The notes under the pieces: model-generated
What the model saw: only the letters and a program-made list of their open reading frames with translations
The model's database searches: none
What the model was told of the DNA's origin: nothing
Source of the DNA: Oculina patagonica
Lineage: Eukaryota
NCBI RefSeq assembly: GCF_052425735.1
Contig: NC_135766.1
Coordinates: forward strand, 27,342,001 to 27,406,000
Length of the DNA stretch: 64,000 nucleotides
Reading direction: 5' to 3'
Position numbers and translations under genes: made by a program
Shown here: piece by piece, positions 1 to 64,000 of the stretch
Layout of the letters: each line of letters opens with the position of its first letter
Position numbering within the stretch: position 1 is the stretch's first letter

Positions 1-204
1 CAATGAACGATGCAATTACAGACTTGTGTACATTAACCGCCAGTGTGCATGCTGGGTAATTATTAACATGGGGGGGGGGGGAAGGTAAGACTTAAAATAC
101 ACTACAGAGTAGTTGTCAACTTAAGAAAATATATGTAAACTGGTGATGAAATGGATGATGCAATATTCTTGGTGTAGAATACTAACAATCCAAATTGTTT
201 TCAG

Positions 205-2262
205 GATTAGCAAATGGCATATCATATCGCATGCAGCATGTTATGTACCTCACAAGACTGCTTCTAGATCAGCTCTTGAATCACAGAAATGACAAAGCTC
301 TTGAATGTCTTGTTGGATTATGTGGAGCATGTCGGAGAATACCTGAACTATTTTGGAGGGTAAGCTTATAAATATATTAATAATAATAATAATATTCTTT
401 ATTCTTCTCAAGATAAAAATACAAAAAACATGAAAATATATAGGAAGATAGGAAAACTAAAATTATTAATTTTTAAAAATTAGCCTATTTACAAATGCAT
501 TTTCAAATCAATCTGAGTTTATTTCTGGGTGATGGGCGGTTCTATTTCTAAGATTATACTTTGTCTTTTTCTTCTTTGGAATTATTTTACTTAGCTGACA
601 ATTGGTATCAACTGAGCATACATTGAAGAGATTCCTATCTGCCTTTTCTAAAAGGTTGCAAATGTTCATTCTCTTTGATATGTATTCCCTTTTTAAGTAT
701 CTTTCTAGGAAATTTTGTATGACCGTGAGATCTGAGTCTGCGGCGCCACAATTAAAGATAGAATAATAAATACAATACCCTTATTGGAATCTATTATTAT
801 TCAAAGAGGCACTGCACATCAAAACAAATAGAGCGTAACGTATCACTGGCCTGAAAGCAAGCCGTGAACTGTTCTTATTAAAATAATCTCATCTCCAGCT
901 TATATATGGTGGATTTATTTGCAACATAGGCGCATAGCCATTGCATTTGCCCATTGGAATTTTTTGTTTTTGAGCTAAAAAACAAAAAAAAATTCCAGCA
1001 GGCAAATGCGATGGTTTTGAAAAGAACCAAAATATTGTGTTTTCTCCTTAGTTTATTTTATTGGCTTGAATATCTTGTCATGAAATTATTCAGATTTTCT
1101 TTCATATTATTTGATTCTCCAAACATTACATGACAGTAGCAGATCCAGATCTTTAGCTAAGTGGGGGGCTGGATCATTCAGACCCTGTAGTAAGAAGGGG
1201 GACCCACTCTAGAAAATATTTTTTCTCAGCCCTACAAGCCTCTCTTTAGCCTAAAAATAAAGTGAGGGCCTGCCTCCCCTGGGGCTCTCCCCTAGATCTG
1301 CCACAGCATGATATTCTTCAACTGACAAGAAACTAATTAAATAAATTTCTTTTATTTATAGACAGGATGTGAAGTGATGCGAAATCGACCAGGAAGCTTT
1401 GCTCACGTCAACCAGTTGATCAAGAATATGTTTGTGATCTGTGTTCCATTTAAAACGGAAATGCTGTTAGACCTTGCTATGTACTTGGTCAAACACAATT
1501 TGGACATCACAGAGGCACAAGAGTTGCTGACGTCAAAACTTTCTCAAGAATCATTTTTATCAAGTCCTCTTCTGAGAGCTTACTCAGGACTCTTTGCTCA
1601 TCTTTCGTGGAAAAAATGCAAACTTCATTTTGACAAAAAAGATTTAGATGGTGAAGAGTTTAATGTGACGGATGCAAACCTGAAGCGTCAAATGGATTTT
1701 CACGGAAAGAAGGCCTTAGTTTTATTTGGAAATTTAGTGGAACATTGTGGAGTGTGGGATATTTTTGTTACAAGACAAGTAGAGATCTTGAAGTATTATG
1801 ACAGATCAGATGAAGCAAAGAGGATATTAATGAGATACAAGCAAAAGAACCCGGAGAACCCTAATACCTATAGGTACAATAATATTAAGTGTGGGAGTGT
1901 GGGATATTTTTGTTACAAGACAAGTAGAGATCTTGAAGTATTATGACAGATCAGATGAAGCAAAGAGGATATTAATGAGATACAAGCAAAAGAACCCGGA
2001 GAACCCTAATACCTATAGGTACAATAATATTAATTTTCTTATTAAGGATAAGATAAAGGCCACTAGGCCCATCTGACTGGAGCTTATCCTGGCTTCTGTA
2101 GAGGGTAGCAAAGGGTTTATACGTGACACGTGAAAAGGGCAAAAATTTGTCCGTGACGCGTGAAAATAGGGTAAAAATTATACCGTGACGCGTGAAAATA
2201 GCTAGAAAAAATACGGGATTCGTGAATTCTGCTGTTTCAAGTAAACGTGACGCGTGAATTTG

Positions 2263-2293
<31 letters not shown>

Positions 2294-3347
2294 CACCCCC
2301 TTTGCTACCCTGTCTGTAGCATGAATCAACTAGGAGCATTTTTACTCCCCCCCCCCCCCCCCTGGATGGTATGCTAGTCCATCACAGGGCTAACCCCAGC
2401 ATTAAATTTGCCACTACCCATTTATTCACCTGCATAGAGAGAGGCACTGTGAAAGCCAAGTGTCTCGCCCTTGGAAGAACTCAACACTCAGGTGGCCAGG
2501 ATTCGAGCCTGGGCCACTTGAATCCAGCATGCTATCCACTAGGCCACCATATCTCCCACTTAATTTTATTTTTACTATTAAAATAGTGAAAATAAGTAAA
2601 ATTTATCTAGTTGCATGAATATGTAGTAAAGACGTTTGTTTCCTGTGTAAAATTAAGTCAGTGTTTACATTTACAGTTAGTAATTTGGTTTATATTTTTG
2701 GCAAATATTTGTATGCTTAGACCTTTTCAACTCATTTCTTCAAGATCAGATGGAAGTTGTTAAAGATTGGAAAGGGTGCAAGGAGACATTACGCACATCT
2801 CACTTGCCTATGTTATTACCAAGAGAAACCTCCTAGGCACAAAAAACCCTGGATATCTGACATGTGTTTTTTTTTTTCAGGTACTTGTACTATTTTCTCA
2901 AGAGTGAAAATGCAAACAAAAAGGAACTTTGTGATATACTGGAAGGACTGCTCAGTGTTGATCCAACGAGTGAGCTGAGTGAAGAATATGTCAAGCTTGC
3001 TTCGCTTAAGACTGGTTAGTTGAACATTATGAATAGCTTATGTGCACAGGTCTCACCTATCCTGAAATCTTGTAGTCTTATAATGATAATGATAATGATA
3101 ATGAATTTATATAGCGCATTTTCCATATGTATATGTTCAAATGCGCTGTACACATACTTAAATTTACTACACAAGGCCAGACCACAACACCGGGAGCTTC
3201 GTGCTCTACTCTTTGCGAATAGTGTGTGGGTTCTTTAACATCCCCTGTGATAAGGAGATACAGGAGACGGGCCCTATGGTTTATCGTCCTTTTCCGAGAA
3301 GACTAGAATGTCTAACCATTTGCAGATGTAATTACAAAGGCAGCACA

Positions 3348-3388
<41 letters not shown>

Positions 3389-5308
3389 TGGGGTTCGAAC
3401 CCATGACCCCCCGCACAGCAGTCCGGCGCTCTACCAACTGAGCTAACCAGGCGGCTGTATGTCTTAAAATCAATCTAAAAATATTTTTTTCCTTTTTACC
3501 CAAGTGACATTTTCAACCTCCTCAATTTTTTTTCCTGACTTGTCATGCAATCTTCTTTCTCTAGGAAAGATAGCATGTTGTGCGGCAAGCTAAATCATCT
3601 GTTTTGGGACAGACCATCATTTTTTGAGAGAAGGGGGGTGGGAAACTACCAAAAAAAATTAGTGCACAAAAAAAGATGGAGAAAAAAATCGTGCACAAGT
3701 AAAAACAGGAAAAACAATTAAATCAAGCCACACCTGCTAAAGATGGATGGTGCAGCCGAGGATTATGCTAGTAAAGAACATTCTTGCAAATACCGGTACC
3801 AATGTTAAAAAAATTCTTTCTCAGAAAAATTGCCCAACCCCACTCCACTCAAAAAAAAATAATGGTCCCTCCCTTAGGAGGCTACTGTTGTAACTGTAGT
3901 TCTTGATTTTTCTTTTTCTTTTTTTGTGCAGATGAATCTAAAGGACTCCTTGACACTTTAGGAGCTCTCTTCATCAAGCTTGACCATGCAGCCTGCCGAC
4001 AGAATCTTACAGCCTGGGAGACCCTTGCAGTCACTCTGAAGGAGTTCTGCACCACACATGGCAAGAAAAATTTGAGTGTGCTCTGGGACGAGCGAGCTGA
4101 TTGGTGGCCGCAGTTTCACTTCCGTCTCGATCTTATGCCCAACAAGAACAATGTGTCTGCACAAGAGTGGCAACTGACTCGTCATAAGGCTGAGGCTGCG
4201 AGATGGCTCCTAGGCAAAGGTGCAGTTTTGATTCGATTTTTTTGCGCCCACGCGAGCGTGAGTCTGCGTGCTTGTATGTGGAAGTCTTGGAAGTATTTTG
4301 AAAAAAAAAAATGTCTCGGGGTAAAAATTTGCCTGGGAGTTGGACCATCTTCCAGTGGAGGGGGACAGGGGGCCAGGAGACAGGGAGAAAAGAGACGGGA
4401 AGCGGGAGAAGAGAGGGCGGGAAGCGGCATTCATAAGGTGGTGGGAACCGGGAGAAAACAAGTAAAATTTCGCAATGTTTCGCTATATTTCGCAATAGAT
4501 ATGGGACAAAGAGAAAGGCACCACTACGGAAAGGGGCAAGAGGTGGGAGTAAAAGGTACGGGAGGCGGGAGGTTCATACCCCTCTCAGCCCTCTGTCCCC
4601 ACCCACCTTCCAAGTACAGTATATACCTCAAACCGCTTATGTAATCATTAAATTTGCTTCCCAAACTTATTAATAATTCATCGAGTTAAAACAAAGAAAA
4701 TCATAACGGTGACGGTGGTTTGGATACCCGATCTTAATTAGCATAGATTTTTACAATTTTATTTCAACGTTTACTCCTTGGTTTTTGTTTCAATGGAGAA
4801 GATATGTCAAACACTCGGGACAGTGTTTCATCTGCTATCCAAACACCTCAAATTTCGTCAAAAATACTCTGCTGCACTTCGTATTTTCAACTCTCTTGTC
4901 GGTGTTTGGATATCCTGATGAAACAGTCTCTTGTGATTGATATATTACAAGAATGACTGCGATTACATTTATCAATACATTTTGAAACAGACGTGATGAA
5001 AATTAAGAAAGGTACCACCAAATTTTCAGATCCAAATGGAGAATTGATGTATCGAAATTGTGAATTAATTGTTATAGCAGGATTTGTTTTCTTCGTGTTC
5101 ACTCTTCTAGGTTGTAAAATAAATTTAATGTTTTTATTTGTTTTCAGGAAACCATTTTACCAAAGCCGTTAGGAAGCAAGAATCAAATGACAGTGAAGTC
5201 GAATCGTCTTCATGCCAAAGTGACACAGCGTCACCAAGAAAAAGAAAAGCTACCACATTCTCAAGCAAGTCACTGTCAACTCGAAACAGAAAAAAAATAA
5301 AGCTGTGA
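205..5308 (+). CDS. TAF1A: TBP-associated factor RNA polymerase I subunit A (SL1 complex), 5'-partial; exons 205-359, 1362-1873, 2881-3014, 3932-4219, 5148-5308
   Basis: GT-AG exons join in phase to TGA at 5306-5308. Motifs GVWDIFV..QVEILKYY, PENPNTYRYLYYFLK, LDHAACRQNLTAW and W..R..WWPQFHF..KA..A..LLGKG match TAF1A as I recognise it. The start codon is probably upstream of the window. Confidence 0.85.
1749..2033 (+). repeat. Tandem duplication of a TAF1A exon end plus its splice donor (1749-1888 and 1894-2033)
   Basis: Two identical 140-bp copies with a 145-bp period, separated by GTGTG. Confidence 0.95.
2060..2560 (-). mobile_element. tRNA-derived CORE-like SINE, reverse orientation, interrupted by a MITE
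   Basis: Reverse-complement similarity to the SINE at 54162-54463; split at TGTA by the element at 2101-2314. Confidence 0.75.
2101..2314. mobile_element. Non-autonomous DNA transposon (MITE), possibly Sola2-like
   Basis: TIRs AGGGTAGCAAAGGG / CCCTTTGCTACCCT, TGTA on both sides, internal array of CGTGACGCGTGAAA-like motifs. Confidence 0.7.
3080..3456 (-). mobile_element. tRNA-derived SINE with an L2-like simple-repeat tail
   Basis: Minus-strand head with A box (TAGCTCAGTTGG) and B box (GGTTCGAACCC); L2-type tail ending in (ATT/ATC)n near 3080-3130. Confidence 0.75.
4357..4606. mobile_element. MITE-like repeat; a second copy in opposite orientation lies at about 18356-18622
   Basis: GGGGGACAGGGG / CCCTCTGTCCCC termini; the internal sequence is the reverse complement of the 18.4-kb copy. 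Confidence 0.7.
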
Positions 5309-5336
5309 CAAAAATGCGTGAAACTGTGTCTTAAAT

Positions 5337-5764
5337 CACAGGCAGACCACCCTATGTGTTCATGGTTAATAATTGTTGACAAAGGTTATATGTTGAAATC
5401 AATGGCGTGTATAGAAGACATATAGTGAAACATTGTCTGGGCTTCGATTTACAGTACGAAATATAAAATCTACTCTAAATGATTCAATAAAAGTTAGATG
5501 AAACGTTGAATGAGTCTTGTGTCGCTAAATGATCTCGCAAAAATAACGCCTTAAAGGGCTCGGGCGGCAAAAAAAACATGACACGAGACTCATTCAACGT
5601 TTCATCTAACTTTTATTGAATCATTTAGAGTAGATTTTATATTTCGTAGTAAATCGAAGCCCAGACAATGTTTCACTATATGTCTTCTATACACGCCATT
5701 GATTTCAACATATAACCTTTGTCAACAATTATTAACCATGAACACATAGGGTGGTCTGCCTGTG
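5337..5764. mobile_element. Fold-back transposon with about 187-bp TIRs and 7-bp TSD (P-superfamily-like CA...TG termini) in the TAF1A 3' UTR
   Basis: Arms 5337-5523 and 5580-5764 are near-perfect reverse complements. CTTAAAT flanks both sides (5330-5336, 5765-5771). Confidence 0.85.
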
Positions 5765-6680
5765 CTTAAATTCTATGTAAATGACATACTGTCTGAGAAA
5801 ACATGACATGTAGCCTGTAACCTGCTTGCGTCCGCAATATCAAAACCACCCGATTAAGGTAAACAGAAAGAAGTCAAATAACAATTAACACGATTCTAAC
5901 AGAGTGGCTGCTAGTAATACAGATATTTAAAGAAAGAAATGAAAAACTCAGACAAATGAAACGTCAGGGAGGGAGAGAGGGAGATAAAGAGAACTGACTA
6001 TGCTAAAATACAAATAAAATGCTAAAGTAAACTGTACGAGTTGCTTTGATCCAAGTATAATGCAAGAATGCCTGTGACCCCAAACTGGTGTTTGTTATTT
6101 AGGGACGGGCCATTATTTTCTTGGAGGGTGGTATGGAAAAAAAATTTCCTCTGCAAACTTTTTTTTTTTTTAGTTTATGTACCTCAGCAAACATTTTTTT
6201 AGAAATGCAAACTATGTTTTGTTATACTTATCTTGTTTGTAACCAATTTTATTTTGCCTTTATAGGTCCTGCACACAATTTTTTTCACCAAAAAATATTG
6301 GTCCGTCCCTTAGAAGCACAGATCACCCTACTATCGGCTGTTGGTTCCCATTTATTTTCGCACATTTTAAACGACCGGATTTAGGTACGCAGAAAGATAT
6401 AAATTTGGCGTATTTTTCCCATTCAGCGACCCCATCTCAGACTAAAAACTCTCAAAAGATGAGAACGGTCTTCAGTGTTGGACCGGAAGTGAACTACCGT
6501 GTGGCCCGTTCCCGTCTTTCCACGTGTCCTTTAGTGTGCAATACCGCTGACGCAGCGAATAGTGGCTTCACAAACAGTTGCCGGTATCGGTGACATGGCA
6601 AATTTGAGCTTCAGTGTTCTCACGCTTGCAAGCTTAGCCGGTCACAGATTGTTTTCTTTGTATCTTTACGTTACAGAAAC

Positions 6681-9600
6681 ATGTCCCTAGACTCTGAAGT
6701 ACGTAAAAGAACTGACATGACTGAAGAAATTGGCTCAGATCAAAATGGTGTAATAATCTCCTCTGAAAACACAATGAAGACCGCGTCATTCAAGCACAAT
6801 CGCAAATGGCTTCTTTTGAACACCCATGTCAACGCCGTGATGTATTCGTCGTGTTTTTGGGTTCAGATTGGTGTCCTGCCGGTAAGTGTGGATTTAGTAA
6901 ATAATTTAGTGAGTTATTAATGGAAATGCACTGTGTTTGAGAAGTTGCAGTATCAGATAACTTTGCAGGGAGATATTTATATTTTGCCAAATCAGTGATC
7001 AAATTATAACGCTGTAAAACGACATGAACAAGTAGCTACAAGTATTACATATTTTTGTTTTAAAATAAATTTGCACAGTACACATTTTTAAGATAGCTTA
7101 TATACCATATTTAAATCATAAAAACAAGCAATATCTCTTCAAGTCATATTTATGTTTACCCTCCAAATAAATTTAAGGAAATTTGACACCATTAATTATC
7201 TCCTCATTTAGAAAGAAAGATTGACTGACCGCAGCTGTCCAGACAGTTATTGACCTATATTGTTATCAACCTTAAACTATGCATCTTCCAGAAAAGGCTA
7301 AATTAAAGAACATCCTGACTTTGATGTACATCCCACTGAAGAACAGTATGGCCTAATTTGCAGACTTTGTCTTTATCTCTAAAATTCATTAGTTTGTTCT
7401 AGGTGACAATTGGTATGACAAAAAAAATAACGAGATCGTGTTATACACTTGCACTTATAGGAAAAATTTCAAACTTGGAAAGTATCTTCGCTTTACTCAA
7501 TTTCTTTTTTTTCTCATGCATCCCTGGTGTGCAGCTGCTATGTAAGGGTCCACCTTCCCCAGGGGGGACTCGCATATGAAAGTGACGGGGATGCTCGTTG
7601 TCTCGCTTAGGGTAGTAAATTTCGGATTTTTGGTCTCACTTAAGCTGTTCCAGGCAAAAAATCGCCAATATTTTTAGCCAGATATCGGTCATTGTTATAC
7701 GCCGATCACCCAATCACCGAAAATGAAATATACAGATACTTGGAATTATATCGCTCACTTCATCGGCGATAAATCGCAAGTGTGTCGCAGTGTGGGAAGG
7801 GGGTGGGGGGGGGGGAGTGGGAGCGTTATAAGGGTTAAAGAGCTTGGAGCCAGGGAGGGAGGAAGTTGATTCTCTTTGTGACAGGAAACAAGAGTACATT
7901 TTAAAATTTCCGACAAGCATCCCATGTTAGAATATCTAAGCACCCTGGTGACTGGTTGGGAAACGGGAGTAAAAGGTATGGGAGGGGGGAGTCCCTAGGG
8001 GGCAGAATCATGAAGGGTTATCAGAGATTTTTGAGAAGTGGAGGGATAGCACAAGAGGCAGGATTCCAACTAAGAAAGGACCTGGTAACTTGGGGTGGGG
8101 TGAGGTTGAAACTAAGAGAAGTACAAGAAGTTCAGATGCCCCTGTGTCCCACCTACTTGATTTCAAACACCTCTGAATTCTCCTGCCCTGTCCCCTGCCC
8201 CCTTGCTTTGACATGCAGAGAGTTCAAAACAAAACATCTTCTGTGGGAGGGGTATCAAACATTTTTGGAACCACGCAAAACCCATTAATTGTTTCAATTT
8301 TTGATTGGCTGTGACAGTTCCTTATAGAGATTTGAATCACTCCCAGTGTCAAAATGAAAACAAATCACAGTTATCAACTTCTCGAAATGCAGAAAAACTG
8401 TAAAAGTATTCATGAAAAATAAATCTGCAACAAATAAATTACATATTAACAAGGCTGTGCTCTTAGAAAAATTACAAGGAGCCCAAAGGTTTTAAAGTAT
8501 GAGATCCAGGGTGCCCAGCATAAAACTTTTTTGAAAGAAATAAGATTATCTGGTCGCCCAAAGACAAAAGTTAGTCGCCTGAGGCATCCGGGTGCCCTTA
8601 GAACACAGCCCTGATTTAGTTAAATAAGGTACTTGTAGGTTAACATTTAGTTAACAAACTTAGTTTGTCTTTTTTCAGTATTTATCAAAGAAGCTTGGAG
8701 CAGACCCAGTAGTGTTTGGATACCTTCAAACAACATTTGCTGTGGTACAGTTGTGTGGTGGACCATTATTTGGAAGATTTGGAGATATTTTTGGCAGCAG
8801 AGCAGCCTTGGTTCTGTCATTTGCTGCAGCAGCTTTAAGCTATTCCATTCTTGGATTAGCATCTACTGTAAGCATGTTGTTCCTTTCAAGACTTCCATCT
8901 GTTTTCATGCACGCGATGCAAGGTTAGTAGGTTGGTGGGAACACAGGGTACCCAGACTGACAACATGTTCAGATTTCTTTGGAATGTTGTAGCCAATGTG
9001 CTAAAGTGATACTAACTTAACAGCCATCCGTCCAGATGTCTGTAACTCTGGTGCCCTGTGGCCAAAAAACTCCACAAAAGCTCTTGCAAGCTTGTATTTA
9101 CAAGCTAGATTCATTCTTGAGATCTGAAGGTTTCCTGTCTCAAAGGCTTTTATATAGTAACACTCTGTCATTTCTATTATGATCAAATTTATATTCAGTT
9201 GAGGTTGTCACGTCATTATTAATTATTTTCCTTCCTTTATTGTCAAGATGAGTGATAAACAGCTAAACCTGTTCAAAAGATAGAAATGTTTAATATTGAA
9301 TAACTGATAAGCTTAAAACTTTCTGTGTGTATATTTTTACTTTCAGGATCGCAAATGGTTGTAACAGATATCTCAGACAAGGATGGTGAGAATATCAATG
9401 TTTTTACTACTTTAAAAAAAAACTAAAGTAAACAATTGGCTGAAATTTTAGATAACTGTTAACAACTGTTCATTATATCGACCTAATTATAACTTTAGAC
9501 AAAGTTGGGGTCAGATTTCCTGTATTATGCCTTCAGGCCTCATTACCAGTAAGACAATACCTCTCTGAAACCTCTATTTTCATTCGCCCACTGTAAACAC

Positions 9601-12407
9601 TACCTCTATTGTTATTCAGGGCTAGGGAAATTGTTGTCACCTGTTATCTATTGTTTTAAGAACCAATGAATTAACTAGTTCCGAGAGGTAGTGGCATTAA
9701 TGCCCACCTGGGCAACAGCGTGGCAAGGGGGGTCATATAATAAAATAATATTAACTCTCATTAGCTCAGGACCCAAGTAGGAGAACATCACCTTTAGTCT
9801 TTCTTGTACAAACCTCATTTTGCTCCCAGGTCTGTACCAGAAAGACATTCAGGCACTATTCTCCTAGTACTTCTCTTACGCTTGATAAAAAGTAATTATT
9901 AACTTTGTCACTATGCTGCAGGTCGTGCCGATGCCCTTGGAAAACTGGGCGTGTCATATGCGATTGGGATGGTTATCGGCCCCTTCATCGGAGGTCTCAT
10001 CACAAAGAAGTATGGAGAACAGTCTGCGGCATTCTTTGCAGCAACTTTTTCATTCCTTAGCATCGTCATAGCTTTGCTTTTCATCCCAAGTAACACTAAG
10101 TCATTATCAAAGGAAGAGAAATCTGCCGACAATCTACAAACTGGTGAGTAGCTGTCTTCCCCTGTTAGTAGCCCATCTGTTAGATATTTAAAGTCTGAAC
10201 TTTAAATATATCGATGATGATGATGATGATGATTATAATTTATTAATTTATTTTGCATGGCTTAATGAGGTTTTATTATTTTTGATTTACTTCAGATTAA
10301 AATAACTTGTCTTTAGAGCAGTTTTCAATCAAGTGTCGTAAAACCAAAACCAAAGCAATTACTCTGGCCAATCACAAAGGACACAGACAATCCAGTGAAC
10401 CAATCAAAACTCAAAGTAATTACTCTGGCCAATCACAAAGGACACAGACAATCCAGTGAACCAATCAAAACTCTAAGCAATTACTCTGGCCAATCACAAA
10501 GGACACAGACAATCCAGTGAACCAATCAAAACTCAAAGCAAATACATGCAGCTAGCAGGAAGCGCGGGAAAACCTGCGCGAGTGAGTCAGGATTAGTTTT
10601 GGTTTTAGTTCCGATTGGCTGAGATATTGGTGCAAATTTTTAAACCAGTCACTAAGCGTAGTAATGCAAAATCAAAGCAAACCCAAATTAACTATCAGGC
10701 CACCGTGCCTCCCACCCTCTTGATTAAAAATATTGTTTGAGATTTTAGCCAGGAGAATCCAACTGACTAACCCTTTGGCCGATGCACTGCCATTTAACCT
10801 GTACATTTTTCATGTTTCAGATAACAAAGAGCAACAAGGCAGTGTCTTTAGCATGAAGAAGATTGTAGAACTTATGAAGATACCAACAGTGTTTTACTTA
10901 ATAACTATCAAAGTCATCACAGGGATCCCATTTGGAATTTTCCAGTCGATGTTCTCTTTGGTGTCCATGGAATTTTTCAAGTTGGAGCCACAACACAATG
11001 GCTTTGTTATGTCTTATGTTGGAGGACTTTCAATAGTAAGTTTTTTGTTAGTAGTGATTTATAATTTTGAATAGGATCCAGTACTCAGGGTCCTTATACA
11101 TAGACTTGGGTCTTGACAAAGTGCGAGCCAAGGAGTCATACGAGCCATTTTGGTTGGCCTAAATAGCACTCTGGTTAGCCTACAGTTAGCTTAGGTAGCT
11201 TGCAGTTAACCTTTTATTGGGATTAGGAATTTCTGGCTCCAAAAATTATGGAACTCCAGTTTATTAATAGCCTAAATAGCACTCTGGTTAGCCTACAGTA
11301 AGCTTGGGTAGCTTGTGGTAAGTCTTTAATTGGGATTTGGGATTTCTGTCTCCTATGGCTCACATGCTAGCACTGTGTCCTGACTCCATAGACTTTGTAG
11401 GAACCTAAAAGATTTGAAAACTAAAAAATGAATTTTAATTAATAATGTATTTTTAATTGATTTGAATCATTTTCTACAGGTTGTTCAAGGTCTCATTGTG
11501 GGTGTCCTGTCCAGAAGATTTAGTGAAGCTGTTTTATTAAGAAGTGCTATTTGTGTGATTGCATTGGCATATGCTCTTTTGGTAAGGAAACAAACATTCT
11601 TTTACCTTTTATACTAAATAATAAAAGTGATGTCTCTTGTATACAAGCTTCATTTATGAACTTTATTTTTCTTTTCTGTGTGTACATACACTTTTCTTTT
11701 TTTGTTATCTGTCTGTGTGTGTGTGTGTGAATGGAAATCGTGTCCCGTTTTTTTTATACTCTGTAACTTTATTGCAATATTTTTTCCGCTTGGCCCAGCC
11801 ACTTAGTTCGATTAGCCTTTAGCTATTTCTAAGTGGCTGTGCTCTTTTTTATTGTTAATTTTTCCTCTTGCATGTATTTATTTATTGTAAAACTCTTCTG
11901 GGCACGAAATAAAGATTGTTGTTGTTGTTGTTGTTGTTTATACTACGAATTTATAAATTTCTCTGAAAAAGACTGAACATCCATTAACAAGACATGGCAT
12001 ATCTGCCTGGCATATTATGCAATGTGTGACTGTGTGTGTAAATATCCCTAAACTGTGAACCACGTTTTCAAGGTTGTCAGAGATTGATTTTATTTTCTGT
12101 TGTTATTTTTCAGTACATGGTAACCGACATCTTCCAGTTCTGTATCGTGATCATACCAATGGTGGTAGGTGGGACAACATTAAATGTCATCACGACATCC
12201 GCCATGACGAAAAGTGTCGCCATCAACAAAACTGGTGCAGTGTTAGGTCTCTCCATGGCAACAAACTCCCTTATTAGAACTGTCTCCCCTACCATAGGGA
12301 GCATCATGTACACAAACTATGGATGGCCTTCGTTTGGTCTATTGGGACTTGTTGTGAATGCAGCTGTAGCAACGTTTTTATTTCTTCACGGAAAAGACTC
12401 ATTCTAA
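6681..12407 (+). CDS. SLC22A18: SLC22A18-like MFS transporter, copy A (438 aa); exons 6681-6881, 8679-8922, 9347-9385, 9922-10143, 10821-11035, 11480-11581, 12114-12407
   Basis: YLSKKLGAD..VFGYLQTTFAVVQLCGGPLFGRFGD is the SLC22A18 signature with MFS motif A; antiporter motif C GMVIGPFIGG is present. Exon sum is 1317 nt, in frame. Confidence 0.9.
8452..8613. mobile_element. MITE with GCTGTGCTCT-type TIRs; related copy at about 58640-58815
   Basis: AAGGCTGTGCTCT...AGAACACAGCCCTG termini, with the same termini at 58.6 kb. Confidence 0.55.
10313..10690. repeat. Interspersed CCAATC-rich repeat with an internal 61-bp unit repeated three times; relatives at about 49817-50120 and 52490-52750
   Basis: AATTACTCTGGCCAATCACAAAGGACACAGACAATCCAGTGAACCAATCAAAACTC at 10357, 10418 and 10479; shared TAGAGC(A/G)GTTTTCA end. 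Confidence 0.8.
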
Positions 12408-12475
12408 ATAAAAATAATCTAATTTATGTCAAATTAAAACAATACAGTTTAGCACTTAGCAGTGGCTAGTACTTA

Positions 12476-12940
12476 CCATATTTACTCAAATAACCACCGC
12501 CCCCAAATAAGCGCTGCCCTTGAATAAGTGCCGCAATTGGGACAAAAACGTTAATAAGCACCGCCCCTGAATAAGCGCCAGTCTCTATGCGGCACTTATT
12601 CGAGGAATTCCATTTAAACAAACTTGAAAGTTTCTTCTCATCAAAAGTTTTCTATCCAACATAATTTTCTTACAATACAAATGCAAATGAAAAACATCTG
12701 CAAATGTTGTGAAGGCCGTGAACTTTGCCAGGACAGCTAGTGCCACTTTTCTGTTCAGTAAGACATGAATACTGACAACCAAAAGACGCTATTTTCAATT
12801 ACTGTAAAGATTAGATTCTTTGTGGCATCCAAATTTTAAATAAGTGCCACCCTCAAATAACTGCCGCCCTCGAAAAAGCCCTGCACTTGAGGCGCAAAAA
12901 AAATTAATTAGTGCCACGGCGCTTTTTCAAGTAAATACGG
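12476..12940. mobile_element. Tc1/mariner-pogo-type MITE (CCGTATTTACT termini), same family as 16918-17727
   Basis: TIRs and repeated AATAAGCGCC motifs; internal sequence is the reverse complement of the 17.3-17.7 kb segment. Confidence 0.75.
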
Positions 12941-14331
12941 TGAATGTTAATTTATTTTGTTATGTCATTACATTTTTCAGTCATTTTAACTGGTGTACAA
13001 AAACTACTTTCTCAGAATAATTATTGTTGACTTCTTTAATGTAAAAAATACCAAGAACAATGTCATCCCAGAATGTGATCCTTCTGGTCTATGCAGGGGT
13101 CCGAGAACCTCTGGGTTACTATGAAGGCTCACCAAAAAGAAGGCTTAATCTGATAGGCTGCTGAAAAATTGTTTGTTACATCCACAATCTCCAGCGCACA
13201 CACACACACACAATCAAACTGGAACCAGGATTTCCTAGTTCCGGTTTTGGATTCGTCCAAAGCCATTGAGTTTCCTGACAGCTGGTCAAGGGGGACACAG
13301 CCTCTGGGAACGGGATTGTACCAAGAAGTAATTAAATGAATTATAGACAAGGGTGGTTACAGATGGGGATAATTAACAAATGACAAACTTTTGAGCAGTT
13401 TTTTAAGATCGCCATCTGTGATTTTTTGTGTAACCCTTAAAATTAAAAATCATTTTCATTCCAAAGCTCTGTGACATAAAACCACAGTGGATGACAAGAT
13501 TAACTCTGTTTCCAGACAATGGGTGATGGCTAATGTATTGGTTTTGGCCAAACAAAGTTCTACCTTTTAACCAGAAAACCTATGCAGGGTAAATTTGTTA
13601 GAGATTTAATTTTGTCAAATGATATCATTGCAGTCATATATTACTGTAAATTATCATTTTACATGAAAATCACAGTTACTTCAAACTAATAATTATGCAT
13701 TTGTATTATTTCCACGTTTTATGTAACACTATGGGAATTTTATTTGTACAGAAACAAGAAAGAACCTCAAGTTTGGAAAATAAAATTATGCCACTGAAAA
13801 AGAATGTTTTTGTTTTTTAATCTTCAAGTACAAAATAATGTATGCAGTAGAATTTATACTGTATATGCATGAGAAAATTTAACAATTCTCCATAGATTCC
13901 AGTTTTGCCACAACTTTTCCAAAATAATATTTTTTTATTTCCCAGTCGATGGAAAATCCAGGAGCATGGTTGAGGTGGACTTATGCCTTCAGCATTCATA
14001 GTCTTACAACCTCCCAGTTTCATAAATTGAAAGTAAAATTGTTCTAGCTGCATATTTCTATAGCAACTGATGCCATCTCTTATTAAAGTAGTGTCCTATT
14101 AAACAACGTCCAACCCCTGGGGGAGGGGGGAGGGAGCTTGGTTCTTTGAAGAGTCTGAATATGCCTGGTATCCTGTACTGAATAATCCATTAAAAATATG
14201 AAGGCAGGTAGGGTTTTTCCCGCGACGATGTTAAAGAACAACACAAACATTAAAGTCGTGTTAGATTATTCTCAATCAATATTAAAACTGCGTGGATAAA
14301 TAATGTCATCTATCTATCTATGTTGAAAACA

Positions 14332-14400
14332 TCGCGTGACCAAAATAATCATTGCGTGACAAGCCTCGACTTTCGCAGAATTTGCGCATATTCGCGGGAT
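14332..14400 (+). promoter_or_regulatory. Conserved proximal promoter block of SLC22A18-like copy B (twin TNGCGTGAC plus TTTGCGCATATTC)
   Basis: Same motifs and the same 20-bp spacing upstream of copy C (21220-21275). Confidence 0.55.
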
Positions 14401-15579
14401 TATATATAAACACAAGTACACCGTCCCAGTAAAACGAAGAGAAAATTAAAGTTTGTCGCACTCAAGGATCTTTTCAATGTCAGCTATGGACCATAAAAAA
14501 TGCGACGACAGTCCAACTGCAGCTGAAGGAAGAGAGAGAGCACAGGACAAAAGTCATTTTACAGTTATGCTTGTAGTTCTTGTCAACGCTTTTCTGTTCT
14601 CGACATGTTTCTTCATGGGTAACTCTGTTTTTCCGGTGAGTATTTAAATGGAAATTAACAAGCTTAATCTAGTTTGTATTGCCTCCAAAAAGCTCTCAAA
14701 ACAGCTGATTTTCGTCGGCTTTACGCGAAGTTGGCTCAGTGCAAAATGTCTCCAAAAACAGTATTCAAGTTGTAAACGAACAGTCTAAATAATTGGATTC
14801 GGCTTAGAAAATCCAAGAAAAGGGTTGTGCTCACAATGCTCAAGGGACAAAATGAAAGATATTTCCCTCCTCATTCTCCGTTTTTAACCTGGCGTTTTCT
14901 GTTCAAGTCTACTGCATCTTGAAGAAAACGTCCCGAAACTGGACGTCCCGTCTAAAGAGGGCAGGGGTGATGGTGGTGGTGGTTGGTGGGTGGGGGGGGG
15001 GGGGGGGGGGGGGATTTAGAGTCGGGGTGAGTCACTTTATTCACTAAACCTTTACAGCCGATGTGTGATTTTCCATGTCATCTTTCACCTCTGGATTAGC
15101 AACTGGGACTTCTGGGAGGTATCGTAATAATTTAATCACTGTTTATTTGTTCTAAATGTTTTTATTAGTACATGGCCAAGCGACTTGGAGCTGACGTGGT
15201 CACCTTGGGCTATCTGAACACTGCTTTTTCCTTTATCCTCATGTGTGGAGGACCTCTTTATGGAAGGTTTGGTGACGTGTTTGGGAGCCGTGCAGCCCTG
15301 ATGCTGTCTTGCTCTGCAGCAGTGTTAGCTTATGGTATTCTTAGCCTGGCAAAATCAGTGCCAATGTTATTTTTATCCAGAATTCCTCTGGGGTTTCAAC
15401 ACAGTACTCTTCAAGGTTAGACTTGCATGTTTTCTGTCATTTTCTTTTTGTTGATTAAGTACTGCAATATAGCTCCCTGTCTATTTCCCTACTGTTTGCT
15501 TATCAACCCCTGACACCATTGGACAATAGCTTAGCAGTTGTAATTATTACAACTACTACCGGTAAGCTATATATACACA

Positions 15580-15868
15580 TGGGAGGCGCAGTGGCCTAAT
15601 AGTAAGTGTACTGGACTCCGGAGCGGATGTTGCGGGTTTGAGCCCTGGGCGGGGTCACTGTGTTGTGATCTTGGGTAAGACACTCTCATAGTGTCTCTCT
15701 CCACCCAGGTGTTTAAATGGGTACCGACGAAATAATGCTGGGGGTACCCCGCGATGGACAAGCATCCCATCCAGGGGGGAGTAAAAATATTCCTAGCTGC
15801 TTAATTAATGTTATCGAAACCGGGATAAGCCTGGCAGTATGCACCACTTGGCTCAAGGCTGCCCTTTT
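15580..15868 (+). mobile_element. tRNA-derived CORE-like SINE
   Basis: A and B boxes (TGGCCTAATAG / GGGTTTGAGCCC); body matches 54162-54463. Confidence 0.85.
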
Positions 15869-16917
15869 ATGCTACACAGTTGAGGTTGCTGAATATATAG
15901 TGCGCTAAAAAAGCTCCAATAATGATCTATCATTGGAAACAGGTATTTAATGACAAAATATTTTGGCAGAGGAAGGTGGGGGGAGGGGCATGGCAACAAG
16001 GCAAGGTATAGGGGCTGTTAAGTGGAGAAAATTTACCTCAAGGTGCACATAATTATGGCATATGATACAATGCATTTACGACACAATTTTTGTACTTCCA
16101 TTCAATGCAGTTGCTGTTTAATTTAGAGAACATCCATAAAAAAATGTGCCTGTCTGTTTATAGGTCTGCAGATGGTAATAACTGATACATCAGATGAAGC
16201 AGGTACGGTTCTTCATATGACCAAGTTGTGTATTGAATTGCTTCCCATGCAGTGGCTGGCAGTTAAATTCATTTTGCAATACAATATATATCTGATCGAT
16301 TTTCCAAGAATCTTGCTCAAAGGGACCAGAACCTAGCTAGGCTCAGCTGTCAAAAGTGACACCCTATCCTCCCCCCAGCTTTTGACGGCTACCCGCCAGC
16401 TGGACACCAGCAGATAGCCCAGTGCCTGGGCAAGGTCTCCAAACTATGGTTGACATTAAGCCCCCCTCAAGTTAAGGTTGCTGGCTAGGCTTGAACTTGG
16501 GCTTCGCCCGAGTTCAAGCGAAAACCTCACGGCCAGGTTTCTGCGAATTTGCTGAGATTTATTTCTTTTAATTAACAGGTAGAGCTGATGCTTTTGGTAA
16601 ACTAGGTTTGGCTTTCTCTTTTGGAATCATGGCTGGCCCACTGATAGGCGGTGTTGTAACTGAACGGTTTGGTGATCACATGGTGGCATTTGCAGCGTCA
16701 ATAATATCACTATTGTCTGTTATTATGGTGCAGTTTTTCTTGCCCAAGAACACAAAATCAAAGAACAAGAAAGAAATTGCTTCAGGTATAGTCATGAGAA
16801 CTTTATTAACAAATATATGAAACAATGGATCAAGCTGTCAGGTTAACAACATTTTCTGTGTGGGTTCCTGGGCCCCTCTGCTGTCAATTCATGTTAAATT
16901 AAAAGAAACTAGGGTTA

Positions 16918-17727
16918 CCGTATTTACTCAAATAAGTGCCGCGGCGCTTATTAAATTTTTCTCGCCTCTTGTGCGGCGCTTATTCCCCAGGGGGGTACTT
17001 GCAGTATACATGACGGGGAGGTCCGACGTATTTTTTTGGGTTGAAAATTTCCACCCTCGGTATTTTTTTGGGTCAAGAGATCTGTCATGTATTTTTTTAG
17101 GTCTTAAAGTCTTTTTGATTGGATAAATCAGTATCGAGGTGCTAGGTCTTGTACTTTTTGGGGTAGAAAATTTTGATGCCAGGTATTTTTTTGGGTGTAA
17201 AATTTCAGGCTCATGTATTTTTTTGGGTTCGCAATATAAAGCTCCGTCGGACCCCCCGTCATGTATACTACAAGTACCCCCCCTGGGGCTTATTCAAGGG
17301 CGGCGCTTAAATTATTTGAGGGCGGTGCTTACCGGTGTTTAAAATTTAGACGCCACAATTGCAAAGAATCTAATCTTTTACAGGAATTGAAAATAGCGTC
17401 TTTTGATTGTCAGTATTCATCTCTTGCGAAAGAGAGAAGTGGTGCTAGCTGTCCTGGCAAAGTTGGTGGCCTTCACAACATTTACAGAACTACGTATTGT
17501 AAGAATGTTGGATAGAAAAACTGCAAGACATCGCTTTTGATAGAAAGAAATGTCCAAGTTTATTTTAGAGTTGCTTTGTAGTGCTGCCTACAGTTCAATG
17601 GAATTCCTCAAAATTTAATATGCCCCACATGGGGACTGCGGTGCTTATTTGGGGGCGGCGCTTATTAACTTTCTTTTCCCAAATGCGGCGCTTATTTGAG
17701 AGGCGGCGCTTATTCGAGTAAATACGG
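16918..17727. mobile_element. Tc1/mariner-type MITE (TA TSD) containing a nested MITE at 16986-17287
   Basis: TA|CCGTATTTACTC...GAGTAAATACGG|TA. The inner element CCCAGGGGGGTACTTG...CAAGTACCCCCCCTGGG is flanked by the 8-bp TSD GCTTATTC. Confidence 0.85.
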
Positions 17728-20249
17728 TAAGCACACTGACACACCCATGATCGACCTAGACTCTTTTGTCACCCTCCAATCCCCTACATTTTATACATCC
17801 ACTGATAATTACATTTTTTTTTCTTTAACAGATTCTAAACACCAGAATAAGTCTGGTATAAGCAAAACATTGGAGCTGTTAAGTATACCATCAGTGATGT
17901 ATCTGCTGATGTTACGGATGGCTGCCTTTCTGCCTGTAATGTTGATGCATTCAATGGGTGCTGTTATTAATATGGAGTATTTCAAATTTGGCCCAAAGGA
18001 AAATGGTCTTCTCCTTGCCTTGATTGGATTAATTGGTCTCTGCTGTACGTATTTGCAAAACAATATTAATTATATTCTTTTGTAATGTATTATTATTATG
18101 AGTTATGATAATAATTATCATAACTATCATAACTATGATAATAATTATTACAATTTATTATTGTGTTCAGTTGGTAATAAGGATGCCATTTATTAGTTGA
18201 GCTAGTACTATTTGTTCAGTTAAAACAACCAAAGTATTTCACAACTGCAGTGGCAGATCCAGACCTTGAACTAAGGTTTTGGGTGTGTGCATGTGAAAAG
18301 CCGAAAAAATTTTAGCAGACGGAGTCATTAAGAAAATATCTCTAACCACAAAGAAGTGGGGGGGGGGGGGACAGGGGGGTCTGAACCTCCCGCCTCCCAC
18401 ACCTTTTACTCCCACTTCCCATACCTTTTACTCCCGCCTCCCACCCCTTTCCATAGCTGTTCTCTCCTGTTTGTTCCATGTCTATTGTGAAATATAATGA
18501 AATGTTACGAAATTTCACTCGTTTTCTCCCGGTTCTCGCCACCTTAAGAATCCCGCTTCCCGCCCTCTCTCCTCCCGCTTCCTGCCCCTTTTCTCCCGGG
18601 CTCCCGCCCCCTGTCCCCCCTCCTCACAAAGAAGGAGGAGGCCTAGGCCCCCAGGCTCCTCCCCAAGATCCGCTACTGAACTGCAACTATTCTGTATTTA
18701 ATTGTTTTTTTTTTTTTTATAATATTTTATGCTTTCACAAACCACTGGCAGTTGAATTTATTCTGATAATTGTCTTAGTTTAGATACTTTTGTGAAAACT
18801 TTTTTGTCTCATATTATTATACCTGGGTTTAGGTGGTTCAAGGTTTCGTGGTTGGTGCACTGACAAGAAGATTTAGTGAGCCTCCTCTTCTAATACTGTC
18901 CTTTTCTATTTCCGGATGTGCATTTACTTTAATGGTAGGTTCTTTAAAAATGTGTGTTGTGTATGTATCGTAACTAAACCTTTGATTAAAATTTGTTAGT
19001 TAATGATAGTTCTGATCAGCATTTGGTGGTAAATACAGCGAGACAATGTGCGGTTCCAGAAAATATCCATACCCTGCCCATGGAAGCTAGAGCATTGGGA
19101 ATTCTGAGGGGCGAGGGATGTCAAAAGCCAAAATTTTTATAGAAGAGTATGGGGCTAATAACTGGAATTTCCAGAGGTCGACAGAGGGGCAGGGAAATTC
19201 AAACCAAAAAACTCTCAGTGGAACTGGGGGATGGATGTCCTCACAATTTTTATAAACAATTTGTATAGACATCTGCAGGAATACAGACAGAACTATACAC
19301 TGTGTACTTGTGTACTTTCAGTCTTTTATTAAAATTTTGAGTCAACTAATATTTTGTTTTCTGTTTGATTGATGCAGTATTTTGCCATGTTTACATTTCC
19401 ATTTGTCATATCTCAAATGATTATGGTGATCGGCTTCGCCTTAACACGCACCATAACAACTGCCATGGCAACCAAAGCTGTCAATGCACATGATACTGGG
19501 CTCCTGTTGGGGCTGAGTGCCACCTGTGAAGCTCTTATGAGGACTATAGCTCCTGGAATTGGAACATTTATGTTCCTAAACTATGGCTGGCCATCATTTG
19601 GTACCTTGGGAACTGCCATTGAATTTGGTGCAGTTGTAATGCTATTGGTCAAGAGACTTAATTAATACATGGACATCTAGTTCATGCAAAACACTATAAT
19701 TTGTAGGTTTTATTTGCAGTGCATGCTTGCCATAACTGGCAGGTCTGCCTAGTCTTGATGGTATTGAGATAAATAGCCTGAACTCCAGTCTTTCAAAAGA
19801 AATCTACTAGATATTATTATCCAATTGACAGGGCCGTACCTAGGTTTTTGTGCAGTTTCAGAAAATATCCATACCCACCCATGGAAGGTCATTGGAAATT
19901 CGGAGAGCGTTAGCAGGTAGGGGTCTCAAAAGCCAAAATTTTTCAAGGAAAGTATGGAGCCTGACTGGACTTTTTGGGAGAGGTGGGTAATTCAAACCAA
20001 AAAACCTGACATGGGAGGGGTATGGATATTTTCTGAAATATTACATAATTTTAGTATCGCGGCAGCAGAAAGTACTTAATTATGTTACTAATGTTTTAAG
20101 TGCTAGTGTAACCTGCATAGCAGGCGCCTGTGTAGTTATTTTAGTGCTTTTAAAAGAGAGCTTGATTGTGAGAAGGCCACGCCCCCTTGCACCTTTCGAG
20201 TTTCCCAAGCGCCTGCTTGAAACTATGGCGCCTGCTACGCAGGCTAGTG

Positions 20250-20521
20250 CTACAATCTTGGACAAAACTGTTGAAACACTTAGCAAATTTCCACTTATTT
20301 AGCAAACAGAGTTCAGTATTTCAACCCCCCTCCCCCCATTTCAATGTTGTTAATGCTTTAGTGTTTTTAAAGCAAAGCCTGTCAAGCCGCAAATTATCCT
20401 CAAGAAACAACATTGAGTAGGGGGGAGGGGGATAAGATATTTTAACCTGCTTGCAAGTCGAGTAACGTGTGAAAAATGCGTGAAATGCGTATGTGTCAAC
20501 AAGTTTTGTCCAAGATTGTAG
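20250..20521. mobile_element. MITE with CTACAATCTTGGACAAAAC TIRs; second copy at 50938-51206
   Basis: TIR pair plus a homologous copy in opposite orientation in TUBE1 intron 9. Confidence 0.8.
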
Positions 20522-21219
20522 TGATTTTAGGGTGCATTCTTTTGCTATGATCTTGATCTACGGATCAATGATCCAAGCTCATGCTGCATCAAAGAAACCA
20601 GTGAATCCTTGCCCAGGGCAAGAACTACATGCAACAGGCCACCACCGAATTTATTCATGTTTACCATATTTTTTCCATGATTGCTGAAATTAACCCTAAC
20701 TCTCGTTGACCACTGTTAGCCCTGTCTAACACTAGTCTATGATCCAATTGATCTTGGATCATTGATCCTGATCCGAATCAATGCAAAGGAATGCACCCTT
20801 AGACTTTATTATGATGACATTATAATATAAAAAGAAATTTAAAAAAATCAGTGTAAATAGAGTTTATTTTTACCATTAAGAAACTGTGGGGAAGCTGTAA
20901 AACAATCCTAAACAATCTAGTGACCGATGCTACAAACATCCTCAGCTTCCCTAAAGTTAATTTCTTTTGAGACAAATGAAGAACATGAAGTGACTTTTTA
21001 GGCCAATGTGCTGCATTAGATAAGGTTTAAAAGAAAATCAACATCAAATAAAGGTGTGAAATGTAATTTAATAATAAAAATTGAGTAAGTATCTCTTTAC
21101 AAGCTTAGAGTATACTTACCATACAGAGTAATCGTTAAAAACAGCAGATCCCAGCAGATCCTGTACTGAGAATTTCCTAATCTTGTCAGGCAGAGTGAGA
21201 TCTGGGCACAAGATTAACT

Positions 21220-21275
21220 TTGCGTGACTAAGATGACCATTGCGTGACAATCCGGATTTGCGCATATTCACGGCG
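21220..21275 (+). promoter_or_regulatory. Conserved proximal promoter block of SLC22A18-like copy C
   Basis: TTGCGTGAC at 21220 and 21240, then ATTTGCGCATATTC, as upstream of copy B. Confidence 0.55.
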
Positions 21276-21356
21276 TTATGTAAACATCAAGTACAACGTC
21301 CGAGAAATTGGAGTTTTTCGCGCGCTTACCGCACTCAAACATCTATCATATCTAAC

Positions 21357-24300
21357 ATGGTTGATGAAAAAAGCGACGATGATTCGTCTACAGCTGGAGA
21401 CAGAGATACGGAGCTTAACAAAAGTCGTTTTACGGTTATGCTTGTAGTTCTTGTCAACGCTTTTCTGTTCTCGACATGTTTCTTCATGGGTAACTCTGTT
21501 TTTCCGGTGAGTATGTACGTGAACAAATTAACAAGCCTAATCTAGTTTGTATTGCCTCCTAACTAACAATCAAAACAGCCGATTGTGTCGGCTTTATGTG
21601 TTTCGAACCGTCGCAGAGTTAGCAGTGTAAGATCATGATTACATCACGCGATCAGAAGGACTAGGACCTACTACAAGAACTAATCAATGGGATTCGAGGT
21701 TGGGAAAAATCCATGAAAACAAACGGTTTGTTTTAAATGAAACTAAATTTCTGGGAAATTCTCACGTAACTTAGCGTTTTTTCCAAACTCATCTCTATGC
21801 AGTGAAGTACCATTAATCAACAAATGGGACACGCCCGAGGGGGAGGGTAAGAGGCACGAAACTTTAAACCGATTTTACCAAAAGGCAAAGCGACAGTTAT
21901 TATGTGGAGGCCAACACAACAAAGTCTAAAACACTTTACGTTCAACAACTGCTCAGCTTCCACTGCTAAGGGGTCGTTTTTATAGTGTTGGGGGAATGGT
22001 GGTATTTTAGGTGGGGGGGGGGGGGGGGGGAGTCATGCCAAAAGATAATGGCTTTAAAAGGTGGGGAATCTACCAGTAATCTGAAAAAATTGCTGCTAAA
22101 ATTACAGCTTTACATACATAAGGTAGCAGTTGCTGATTTAGGAGGGATATCAGAGAGGGCCCCCTCTCCAAAACGTCAGAAATTTAAAGCCCTCATCAAA
22201 TTTGTTTTGCATACCCAAAGCAGTTCCTGGGTGCAATTTGGTCAAAATTAGGTACTGTTTTGGGGTGGGGACTGAAATAGGGTAGGGAAAGGTGCATATT
22301 TTCTTCTGAAAATTATAGGGTAAGGGTTTCAGGAAGCCGGCTGCACAACCAACCCAAGAGTATCCCCTCCCCACCCCAGGCAGTCTCCTTATTGGAGCAA
22401 GAAAGGGTCCATTAAGCCCCTTTACATATTCCTCTTTTGGATAAGAGAGGGTCCATTTTCATAAGTGCTCCCTCTTTTGAACACATCTGGATCTGGTAAT
22501 GGTACCTTAAACACTCTTTTTTGTTCTATTATTAGTATACGGCCAAGCGTCTTGGAGCCGATGTGGTCACATTAGGTTATCTGGAAACTGTGTTTAATTT
22601 CATCCTCATGTGTGGGGGACCTCTTTATGGAAGGTTTGGTGACGTGTTTGGGAGCCGTGCGGCCCTGACCCTATCCTGTTCTGCTGCAGTATTAGCTTAT
22701 GGTATTCTCAGCCTGGCAAACTCAGTACCAATGCTATTTCTGTCCAGAATTCCTATGGGTTTTATGCATACCCTCCAAGGTTTGAATGTACATGTTAATG
22801 GTTTCTTTCTTAGATTTGACACTGTCATCTTTTTGGTCAGGCTTGGGGATATGTGGGGGGGAGGGGGGGGGGTTGGGAGAGCAAAGTAGTCTGAACTTCC
22901 CACCTCCCACTCAGGAACAGATCCAGGTGTTGTCTTAGGAGGGGGTGCACCACTAAGGAATGGCATAAACTGACTTTTTTTTGTGGCGCACTCCCTGGGG
23001 GTGCACTCCCTGCACCCTCCCCCTAGATCTGTCCCTGCCACACCTGTTTGTCCTGCTCATGGCCCCCTTATTAGCCACTCCCACTGAATTTTTAACTTTT
23101 AACATACAATCAAGCCCAAATATTACTATTTTTAAATCTAAGCTAAAGACATATTTTTTTAAGAAAGCATATGACTTGTTTTAATATTTTTAATCTTTTA
23201 TTGTTGTAAAATTATTTTAATATTTTTAATAGTTTGCCTTTTTTATATTTTAACTTACCTGTAAAGCGCTTTAGAATAATTTTTATATAATTTTAGCGCT
23301 ATATAAATTAGATTATTATTATTGGAAATCCTACTGCCCCATCCCAGCTACCTCTCCCAGCCCTTATTTTCTTGGGTGCATGACTGTCCCCTGTTTTACT
23401 TCATTCTCATCACTTTCAAGTGTTGCGTGACGAGCACAAAGAACAGCTGCGAAGGAGACTATGATGATTAAGGCTGCGAGCTGGTCAGGCAAGCCAAGTC
23501 AAACTTTAATAAAATGTCTTTGATACCTTAACATTTTGGTGCAGCCGTGCAGGGCAGAGCACAACAAGGGTGTATAGGGGTACATGTAGTTTCCCATTAC
23601 AATATGATACTGAAGGGTGAGCAGCGTGGGGATGTAACAAGGCAACACAACATCATCATTTTGTATAGAAAATTTTCAATGAAGTGTGGTTACTTGTTTT
23701 GATTTGTCACTTCATGTTTATAGGTCTACAAATGGTAATAACTGATACATCAGATAAAGCAGGTATGACCACTTTATGATCGAACACAACTTATATAGTT
23801 ATGAATCAATTGAGTACAGTAAGACTGTCTCACAAATGAACTCACAGTATTAAAGGTTTGGACTGCAGGTTTGCAAATGTTAATGGTTAAGCACAAATTT
23901 ACTTTATGTTTTTGCTATTTACAGGTAGAGCTGATGCTTTTGGTAAACTTGGTTTGGCTTTCTCTTTGGGAATCATGGCTGGCCCACTGATAGGCGGTGT
24001 TTTAACAGAACAGCTTGGTGACCGCATGGTGGCATTTACAGCATCAATAATATCACTGTTGTCTGTTATTACAGTGCAGCTATTTTTACCCAAGAGCACA
24101 AAATCAAGCAACAAGCAACAAACTGCATCAGGTATATATTTTATGAGAACTTTATTATCAATGTGTTAATTTAGAAAATGCCCATAACCCTCACAAAAAG
24201 TTTGTTAGTTAATCCCCTCCCCCCACCTTTTGGTCCCCTGAAGGGAGGAAAATGAAAGACCCTGGGAAGGAGGTTGGAAATTTCACCCACTTTAGCTACA

Positions 24301-26682
24301 AACCCCCCTCCCCCACCCCACTCCTCTGGAAATTTATTCCACTTAAGACTTTCCTTTTGGCCTTCCCCCGGGAATTTCCAATGACCTCTGCTGTATGATT
24401 TAGCTAGGGCCCTCAGTGTTTTGTTCCTAGGGGGGGGGAAGGGGAGGGGAGGGGCACTGCAGGGTAAGGCAGAGAGTGAAAGTGCAGGGTCTTTTCTTGA
24501 TCCAGTTAGGGAATTGGTCTTATATTTTTTTGCTGAAGAAGCTGTGCCTTTCTGTAAGATCCACCACTGCCTGATGTGTAAAGTCTTATTTCAAATCACT
24601 GGGGAAACCAGACAAAATGCAAAGAGTAACCTGAAGTATACTAGCATTTTGTCAGGTGAGTGGCATATAACTCCTGGTCACTTTCACTCCTCCACTTTTT
24701 CTTCAACAGATTCTGATCACCCAAAGTCTGGTATGAGTAAAGCGTTACAGCTGTTAAGTATACCGACCATGACTTATCTATTGTTGTTACGAATGGCCGC
24801 CTTTCTCCCAGCAATGTTGTTGCATTCAACGGGTGCAGTTATTTCAATGGAGTACTTCAAACTTGGTCCTAAAGAAAATGGTCAACTGCTTGCTTTGTTT
24901 GGTGCAGCTGCAGCTGTATGTATAATATTGTTAATAATACTATTATTATTATAATAAATATTTTTGTAATGCTTTTATTTTAGTTGTTTCCAGTTGATAA
25001 CTTGGGGGGATACTCTCTCTAGTGAGGCCTTCCAAGGGGTTTGGCGACAGGTTAGTACATTGCTCCAAAATGGCTAAAAATGTAACGTAATTCTTGTTCC
25101 AGCGCACCGACAGCTAACAGAAACTAGCACTGAAAGGGGTATATAATTGCAACAGCAACTACAACGTAAATTTTCCCTCCCAAATAGGTGACAGGTGGGT
25201 TGGAAACGAATGACAAAGCAATGTCAGAAACCCTTTTGGAAGGCCTCTATAGTGGACAATGCAGGGGAGGCTCCACCCGAAAGGGGAACCTTTGAGGCTC
25301 CGCTAAATAAAAGGGTAGGGATTTCATGAGTTGGAGTATAACAAATAAAAGGGTAGGGAAAACTGTCATTTAAGTATAGAAAAGTAACTTGTCCTTTCAA
25401 GATATCTTGAACAGACCCACCGAGGGGTCCATTCATTTAAGTATTTTAAGGGGTACCGGTAATTCAAGTGAAAAATTAAGAAAAGGGATGTAGTAACCCT
25501 TCTGTATGTTTTTGCAAGGGGAGCAATTTTCTATCAAAGGTATATGAAAGGGTTACCTTTTCTGCCAAAAATGGTATAAGAAAGGGTAGTGTAAGGGTTT
25601 GGCCATTGGGGCTGAGCCTCCCCGTATAAAAATGTTTTTTGTAGTCTCTTCTTGCTAATATGTAGACAAGGACATGCTCTGGGGCAACGTTTGTCTTATT
25701 ATGATTGTTCTCTTTGGGTTTAGGTGGTTCAAGGTTTTGGAATTGGCATACTGTCAAGCAAATTTAGTGAGCCATCTCTCCTGTTACTTTCCTTTTCTAT
25801 TTCTGGCTGTGCATTCAGTTTGATGGTAGGTGCTTGAAGAATTTAATTTATGTACACTGATTAATATTTTAATATTTAAAAACTTGGTAGATAATTTTTT
25901 TGATAAACATTATGTTGGGTCATCAAGACATTCTATGGTGAAGTTCTTTTTTGCTTGAAGACATACCAGTAACTTTAATTATTTTTTAATTACCAAGATC
26001 TGGTACTCCTGGCATGGAGTTGAATTTTATTTTTCAGGTAAATGGCCTCTATCAAGTATGAGAATTGAGTCATACAAATGTGTGAGGCTCGAGGTGTGCA
26101 AGGCAGAAATCCCTACTCCAAATAAAAAGGCTCAACCAAGCTCAAGCTTCCTGTAGGCAGACCAGAGTGCTCGTAAGGCTAACTGGAGTGCCATCCACGC
26201 TAATTTAAGTGCTATTTAGGCTTACCGAAAATGGATCGCACGCATCGCTGCCTCCCACTTTGTGACGACCCTCCCGGGGGGGGTTACCGCGAGAAGCACC
26301 CCCCCCCCGCCCCCCCCCCGACCCATCAAGTCAAATTGTTTACCACATAATTTTAAAAGAATGACAAAAGTATTTTGCTGCTCTTTTCTTGCAGTATTTT
26401 GCCAGAAGCACCTTTTTATTTGCTGTGTCTCAAGTCATCAGTATAATAGGGTTTTCTATAATGGGCACCATTACAACTTCCATGGCAACCAAAGCTGTCA
26501 GCGCACATGACACCGGACTTGTGCTGGGACTGTGTACAACCAGTGAAGCTCTTATGAGAACAATAGCTCCTGGAATTGGAACATTTATGTTCTTAAACTA
26601 TGGCTGGCAATCATTTGGTACCTTGGGTACTGCCATTGAATTTGGCGCAGTTGTAATACTATTGGTCAAGAGACTAAATTAA
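21357..26682 (+). CDS. SLC22A18-like MFS transporter, copy C (411 aa); exons 21357-21506, 22536-22779, 23724-23762, 23925-24131, 24710-24915, 25724-25825, 26395-26682
   Basis: Paralog of A and B with identical intron positions and phases; GRFGDVFGSR and GIMAGPLIGG motifs; exon sum 1236 nt, in frame. Confidence 0.88.
23095..23323 (+). mobile_element. 3' end of an L2/CR1-type LINE
   Basis: FKSKLKTYFFKKAY ORF2 C-terminus, then the TGTAAAGCGCT...AGCGCTATATAAAT stem-loop and an (ATT)n tail. A similar tail is at 59900-59992. Confidence 0.75.
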
Positions 26683-28547
26683 TACAGGCCTGGGATATCC
26701 AATTCATTCAAAACACTCTATTGTTTTACTTGCAGTGCACGCTTGCCATTTGCTAGATCTGCCTGATTTAGCTAAACTGGTTTTGGTCTTGATAGTAAGA
26801 TTAATAGCCAGCTACAGTCATTCAAAAGATAGATGACACTATCTACTAGATACTGTTACTATTCATTAGATACACAGTGTTGTCGTGAATGGGTATAAGG
26901 ACAAAAGCCGCGCAAAAGCCACGCATATGAAAACGTCTTAGGTTGAGCCGGTCGACTCTGTGATGTAAATGCAGAACGAACTTCATTCTGGAACGAGTTT
27001 CGTTGCGGAATGAAAGTCATTCTGGAATCATGTTAACAAGCCTAAAGGTGCTTTTCAGTAACATGTAAACTCTGCTCAAGCCAACAGTTATGTTTTTCAA
27101 TGCTGTCAATCATCTAAGCAGACCTCTTAGGAAACAGAACTTCACCTCAACCAGTTCATAGAGTCACGTCTGCTAGCTGAGATTGGTAGATTTTGATCTA
27201 TTTTGTTTGTTTCTGTTTTTCAAGGTTCATTGGCTGTCCCATAATTATGAGTGACAGCAGCAAAAAATCTGATTGTTAGTTGGGTTTTGAACTTCAGAGT
27301 TCTAAGCACTAGTTAGTTTATACTTATGATGACAACATAACATTAAGTATTTAAAAAAAATCGGTGTAAATAAAGTTTATTTTTACCATAATTTCAAGGA
27401 ACTGTGGGAAAGCTAAGCAGCAGTTGCTTTTGGTAATTAAGGATATTTGGATTGGTTTAAGAAAATTAAGCACAGGCTATAAGTGAACTTTTAAAATTAT
27501 TATGGTTCATGTTACATGTAGTGACCCAATCAATCCCAAACAGTGACAAAAGCTACAAACATTTTCAGCTTTGCAAAAGTTCTTATATGTGATGAATGAA
27601 AGGACTATTTTTATAAGCTCTAGCAATTTTTGACTTTATGATTATGATGCTGTATTTAATAAAAACAAAGTATTCTTTCAAAAAAATCAGTGTAAATAAA
27701 TCAAGTTTATTTTTACCATATTTCAAAAACTTTGTAGGCTAAATAATAATTATGTAGCATAAGTTTAGGTAAAGAAGATCAACATGAAATGAAGGTGTGA
27801 AAAGTATTTATTTTTTTATAATAATAATAAAAATTGAGTAAATAACTCTCTACAAGGGTAAACTATCTCACAAAAACAACGTATTTATCAGATGACTATA
27901 GTGTATGTTGTGCATAAATGTTCACTCACTTACTTTTTGCCTGCATATCAGTGTAATATTATATACTTAATATTAGTTAATAGTTAGTGTAAAATGCATA
28001 TTTGTGTAGTTCCATAAAATATCCATGCCTCCCCCACGGAAGGGATTTTTTTAAAAGAACCCCCAGCCCTCTGGAAATTCCAGTTAAATTTCATACATTT
28101 CTTTAAAACTTTTGGTCTTTGAGACCCCCCCCCCCCCCACCCCAGGAAATTTCCACTCCCTTCTGTGGGGGGATTATGGATATTTTCTAGAACTACACAT
28201 TAAGGTCAGTAATTAGTGAATTATGTGGAATATCTACTATTACTATTGAGCTAAGCCAAACAGGGGATGCATTAAAACACATTTTCCTGGCTTGGCAAAA
28301 TTACACATAACATAAATTATTTACAACATATTATTGTCAGACAAGTATATCAAAGTTGTGAATGTAATAAATTTGTATTAATATATTGGGTCCTGCCAAG
28401 AGAAAAGGGACCTTATGACATAATTACCAATATTTTATTGGAATTTGTAGACCCTCTTTGTATTGTTCACCTGTGGTTTTCTCTGAAATTAAGTCATACT
28501 GCATAGGGTCCCTTCTTCACTTGGTGCAGTCCAAATATTTTCTATTA

Positions 28548-28773
28548 CAGCGCGATGCGCCATACCGTGGCCACCCAACAAACTTTTTTACAAGTGTTTT
28601 ATCGTAATATTACTATATGTTTGACGAACACCCCGCCTTGCAAAGTTGAATACGATCAAATTGATACTTGTTACATCGTATTTATCAACAAAACACAGTG
28701 AAAACGTAAAATATTGCAAGATGACAGTTGTAAAAAAGTTTGTTGGGTGGCCACGGTAAGGCGCGTCGCACTG
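28548..28773. mobile_element. Tc1/mariner-type MITE with about 45-bp TIRs and TA TSD
   Basis: TA|CAGCGCGATGCGCCATACCGTGGCCACCCAACAAAC ... GTTTGTTGGGTGGCCACGGTAAGGCGCGTCGCACTG|TA. Confidence 0.85.
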
Positions 28774-29348
28774 TAAAAGTTGATCAGTTTAAAACATGTT
28801 TATAATTCAGATCTTTCAAGTACTTATAAATAAATAACGAATCAAATAAATTAAATGGAAACCTAGTATGCTTTGGTATTTAAATATTATCACACATTTT
28901 CACATTAACACTCCTAAACAATATGAGGATTTCACTGGAAGAAGTTGCTGGGTGTCGTCTCTCAGCAACTTTTCGTAACCCTTCAGAAACTAATAATGTA
29001 AAATTCCAGTTATAAGCCCTGAGCTTATACAACTTCATAAGAGGTTTTGGGTGGGCTTATAAGCGGAGGGGCTTATATCGAGGAGGGCTAATAAGTGAAA
29101 TAAAAAAAGGTTTCAAAACGAGCCACAGTAGTGTTGAAGATCAAAATATGTTTTTAAGTTAAAAATGCATAATAAAACAACACTGTTAAGTACTGACATC
29201 TGGCAGAGGGGGGCTTATATCTGGGAAGGGGGCTTATAATCAGATGCAATGTTTTCATTTCCAAGTAGATGGACCTAAAACCTGGAGGGCTTATAACCAG
29301 AATTTTATGGTATTTACCGTAACACCAGCTACAGTAGTAGTCAAATGT

Positions 29349-32542
<3,194 letters not shown>

Positions 32543-35094
32543 TCATCGCATTTAGAACACCGCTAACGAGATTGTCACCACCAAAGAATTAACGGGTAAT
32601 CGAAGATAGAAATCAGAAACAATTATACTAAGCGACGCCGACGAATCTATTAAGTTTATCTAATGATGAGTCTATTTTTTTAGAACAATTTTTTCGCGAG
32701 ATTGCAGTTCACTCAGTTACTCAAAGCAAACCAAAGTTGACCTGACGACAGAATTTTATCCACGCTTTCCTCAGCTCGGAGTCAGCTTATTCTCGAAGGC
32801 ATTCAATTCTTTTCGCTCAAACTCGTAGATTTGTTCGATGAATTATTATGAAAAGAATATTAAAGCTTGCCTTTTGTTCCACAGCAAATGCAATTTCCAT
32901 CGAGGCCGGCTATTGATGTGCTAAACAGCTTCCAAATATCCAGGCAACCGATATATGCAAAGTTTCCAGACTTTTCCAAGGCGACACTGAAAAGTCAAAC
33001 TTCCCTTGGAATGAGAAAACACGGCAACAGAGTCTTCTGGGTTATTTTAGAATTTTTTTGGACACATTTTGAGCGCAAATTTGGACAAGAAAACGTTCCT
33101 ATTGGAAAAATTCTGACACTTTTTTCTCGCCGACATTCTCGTTCCAGTCTTCCCAACCGAACACCTGCTTTATAACCACAGGAAGCCCAGCTCAGGTTTG
33201 GCCAAAACAAAAGGGTCCGCAACGCATTAGATCGGTTAGATTAGTAAGGCATGACGTTTATTTTTCCCGCGAACGGCAAAAATTCAACTTCTGCCGTTTG
33301 GCGTTTGTACGAGGAAATAAGTAGTTTTTTTGTTTGTTGTGAATGTGGGATTTTTCCCCTGATAAATTTTAGAATTCCATAAAAAGGTAGCAAAATGAAA
33401 GGCAAGCTAGCGTTTGCCATATAATGTAAAGCTTAATCTCTCCAATATTAGAGCAGACAAGTTTATCATCTGTTTATCATCTTCGCAAAGTAAAATTAAA
33501 TTCCAAAAAAAATAAATATAGAAATAAAACGTTCCATCTGATTTAGATCAACTGTCAAATGTAAAATTTGGAAGAAAAAAATTGTTTTGACTTTTCGAGT
33601 CCACAACATGCACTCAATAGACCTATAGTTTTTGACAGAAGTTCTTTTTTTTTTCAGCAGTCTTTGTATTTCACGACATGGCTTGCACTCTTAATTTTAT
33701 CCTGGCTTCCATTTAAATCTCTTCCAGGAGACTTGTTACAAATTTTATTTCAATTACTCTTCAGGTTGCCTGTTGATTTTACTATTACAGTACAACCACC
33801 GGCTGACCAAAATTGTGCATTATGAGGACATCTACATTTAAATGAGCTTAAAGAATGCCGCAAAAGGGAGGCTACTGTTCAATTAAATAACTTTTAATTT
33901 TTCTAAGATATCACACTTTGAATCATCTAAAAATACTATCAGGGAATGGCACCACTTACTGAATCATCATGTCTCATCGCGCCAGTAGGCGCATAAGGCT
34001 GTAAGGCCACTTTCTAGATTTCTATGTCTTACAGAAGGTACTTTGACATCTTATAGTGCTAGAATATTCATTTCCCAGAGTTTACTTCAAAATACTTCAC
34101 AGTTTATAAATAATTATTAACTAAAACCATCGGAAGCCCTAGCATGAAGTATTTCAATTTATGGGCACTTTTCTTTGTCAGGACTGGCCGGCCAGTCAAG
34201 TATATTTGAGAACGGAATTCTGTTGTTAGTTGTTAGTAAAAAAAAAAAAAGAAAAAAAGAATTCTGTTGTTAGTCAGATTTGTTCTATCAACTCAGTTAA
34301 TGCATAAATATTATACATCATTATCGCAGATTTGTTGCAAAAGTTTGTGTAAAAGGCCCATTTTACATTCAAAACCACTGGACTGGCCGGCCTGTTCTGA
34401 CAAATGGAAAGCACCTTATGTTTCACAAAACTAAGAAAAGCTCACTATATATTAGACTGAACCTCTGAATGCATCTTTACAATTTATTTAATTTTCTCCC
34501 TAATTCTGATTACTCTGATTACTTGTGATATCAAGACATCAGAGAGAAAGAATACATAACAAATTCATTTTCATTAATGCATTGCATTAACCACAACCAC
34601 AGGGCCCCTTTACATTTAAAGGATATTGATAGCAGGATATTAATAAGCAAAGTTAGGAATTTTAACAACTGATGGTCAAGTTAAAGCGATAAATTTAGGC
34701 TTTTAAAATTTGAACTTTTAGCACATAATTTCACAAAGAAATCACAACTTAACCTTTTCACCTTTAATCCTCTATTCTGTTTGGTAACCATAATAATTTT
34801 TCTTTTTTGAGAGACAATAAATAAAATTGAGTAGTATTAAGAATAAAATTATTGGATTATAACACTTTCTTTGCTTGATTATAGTCAAGTACCAACCAAG
34901 CTGAAATACAAATATTCTGACTGATATAAATGTAAAGCTTAATATTGTGGCAGGTCTCAGCAAATAAAAAACAATACTCATATAATAAGTGTGACTGATT
35001 AAAGAGCACTACACTTTAAAGGGACTATTTCACGGGGATTTCAACACAAATATAAATTTTGGCTGTTTAAAAATCTGTTTAACTCCGTGACATA

Positions 35095-35464
35095 CAGAGA
35101 TTCCAACCCTCCCGATTTTATCGGGAGTCTCCCGATTTGATGCGTGGCCTCCCGCTCTCCCGATTTCTATCAGATTCTCCCGATTTATCATGAAATTCTG
35201 AAAACAAGGGAAAAATTGGTATTCTTTAGTACTTTTTTGCGATCAGAGTGTAACAAAAGTAAAGAAATGCACCAGAAAATTATTATGTCTGTGAAAAGAA
35301 TAAAGACCTTATAGAATAACTCGGAAATGATGTCAAAATGCCGGAAATGGCACTTGGGAGAACCTAAATTTGTAAATTTTCCCGGTGGAACATGTCTCTA
35401 GATCCACCTAGAGGCTCGCACCTTCAGTCTCCCTATTTTCTTTCACAAAGGGTTGGAATCTCTG
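35095..35464. mobile_element. MITE, sister of 30035-30411, opposite orientation
   Basis: Same TIRs; 6-bp TSD GACATA (35089-35094, 35465-35470). Confidence 0.85.
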
Positions 35465-37057
35465 GACATAGTCCCTTTAACTGAGCCACAAGCAAGAGTT
35501 CACACAAGTAACGCAAATGCAAGCACAACTGAAAGCGCAACGATGGAGAAATGTCCATTTTTTTAACCTGGCTTCTGCTTGCATTTGCATCACAGGTGAA
35601 CGTTGCTAATGCAAATGGAAGAGCAAACACAACCAAGGAAAGTGCGACTTGTCTGTCAACTTAGAAAAATGACTTCAACTGCATCTGCAAATCTTGTGCT
35701 CCTTGTGTTTGCATTTTACATGTAAAGGTTGCTTGGATTAATTGTGCTTGCATCTGTGTTGCACATATAAAGTCAACACAGATTTGTGTCTATTCAGGTA
35801 AGCTAGAAGTCTGTTATTGAATGTTCTATTGACTACTGAAATGTTAAAATCTGCTATCCTGAAATAACAAATGCACAAAACACTTTTACAGTTCTGATTG
35901 TCTACTGCCGCAAATCAGAAGTTTAAGCCACAAGATGGGTGATTAAACTAAATTATCAAAGGTATTAGAGGGTGCAATACTGCCAAAAAAAAAACAGCAA
36001 AATACTGCAACGCTGTCGAAAATCTATGAAATACCACAGCTATGAAAATGCCTTGTCATTTTTCAACATGACCTTATGTAACAAGAATTATCTCTTCCCC
36101 TTAGTGTAACTGCTTGGTTCGGCTCTCAGTTAAAGTAACTGAATACTTTGTTTGTAAAATTTCTGCCCAAATAGCACACAAACAACTGTCTTTTTGTCAA
36201 ACTTTAACCCATTGACACCTGGAGATTTTACAAAAAAATCACACTTTTCGGATACTTTTGACATGTTTTGGTCAGTTATGAGCTAAGTAAGCTCCAACCT
36301 ACTCAATAGAGATAGTTTTTGGGTCAGACAGTGCTCTTCTACTTTAGGCGTCTCATTTTTTTTTTTGGCTTTTTTTTTTGCTAATTTCCTTTTTCTCCTC
36401 ATTTTATCTTATTGATGCACTTGTTGGCCTTGTAGTGTGCTTGCTCTCAGTGCAAGACTTCTGAAGAAAGCATTGTCCTCGCGCAAAATTTTTAACACGG
36501 AGCAGTAAGGGGTGGTTGGCGGAAATTTTCCTTTGAGTTTTTCACAGAAATTTTGCGTTTTTGTGCATATTTCAGGCTACATAATTTAACACGATCACTG
36601 TAATCCAGGTATCATTGGAAAGATCTTTTCCTCCTGGAGATTTTGAGTATGGCCGTCAATGGGTTAAGTCAAGTCATGCTTTAGATGAAATGTATCCCAG
36701 GGTTTTGGCGAATACCTCAATACCACAGTTCCAGTATAAAATTACTGAAACCCCACAGCAGAAATTGCTTTGTCTAATCCAAATCAACCACTTTCTTACA
36801 AAAATGTATGCATCTTAATGGAACCAAAAATCAAGTTTGTTGCATGAAAAACTGTAACATCTAAATCAGTCCTAAGATGTAATCAGTGAAGGCCTGAACT
36901 AGGTCATGGGGAATAATGGGTAGGGACATGATGGGGCTACATAATAGGGTGCAAGAAAAATGGCACCATTTTCCTAGAAAGTATCTATTGTTGTTTTGGA
37001 TTTATAATCAGTTACAATCTTTCAATACCCTGAACACAATGATTTTACTCTGATTTC

Positions 37058-40000
37058 TTAGCGTTGTGGTAATGAATTGCTCTTTCCATCTCCTGCTTTT
37101 GCACCAGTACCTTCTCCGCTCTTGTTCTCTTTGCTGTTGAACTCGAGCTCTATGTAAGCACCTGGATTGCCTCGCCCTCTGTTAGGCCTATCAGGTATCC
37201 TAGGGGAACGTGATACATCGCTTCTCCCACGGGGGCGCTCATTCCCAGGGAAGTTTAACTCAAGAAAGTTGACTGACTCCTCCTTGTTCCTTTCCTTCCC
37301 AGACTGGGAATCTGGTAAGACCGCAGGTAATGAATGTCTTTTCAGTTCGTCGTTAGCACTTGTCTTTTTGTCTCCTTGATTCTCCGAACTCCCATCACTG
37401 GACAAAACACTGCTCTCTTCCTCGTCTTTAGCTTTCAATGAATCCAAATCTATTTCGGCGTATTCTGTGTGCTCTGTTGTGTGGGTGTCGCAGTAACGAT
37501 AATCAGAAGAAGGTTTAACTGTGCACACAACTAACTCTGGGCTTCCTTTGATAATTTCACTTATTTCTGATACTGAGCGCCCACCTAGTTCAATTCCATT
37601 GATATCAAGAATTTGGTCACCTGGTGAAGAAAAAAATTTAGATAAAAAAATTAAGACGGTTTCCGCTGAACAATATCGAGCAATAAAGGCAAAACTAAAG
37701 GTACCAAAACAAACGCATGGTATGGTCACAGTTTTTAATACAGTTAAGAAGAACTTATAGAAATTTTAACTTTTACGCTAACCCCACGCGAGAGATATGA
37801 ATTTGAAGATCTCCATATTTTAGTTAACAGTAGACGTTTCAGGTCAGTTCAAGACAAAATAACACACGTTTTAAGCCTTTTACAAGGTTTGACATTAAAT
37901 TTCTCGAGATTGCTTTAGAATTTCATAGCGGGGTCAATTGGAGAATGAATAACAGTGAGATGTCACCGTGCTATTAGTAGATTTTTGGTAATTAATTTTT
38001 GCACCTATTGCTCAAACATTAAGCTGAATCCGTCTTAATATTTTGTTGCTGTATATATTGCGGGCGGGGGGGGGGGGGGGAGGGGGGGACAGGGGGCTCT
38101 GTATTTCCCAGGTTTGCAGCTGACCTCCTGTCCCCTTCTACAATATTAACTTGAAAAAAAAGTTTCTAGAAAAATAAATACATCTCTTTTTTTTTTCATG
38201 ATAATTTGTCACAAAAAGTGTCTTGATGCATCATCAAATTCTCCAAGGTAACACTAAAAGAAATGTATGGGAGAAGTGGTGTCGTAAACTGGTATAAGGC
38301 AACTAAATCACTCGCTGAATACTTTTATTCACAATCCTTTTAATTGAAAACACTCTCGATAGAGTTCTTCATGTCTACTTTTCATTGTACAAAAAAAAAA
38401 ACAAGTCTCTTCTGTAATACTAGACGGCTTAGGTTACATGCATTTCATTGCCTGGGTAATATTTCGTGTTGCGCGGGTAACTAGGCCACAGTTTTTAATG
38501 TCACACAAGGTAACACCCTATCCGCAACAGTGGGGAGAATTGACCTACCGAGGACTACTAAAAAGCTGAGAGTAAATTGAAAATGAAGCAAAAGCTTGGT
38601 TTAGTAAAGGAAAAAATGAAAAAGAATTATTCATTGCATACTGTCATTCAGTTCACACGACTTTATAAAACATTATTGTATGAAAAATTTTGCAAGGAAA
38701 GTAAGTCTCCTATGGCTACCATCTGTTTTATTATGAAAAACAACATATAGCGACATTTCTTGTTGCGTCACATATTGAACAAAGATGGATAATGGTTGGC
38801 AAATTTGAATAACAAAACCAATTTGACTCCAGTGTTTATAAGCAGTAAACAATGCCATGTTATTCTTTACTACAAACTAATTGAAAGTTTCAGAATTCTA
38901 TGTTGCCGCAGTTTAATATGTTCTTACTACAGATCTGACCAACTTTTTCGGCTGTTCCAAAAAAATATACATTTTAATATTTTATATTAAACCAAGAGTT
39001 AAAAATTTGTTCAAAACATTATATTATGTCCACGATACCTTTAAAAGGACCAAGCAATTGAAAAATAAACAAGTTTTAATATCAGCAGTGGTACAGCATA
39101 ATTTTGTATTTTGCACAAACAGATGCAAATTATATTTTAGAAATTGTTCAGCATATTGAAAGTAATATAAATAATGAAAACTTCTAGCTCCATACGCAAT
39201 TCCCTTGACGTATTTTTGATTACTGACGCATTAATTTTTTTTTTCTTCAAAAGTGATAATAAAAGATAAGCTTGTTTTGAAACGACAATATTGAAATTAT
39301 GCTCAGAAAAACATTAACTGCGAACTTTAATTTTAAAATAACCTATTTTACTGCCATTTTGGGGAAATAACTTTCACGTCAAATTTATTCTTTCAGACGA
39401 AAAACCGCGGAAATTTGCAGTGAAGCGAAAATTTTGCGTGAATTTCGTGTCGTACGGCAATTAATTTGCATGCGGAAATTAGCAGATGCAAGCTTATTTT
39501 GACTTTGAATGAGTTGAAGATTTGACAATTAGAGCTGACAAAAGAACAATACATAAAATGTGTTCATTTCTAAATGTGAGCCGTAGTTAACGAGGCGAGA
39601 ACGAATTCAGGGCGTCTTTGGTAAACTACAGCTGAAACATTAAACTTTGACAACTAAACGAAAGTCTACGTTCTGAATGACGACAGCACCTGTGCGTTCG
39701 GGAACAAATTCAATTCTTCTTTCATTGAAGTAACTTCGGTTTCTATTTACTGGTTAAATTTGAGAATATTACCCTGAGTGACTTCGCATTTAGCCATGTA
39801 AACCGATTGTGTGGCCATCTATAAACTAATCGCTCGTATTAGAGCCAAATTCGACAGCGAATGAAACGACTTCTTTACCAATTGCAAGCAAGTCCGCCTA
39901 CAGAGTGTTTGAAGTCAGGTGTTATCCAAGATAAACACGAACTGGTGCCACAGAAAATAACACTAGATTAGAATCTCCAACAAACTAGGTGCTGTTCTAA

Positions 40001-40589
40001 CTTGTCAGGTTTCATAAAACATTAAAGAACAAACTTTTGAATTAAATGATTGAAGCTTACCCGGTCGCAGAATTCCAGATGTTGAAACAGGCCCGTCTTC
40101 GAGAATTCGGTTGACAAAGATCACTCCACCGACATTTTTAATTGTGCATCCCAGCCCCTGGCCTTTCTCTCTTTGGATCGTTATCCGCTTTAGCCCTCCG
40201 GTTAACTTCGTGCTTTTTCTTCTAACTGGGTCGGTTTCTTCTTCTTTGAGTTCATTCTCTTTAGCTGTCTGCACGGATAGCATCCAGAGCTCCCTATCCA
40301 ACTCGGAACTGCAACAGAAGCTGAAGAAAGGCTTCCCTTCTACGATCAGATTAAAACAATGCTTTCTCTTCTTGGTTTCAAACTTTTCAGTGGTTTCTAT
40401 GTCCACCAAAAATATCCGAGCTTCTGCAGTTCGCCCGCGTTTCTGATCATCTTCTTTCTTGAATGTGCACAACATCTGTCTGTTTAGAACAACGAATCGA
40501 GGACGCCATTGCTTCAGCAGGCTGGTTTTCTTTTGAAGAATTCCTTCTTTGATTACTCGCTTCTTCATCTTCCTATCTTGCTCTGCCAT
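37058..40589 (-). CDS. PH domain + PDZ domain adaptor protein (363 aa); exons 40589-40061, 37620-37058
   Basis: PH motifs IKEGILQKK..LLKQWRPRFVVL and DRELWMLSV. PDZ motifs ITIQREKGQGLGCTI, IFVNRILEDGPV..SGILRPGDQILDING, spliced across a phase-1 intron. Total 1092 nt. Confidence 0.85.
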
Positions 40590-40939
40590 GATACTGTTTT
40601 GCCAAGCAATTTAACTAATACTAATCCGACAATGAAACGCTAAGAATGCGGCCCATTTTTAGCGTCAAGGTGTTTAGCATACTCAGATCAGATCATTTAC
40701 CACGACTGGTTGCTATTAGCTATCGTCTGTTAGTAGCTCCCACGCATTTTCCCACTAATTGCACTGTCATTTATGGCACTTATGCACCGTACACGTCCAC
40801 TTCAAATTAGTTCTGGCCTCCTTATTCAGTACCGCTGCAAAAATACCAAGCGACGCTTAACAAAACGTGTTATTTTCACAGCCGTATCAGCTTTGAACGC
40901 GGATCGCTGATCGCTGCTCCTCTTCCTGTCGGACCCGCC

Positions 40940-41050
40940 AATGACGACTTCCGTTCGACACTTTTAGCAGTTTACCGCCATAAAAGGAAACAGGTCACGT
41001 GATTTAGACAAACTTACGATCGTGACGGTCCGTATATGACGTCATGATCG
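40940..41050. promoter_or_regulatory. CpG-rich promoter upstream of the PH-PDZ gene with ETS-like, E-box/CLEAR-like and full CRE motifs
   Basis: ACTTCCG near 40947, GTCACGTGA at 40994-41002, palindromic ATGACGTCAT at 41036-41045. Confidence 0.45.
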
Positions 41051-42604
41051 GATCAGCTTCGGTACACCTTCGTCAAATATACTGCATTCTTGCACGCCAA
41101 GATAAAGTTGTTTTTTCCGTTAGACGATATCGGACAAAAACATAACATTTGTAAATTACCAAAAATAACGCTGAGTTGAAAGAAACGTAAATTACCAAAT
41201 ATAGCTACCACTTGCAAACTTATATATTTTTTTTGCTGACAATTTTGCATGTTAAAAGTTAAGAATTATTATTATTATTATTGATAACTTATTTATAGCA
41301 TTTTGCTGTGAAAACATGGAAAGTTAAAAAATTTATTGGAAAAATTAAAGTGGCCAGTTTCAGGCCCCCAAACTTAACCAGGTGATATTTATGTTGATGT
41401 AATGCAAAACGCTTTTCATTCTTTCTGACAATGCCATATTTCTACGATTAACTGTCCCCTGAAATAATATGTAAAACTCTAGATTCATTCCTGTTGACTT
41501 GGTGTTTATTTGGTAACTAAGGGATAACCTATTTTATTTTGTGGGAGGGGCTGAGGGCTGGGCAATTTTTCTGAGCTCGAATTTTTCTCGGTCTTGAGTT
41601 ATATTTGTGCAAGAATTTTTTTCACTTTTAGCTTGCACAGCTTTACCTTTGGCTTGCTGTGCATGGATTTTTTTCTCTACTTTTGTACTCTTTCACTACT
41701 AATGTATTGCAGGTTAGGCATTTGCAATCCAATTTGTTTCGCTGGCAGATCAGCCAGACTGCCCTTTTCCAAAACAACCCCTGACATGGAACTAGGCTCA
41801 ATGTATCCCAAACCTGACACTCCTGCTTCATAATAACTACAGGCCCTCTTTTTTAATTTTCACAAATCCAATGGACAAAGAGTACATTAATAACTGAATT
41901 GATTACCGGGGCCGCGAGGCACCCGAGGGAGGGAGGGGCGGGAGCGACCGCGGAGAGAAGCAGCCGACGAACGCGGCGAACGGTCGGAGCAGGACAATGA
42001 CAGAGGGCAGACCAAGGGGACAAGAAATGGGTGCAGAACGGGGGCAGAATGGGGGCGCAAGAAAGGGGGCCAAACACACGAAGAGGGGCGACGGAAGGGG
42101 GCGGGGGGGCGCACGAATCATTACGGTACTTGAAATTTAAATCTGTAAGTCAATTTCAAGAATGCATAACTGGCAATCAATGTTTGAATCAAAATTTAGT
42201 TCCAATCATAGCCGCCCAATTTGAAAAAGAGGTGAGAATTTGAATTTGTCTTACTATTTGCTGCATCTAATAAGCGTAAAAACATTACGGTCTCTGATCA
42301 GAAAGTTTAGTTTACTAGAACATTAATTGGCGCTATGTATTCTTGAAATTGACTGACGGATTCAAATATCAAATAGGTTACCAATTCGTTAACATACTCT
42401 TGGGGGGCACGCTTTTTTTGGCACAACTGTAATCATACCTTGGCTACACTTTCTTGTAGCCATAACATAAAAAACTGTCATGCAATGCTTTTCTCCACAA
42501 TTTAATATCTCCCAAAACCATGGCCCACAAACACACACACACAAAATACAGTGCCTGTTCTCAAGAAAAAAAATTTTTATTTCACATTCATTACAGCACT
42601 TTTT

Positions 42605-45600
42605 TTATGATTGTTGTGGCTGAGTAGCCTGATGTTCTGTAGGCATGGAGCGAATTATGTCCGAGTCACCAGGATCAGTGATACTGAGGACTGACACACG
42701 GAAGTACTTGCCGCAAGCTGTTCCAAGTTCAATGTTGTTGCCGGTGTAATGATGGACTCCAGTCTTGGCCAACATGGCATAGTACTCAATCTCACTTTTC
42801 CTGTAAACAAAAACATGGAAAATTATAGCAATGTCATGCTATCCTTTATAGCTCATTGGTAATGTACATTTGTGACCTAGCCATTACATCATTACTTCTT
42901 TATTTATTTAATTGAAAAAAAAAAAGCAAGCAAGAACTTCAATTCAGCATTTCCTTAAGCCCAATCCTGTCAGGCAAGATGCTCCAAAGGATGTTAATCC
43001 AAAAACCTGCCAGAAATCAACAACATTTTTCCTCTTTAAGAGCAGCATGTACACAATGTGTACACCTAAAAAGTTTTTAGACAACCTTACACAAAACAGC
43101 TGTTTGTGCGTGCAAAACGTTAGAGGTTTACATTAAGGTTTAGCAATGAGTCACTTGAATTCCAAAAGACAAGAGATAAAGATTGCGGGTGATTCACTGA
43201 AGAAAAGTTTTGAATTTTAAAGGTACTTAATGAACCCATGTTTAAAAGGGCAGCAAAATGAATGCAAATGGCAATTTCTAACCAGTTACAGGGCAGTAAA
43301 TAAGGTATTGTCGCCAGTCTTGTAAGCAGATTGACTTGTTATTACCTGAGCTGGGGAGTGTTATTTGAGATTATAACAAGCTTTGCCTTGCCCTGTCGAA
43401 GTGTCTTGAGAGTGGACTTGTATCCTAACGTGAACTTTCCACTCTTCATCACAAGAGCAAGACGAGAGTTAATACTCTCCATTGCCTTTTTCTACAAAAG
43501 AAAACATACAAGATTAAATTACCAGTTTGCTGACAACTGATTAGAGTTTTCTACAGCAAAAACTAGTACACTGTTACAGATGATTTCAGTTTACTTTGGC
43601 CGCCCGCTTTGCGAAGTTCGTGGGAAATTAGAACCTTTGTTACAAGTTGCCAATTATGTTGCGAAGTTTGCGAATCAAATTGCGAACTTCGATATAAAGT
43701 TCCCAACTTTGGCCCGACTGAACTTTCCAAGTTTGGTAGTTGAGAAGAAACAAGACATGTTGCTTGAAAGTCATGGCGATATCCAAACTCGATGATTTTT
43801 GAACTGGTCAAGGAAAGTTGAAGTAGCTTGAAGTGTAAGACAACGTTTTGCATCAGCGATCACGCAAGTGATTTGCGGATAAATAAATTTTATGCATGCA
43901 GAAATTTGGTGAAATTTTAACTTTTTTTGTATAAAAATACACATTTAACGATTTCTGTGAGGCATCGTCATCAATTTCAAGTCTTCTGCGTTTGTAAGCC
44001 GAATAAACCTAGATGGTTTACCCATATGTAAAATTGATTTTAATAGAAGCCGACGCGATGCGACAGAGAAGACTAGACAATATGTTTACGGCTCGCTGAA
44101 CATAAAAGTTTTCGAACCTTCTTTACTTTTATTTTTATGACATTTGTTTCTAACAGTTTAGCGTAGCAAAGCCCTTTTTGATAACATAATTACAGAAGGT
44201 TTTAATAAATTCGGGCTGAAGTTGGGAACTTTGTATCGAAGTTCGCAGTTTGATTCGCAAATGTCACAATGTAATTGGCAACTTCGTAACAAAGTTTCCA
44301 ATTTCCCAACAAACTTCGCAAAGTGGGCGGCCAAAGTAAACTGAAATCAACTGTAAGACCATAATTCCTGGAACAACAGGATTAACTACAATTGCAAAAG
44401 TTGTTATTCTGAGTACAAACAAATAGCACACCTTTGCGGCACGTGACTTTTGTAGTACACGATGGTTGTGCCAAGCAAAAATTTTGCGCAAAACTCTCAT
44501 TATTGAACATTTCTTAGGTTGTGATTGACACAGAGTTTTCTTAAGTCTGGTTCTCATATGATTGCCCTGATCGTTTCTATCATATTGATCATTTGCAAAT
44601 ACTGAGGCGATCGTAGGTGATCAAAGCNNNNNNNNNNNNNNNNNNNNNNNNNNNNNNNNNNNNNNNNNNNNNNNNNNNNNNNNNNNNNNNNNNNNNNNNN
44701 NNNNNNNNNNNNNNNNNNNNNNNNNNNNNNNNNNNNNNNNNNNNNNNNNNNNNNNNACGATCGCCTGGTATGAGCGAAGACCTACCAAAAACAATCATTT
44801 TAGCCCTAGATCCAAAACAATGACAGCCTTCAATGAAAGAGCAAAACTTGTGGCCTCATATATTTTCTGTTATTACAGTTGTATGGCAAGGAAGGGTTAG
44901 AGAAGCTAGAAGGATAGAACGAGGGTGATCCAAGTGATCCAATCGCCACAGACGTCACTGTGCGCTTGTGTAATGTTGTCATATAATCTCCCCGATTGCA
45001 AGAAAGACAAAGACAAAGGTGATAGAAACGATCAGGGTGATTATATGAGAACCAGCCTTTGAGAATGTGCTAACAATTTTCTCGTACAAGACATTATATT
45101 AAACACTACTGTCACATATTGATGTGTCAAATTGCAAGGAAACAGGAAAGGAATATGAGGAATGGAATAAATATATAATTTGTCACATTTAACGTTTGAC
45201 AAACTTTTAAACATGTGAGTAGTAAGCATATTTCAAAGCTAAATACAGTCAACTCTCTCATAATGGACACCTCTATAAGACGGACACCTTCATAAGACGG
45301 ACACCTGGTGATGGTCCCTGCTGTTTTTCAGTCATTTTACTGTAACCAAACTCCCTATAAGACGGACACCTCTCTTAGACGGACAACGGACACTTTGAAA
45401 TAATCAACGGACACTTAAGAAGTGTTTTTTTTTATCATGTTATATCGCTAAAGCAAAGTTAGTCAGTGCCCAAAGAATACGTGTATACCAAGCTAACTAA
45501 CCAAAAACAACAAAGCTTCCCTGCTTACGTGAAGCAGTGAATTATCGATTGTAAAGAAAAACGAGTCAATTTTCTGATACTATTGATGTCCCAGTTTGTA

Positions 45601-46015
45601 GGTTTTGTTAAAGAAAGCGACTTTAAACAGACTTAAAACAGACGTGTATTCATTGTGCATAGCCGTTTAGCTTTATTATCTCAAAATTACTGGTGTCATG
45701 TTACCTCGACTCTCTACAAGACGGACACCTCTCTAAGACGGACAGTTGAAGCCGGTCCCGAAGGTGTCCGTCTTAGAGAGAGTTGACTGTATTACTAGCT
45801 CCCGTGTTTATGTTTTACTATATCCCAGTCAATTTTAAACCATACAATAATTACTCATCAAGCCATCATACAAGCTTTCTCCTTACAACCCGACATTTAG
45901 AAATGCCAGAAATAAATTATGCAGCCTGCTGAAGATCTGAGAGTAATAATTGTAGAGTTCAGCTAAAATGCACGTGTATCCAAAACCGACATACCTGTTT
46001 TTTCGAGGACACCAT
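42605..46015 (-). CDS. RPL30: 60S ribosomal protein L30 (eL30, 120 aa); exons 46015-45995, 43491-43346, 42800-42605
   Basis: MVSSKKQ|[49 protein letters not shown]|[35 protein letters not shown]...DPGDSDII. Missed by the ORF track. Confidence 0.97.
43577..44353. mobile_element. Non-autonomous Tc1/mariner-type element with long (about 130-bp) TIRs and TA TSD in RPL30 intron
   Basis: TA|CAGATGATTTCAGTTTACTTTGGCCGCCC...GGGCGGCCAAAGTAAACTGAAATCAACTG|TA. Confidence 0.85.
44545..45057. mobile_element. MITE (PIF/Harbinger-like termini) spanning the assembly gap
   Basis: CTGGTTCTCATATGATTGCCCTGATCGTTTCTATC pairs with GATAGAAACGATCAGGGTGATTATATGAGAACCAG. Confidence 0.7.
44628..44756. other. Assembly gap (129 N)
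   Basis: Run of N. Confidence 1.
45246..45789. mobile_element. Tc1/mariner-type MITE (CAGTCAACTCTCT TIR, TA TSD); relatives at 55667-55832 and about 55040-55208
   Basis: TIRs plus internal TAAGACGGACACC repeats. Confidence 0.85.
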
Positions 46016-46329
46016 TTTTGCTGTTTGACCGCCTGTGATCAATACAAGAACAAATCAGTAACAAAATCAATTAAAGAGTAAACTAATTATCGCATAATTT
46101 TGTCTTTACGAGCCGTTGTTTTATAGATATACCTAAAACAATTCTTAATTTCCACTTGGAAACTCGCTCAAGGCAGCCACGATGGTGAAAGAGAACGGGT
46201 ATCCCATAATTCCCTGCTCAAGTACCCGTATCTTGGGTTGTTGCGCAGGCGCGAAATTTTGCGCGAAATTTCAAAATGGCGCCCTCCACGAAACAAATTT
46301 CGTTTACAACAAAATTATAAAACTTGGAC
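46016..46329. promoter_or_regulatory. Bidirectional promoter and 5' UTRs shared by RPL30 and TUBE1
   Basis: Start codons are 314 bp apart head-to-head. Minus-strand TOP-like TTCTCTTTC near 46186-46195; TCCCATAATTCCC (ZNF143-like), TGCGCAGGCGC (NRF1-like) and AAAATGGCG (YY1-like). Confidence 0.65.
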
Positions 46330-49300
46330 ATGACTCAGTCAATTGTAGTTCAAGGTAATCTACTAGTATTTTTAGCAGAATGTCGATTGATTATGTTACT
46401 CGATAATCATGTATTCATTTTTCTTCCCTCCTTTTGAAAAATTAACCTGATGTTCCAGTTGGACAATGTGGAAATCAAGTAAGATGTGGTTTGTTGTTGC
46501 TTGATTTGTACACCTTTATAATTGAAATTTGAACAAAAATTGTGTTGAAGTCAAGCTAGTCCCTGGAAACAAATTTCTTAAAACAAAATGTGAAATAAGA
46601 ACATTTCTCCTCGTAATTTAAAAGGGAATGGGGAAGAAATGATGTGGAATATCTGTCATTTATATTTTCTGTGGGCCATTCCATTGTATATCCCTACCCC
46701 CTATTGATGAGGTAAGTCAAAATTGACCCCTTAGGCCTAAGAAAAAAAGATCAGAGTGCCGACATGATACCCAACCTCGTCCCCAGGGCTATCCGCATTT
46801 TGCCCCTGACGAATCTGTTTGTTGGGGGCACCACGCAGACAGTCCTGGGGACGAGGTTGACATGATACCCCCCAGAAGTAACCCAAAATCAAAATCAGAA
46901 TCCCTTCAGAAAAAAGCGAACTTTTGCTTAACCCTTTCAGAAAATTATATTTGAATGGTCAAAAAAAGCCTTCAGGGTTACCCCCTCAGCAATGACTTTT
47001 AAAGCCTTTTCAGAAAATCTCATCTATAGGGAGGGAGGGGGGGGGGGGTGGATATAAAATGGCAATAGTCATTCAGTGCGCAGTGACCTGGGGAGTGAGG
47101 GGAGGTGACCGAGCACCTCCCTGGCAACTAGAACTTAGAACAACATGAAACACAACAAAAACAGTGAGGCGACAAAACAAGGTCACCTCAGCCCACCCCA
47201 GGCCAGGCCGAGCAGACAACTGTAAAATGGCCTATTATGGCCCTGCAGAACATCTGGACTCAGAACAGTGGTGGATTTAGGAAATAGGGATCAAAAAAAT
47301 TTTGGCCTCTCCCTCTCCCCACTTCCTTGTGAGTCAGAAGGAAGCCACCAACACCTCCCCATCAGGAGGGGATTAACGTCTTGTCTTATTGATTAAAGGT
47401 TGAAGTCTTGTTTCCTTGGAGAAGGGGTGGGGATCACTGGTTCTCTTTGTGTACTCTTCTTCCATGTCTTCTTAACTTTTATGTCGATGTTTTAAAAACA
47501 GATTGGATGCCGGTTCTGGGATTTGGCTTTGAGAGAGCATGCCAGCACAAATAAGGTAACAGCTACTAAGTCCTGTTATGTTATGTGATCTGCAATAATA
47601 CTGGATTAAGTCCTTAAGTGTACATTGTAATCATTTAGTTTGTAGTTTAGTTGTAGGCTTTTAAGTGCTGCTTCCCTTGTAAGCTTGTTAAGACAGACAG
47701 ATTTTCCCCTCAAAAGGCAGAATTGAATTCCTTTCTTCCTTTTCAAATTATGCTACTAATTTTACAATAATATTCTTTTTAGAAATCTAAGCTTTGTTTC
47801 TACTTTGGTCTTTGTTAGGTATTTAAGTTAGAGCAAACATTGAGGTGATTTTCAATACCCACAGTACCAGATAAAAATAATATGTAGATTAGATCAAAAC
47901 TAATTCTAGTATAATAAAACCTACTATTAACCTGTATTTCTATTCTAGCATGGGATATTTGATGAATCTCTCAGTAGCTTCTTCCGTAATGTTGATACAA
48001 GGTATGCAATAAACAAACTAGGTTGTCCACTTCTTTTCAATACATTAAAGTTGCCTTTTCATGCAGATTGGTGTTTTTTACTTCATCAATATCCTTAGTG
48101 ATGATTTTCTTTATTCTACTAATGATTGTACAAATTTTAGTTTTGATAACTAGACATTATTTGAAATATCTTTTTGTTTGTTTTTTTCTCAGATACAAGA
48201 ATCCAGTTGATATTCCCTTAGGAAATGTGAAGCAAAGGATCAAATCCTTAAAAGCTAGGGTAAGCAGCCATTTTTATTGTTTCTGTTAGTGTACTAAAAT
48301 ACTACTTAGGTGTGAAATGGAAATGTCACATAATTTTAACTTATTAATAAAAATGTTTAGGGTAATAAAATGTAACACCTTTTTCTTTCAATACATCAGG
48401 CAGTCGTCATAGATATGGAGGAAGGTGTTGTTAATGAGATCCTTAAAGGGCCTTTACGAGATGTATTTGACTGCCAGCAGTTAATAACTGACGTGTCTGG
48501 ATCAGGCAATAACTGGTAAGCTGTCAATCGTCTTATAAACTGAACACAATTTACATTTTAAGCTACTAAAAAACTATCAAGGTTGTAAAATATTGACAAC
48601 TGCTATACTGCAGTACTACCAGAACTAAGACAATCTAGTATTCCCAAGGGGGGGTACTCCAGTTTGTAAATGACGGGGATGATCGAAGGATTTTTTTGGG
48701 GTTGTTTTTATAGGTTGGAAAATTTGGCAAGTATTTTTTGGGTGACTTGATTTAAATAGGAGATTTTTTTGGGTATTAAAAACGAACTTAAGTGCCTTGG
48801 CGTATTTATGGCATGATGAATAAGCAAACACGAGCGTTCAATTTTTTATGGTTTTCTTTGTGTTATATTATTGCCCCTCCTGGCAATTTAAGGGTAATTT
48901 GACAAGGGATTTATTTGGGGGTTATTTTTGGTCCAGGGATTTTTTTGGGTAATGTTGGAAGACTTAGGGATTTTTTTGGTCCTGGGTTTTGCCTCCATTG
49001 AATCATCCCCGTCATTTACAATCCGGAGTACCCCCCCCCCCCCGTGCTAGTATTAGTAAGAGTGTACACAAGTACAGTAAAATCCTGATAACTCAAACCT
49101 TCAAGCAAAATTGGAAAAGGTTCAAGTTATCAGGGTTTGAGTCCTCAAGGATAAAATTACCGGTAGTAAGAAAATGACCTGAAGTGGAATTAAAAAAGGT
49201 TTGAGTCAGCAGGTTGTTCGAGTCATATTTGAGGGTTTGAGTTCTCAGGATTCAACTGTAGAACTCAAAACTACAAACTCCTTATAAGCGTCATCAGTGG

Positions 49301-52300
49301 TAGATCTATAGGAGGGACTCATTTTTGTTTAGAAATACTAGGCATGAAGCCTAGCTGAAAATCCCCTCCTTGAGCACATCTGGATCTGCTGCTTCTGGTG
49401 TCCTCATGGAGTTAAACTATTTTACACAGGGCAACAGGGTTCATGATGTATGGACAGCAGTATAGAGAACAGATCAGTGAAGTCATCAGACATGCTGCTG
49501 AACTCTGTGACTGCCTGCAGTGTTTCTTTCTAATCCACTCAATGGGCGGAGGTGAGTTTTAACATGTGTGGGAGGCTTGTTACATGTACTGTAGCATACT
49601 CATTAACAAACCTGCTGAGACAATCAAGAATAAACTGTCCCACAAAAGGACATACACCACTACACAGAGGCAATAAACAGGGCCTGAACTACAAATCCAT
49701 ACTAACCACTGACGCAAAATAACATAAGAATGAGAGATATATGGCATATATGTTGCCTTTCTTTTAACACAAGATTATGATTTCACAGTGAAGTAGAGTG
49801 ACTGCATAATTTTATTTTAGAGCAGTTTTCAATTGAGTGACAAACAAATTAAAGTAATTTGCATTTGCTTCAAATGGTTTTGCATAACTACGCTAAGTGA
49901 TTGGCTTACAAATCTTGTAGTACTTTATCAACCAATCGGAAGTAAAACTAAAAACCAATTACAGTGACTTGCACAGGCACGTCTTCCCATGCTTGTGTTG
50001 GCTACAACTTGTATTTCTTTTGAGTTTTGATTGGTTCACTGTATTGTTTGTACCTTTTGTGATTGGCCAGTGAGTGATTACTTTGGTTTGGGTTTTACGA
50101 CACTCAACTGAAAACCGCCCTGACTCATACTCATTTCACAATGTGATTACTATTCTTATTTTCCAAGGTACTGGTTCTGGTTTGGGTACATCAGTGTTGA
50201 ACCTGCTTGCAGATGAATATCCTGATGTATATCGCTTCACTACAGCAGTCTACCCATCAGCTGACGATGATGTCATTACATCACCTTATAACAGGTAACT
50301 TGGCTACATCAGGGTCGTACCCTTTTTCACAAACAATTTTCCAGGACTTTTAGAGGACTCAGATTGATTTTATCAGGACTCCAAAATTCACATTAACCCT
50401 TTCACTCCCAAGATCGCAATATTATTTCTCTTTCCTGTCTGTCATACATTTCTTATAAATTATGTTAGTTCTGAGAATTCAGTTGTCACTTGAGTTTTGT
50501 TTTAACTTGACGAATTTTTAATGAGTTTGAGAAGTCATAGTCTTGACTAACCATTTCGTCTCAGCTTACTGCTCTGAGTGTTTACTTAAACCTGCTCCAG
50601 TTGTTTGAAGGAGGTTTAACGTGAATTTATGGTTACAAGTTGTCAAAAGTATAACAGGATAGAAAATCAATGTTCTGCATCAAAGTCACTGAATATTCAC
50701 CGAGTGAGTAATAATTTACTGACTAGTTATATATGGTACTTTCAGTGTCCTTGCTATGCATCAGCTGACAGAACATGCAGACTGTGTTCTACCAATAGAA
50801 AACCAGGTATGTTTTCAACAAATCATAAAAATGTCCTCACTTATAATACACAAAGTAAGCCATAAAACTTCTTCTTTCTGCTTGTAAGATGAAATGAGAT
50901 TTTTGGCTGTTCGGGTAGAAATTATTTATTTTGTAGACTACAATCTTGGACAAAACTAGTTGAAACAACTGCATTTAATGGATTTTTCACCAATGTCCCG
51001 ACCTGCAAGCGGGTTAAAATATTTTATCCCCCTCTCCCCCTACTCAATATGTTGTTTCTTGAGATTTGTGGTTCGACAGGCTTTGTTTTGAAAACACTTA
51101 GCATTAACAACATTGAAATGGGGGAGGGGTATTGCAAAACTGAACTCTGTTAGCTAATTTAGTGGAAATTTGCTACGTGTTTCAACAGTTTTGTTCAAGA
51201 TTGTAGCTCATTTGTCACCGTGTAAGTAAATCGATCATGGATAGCGCAGTGGTGAGAGCACTTGCCTCCCACCAATGTGGCCCGGTTTTGATTTCTGGAT
51301 CCGGCATCATATGTGGGTTGAGTTTGTTGTTGGTTCTCGCCTTGGTCCAAGGGTTGTTCTCTGGGTTCTCTGGTTTTCCTCCCTCATGAAAAACCAACAT
51401 TTTCAAAATTCTAGTTCAACCTGGATAGAGGACCCGCATGAAAACCAGCTAGAGCTGATGTGGCTTCCTCTCTAAATATATAATATTTAAATTTTTTAAT
51501 TAGGCTTTAGTGGACATCTGTAACAAAGTTTCAAGTGCCTTACCACCATCTAAGTCTGGTAAAAAGGTGTTCTCGTCAAGCAGCCAATCACATGTAAACG
51601 CCAGCAGTGCTGTTACATCAGGAGAGGGTGGTGTCGACAAAGGTCCAGAAAAGCCATTTGACAACATGAACAACATTGCAGCTAACCTTATTTTAAACAT
51701 GACAAGCTCGGCAAGATTTGAAGGTTCCTTAAATGTGGATTTAAATGAAATCACAATGAATTTGGTGCCGTTTCCCAAGATCCATTATCTCGTGTCCAGC
51801 CTGACGCCACTCTACAGTCTAACTGATGTTAATCTTCCTCCTCGAAGGCTGGATCAAATGTTCTCAGACGCTTTCTCAAAAGACCACCAACTCATAAAAG
51901 CTGATCCAAAACACAGCTTGTATCTGGCGTGTGCTTTGATGTTAAGAGGAAATGTTGAAATTTCTGACATAAGAAGGAACATTGAAAGACTAAAACCTTC
52001 ACTTCATTTTATACATTGGAATCAAGAAGGTTGGAAGACTGGATTGTGTTCTGTACCCCCGGTGGGTCATCCATATTCACTTTTAGCCCTTGCAAATAAC
52101 ACTTGTATTAGACACACATTTCAGGATCTCAAGGACCGCTTTATGAAGCTTTACAAGCGCAAGGCTCATGTCCACCATTACACTCATGTGGATGGTATGG
52201 AAGCGTCTCAGTTTGATATCAGTATTGAGTCACTAAACTCTCTGATTAGCGAGTACAACACACTTGAGGCACACATGGGTAGGGTTGTGGATGACATTCA

Positions 52301-52319
52301 AAGGTTAACAATTGCATGA
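46330..52319 (+). CDS. TUBE1: Epsilon-tubulin (486 aa); exons 46330-46354, 46459-46478, 47502-47555, 47949-48001, 48193-48259, 48400-48515, 49430-49551, 50168-50294, 50746-50806, 51504-52319
   Basis: MTQSIVVQVGQCGNQIGCRFWDLALREH, LKARAVVIDMEEGVV, GSGNNWA, HSMGGGTGSGLG, SARFEGSLNVDLNEITMNLVPFP. Exon sum 1461 nt, in frame. Confidence 0.96.
51238..51485 (+). mobile_element. tRNA-derived SINE (second family) in TUBE1 intron 9
   Basis: Head TAGCGCAGTGGTGAGAGCACTTGCCTCCCACCAATGTGGCCCGG with a degenerate B box. Confidence 0.7.
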
Positions 52320-52750
52320 GAACATGATTATAAAGTGTTACAGAACTGCTCAAGGTCATACACATTCAAGACTGATATACAAAAAATTTGAAGACTGAAA
52401 AGGATTATCTTGTTGTAGAATTCTGTATATAAATCTCCCAGCAATGCTAATAGAAAATTTCAGTCACTGTGTTTAAATAGAGTCTATATAGAGCGGTTTT
52501 CACTTGAGTGTTTTAGTGTTTTAGGCTTAGTGATTGGCTTAAAAATCTCGCGCCATTTTCTCAGCCAATCAGGAGTAAAACCAAAACCAATCGTGATGCG
52601 CTCGCGCACGTTTCTTCCGCGTTTTGTACCAGCTACATGTATTTGCTTCGAGTTTTGATTGGTTAACTGGATTGTCTGCGTCCTTTGTGATTGGCCGGAG
52701 TAATTACTTTGGTTTTGGTTTTACGACACTCAATTGAAACCTGCTCTAAA

Positions 52751-53968
52751 TGGGAGGCACTGTGGCCTTATGGTTAGTGAGTTGGACTCTGGATTGAGTG
52801 GTCTGGGTTCGAGCCCTGGCCGGGGTCACCGTGTTATGTTTTTGGGCAAGACACTTCACTCTCATATAGTGCCTTTCTTCACAGAGGCGTACCTATTAAT
52901 GGGTACTGGCAAATTTAACGCTGGCGGGTAACCTTACGATGGACTAGCATTCCATCCAGGGGGAGTAGAAATACTCCTGTCATGCTACAGAAACCGATTT
53001 AAGGTCGCGGGGGACACCTTAGGTTCATCATTATGTATTTATTAAAAGCGTATGCACGACGTACAACGACTGACATCGACAACTTTACGAGATATTTATG
53101 ACTGAATAAAAATATGGGCGCGTGCGCGTGATTTGAGAAATATCCCTGTTTGTTTGATATTTTAACCAATTTAAAGCGTTGCATTTTACGTTGTATAATA
53201 GGAGGTCTATGAGTTAGTTTTCTTTCAGATTTGAATATTTCTGCAACTCAAAGTAATCACAATAATATTCGGCATAAACAATCGTGTCCTTTCTAAAAAC
53301 GCATTGTTCTCACCATAAAAGCGTGCGTGAATATAATTACCATACAATTACATCTCTGATCGTGTTTTGGTCGGGACACCTTCGGAAATTTCAAAGTTTG
53401 GACTTTTCCGACAATTTTGTGGCAGAGAATACAGCGCGGATACAAAACTTCATTACTTGTCACTGCAGATAGGTAAACTATGAATTCTGTAGTGTGTCAT
53501 AACAGAAGCGGAATTTTAAAAGAGCGGTTTTAGTAAGAGGTAGAAGGCATTAAATTCAAATTTGCTCATTTAAACCTCCATAACTTCCTGGCAAACTTTA
53601 AATTAAAAAATCCGCTTCTGTTATGACACACTAGAGGTATTGACTGATTGGTCTTTGACAAGATCACAGTGTGCTGTCTCATACTCGTTCCGCAAACTCT
53701 GCCACAAAATCATGTTCTTCCCAATTTGGCAGTAACGTGGCTATAACATCGCTGTTAAGTGCAATCTGCCAAATAAAAGATTACATTCATAATCGTTCAT
53801 CATTTCTTTATGTCTCTGTAAAATTTGAGCTAAATCGCACCCATAACAGCCGAGAAATAAGCGTTTTAAAAGATGCAGGTCAAGCAAAATTTCGCTTCAT
53901 GAATTTATTCATGCATAGGTATCCCCCGCGACCTTAAGCTTCAGACTGTATGGGCCACTAGGCTTGAC
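52751..53968 (+). mobile_element. CORE-like SINE interrupted near its 3' end by a TTAA-specific transposon
   Basis: The SINE body 52751-52998 resumes after 53937 (GCTTCAGACTGTATGGGCCACT). Confidence 0.75.
53003..53933. mobile_element. Non-autonomous TTAA-TSD DNA transposon, Kolobok-like (GG...CC termini)
   Basis: TTAA|GGTCGCGGGGGACACC ... GGTATCCCCCGCGACC|TTAA; internal inverted repeat at 53490-53520 / 53603-53633. Confidence 0.8.
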
Positions 53969-54161
53969 ACTGACTTTAGATCTCGCACTTTCTTACTGGG
54001 GAAAAAGGATCATTTCAGACATAATTCTTACACCTTGTATGGGTTTTACATTTTCTCAACAATAGATCACTGCAAAAATTATGGGCACAGTTGATGAACA
54101 ATGATAACACTATCCACAGACTGCCTGGATAAATCACTATCCAGTGCATAGTTTGTTAACT

Positions 54162-54463
54162 ATGGGTGGCGCGGTGGCCTAATGGTTAGCGTGCCGGACT
54201 CCAGAGCGAGCGTTCCGGGTTCGAGCCCTGGCCGGGGTCACTGTGTTGTGTTCTTGGGCAAGACACTTTACTCTCATAGTGCCTCTCTCCACCCAGGTGT
54301 ATAAATGGGTACCGGCGAAATAATGCTGGGGGGTTCCCTGCGATGGACTAGCATCCCATCCAGGGGGGAGTAGAAATACTCCTAGCTGCTTAATGCTAAG
54401 GAAACCGGGATAAGCTCCGGCAGTATGCGCCACTTGGCTCGAAGCTGACCTTTTTTTTTTTTT
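54162..54463 (+). mobile_element. Young, full-length tRNA-derived CORE-like SINE with T-rich tail and 20-bp TSD
   Basis: A box TGGCCTAATGG, B box GGGTTCGAGCCC, MIR-CORE-like TGTGTTCTTGGGCAAGACACTT...AAATGGG. TSD CAGTGCATAGTTTGTTAACT at 54142-54161 and 54464-54483. Confidence 0.9.
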
Positions 54464-54623
54464 CAGTGCATAGTTTGTTAACTGGATGGTGATTTTCCAG
54501 TAGATAGCATAATTTATCCACCTTTTCAAAAACGATTGAAAATAAACCAAGAACCACACCATGAACTGTTTTTGTTGTATGTTTTATTTTAACTTTTTCT
54601 TATGCTGCGATAACAGTGTCCTC

Positions 54624-56550
54624 TTAGTCAAACAATCCTGCAAGGAAGAAAAATCACAGGTCAGAATAAATGCTCCACAAAACAATAAAACATTGCAGGG
54701 CTTCGCTACCCATAATATTTCAATGTCTCTGAATTCTTCTGTATTTACATTAGACCCAGAGTTGAGACAGCCTTTTTTGGCACAACTCTCAACATCAAGT
54801 GCCAAAGTTAGAGCCTTAGATAACTTTCTGTTTATCTGCTGACAGGTCTCATTTTCCCAAAGACTTTCTCTGACTTGTCTCCCTCCTCACTTATATATTC
54901 CAATTTTGAATTTTAGATTATTAATTAAATGGAAGAACATAGCAAATATAACTACTTCTGGCAATCAATCAAAAACTGCTCTGGATGTTGGCATGAACAA
55001 CCCTTAAAACAGTAGAACTGTTTTTTCCTATTTCAAACAACTCTCTAAATTGACTCAGTTAGGACCGGCTCCAACTGTCTGTCTTAGAGAGGTGTTCCTC
55101 TTATAGGGAGTTTAGTTACAGTAAAATGACTAAAAAATGGCAGGGATGGGACCAACACCAGGTGTCCATCTTACAGAGGTGTTTGTTAACTTAAGAGAGA
55201 GTTGACTGTATTTCAAAACCACCCTAACTGGCATGAGCCTTCAAAATGGTAAAACAGATTTTTTATACACGAGTGTACAAAGTTTGTCAACTCACCAAAT
55301 CCCATGTCATCATCCGACTCTTCATCCTCCTCCTCTTTCTTTTCCTCCTTCTTCTCTTCCTGCTTAGCCTCAGCCTCACCACCGGCAGCAGGGGCACCTC
55401 CTGCAGCTGGCGCAGCACCACCAGCGCCAGGAGCTCCAGCGCTCTGGATAAGGGTGTCTAGGCTGTGTCCCTCAAGGGCTTTGGCAAAAAGGCCTGGCCA
55501 GAAAGGTTCAACTTCAACTTTGGCAGCCTTTATCAGCTTTTCGATCTTATCTGCCTGGGAAATATAAAGGAAACGATATGTCACTGATGGTTTATCTTGA
55601 AAAATGTGCCTGATAAAATAGAAACAACTGGATACCACCCATGGCTAAAACAAAGTTTTCTGACTACAGTCAACTCTCTCTTATCAGACACCTCTTTAAG
55701 ACAGACACCTGGTGTTGGTTCCGTCCCTGCCGTTTTGCAGTTATTTTACTGTCACCAAACTCATTATAAGACAGACACCTCTCTAAAATGGACAGTTGGA
55801 TTGGGTCCTGACGGTGTCTAGAGAGTTGACTGTAGAAAAATAATTTTATACTGCTCAGTGACCAGTCTCTTCCAGGCATACTCAATCGATAGAAATTGTT
55901 ACCAGAAATCAATTGATACCAACTGGTATTATTCGTCCATTGTTATCAAATGACATACAATCAAACTCAGAAAAAATTGTAATAGTTCGGCTTTGATTGA
56001 TATTCATTGGCAGTTTTGGCACTGATTATTATCAATTATCGGTTATAGATTGACTCACATTATCAAAATCTCCAGCAACCTAAAATCAAATTTCTTTTTT
56101 CCAGTCCTTTGTCAATAAATTTTAAATTCCCCATATCAGACACTCATTTCTACGGCTTTCTTCTGATCTCCAAAAAATTTGCATCACTTTTACGGGTGTG
56201 TGGCCTCCATATGTTAACCCTATTTCTAAAACTTCACAGATCCTCGGAATTTACTCACACAAGTTAAACTTACAAGCTAACACGTGGAGATTCTTTGATG
56301 ATTTTCTCACTTAAAAACTTTAGGTTATCTTTAAATATACATGCGGCTCAGAATTTTAAAAGTGGAATCACCTTTTATGATCATATGTCAGAGGTGTATA
56401 TCATCATAGCCACATAAAATAATACAATCAATGTAACTTTCTCAGGACAATTCCGCCATGTTGATTTTTGTCACTTACCGTAATGGCGACGCCATCGTCG
56501 TGGAGAATAAGAGCGCTGTACACGCAAGCAAGCTCAGAAGTTGATGCCAT
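54624..56550 (-). CDS. RPLP1: 60S acidic ribosomal protein P1 (114 aa); exons 56550-56479, 55554-55296, 54637-54624
   Basis: [24 protein letters not shown]|[27 protein letters not shown]...[10 protein letters not shown]|LFD*. Confidence 0.97.
56342..56414 (-). ncRNA. Candidate intronic box C/D snoRNA in RPLP1 intron 1
   Basis: Minus strand reads TGTGGCT-ATGATGA (C)...CTGA (D')..ATGATCA (C')...CTGA (D)-GCCGCA. It has a terminal stem, is about 73 nt, and is in sense orientation in a ribosomal-protein host. Confidence 0.6.
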
Positions 56551-56904
56551 TTTCTTGTTTAGTTTCTTTTGTTTCTATTTCGCCAAGAAATATTGATGTA
56601 GGTTGCCTTGATGAAACGATTAAAACGGATGCAAGGCCTTAGCTCCGTGCGAGAACTCTACACCTTCTGTGACGAGCGAGAGAGAGAAAGAGAGAAGGAA
56701 TGGGGCTCGCTAGGAATTCTGGGATGTGCGCGGCACGAGGGTTTTCACTCGCGCGAAAGAACCGCGTTTTGAAACGAAGTTGTCTTCAGATGTGTTTTTA
56801 ACGTATAATTTTATGATTTTTGCCCGATTTGCATCCGTATATCTCTCAGCAGTTGCTATCAGCATAGAAGTTGAAATAATTATTGGAGTTGAGATTTTAT
56901 TAGC
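56551..56904. promoter_or_regulatory. Bidirectional promoter and 5' UTRs of RPLP1 and the ARM-Tudor gene
   Basis: ATGs are 354 bp apart head-to-head; long minus-strand polypyrimidine (TOP-like) tract at about 56678-56700; CpG-rich. Confidence 0.6.
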
Positions 56905-59900
56905 ATGCCGCCTTCAAATCAAGACTATCGTGACACGATTGAAGCCTTGAAAGCTATCATCGATGAATCGTTGAAACACCCTGAAAAGAGGAAAGAATTT
57001 GTGGACGAAGGATCTATAGAGCTTATAATTGGTGAGTGGTTACGTATAAACAAGATTTAAAGCTTGTTATGGGTTGATATTTGGAGTGTTTTGATAAAAG
57101 CAGCTGTTATGATTAAGATACATGTGAAGTGTTTGTCTGAAGTGTTTATGTGTAGTCCATTGTTCGCTATAAACACGTGCTGAGCAAATGAATTCTATTT
57201 AAACGTAGTGCATTTTTAGAGTTAACTTTTGCGTCATTATTGATTGAAGAATCTCTGAGCATGTAAAGAAAGCGCTACCTTTTGCAAAATTCTGCATGAG
57301 CTTTCTGAAACTTTGACCACCACCACCCCCCTACCTCCCCCTGGGGTGCCCCTTATGAAAGGGACGGGGATGCTCCTTGTCTCACTTGGGGGTGTAAGTT
57401 ACAGATTTTGGTCTCGTTAAGGGTGCTCCAGCAGAACACCCTTATTTGAAAAACTATTACATGTACGTGTCACCCTCAATAAATAAAGTTTGATTGATTG
57501 ATTGATTGATTCATTGATTGAATGAACACCAATATTTTGAGCCTCGTTTAGGGCTGCATGTGAAGAAATATCAAAGGCTGTCATACTGTGTTGCCAGGAA
57601 AGACCAATATTATTATTGTGTAGGCTTGATAATATCTTTCAGCGGCCCAAATAGCTTTGAGCTATGCCCAGATTTGTTCCCCTTTAGGGGTGTAATTCTA
57701 ATTTCCCAACAAGCATTCCACCCCTTCTCATATGGGAGTCCCCTAGCTTTGACTATCAATTTACAGCTGTTTTTGTCCTTCTTGGGAATCTTCAGCACTG
57801 TATAAGCATTGTTGATAATGGGAGGGAGTTTTTTTTTCCTCACACCTCAGGGATCCAACACGGGTAGTACACATGGTGGATAAAATGAGGATGTTATGGA
57901 GAAAGGAGGAGAGGTGTGATATCTGTTTGTCTTCAAAAAAATGTTTGAGGACACTGACAGTGTTCTAGGGGAGAAGATTTTTTTATTATTTTTTTGATGG
58001 TCTCAGGTTTGTGTGATGTAAAGAGCATTCCATGGAGCCTTGGTGCATACTGTGCAGCTGCTCTCAGAATTCTTGCTCATGGCAATGCCAAAGTCAAGGC
58101 CAAGATAGTTGGACGTGGAGGAATTTCCCCTCTACTGAAGCTCTGCGATCCTGAGGCAGTATCAGATGATGCAGGTCACTGCTTATATTTAATGAATATA
58201 TAATTTAAATAATCTACCGGTAATCGGATTGCTCCGCTGCCGGTCCAATAATTTCTAAGCTTTGGACTAGGTATTGTCCAGCATAATCCTGCACAAATTT
58301 GTTCCATTCAGTAAAAAAATTAACTTGACTCGCATGAACGATCCTTTCATACTTTTTATTTGTTTATAAAATTACAATGTTAGGGAATTTTTTTCCAGCT
58401 GAAACTCCCAGTGGGTCCTAGCAAGGTCAGAATTCCTTGTCTCATATCCCCCTTCTGCTTTCCACTTAAGTGATAAAAATCTTTTTCAGCTGTGAAATAA
58501 AAATTTTATTGACCAAGCTTGTCCAGGACCATACTGGAAGAATGTCTGCCCTCTTCTTTTCTGTACGGACCTCCCTGCACTCAGACCGTACTGTCAATTC
58601 TCCTACTAGGGCCCTCGCTCTTGGTTATTAAGATCTATAAAGCTGTGCTCTAGCAGAGCCTGGATACCACAGGTGGTCAACTTACTTTTGTCTTTGAGCA
58701 ACTTGTATAACTTCGCTATCATAAAAAATTGTTAAGAGCTCCAGGCACCCAAGCTTACTTATATGTGCAGAAGGGCCTTTGGGCACCCTGCAATTATTCT
58801 AGGAGCACAGCTTTGGATCTACAGTAGAACCCCGGTAACTCGAACTCTGAAGGGAAACGAAAAACAGTTCGAGTTATCGGGGTTTCGAGTTATCAGGGTC
58901 GATTGAATATTTAATTTACCAAGTTAATAGTTGATAGTTTAATGATTTTCAGCACTTTAGTATACAGTACAGTGCATATTGAACTTATCTTGTCAGAAAC
59001 TCTAACACGACCATACATTCTTATGATAAGAGTGGAAAATGGCTGTCAAAATACTTGATCAGTTCGTTGCTTTAATCAACAGACAACCATGGTGAGTTGC
59101 AAGAACCGAAATTTGAGTTATCAGGGTAAATTTGACCCACATTTTGTTCAAGGGAAACAAAATTTAGTTCGAGTTAGCAGGGTTTTCGAGTTAACCGAGT
59201 TCGAGTTAACCGAGTAAAAATGACTGAAAAATGGAGTCAAATCCAAGGGAAATGGAAGTTAGTTCGAGATAGCGGGGTTGTTCGAGTTATCCAAGTTCGA
59301 GTTACCGGGGTTCTACTGTATGTATTTTGCATTGTCTGATTAGTATTTAATTCTGTCATCTTATAGCCACTTCAGAAGACGCATATTGGAGATTGCTTGC
59401 TCATGAACAAGCTGCAGCAGTTCTTCAGATCATCAGCTTTCAGAATCCATCATGTCAAGCAGAAATGGTCACAGCTGGCGCAATCAAACACCTTGTCAGA
59501 TTGTGTGACGTGCTCAATCCTGAGGGTTGTCATACCAACTGCTGCCAGTCAACAAGTGAGCACTCGAGTGATGCAAGCAAGCTTCTTCAGGACTTGACCT
59601 ATAAGAAAAAACTGGTTGGAAAAGTAAAAGAAATGACTCTGGAAGATATCAGAGAAAATGCAGTCAAGTTGGTTAGAACTGGTGAGAAGCAAATTGCAAT
59701 AAGTCGTAATTTTTTCAGTCTCTTTTCCATGTACTGAAAAGCTATTCCATATATGACGAGCACTGCATAATATTGCTTTCATTAGACAAGTTAGCAATCA
59801 GGTCTTAGGCCAACAGGTCAAACTACAAATTACAGTGTTATTTTGTTGTAGGTCAAATTGGTTTTTGGATTTAAATTGTTTCTAAATATCTGTGTTATCT

Positions 59901-60862
59901 TATTTTGTTATCTTACTTTTTTAACATTGTCAAGCGCCCTTGAACGTATGGAAAGGGCGCTATACAAATGATTATTATTATTATTATTATTAATATGTTT
60001 CAACATGAAGACAACACTCAAAAACAACAGCAACACCCTTTAATGTACTCTTGCACTCACACGAAAAGATTAATACAAGGAGGAAGTGAAATAAAGTAAG
60101 GGTACTGGCTGCCTGGAATAACCATAGGGGCTAGTGGAGCCAGGCAACCAGTTAACAGCACTCTAACAATGACACATAACAATTTGAATTCATTAAAAGG
60201 AAATCTGGAGCAATTGTAAAAGTGTTATCTTCAGGTTGAAAAAGATTTAATCTAAAAACCACTATGACCTACAACATTGATATGTTCTTAAATTATGGGA
60301 GGAGTATTGGGGCAGGGGAGGGGGGGAAGCAACAGGAAGTGGGATTCCTAAGGTGGTGGGAAGCCAACCTTGTTCCCAGGGTCTCTCTCTCCCCACCCCC
60401 AAGAGGGGAGAGAGAGACCCTGGGAATGAGGTTGGTGGGAAGCTCGAGAAAAAGCAAAAATTTATCTCCATAAATTAAATTATTAACTTATTTGGTTATT
60501 AAGACTGGGAGTCAGTGGTGATAGGTGCAGGAAGCCAGATAGAGGAGTACAGAAATAATTCTTGACTAATTATTGTAATTTCTATCTGCAGGTCTTGTGA
60601 GTGGTTTGACTCAAGTGCACAGACTGTACAGTGTTGATTTATATGACACAACAGTTGAGTATCAGGATGTTAGAATCAGCGACGAGTTGATTAAGAGCCA
60701 GTTGATGTGGCCAGATATTGCTGTCAACCAAACAGACAGCTCATCAGAGGATAAAGAAAAATATGTCAATCCCAAGGTATGCAATATAATAGTTTTATTT
60801 GTGATTCCCTCAATATTAACCTATGTACAGCAACCCTCCAAGTTAAAACCAAAGTTCTAGTT

Positions 60863-60893
<31 letters not shown>

Positions 60894-63523
60894 TGAAATT
60901 GTAGAACCACTTGCCAGCCTGCCGACTACAAAAAGACTACTTCAGAGCTTGATCAGACTATTAACTGAACTGAAAATATTCTGAATGGTATGGATTCACT
61001 TTAAAAATTAGTTCTTCTGCTAATTAAACTGATTGGTTACTGAAACAAAATGTAAATGCAAAGAACCAAACTTGCAAGAAAATCACATTATATTTACTTA
61101 TAATTTCATATTGTGAAAACTAAAATTTTCCATTGGCAACTTCACCTTAATAGTTTGTTGCCAAATGGTCACTAAGGAAAAAAGTTAACTTGGAGGGTTG
61201 AACAGTTACTGTTAGTAATTTTTTGTTTATAAGCAATTATTTTACTTTTTCAGGATAGAGATTTTAGGTGGGTCGATGTTTATGTGACAGAAGTGATTGA
61301 TGCCTGTCACTTCTGGGCTCATGTCGGAGGGAAGCTGGTGATTGAAAGAATGGAAGCAATAAATAAAGAACTTTTATCACAGGTAAACAATGAAGCACTT
61401 GTAAAGATATAAGATAAATTCTGCTAAAAGTTTGAACAACAAGTGCAAAAATTAATTTCTAAAAAAACCAATAGGACAGTAACATTTAAAATAATATTTG
61501 AAACATCTCCCTTTAATTTGTTTCTCTAAGTAAGCCCACAATTAAATTATCAAGCATAATTTCTTGGAAAAGTTACTGTCAAACCTCAAAAAAATGTTGG
61601 ATAAAATGCAATGCCATGTTATTTTATTTTAAACTGACAGGAAGTCTGTTTTAATTAAAATAGAGATAACTTCAAATTCGATTTTACATGTATCTCATGG
61701 GTCTGATAAGTTCTTTTATTATACATTGTAGTCACTAGCTGTCTTCTCATTGGCTAAGAGCCTACAGCTAATTCTGGGAATCCGCATAACCCCGCACAAC
61801 CTACAGATTAGTGAATAATCTGCTAGCAGATTATTCACTAATCTGTAGGTTGCGCGCGCAATGCATGATTTCCAAGGGCAATGTGTCAGGCATCTGGCGG
61901 CGAAGGAAATTCATAGTTCGTCAATTCACTTCTTCAACCGAGAAATAGTTTGACCAAAGTTCAAAAATTGCTGGACAATAAAGTCTCAGAAAACACAAAA
62001 TGACTAACAAGAATTGGGAAGGAGCTATTCCACGATTTAGTAGGACGACCAGCCGGAATTAGCACAAGTTTTGAAACAGGTTGAAATCGTTTGTCATTTC
62101 TTCCTTTTTCAGAAAAACAATGTATAATAAAACAATTATTAGATTCGGTTTATGTGATATTCGGAATAATCAAGGTCTCAGTAAGTGTTTTCAGCCTCAG
62201 CCTTCGGCTTCGGCTGATAACACTTACTTCGACCTTGATTATTCTGGTTATCACAAAAACCTCATCCAATAATTGTTTACAGTCTGTATTCAAAGTACAT
62301 GTACAGGTGTCACCACGCTGCTAGTAACTTTATTTTTACCTTAATTGCGTGAATGGTCAGTGGAAACTATCATAACAACTGATTGTCAACTTAACTACAT
62401 GTATCAGTGATCAAAGCCCTCAAAGGCTTAAATACTCACTTTTCTAGAATGCAGTGAAAATAATTATATTTTTTATCACATCATTTAAATTCCATCAATT
62501 TAGTGAGATCTTGTCTTTCTTTAATTTGTATTTTTAGGAACAGATTCCTCTGAATTCCATACCAGAACCTGGGACATTTGTTTGTGTATCAGAAATGATT
62601 GGGGGTCACAAAGACTCCTACAGAGCTCAAGTTCTTTCAGCAGATCCTGGCAGTGATGGAAGTCTAACAGTAAAGGTCTTTGCTATAGACAATGGTTTTA
62701 CAAAAAGTGTCTCTGCTACTTGCTTGTATGTTTTACCAGAGCATCTCCTGGGCATTCCAACACAGGTACTAATGTTATAACTTGTTGTTGTTAGTACAAA
62801 CTTAATTTATTAAATAATAAAATAAATGTGAAGGCTTTGTAGCCTAATGTTCCGGGGTGGGGCGGGGTACTGCCCCAAAATATCTTAGCAGTTATGTGCT
62901 GGTTAATGGGGTCATGATTTTGAGCTTTCGATCTAGATCTAGATTTTGGAGACGATTCCAAGAATGGGGCGTGATATTTCAAATAGACAATATCTCAAAT
63001 TATCAACAGCCAAAACAGGATGTAAAAAAATTGCCCTGTTTTTACGATTGGGTATCATTTTGAATGCAATTTTCTAAAACAGGGTGCTACTTTGGAAAAT
63101 AATTTAATTTAGTACCCCCCTGCCCTCCCCCACCTGGGCCTAATGTTAACTGCTTTCCATCTGGCTGGTTTAAGAGGTCAGGTCTGGGTGAGGTCAACGT
63201 GTCATGTTTTTTAAACTCTTGTAATAAACTTAATAAAAGGTCCTTATAAAACAATACATAAATGACAGTTTCTTGCCTTTTCTTTTACTTCAACTTGTGA
63301 AATCCTATGCTACCACTATTGGGAGAGCTTTCCCTTGTAGTCCACTGTGTGACTATATGGAATACACAATCCCCTTTTCTAAGGAGGCTATTAAAAGAAA
63401 TATTGATAGATGTTTAAAGTTATAGATTAAAATATGTGATTATTCCTTTATAGGCTACCTTGTGCTGCTTATCTGGAGTTCAAGCACCACCCAAAAGTGC
63501 TGAAATTCTAGAACATGCTGCTG
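56905..63523 (+). CDS. Armadillo-repeat protein with embedded extended Tudor domain, 3'-partial; exons 56905-57031, 58007-58174, 59367-59681, 60592-60776, 61254-61382, 62538-62765, 63454-63523
   Basis: ARM motifs FVDEGSIELIIGL, AAALRILAHGNAKVKAKIVGRGGISPLLKL, AAAVLQIISFQNPSCQAEMVTAGAIKHLVRL. Tudor motifs VYVTEVIDACHFWA, YRAQVL, VKVFAIDNG, LPEHLLGIPTQATLCCLSGV. All junctions are in phase. Confidence 0.8.
58822..59318. mobile_element. Tc1/mariner-type MITE (CAGTAGAACCCCGGTAACTCGAAC TIR, TA TSD); degenerate relative at 49071-49260
   Basis: TIRs and internal TTCGAGTTA repeats. Confidence 0.85.
60831..61200. mobile_element. MITE with CAACCCTCCAAGTTAA TIRs
   Basis: Perfect 16-bp inverted termini. 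Confidence 0.7.
61797..61852. repeat. Perfect 56-bp spacerless palindrome
   Basis: CAACCTACAGATTAGTGAATAATCTGCT|AGCAGATTATTCACTAATCTGTAGGTTG. Confidence 0.95.
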
Positions 63524-64000
63524 GTAATTAGTGCATAATTTACCTCTGTGACCTGTGTGTGTGTGTTTTTCAGTAAATAAAGCCGAAGTACATTTATACT
63601 GTAGCTGCTTATAACCAGTTCTCTACCTGTGGTGCTTCTTGCTAATAAAAGTTCTTCAAGATTAATATTAGCAATCTATAGGCCATATAACCCCCCCCCC
63701 CCCAAGTTTAATTTAGTTTACTTTTGCCTATTTGCTCTTTTTTTCATTTATAGTAAATAATAACCATTATTTGGCTATTGCCTTTAATTAATTGCAAAGT
63801 CGTCATTGTAAGTTGAACAGTAATTCCATAACATGTTTAGCAGTGATATTTACATGTATGGAAGTGAAAAAAGGGCAAATATTGTATCATCATTACACTG
63901 AATTCAATATCCACTATGTGTTTAAGGTGCACTTAGAAATCTGACTGAAGAGAGTAATTCTTACCGAGTCTATGTTGCTGCTCAGCAAGGTCTGGATTTT

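Follow-up and report, generated by a model that had tools for sequence, protein, structure and literature searches.

In bilaterians, docking proteins with several phosphorylation sites (Gab, IRS, FRS2 and Dok) have a central place in signalling from receptor tyrosine kinases. How receptors are coupled to SHP2/Csw in non-bilaterian animals is poorly known. FRS2 homologues have been found only in Bilateria, with sponges and cnidarians lacking FRS2 (Hydra study, PMC7260276). Here, we ask whether a gene of the coral Oculina patagonica encodes a docking protein made of other parts. The gene lies in a 64,000-nucleotide stretch of contig NC_135766.1 (the window), and a preliminary description of its sequence had proposed a PH-PDZ adaptor with SHP2 docking motifs, one of them with a natural Tyr-to-Phe change.

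Gene model and completeness

Two open reading frames on the minus strand, 40005-40589 and 37058-37729, spliced from a GT donor (40060) to an AG acceptor (37622-37621), give a two-exon gene with an in-frame coding sequence of 1,092 nt and a product of 363 amino acids (Table 1; the span 37058-40589 is the coding sequence with the intron included). The exon joint was found exactly, with 2,440 bases skipped (CT..AC on the plus strand), in contigs of two public runs (X2 and X3), where it is recorded as 37618^40059 (cut +2), and a single spliced public-run contig of 1,738 nt covers both exons. The intron holds a repeated element at about 37868-38115, with a depth spike at 37992-38115.

Table 1. Features of the PH-PDZ gene and its product, in positions of the window
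Feature	Position	Strand	Remarks
Coding exon 1	40061..40589	-	ATG at 40589; aa 1-176 and first base of Gly177; PH and N-terminal PDZ half
Intron, phase 1, GT..AG, 2,440 bp	37621..40060	-	Interrupts PDZ domain
Coding exon 2	37058..37620	-	C-terminal PDZ half, disordered tail, TAA stop at 37060-37058
PH domain, aa 12-109	40263..40556	-	Pfam PF00169, E 1.8e-15
PH beta1-beta2 basic signature, K20-K21...W28-R29-P30-R31-F32	40494..40532	-	Read from sequence
PDZ N-terminal half, aa 133-176	40062..40193	-	Includes carboxylate-binding loop G-L-G-C, aa 145-148; Pfam PF00595 partial; PALS1/PSD-95 alignments
PDZ C-terminal half, aa 177-213	37511..37620	-	Pfam and PDZ alignments
Motif 1, H-T-E-Y230-A-E-I-D-L (TEYAEIDL, aa 228-235)	37445..37471	-	TxYxxI, the ITSM consensus; 16 residues past PDZ end
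K-R-H-S-L-P	37325..37342	-	Basophilic Ser motif, 14-3-3-site-like; In 21 anthozoan tails R, S and P are invariant, K, H and L almost invariant
Motif 2, S-V-N-F295-L-E-L-N-F-P (VNFLELNF, aa 293-300)	37247..37276	-	Phe codon TTT at 37265-37267
R-P-R-G-R-S-D-V-S-R-S-P-R	37199..37237	-	RxRxxS (Akt-type) site, then S-P site; alignment A2
Motif 3, G-A-Y332-I-E-L-E-F (AYIELEF, aa 331-337)	37139..37162	-	Y, E and F invariant in 21 anthozoan tails
C-terminal K-S-N-S-L-P-Q-R	37061..37084	-	14-3-3 mode-1-like; nearly invariant in scleractinian-like tails

We considered whether the frame might belong to a known PH/PDZ gene of greater length (syntrophin, CNK or PDZPH1-like), or might be a chance open reading frame or pseudogene. 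Language-model look-alikes, which are leads only, do include syntrophins and larger PH+PDZ clusters (scores of 0.85 to 0.90). However, an in-frame TAA lies 27 nt upstream of the ATG at 40589, the N-terminal start coincides with that of a relative (P0001), the C terminus agrees with relatives ending in ...SLPRR or ...SLPRS, and both termini are common to relatives of 300-440 aa. A search for further exons of a larger gene gave the upstream stop, the shared termini and the spliced contig, and we reject the larger-gene reading. The contiguous PH domain, placed ahead of the PDZ rather than split as in syntrophin, the absence of the tandem arrangement from any Swiss-Prot model (TM at most 0.34) and the single copy of the gene also stand against this rival, which we regard as extremely improbable.

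In its own genome the gene is single-copy, the remaining matches being unrelated PH domains at about 30% identity. It is a real, expressed gene that encodes a 363-aa cytosolic scaffold; no hydrophobic segment was found in the protein, which over its whole length is PH, PDZ and disordered tail. The caveat that it could be a fragment of a larger known PH/PDZ family, raised in the preliminary description, has thus fallen away; the protein is complete and belongs to a family whose members are small PH-PDZ proteins.

PH and PDZ domains

The gene model, Pfam and the sequence confirm the order first described, a PH domain and a PDZ domain followed by a tail with TEYAEIDL, VNFLELNF and AYIELEF. The two PDZ halves detected by Pfam flank the intron, and no PTB or IRS domain was detected by Pfam in the protein. 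In the AF2 model of a relative (P0006), the PH and PDZ domains have pLDDT above 90, with confidence extending to the PDZ end, and the tail is disordered.

The basic signature of the PH domain aligns ungapped with Akt1 K14...W22-R23-P24-R25, and its Lys and last Arg/Lys are kept throughout the PH-PDZ family. The residues K20...R29-P30-R31-F32-V33 follow the pattern of 3-phosphoinositide-binding PH domains (K...[R/K]-x-R and two hydrophobic residues). Among solved structures, lipid-bound PH domains have the closest folds (TAPP1, 1eaz; DAPP1-IP4, 1fao; Akt1; ARAP3-IP4), and in the PDB the top matches by sequence and by fold were to PLEKHA3, Akt, TAPP1 and DAPP1 rather than to Gab or IRS. By resemblance to TAPP1, DAPP1 and Akt only, the PH domain would be of the 3-phosphoinositide-binding type, with lipid binding and specificity to match. 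The nearest PDZ folds are PALS1, CASK and MPP7, and the PALS1 PDZ also matches by sequence (E 8e-12); the alphaB1 position is Val, as in PALS1, and His in PSD-95 PDZ3. This likeness points to a class II PDZ, again a ligand class assigned by resemblance. Fold searches of Swiss-Prot, PDB and Atlas returned no protein with the same PH-PDZ tandem, and the two domains were matched separately.

Distribution of the family

An exhaustive phmmer search gave 29 matches at or below 1e-10, with E-values to family members, over PH and PDZ, of 1e-92 to 1e-20. The coral protein and its relatives are about 300-440 aa long and have an unbroken PH domain at the N terminus with a single PDZ domain directly behind it. 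The family is further marked by [T/S/I/V]xYxx[I/V/L] 12-17 residues after the PDZ and a distal x-Y-[AVIL]-[EQ]-L-x-[FW], which the coral carries as TEYAEI (tail position 16) and AYIELEF. Members include Hydra LOC105844333, Hydractinia XP_057309939, Actinostola KAK3697755, Ephydatia KAL5493173 and Oscarella EP00118_P026794, all annotated as uncharacterized or misnamed. The family occurs in anthozoans, hydrozoans (Hydra and Hydractinia) and sponges (Oscarella and Ephydatia), with divergent relatives in echinoderms; this unnamed PH-PDZ family is at least as old as the sponge-cnidarian common ancestor. Literature searches for the family and for the Hydra locus name found no description of it.

Among bilaterians, the exhaustive phmmer search and two profile searches recovered as orthologues only the echinoderm relatives (Anneissia, Antedon and Diadema). 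These carry no Tyr motifs, and therefore not every branch of the family can have the motif function. Word-based searches scored 8,000 candidates each, and their negatives cover those candidates. Other matches of 340-375 aa, taken up as possible bilaterian orthologues, proved to be dual-PH proteins. A lead outside the echinoderms is a 368-aa PH+PDZ cluster from arthropods in the ESM Atlas, a look-alike with a score of 0.88-0.89.

Tail motifs and their conservation

The 148-aa tail contains three matches to [YF][AILVT][EDQ][ILV][DEN][LFW]; among 200,000 shuffles the maximum was two, seen once. In each of the three motifs, +1, +3 and +5 are hydrophobic and +2 is Glu; the +4 position is taken by Asp, Asn or Glu and is acidic in motifs 1 and 3 only, motif 2 having Asn. 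The only tyrosines of the tail are those of YAEI and YIEL. Motif 1 (T-E-Y-A-E-I) matches the ITIM/ITSM consensus S/I/V/L/TxYxxI/V/L, and the original identification of TxYxxI as the ITSM consensus agrees with the published TxYxx[V/I] (PMC8631942). Motif 2 would match the ITIM/ITSM consensus as V-N-Y-L-E-L but has Phe, and at -2 of motif 3 this coral carries Gly, where other lineages have T, L or V.

The motifs are near-invariant islands within a variable tail, and the proposed check on orthologues came out in their favour in anthozoans, hydrozoans and sponges. The tyrosines of motifs 1 and 3 are invariant in every cnidarian or sponge sequence that bears those motifs. Every anthozoan tail that extends over motif 1 has its Tyr (20/20). 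Of 52 sequences, 40 show motif 1 in the form TxYxx[I/V], -2 being T, and its position is fixed at 12-17 residues past the PDZ domain. A distal x-Y-[AVI]-[EQ]-L-x-[FW] equivalent to motif 3 is present in hydrozoans and sponges. Tyr-Tyr spacing is 17-30 aa in hydrozoan-type sequences, and where corals have retained the middle Tyr, 37 aa separate motifs 2 and 3; both spacings fall in the range of known bidentate SHP2 ligands. In one relative (P0012), the tail is replaced on the same PH-PDZ chassis by about ten [HT][VIT]YEDP repeats, a different Tyr-centred motif.

Conserved Ser motifs lie between and beyond these sites (Table 1). In the stretch R-P-R-G-R-S-D-V-S-R-S-P-R, the residues R128, P129, R130, S133 and P139 (exon 2 numbering) are invariant in alignment A2; at the C terminus, compared with KSNSLPQR here, a sea-urchin relative (P0078) ends in ...KNLSLP. 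We infer kinase and 14-3-3 roles for KRHSLP, and the kinase assignment of the RPRGRS site, from these motifs.

The Tyr-to-Phe change

Motif 2 takes the form [VLIM]x-Y-LELxF in 18/21 anthozoan tails (e.g., VNYLELNF, VDYLELNF and LQYLELEF), so that the Phe is indeed Tyr in relatives, as had been anticipated. The other three of the 21 tails, those of the window's protein, P0261 and P0266, have Phe and group together in a single clade (support 93/98). The Phe codon TTT shows no difference among contigs of three runs with three organism labels and is therefore not an assembly error. The middle Tyr changed to Phe once in this coral's clade, removing that phospho-acceptor. Its earlier description as a disabled site holds for the capacity to be phosphorylated; as to function at large, the flanks of motif 2 are intact within the Phe clade, and therefore a phospho-independent role could persist there.

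Taken further, this suggests a rival for all of the motifs, in which they act without phosphorylation as hydrophobic/aromatic docking elements, [Y/F]-x-[E/Q]-L-x-[F/W], on a partner domain or on the protein's own PH or PDZ, and the Tyr-to-Phe change is neutral. Crinoid relatives have Q/R-N-F-D-E-L-E at the place of cnidarian Q-N-Y-A-E-L-D, and an aromatic-x-x-Leu function could account both for this N-F-D-E-L-E and for the coral Phe, kept with all its flanks in a three-taxon clade. The fixed distance of motif 1 from the PDZ is also like that of a possible intramolecular extension. However, when position 0 was left free, the motif 1 flank pattern had Tyr there in 52/52 cnidarian and sponge sequences and motif 2/3-type matches had Tyr in 82/85, never Trp, whereas the aromatic +5 position varies among F, W, L and P. 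The AF2 model shows no packing of motif 1 on the PDZ (P0006 residues 224-239 have pLDDT below 50), and Tyr-to-Phe is a single-base change, the usual route of phospho-site loss. We consider phospho-independent docking rather unlikely.

Two other readings were set aside. An LIR (LC3-interacting) role was rejected because the extended LIR pattern probably fits none of the three motifs, and an AP-2 YxxPhi sorting signal was judged unlikely because the protein is soluble.

SHP2 and other candidate SH2 readers

By consensus comparison, the three coral motifs fit the published high-affinity SHP2 N-SH2 pattern common to Gab1, IRS-1 and Gab2 ligands (PMC8007070). The same genome has an SH2-SH2-PTP gene (G000:C6:24359902-24373672) whose N-SH2 exons match human PTPN11 at 2e-33 and 9e-39, more strongly than SHP1, and which is a well-conserved SHP2/Csw orthologue.

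If the motifs are phosphotyrosine docking sites, their main readers might instead be Src-family kinases, Csk, a SHIP-type phosphatase or a SAP/SH2D1A-like adaptor. Y-A-E-I of motif 1 is near pYEEI (Src-family/Csk) and, as an exact ITSM, suits a SAP-like reader of TxYxx[V/I], given that ITSMs bind SH2D1A and SH2D1B too (PMC8631942). At least 52 SH2-domain exon matches are present in the genome, and the YEDP-type motifs of P0012 would suit a different SH2 class. Against these readers, the full -2 to +5 pattern, in which +2/+4 are acidic and +5 is hydrophobic or aromatic, agrees with that published for SHP2 N-SH2 ligands of high affinity, and the layout of two or three motifs suits a tandem-SH2 reader. 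A main reader other than SHP2 appears unlikely.

Proposed role and wider meaning

We put at about even the chance that the PH-PDZ protein is a membrane-recruited phosphotyrosine docking adaptor with SHP2/Csw as likeliest partner. The N-terminal PH domain, of TAPP1/DAPP1/Akt type, would take the adaptor to membranes rich in 3-phosphoinositides, and the class II-like PDZ would anchor it there by binding the C-terminal tail of some membrane protein. Next, tyrosine kinases would phosphorylate the ITSM-type TxYxx[I/V] just past the PDZ and one or two distal x-Y-[AILV]-[EQ]-L-x-[FW] motifs. The phosphorylated motifs would recruit SH2 proteins, most likely the tandem-SH2 phosphatase SHP2/Csw with two motifs bound simultaneously, and through the conserved KRHSLP, RPRGRS and KSNSLP motifs, kinases and 14-3-3 would probably exert further control. 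The scheme predicts that the PH domain binds lipid, which class of ligand the PDZ takes, that the tyrosines are phosphorylated and which SH2 protein is the partner. Of the SHP2-docking interpretation first offered, the sequence predictions, the pattern fit and the SHP2 orthologue stand, with phosphorylation, SHP2 binding and engagement of receptors through the PDZ as its predicted part.

Several observations are counted against the docking reading. Tyr-to-Phe is tolerated in the coral clade, crinoids have N-F-D-E-L-E and the -2 residue of motif 3 is Gly in this coral, neither hydrophobic nor Thr; Yxx[ILV] between acidic residues suits Src-family, Csk, SHIP and SAP-like SH2 domains too; the Tyr motifs are missing in echinoderm relatives; and PH specificity and PDZ class are assigned by resemblance.

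More tentatively, the family may represent an ancestral metazoan docking adaptor that gave membrane proteins SHP2/Csw-recruiting ITSM/ITIM-like sites via its PDZ, a possibility that we hold somewhat doubtful. If true, sponges and cnidarians would gain a Gab/FRS2-like node made of different parts, the pairing of ITIM/ITSM with SHP2 would be far older than vertebrate immunoreceptors, and in the coral clade the Tyr-to-Phe change would have knocked out one SHP2 contact naturally, at a single site. Being conserved and carrying SHP2-type motifs, the PH-PDZ adaptor is a concrete candidate, testable in Hydra, Hydractinia and Nematostella, and the Tyr/Phe difference among coral clades offers a ready-made comparison of both states.

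Comparison with known docking systems

Syntrophins are, like the coral protein, small PH and PDZ scaffolds and are among its top feature- and fold-based look-alikes. They differ in that their PDZ is inserted in a split PH and followed by a second PH and an SU domain, and they have no conserved Tyr-motif tail; the coral PH is contiguous (aa 12-109) before the PDZ, there is no second PH, and the fold match has a TM of about 0.26.

PLEKHS1, DAPP1/Bam32 and TAPP1/2 are PH-domain adaptors in the PI3K pathway, and PLEKHS1 (bioRxiv 10.1101/2023.05.18.541123) and DAPP1 are controlled via a phosphorylated tail tyrosine. The PH fold of the coral protein is nearest to TAPP1 and DAPP1, and PLEKHS1 clusters are the top feature-based look-alikes of P0006 (0.90). 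All of these adaptors lack a PDZ, however, and TAPP1/2 instead bear a PDZ ligand at the C terminus; the Tyr motifs of the group belong to different classes (YxxM in PLEKHS1), and homology to the coral protein is seen at the PH fold only.

ITIM/ITSM receptors (PD-1, PECAM-1, SIRP-alpha and BTLA) share the consensus [S/I/V/L/T]xYxx[I/V/L], and in most of the family motif 1 is an exact ITSM. Hydrozoan-type members, with two motifs spaced about 17-30 residues, resemble the ITIM-ITSM pairs by which both SH2 domains of SHP2 are engaged. These receptors are transmembrane and mostly of the vertebrate immune system, whereas the PH-PDZ protein is soluble and found in sponges and cnidarians.

Gab/DOS and IRS proteins (Gab1 pY627/pY659, IRS-1 pY1172/pY1222) have, like the coral protein, an N-terminal PH of 3-phosphoinositide type and then a disordered tail. 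They also share with its family, at the consensus level only, paired Tyr motifs with hydrophobic -2/+1/+3/+5 and acidic +2/+4, Gab2 SVD-Y-LALDF comparing with SVN-Y-LELNF of the coral family. In contrast to them, the coral protein shows no homology past the generic PH fold, has a PDZ between PH and tail, carries in its tail no YxxM (p85) or YxN (Grb2) site and no Met-binding or Grb2-SH3-binding region, and is about a third to a quarter of their size. We read the PH-PDZ adaptor as a novel form of Gab/IRS-type docking protein.

The PH domain, PDZ domain and tail tyrosine motifs reported in the preliminary description were confirmed (Pfam, joined CDS) in one gene of two coding exons, drawn from minus-strand ORFs 40005–40589 and 37058–37729. 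The spliced CDS was 1,092 nt long (363 aa), with a phase-1 intron interrupting the PDZ domain. The reading frame is closed by a TAA 27 nt before the ATG, and the protein starts and ends at the same points as its relatives, the closest of which are anthozoan. The exact exon-exon joint was present in public-run contigs (2,440 bases skipped, CT..AC on the plus strand), and a single 1,738-nt contig covered both exons; this intronless form is as expected of a spliced transcript, the runs being, at a guess, RNA. Over one intron segment, each of the three contig runs rose in depth to hundreds or thousands and showed many loose ends, which points to a repeated element there.

Features of the window gene, its relatives and the coral SHP2 gene (window coordinates unless a locus is named)
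Feature	Position	Strand	Sequence or annotation
Exon 1	40589 (ATG) to 40061	−	GTAAGC directly after
Exon 2	37620 to 37060–37058 (TAA stop)	−	preceded by ...TTCACCAG
Motif-2 Phe codon	37265–37267		TTT
Intron segment of raised depth	37868–38115
Run of 129 N	44628–44756		assembly gap or masking
SH2-SH2-PTP gene	G000:C6:24359902–24373672	+
SH2-SH2-PTP gene stretches	L004:879–1025, 6225–6419, 7652–7864
P0021	L001:3001–3951
P0012	L003:3001–4533
Tail island 1 (A2)			T-[ED]-Y-A-E-[IL]-D-[LM]
Tail island 2 (A2)			K-R-H-S-L-P
Tail island 3 (A2)			x-N-[Y/F]-L-E-L-N-F-P
Tail island 4 (A2)			R-P-R-x-x-S...S-R-S-P
Tail island 5 (A2)			A-Y-[IV]-E-[LV]-[ED]-F
Tail island 6 (A2)	C-terminal		K-S-x-S-L-P
First motif, hydrozoan-type/sponge	12–17 residues past PDZ		TAYTEVDP, TPYIKVDP, IIYSTIAP, VDYAQIDY, PNYAVLDY
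Middle motif, hydrozoan-type/sponge	often present		TPYAELNV, TSYTTVNI
Last motif, hydrozoan-type/sponge	near C-terminus		TNYAELEF, TSYAQLEF, LTYAELNW, VNYVELEW
Hydra vulgaris member			'uncharacterized protein LOC105844333'
Hydractinia member			misnamed 'probable serine/threonine-protein kinase DDB_G0272282'
Actinostola and Ephydatia members			'hypothetical protein'
Oscarella member			named family member

Exon 1, used as the query of an exhaustive phmmer search, gave 29 matches at ≤1e−10, many being ORF-type calls ending at the intron. Full-length members were 270–440 aa long, PH preceding PDZ throughout, and the named ones came from cnidarians and sponges. The preliminary description had allowed that the protein might be only one piece of a larger, already known PH/PDZ family; that reading fails, because full-length relatives are small, no Swiss-Prot model matched the tandem arrangement in a fold search (maximum TM, 0.34), the gene is single copy in the coral genome, and the literature searched held no description of the family.

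Further-diverged PH-PDZ relatives were found in crinoids (Anneissia and Antedon) and sea urchins (Diadema), one isoform being misnamed 'dishevelled homolog mig-5-like'. P0078 (Diadema), P0228 and P0279 (both crinoid) were without the Tyr motifs but retained traces of the tail seen in the coral: an RPRPLS site, C-terminal ...KNLSLP, and N-F-D-E-L-E, whose Phe stands in for a cnidarian Tyr. Family member P0021 was intronless, with SSYTKVAP and LHYVELD motifs; its contig was very gene dense (neighbors, MPC, FAD-oxidase, WD40, and MSP genes), which suggests a compact host genome.

Pfam placed the PH domain at aa 12–109 (E, 1.8e−15) and detected the PDZ domain as two halves flanking the intron. When full-length P0006, a hydrozoan relative, was modeled with AlphaFold2 on a family alignment of 12 sequences, PH and PDZ exceeded pLDDT 90, and the tail was disordered (pLDDT <50). 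The nearest PH fold was the PI(3,4)P2-binding domain of TAPP1 (1eaz; TM by target, 0.88), followed by DAPP1 bound to IP4 (1fao), Akt1/3, and ARAP3 bound to IP4. In the window protein, PH-domain residues K20...W28-R29-P30-R31-F32 align gap-free to Akt1 K14...W22-R23-P24-R25, which touch the 3- and 4-phosphates, and lipid binding of the Akt/TAPP1 kind is inferred. The nearest PDZ folds were PALS1, CASK, MPP7, and PSD-95 PDZ3, with PALS1 the best sequence alignment (E, 8e−12). At alphaB1, the window protein and PALS1 have Val and PSD-95 PDZ3 has His; as a hydrophobic alphaB1 goes with class II ligands, whose C-termini read hydrophobic-x-hydrophobic, the window PDZ would be expected to prefer these.

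Across 21 anthozoan tails (alignment A2), variable sequence was broken by sharp conserved islands, and hydrozoan-type and sponge tails repeated the layout, bearing out the expectation that the motifs are conserved in orthologues. A six-residue pattern occurs three times in the 148-aa window tail, a count reached by 0 of 200,000 shuffles. When only the flanks were specified and any residue was allowed at position 0, the first motif had Tyr in 52/52 matches, and second/third-type motifs had Tyr in 82/85 (Phe, 2; chance Glu, 1), while their +5 aromatic position varied (F, 66; P, 13; L, 4; W, 2). Position 0 thus demands tyrosine specifically, not just an aromatic. Thr stood at −2 in 40/52 first motifs, and +3 was I or V in 48/52, which corresponds to the ITSM consensus (TxYxxV/I) and otherwise to that of ITIM (PMC8631942).

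Motif 2 in the window reads S-V-N-F-L-E-L-N-F-P. The suggestion that it derives from a Tyr site agrees with Tyr in 18/21 anthozoan tails, several exactly VNYLELNF. Only the window protein, P0261 and P0266 carry Phe, and they form one clade (maximum-likelihood support, 93/98), making a single Tyr-to-Phe event the simplest history. The Phe codon showed zero differences in contigs of three runs with three organism labels and is thus real and fixed in its group. The motif-2 flanks are intact in this clade, and cnidarian N-Y-A-E-L-D is matched by N-F-D-E-L-E in the crinoid relatives, so the tail motifs may instead act phospho-independently as aromatic-x-x-Leu sites, a reading to be set against the near-constant Tyr at position 0.

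Every sequence-level prediction of the preliminary description held, and its docking-protein interpretation is partly supported. The window protein would be a PI3K-responsive, PDZ-anchored docking adaptor whose tail tyrosines, once phosphorylated, recruit SHP2/Csw, probably activating it by engaging two sites at once. Docking may be modulated by the conserved Ser motifs, which look like PKA/Akt and 14-3-3 sites. P0012 and its cluster (633–673 aa) share the PH-PDZ head and have a tail of about ten [HT][VIT]YEDP repeats (R-P-H-V-Y-E-D-P or E-H-T-Y-E-D-P), encoded in one open frame in the retrieved stretch. The repeats look as if a different Tyr motif had expanded within one lineage and, on this chassis, give extra support to a phosphotyrosine scaffold. 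The window gene would represent a new form of docking protein and bears on how phosphotyrosine signaling evolved.

The coral genome contains an SH2-SH2-PTP gene whose N-SH2 exons matched human PTPN11 (2e−33 and 9e−39) better than PTPN6; by similarity, it is the coral SHP2/Csw orthologue. According to a Hydra study, Shp2/Csw is expressed in that animal and FRS2 homologues were found in Bilateria only (PMC7260276). Other SH2 proteins (Src-family, Csk, SHIP or SAP-like) are possible readers of the tail. High-affinity SHP2 N-SH2 ligands, such as Gab1 QVE-pY-LDLDL, IRS-1 GLN-pY-IDLDL, and Gab2 SVD-pY-LALDF, are hydrophobic at −2, +1, +3, and +5 and acidic at +2 and +4 (PMC8007070). The coral motifs (-Y-AEIDL, -[Y/F]-LELNF, and -Y-IELEF) all fit this pattern at +1, +2, +3, and +5. 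Position +4 is acidic in motifs 1 and 3 but Asn in motif 2, and −2 is hydrophobic only in motif 2 (Val; Thr in motif 1, Gly in motif 3).

What the first reader, a model, noticed from the sequence alone, without database searches (positions are those of the whole stretch)
59560..63523. Apparently circularly permuted extended-Tudor domain inserted inside an armadillo-repeat protein
Seen: after three ARM-like repeats the spliced protein reads SSDASKLLQDLTYKKKLVGKV...YSVDLYDTT...VRISDELIKSQL. It then reads VDVYVTEVIDACHFWA, a helix, a Tudor core and LPEHLLGIPTQATLCCLSGVQAPP, and finally KSAEILEHAA(G), which looks like a return to an ARM helix 3. Established: in extended Tudor (Tudor-SN type, TDRD family) domains the order is V.VT.V...FW, core, LP.QA..C.L.G..P, and only then S.EA...L...K.L...V ... 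V.L.D....I...L. Here the normally C-terminal SN-like half comes first. Inference: a segment spanning the C-half of repeat n and the N-half of repeat n+1 of a multi-Tudor gene was captured as a circular permutant. Its new termini would be adjacent in 3D, allowing insertion into an ARM loop. I do not recognise an ARM + permuted eTudor architecture; it could be an undescribed germline/piRNA or ciliary scaffold.
Basis: partly seen in the sequence, partly recalled or inferred. Interest (0 to 1): 0.88.

Follow-up and report, generated by a model that had tools for sequence, protein, structure and literature searches.

The report
Circularly permuted Tudor module inside armadillo protein
A coral gene, conserved across anthozoans, encodes an armadillo-repeat protein with a complete extended-Tudor module looped out of one repeat; its two halves sit in swapped order, a natural circular permutation apparently not described before, and the same protein carries a Schlafen-type domain and a lipid-anchor motif.

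Summary
The window is from Oculina patagonica. The exons at 59367-64000 belong to LOC144664652 (920 aa), and the CDS I assembled from the window reproduces the RefSeq protein. Spliced RNA contigs from three runs join the ARM, pre-Tudor and Tudor exons.

- **Architecture:** ARM repeats, a roughly 250-aa insert, more ARM repeats, a Schlafen AlbA_2 domain, a coiled coil and a C-terminal CaaX (CVIS).
- **Second half of the insert:** it matches canonical eTudor strands beta1-beta2, linker helix, Tudor core and beta3 (VIA Z 14.6, rmsd 2.8 A, 122 aligned). It stops there, and ARM helix 3 follows.
- **First half of the insert:** it is predicted as helix-strand-helix-strand-helix. In a two-chain ESMFold2 test it packs on the second half (ipSAE 0.74, best control 0.02). 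Contacts are beta1-beta4 and beta3-beta5, the OB-fold order.
- **Profile test:** moving the first half behind beta3 raises the summed HMM score on 50 canonical eTudor domains from 802 to 915 bits (100 shuffles: mean 788, max 829).
- **Conservation:** the arrangement is found in stony corals, sea anemones and an octocoral.
- **Limits:** the aromatic cage is degenerate. Origin and function are untested, and all structural evidence is predicted.

The scan also noted a different "permuted Tudor-like domain" elsewhere in this genome; I did not examine it.

The parts
56905..57031 (+). Coding exon 1 with the start codon (residues 1-43), first ARM repeat
   Evidence: tblastn of P0024; a GT..AG-consistent join reproduces P0024
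58007..58174 (+). Coding exon 2, ARM repeat
   Evidence: RNA contigs cover 58006-58174 and continue into the next exon
59367..59681 (+). Coding exon 3. It carries ARM helix 3, helix 1 and helix 2 (to about 59518). The insert then starts with the conserved H-x2-CC motif, SN-like helix alpha1 (S165-T176, from about 59564), strand beta4 (K179-K186) and an extra helix.
   Evidence: splice junction 59680/60591 in three runs
60592..60776 (+). Coding exon 4. It carries SN-like strand beta5 (Y216-D222), helix alpha2 (I232-L241) and a low-confidence acidic linker.
   Evidence: junction 60774/61252
61254..61382 (+). Coding exon 5. It carries SN-like strands beta1 (W271-V279) and beta2 (F285-V289) and the eTudor linker helix.
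   Evidence: HMM and structural alignment to SND1, Papi and TDRD1 eTudor N-terminal parts; junction 61380/62536
62538..62765 (+). Coding exon 6, the Tudor core beta-barrel, with a degenerate aromatic cage (M328, Y336, A357, N360, F362)
   Evidence: Pfam TUDOR; alignment to SND1 3omc; VIA Z 14
63454..63523 (+). Coding exon 7. It carries SN-like strand beta3 (T386-S391) and the end of the insert (about 63495), then ARM helix 3 (EILEHAAG).
63927..64000 (+). Coding exon 8 (runs to 64011, just past the window), where the ARM repeat continues. Twelve further coding segments follow downstream, to about 14.6 kb beyond the window. They encode ARM repeats, the SLFN AlbA_2 domain, a coiled coil and the CaaX box.
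   Evidence: Pfam Arm 418-456, ARM_ARMC5-like 384-538 and SLFN_AlbA_2 683-817

Best explanation
Window 56905 onward encodes an expressed protein conserved across Anthozoa (P0024, 920 aa). Its ARM-repeat solenoid is interrupted, between helix 2 and helix 3 of about the fourth repeat, by a 250-residue extended-Tudor (eTudor) module. In a canonical eTudor the order is OB beta1, beta2, linker helix, Tudor barrel, OB beta3, alpha1, beta4, beta5, alpha2. Here the order is alpha1, beta4, (extra helix), beta5, alpha2, a disordered linker of about 27 aa, beta1, beta2, linker helix, Tudor barrel, beta3. This is a circular permutation cut at the beta3/alpha1 loop. That loop is short, so the new N and C termini lie side by side. 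The whole module can then hang out of one ARM loop while the solenoid stays continuous. These steps are shown computationally. The following steps are inferred. The module serves as a peptide or protein docking site displayed on the ARM scaffold, probably not through methyl-arginine, because at most 2 of the 4 cage aromatics and not the Asn are kept. It most likely arose by the duplication-and-truncation route from a tandem eTudor array. The whole protein is probably a membrane-tethered (CaaX) scaffold that brings an eTudor ligand close to its own Schlafen AlbA_2 nucleic-acid-binding or nuclease-type domain.
For: Gene model: the exon joins reproduce P0024. Spliced RNA contigs from three runs link the ARM, pre-Tudor and Tudor exons. 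Relatives have 2.9-3.8 kb contigs encoding 872-933 aa full-length proteins, so these are cDNA-like. Canonical half: the insert profile hits SND1, TDRKH and TDRD1 eTudors at E about 1e-7, ending at the L.G..P motif. VIA aligns 5ygb at Z 14.6, rmsd 2.8 A, 122 residues over model 124-249, and the solved chains' C-halves stay unmatched. ARM resumes: Pfam Arm 418-456 at E 1.9e-12. In the AF2 model with flanks, 175 residues spanning model 1-441 superpose on a contiguous 176-residue stretch of a designed ARM protein (4rv1_A: Z 24.6, rmsd 1.6 A). The solenoid therefore closes over the insert. Permuted half: both AF2 models give the secondary-structure order H-E-H-E-H before beta1. ESMFold2 with two chains (263-398 against 158-262) gives ipSAE 0.74 against a best control of 0.02. 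That mark was reached by 51 of 78 solved complexes and 2 of 108 mismatched pairs; the runs share at least 79% of contacts and the partner pLDDT is at least 68. The closest contacts are V272-V276 (beta1) with L181-G183 (beta4), and L387-S391 (beta3) with Y216-L220 (beta5). Beta1/beta2 also sit on L172-T176 (alpha1), and L390 on I232-L236 (alpha2). This is the 1-2-3-5-4-1 OB-fold order. Profile test: a profile with the segment moved behind beta3 scores 914.7 summed bits on 50 eTudor domains of four multi-Tudor proteins, against 802.4 without the segment and 742.4 in native order. One hundred column shuffles give mean 788.5, sd 19.0, max 828.8. Twenty-three alignments extend into the appended part, against a shuffle mean of 4.3 and max of 12. 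Four of six weak hits of the segment-only profile fall directly after Tudor cores. Conservation: the same order occurs in Scleractinia, Actiniaria and the octocoral Dendronephthya. The canonical insertion point of Tudor between OB beta2 and beta3 is taken from bioRxiv 10.1101/140376.
Against: All structural evidence is predicted, and the models know canonical eTudors, so a pass may reflect likeness recalled from training. The AF2 model with ARM flanks gives pLDDT 30-45 for the pre-Tudor segment and draws beta1/beta2 as part of a long helix. The insert-only model is moderate (mean pLDDT 70, pTM 0.61, four other models 51-64), and the alignment has only 9-10 sequences. The pre-Tudor profile alone finds nothing significant among PDB sequences or in Pfam. 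hhalign against 45 canonical C-halves gives only P = 0.056. The score gain in the profile test comes mostly from alpha1-beta4. Sequential structure aligners cannot show the permutation, and none aligned the first half. No coordinates were available for a permutation-aware superposition.
Confidence: 0.8

Rival explanations
1. The eTudor is truncated rather than permuted. Only beta1, beta2, the linker helix, the Tudor barrel and beta3 derive from an eTudor. The 110 residues before them are an unrelated, family-specific alpha/beta linker or an ARM-loop elaboration that does not rebuild the SN-like fold.
For: The segment alone has no significant match in PDB sequences or Pfam, and hhalign gives P = 0.056. 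AF2 with flanks is unconfident there.
Against: The two-chain prediction gives OB-fold-specific strand pairings at ipSAE 0.74 against 0.02 for controls. The un-permuted profile gains about 126 bits over the shuffle mean, z about 6.6. The secondary-structure order matches an SN-like C-half. Bare beta1/beta2/beta3 strands without partners would expose a half barrel. The segment is as conserved as the Tudor core (invariant D219 L220 D222 T223 I232 E235 L236 W243 P244).
Confidence: 0.1
2. The pre-Tudor segment does complete an OB-like barrel but is analogous rather than homologous. It would have been recruited or evolved de novo after a half eTudor was inserted, so this is not a true circular permutation by descent.
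For: The sequence signal is weak and concentrated in alpha1-beta4. There is an extra helix between beta4 and beta5. No donor tandem array was identified.
Against: The profile gain is specific to the canonical position and order. Rotated, reversed and shuffled versions do not gain. The motif register (S.[DE]A...L..L...K.L.G.V, then Y.V.L.D, then the helix) follows canonical C-halves.
Confidence: 0.07
3. The architecture is a gene-model artefact: two neighbouring genes (an ARM gene and a Tudor gene) wrongly fused.
For: None found. This is the default worry for a predicted multi-exon model.
Against: Single spliced contigs in three runs cross ARM exon 2, exon 3 and the Tudor exons. ARM helices lie in the same exons as insert sequence at both borders, exon 3 and exon 7. 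cDNA-like contigs in several species and gene models in eight genera show the same order.
Confidence: 0.01

Closest known systems
Canonical extended Tudor domains (SND1/Tudor-SN TSN domain, TDRKH/Papi, TDRD1, Drosophila Tudor eTud9-11, Krimper, Qin, TOFU-6)
   Same: It has the Tudor barrel, the linker helix and the two N-terminal OB strands plus beta3 (VIA Z 12-14.6 over about 115-125 residues). The predicted OB-fold partner elements alpha1, beta4, beta5 and alpha2 pack in the same way.
   Different: The elements run in a different order along the chain: the SN-like C-half comes first. There is an extra helix between beta4 and beta5. The module is nested inside another domain instead of being free-standing or in tandem. 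The aromatic cage is degenerate (SND1 F740/Y746/Y763/Y766/N768 correspond to M/Y/A/N/F in Oculina; residue numbers from my knowledge of Liu et al. 2010, alignment).
Tudor-SN itself as a nested-domain precedent (Tudor inserted between beta2 and beta3 of the fifth SN domain)
   Same: Both are domain-in-domain constructions that rely on adjacent termini (bioRxiv 10.1101/140376).
   Different: Here there is one more level of nesting: the Tudor sits inside the OB fold and the OB fold sits inside an ARM repeat. The middle layer is circularly permuted.
C. elegans PETISCO-PUCH link (TOFU-6 eTudor binding the Schlafen-fold nuclease subunit TOFU-1; PUCH anchored by a C-terminal TM helix)
   Same: An eTudor, a Schlafen-type domain and a C-terminal membrane anchor work together. 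TOFU-6 binds through its SN-like surface, not the aromatic cage (PMC10567574). The TOFU-6 eTudor (9g6z) is among the structural matches (Z 11.7, rmsd 4.8-5.0 A, 109-110 aligned).
   Different: In the nematode these are separate proteins, while here they form one polypeptide with an ARM scaffold. The anchor here is a CaaX motif, not a TM helix. No orthology is shown, and nuclease residues were not testable.
ARMC5-type and other ARM-repeat scaffolds (beta-catenin, importin-alpha)
   Same: It has the ARM fold (Z 21-24.6, rmsd 1.6-2.4 A, about 175-185 aligned) and Pfam Arm hits.
   Different: PF24768 ARM_ARMC5 scores 47.4 bits, below its 79.9 cut-off, so this is not an ARMC5 family member. No BTB domain is present. 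A 250-aa folded module lies inside one repeat.

Membership tests
Extended Tudor (eTudor) domain | Tudor core beta-barrel recognised by PF00567 | tested here: met
   P0024 273-392, 43.7 bits against cut-off 23; also met in the octocoral and anemone orthologues
Extended Tudor (eTudor) domain | Two OB (SN-like) strands and a linker helix N-terminal of the core, and strand beta3 (LP.QA..C.L.G..P) after it | tested here: met
   HMM alignment to 3omc, 5vqg and 4b9x; VIA Z 14.6, rmsd 2.8 A, 122 aligned
Extended Tudor (eTudor) domain | SN-like C-half (alpha1, beta4, beta5, alpha2) completing the OB barrel | tested here: met
   Predicted only: ipSAE 0.74 against best control 0.02, with beta1-beta4 and beta3-beta5 contacts; profile gain z about 6.6
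Extended Tudor (eTudor) domain | Canonical order along the chain (C-half follows beta3) | tested here: not met
   ARM helix 3 follows beta3 directly; the C-half-like segment lies upstream at residues 160-245
Extended Tudor (eTudor) domain, methyl-arginine readers | Aromatic cage of four aromatic residues plus Asn | tested here: not met
   Cage positions read M328, Y336, A357, N360 and F362 in Oculina. Position 357 is Ala in all orthologues. Position 360 is Y or F only in anemones and the octocoral.
Armadillo repeat proteins | Tandem three-helix repeats forming a continuous superhelix | tested here: met
   Pfam Arm E 1.9e-12; model aligns to designed ARM and beta-catenin at Z 21-24.6 across the insert
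ARMC5 family (PF24768) | Score above the Pfam gathering threshold | tested here: not met
   47.4 bits against 79.9
Schlafen AlbA_2 domain (PF04326) | Match above the Pfam gathering threshold | tested here: met
   Residues 683-817, 40.3 bits against 25.3; 42.7 bits on the C-terminal part alone
Schlafen nucleases | Catalytic acidic residues of the Schlafen core | tested here: inconclusive
   No sequence match to any solved Schlafen chain. A conserved E-D-D-x-H-D-F-R and a D-G motif exist, but equivalence was not established.
CaaX-prenylated proteins | C-terminal Cys-aliphatic-aliphatic-X | tested here: met
   CVIS in Oculina; CVIS, CVIA, CAIS or CVIC in the full-length orthologues. Actual prenylation is not testable here.

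The most novel reading that the evidence does not exclude
The fusion acts as a Rosetta stone. An eTudor that docks partners through its SN-like surface, a Schlafen-type domain and a membrane anchor form one ancient functional unit, as in nematode PETISCO-PUCH. In anthozoans this unit is welded into one ARM-scaffolded, farnesylated protein acting in piRNA-precursor or other RNA processing or surveillance. The circular permutation would be what allowed the eTudor to be plugged into the scaffold. A weak structural hit to an unidentified 'Schlafen AlbA-2 domain-containing protein' of 792 aa in AlphaFold DB hints that the family may reach beyond Anthozoa.
Probability: 0.15. Interest if true: 0.8.

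Novelty: new variant of a known kind. Interest (0 to 1): 0.62.

Why it matters
eTudor domains are the main adaptor modules of the PIWI/piRNA pathway and of Tudor-SN. All described ones have the same chain order. A natural circular permutant shows that the Tudor-in-OB unit is a single folding unit that tolerates re-threading. It is a three-level nested-domain case (Tudor within OB within ARM), and it gives a ready-made design for inserting an eTudor into a loop of another protein. The covalent link of a cage-less eTudor to a Schlafen AlbA_2 domain and a membrane-anchor motif echoes the PETISCO-PUCH connection found in C. elegans. It therefore offers a testable lead on whether Tudor-Schlafen cooperation is older than nematodes. 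The gene is present in Nematostella, where it can be tested genetically.

Tried and rejected
1. A profile of the pre-Tudor segment alone against PDB sequences gave only chance-level hits with E of 0.15 or more. Against Pfam it gave nothing relevant. A weak SNase hit on exon 3 (E 0.088) was not reproduced.
2. hhalign of the segment against 45 canonical C-halves had the correct register but only P = 0.056.
3. The AF2 model with ARM flanks had low confidence in the segment. I used it only for ARM continuity.
4. Foldseek and VIA searches (pdb, pdb_via, pdb_via_wide, atlas) are sequential aligners and the Tudor half fills the lists. None covers the first half convincingly. Long alignments with high rmsd to tandem and single-Tudor proteins (4q5y 227 columns, rmsd 14; AFDB rows with rmsd 14-24) are too unspecific to count.
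5. The ESM Atlas feature search gave no usable hit.
6. The Schlafen region has no match among PDB sequences.
7. P0007, P0011, P0019 and P0020 from the representative search are bacterial repeat proteins, so I discarded them as false positives.
8. The two-gene artefact was rejected by RNA contigs.
9. A search for an insert-less ARM-Schlafen host protein, or for paralogues, found none.
10. Literature searches for a permuted eTudor or an ARM-Tudor-Schlafen protein, and for the gene identifiers, found nothing.

Full report
**What is there**

The window is G000:C9:27342001-27406000. Protein P0024 (XP_078381950.1, "uncharacterized protein LOC144664652 isoform X2", Oculina patagonica) lies on a contig of exactly the same length, 32,227,393 bases. 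I read the exons from the sequence. I fixed the first two by requiring GT..AG and identity to P0024. The exons are 56905-57031, 58007-58174, 59367-59681, 60592-60776, 61254-61382, 62538-62765, 63454-63523 and 63927-64011. Their joined translation equals the first 430+ residues of P0024. The gene runs about 14.6 kb beyond the window in twelve more coding segments.

**Expression and one-gene status**

Contigs from three runs (X1, X2, X3; three studies) skip exactly the predicted introns with GT..AG ends. The junctions are 59680/60591, 60774/61252 and 61380/62536. One 1487-nt contig covers 58006-58174, 59368-59680, 60591-60774, 61252-61380 and 62536-62763 without a break. A fourth run (X15) has contigs running into introns, so it looks like DNA. 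In relatives, contigs of 2.9-3.8 kb encode 872-933 aa full-length proteins, which can only be spliced transcripts. The "two separate genes" objection is therefore refuted.

**Architecture**

Pfam on P0024 gives these matches:
- Arm at 418-456 (E 1.9e-12).
- An ARMC5-like match at 384-538, below that family's cut-off.
- TUDOR at 273-392 (43.7 bits against a cut-off of 23), matching profile positions 8-121 of 121.
- SLFN_AlbA_2 at 683-817 (40.3 bits against 25.3).

The N-terminal 150 residues are ARM-like. The C-terminus has a coiled-coil stretch and ends in CVIS. This CaaX motif is kept as CVIS, CVIA, CAIS or CVIC in the full-length orthologues.

**The canonical half of the insert**

A profile of the insert (residues 150-400, nine species) hits SND1, TDRKH/Papi and TDRD1 eTudor chains at E about 1e-7. 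The alignments start at the strand W-x-D-V-x-V-T-x-V and end at L-C-C-L-S-G-V-Q-x-P. About 100 C-terminal residues of each solved chain, the SN-like C-half, remain unmatched. The AF2 model of the insert has mean pLDDT 70 and pTM 0.61. It aligns to Papi 5ygb at Z 14.6 (rmsd 2.8 A, 122 residues, model 124-249). It aligns to Tudor eTud9, TDRD2, TDRD1 and SND1 at Z 12-14, always over model residues about 122-245. According to the survey read (bioRxiv 10.1101/140376), the Tudor barrel of an eTudor is inserted between beta2 and beta3 of the OB fold. Residues 271-394 of P0024 are therefore beta1, beta2, linker helix, Tudor and beta3.

**What follows beta3**

Beta3 is followed directly by K-S-A-E-I-L-E-H-A-A-G-A-L-R-N-L-T, a textbook ARM helix 3. 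The Pfam Arm and ARM_ARMC5 matches begin there. The AF2 model of residues 60-500 has confident helices there, with pLDDT 77-91. In that model, 175 residues spread over model positions 1-441 superpose on a contiguous 176-residue stretch of a designed ARM protein (4rv1_A, Z 24.6, rmsd 1.6 A). They superpose similarly on beta-catenin and importin-alpha (Z about 21). The two ARM parts therefore form one uninterrupted solenoid, and the ends of the insert must be adjacent. Downstream exons supply ARM repeats, not a normal C-half.

**The pre-Tudor half**

Both AF2 models predict the same order of elements for residues 160-245:
- helix 166-176
- strand 181-188
- helix 190-202
- strand 215-222
- helix 232-238

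A disordered acidic linker follows. This is the alpha1-beta4-beta5-alpha2 order of an SN-like C-half, with one extra helix.

Sequence evidence from the segment alone is weak:
- No significant PDB or Pfam hit.
- hhalign against 45 canonical C-halves cut from four multi-Tudor proteins gives P = 0.056. It has the expected register and a 21-residue insertion.
- Four of six sub-threshold hits of the segment profile in those proteins fall immediately after a Tudor core.

Two stronger tests followed.

First, I split the module into two chains, 263-398 and 158-262, and ran the complex predictor (ESMFold2, no alignments).
- The score was ipSAE 0.74 in three runs, against a best control of 0.02.
- That mark was reached by 51 of 78 solved complexes and 2 of 108 mismatched pairs.
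- The runs share at least 79% of contacts, and the partner pLDDT is at least 68.
- V272-V276 (beta1) touches L181-G183 (beta4).
- L387-S391 (beta3) touches Y216-L220 (beta5).
- Beta1/beta2 touch L172-T176 (alpha1).
- L390 touches I232-L236 (alpha2).

Beta1-beta4 and beta3-beta5 are the pairings that close an OB barrel of order 1-2-3-5-4-1. The tool warns that a pass can come from memory of similar solved structures. Here likeness to the eTudor fold is exactly the question, so the pass counts as support for likeness, not as proof.

Second, I built profiles from a ten-species alignment and scored them on the 50 eTudor domains of P0012, P0013, P0014 and P0016.

| Profile | Summed positive bits |
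|---|---|
| beta1-to-beta3 part alone | 802.4 |
| pre-Tudor segment appended after beta3 (canonical order) | 914.7 |
| native order | 742.4 |
| appended segment reversed | 769.5 |
| appended segment rotated | 808.8 |
| 100 column shuffles | mean 788.5, sd 19.0, max 828.8 |

In the canonical-order profile, 23 alignments extend into the appended part. The shuffles give a mean of 4.3 and a maximum of 12. Most of the gain comes from alpha1-beta4.

**Reading**

Together these results support a circular permutation of the eTudor at the beta3/alpha1 loop, nested between helix 2 and helix 3 of an ARM repeat. My confidence is about 0.8. The main weaknesses are:
- Everything structural is predicted.
- The alignment is shallow.
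- The flanked AF2 model is unconfident in the first half and mis-draws beta1/beta2.
- I could not obtain coordinates for a permutation-aware superposition.

**Distribution**

The same order is present in several groups:
- Stony corals: Acropora, Pocillopora, Desmophyllum and transcriptome-derived sequences.
- Sea anemones: Nematostella A7S0C2/LOC5514712, Actinia and Actinostola.
- The octocoral Dendronephthya.

The shared order includes the conserved H-x2-C-C motif at the N-terminal border and Q-A-x-L-C-C-L-x-G-V-Q at the C-terminal border. It therefore predates the split of Hexacorallia and Octocorallia. No insert-less homologue turned up, and the Oculina genome has no second copy. An AlphaFold DB cluster representative named "Schlafen AlbA-2 domain-containing protein" (A0A2T7NL96, 792 aa) aligns co-linearly at 23% identity, residues 152-386 against model 42-250. 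Its organism is not shown. This is a lead for a wider distribution and was not tested.

**Function (inferred)**

By the alignment to SND1, the cage positions F740, Y746, Y763, Y766 and N768 (numbering from my knowledge of Liu et al. 2010) correspond to M328, Y336, A357, N360 and F362. Position 357 is Ala in all orthologues. Position 360 is aromatic only in anemones and the octocoral. Canonical symmetric-dimethyl-arginine reading is therefore unlikely.

Cage-independent eTudor binding is known. The C. elegans TOFU-6 eTudor binds a helix of TOFU-1 on its SN-like surface. TOFU-1 is a subunit of the Schlafen-fold piRNA-precursor nuclease PUCH, and PUCH is membrane-anchored by a C-terminal TM helix (PMC10567574). 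The anthozoan protein joins a cage-less eTudor, a Schlafen AlbA_2 domain and a C-terminal CaaX motif on one ARM scaffold. The parallel is suggestive but untested. I could not establish catalytic residues in the AlbA_2 domain. The origin by capture of a window spanning two repeats of a tandem eTudor gene is the standard route to circular permutants. It fits the disordered linker of about 27 residues between alpha2 and beta1, but no donor was identified.

**Novelty**

Full-text searches found nothing on a permuted eTudor, on an ARM-Tudor-Schlafen protein, or on the gene identifiers. Databases call the gene "uncharacterized" or "Schlafen AlbA-2 domain-containing protein". I class it as a new variant of a known kind.

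Noticed in passing
window 48376-52316 (+): A multi-exon tubulin-family gene lies upstream of the ARM-Tudor gene. It has Pfam Tubulin (E 2.2e-8) and Tubulin_C (E 2e-32) hits, and its last exon ends at 52316. I did not determine which tubulin class it is.
   Followed up: partly
window 58600-59400 (intron 2): A high-copy repeat carries GTTCGAGTTA-type short tandem motifs. Summed contig depth reaches thousands to about 20,000 in all four runs, against about 5-20 on the exons, and there are many internal variant joints. It looks like an abundant, possibly transcribed, mobile element.
   Followed up: no
window 60364-60435, 61793-61856, 62130-62278 (introns): Three near-perfect inverted repeats lie in introns: 31-nt arms at 94%, 32-nt arms at 97% with no spacer, and 73-nt arms at 84% complementarity. 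Their surroundings show raised depth in the runs. They look like MITE-type insertions.
   Followed up: partly
P0024 residues 916-920; downstream of the window (about window coordinate 78630): A C-terminal CaaX motif (CVIS) is conserved across corals and Nematostella (CVIC). This suggests prenylation and membrane anchoring of the whole scaffold.
   Followed up: partly
window about 59531-59545 (H154, C157, C158) and 63463-63468 (C388, C389): Conserved His and Cys residues sit at both borders of the insert, which should be adjacent in 3D. They could form a metal site or a disulfide staple at the base of the loop-out. This is speculation only.
   Followed up: no
P0024 residues 590-650 (downstream of the window): The conserved linker between the ARM part and the AlbA_2 domain has an Arg run (RRRRRR), then a Ser/acidic stretch with an invariant D-T-D-G-D-T-D-G-E motif. 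Its function is unknown; it could be an NLS plus a phospho-acidic or Ca-binding-like motif.
   Followed up: no
AlphaFold DB entry A0A2T7NL96: This 792-aa protein, named 'Schlafen AlbA-2 domain-containing protein', aligns co-linearly with the insert model (residues 152-386 against 42-250) at 23% identity. It is more divergent than the anemone orthologues, and its organism is not shown. It may be an orthologue outside Anthozoa.
   Followed up: no
same genome, another piece (scan note s1-310930): The scan holds another first-reader note of a 'Tudor-like domain that appears circularly permuted' elsewhere in this genome. A whole-genome search with the pre-Tudor segment found only the present locus, so that note is probably a different thing.
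   Followed up: partly
window 44628-44756: A run of 129 N (assembly gap or masked stretch) lies between the neighbouring genes.
   Followed up: no
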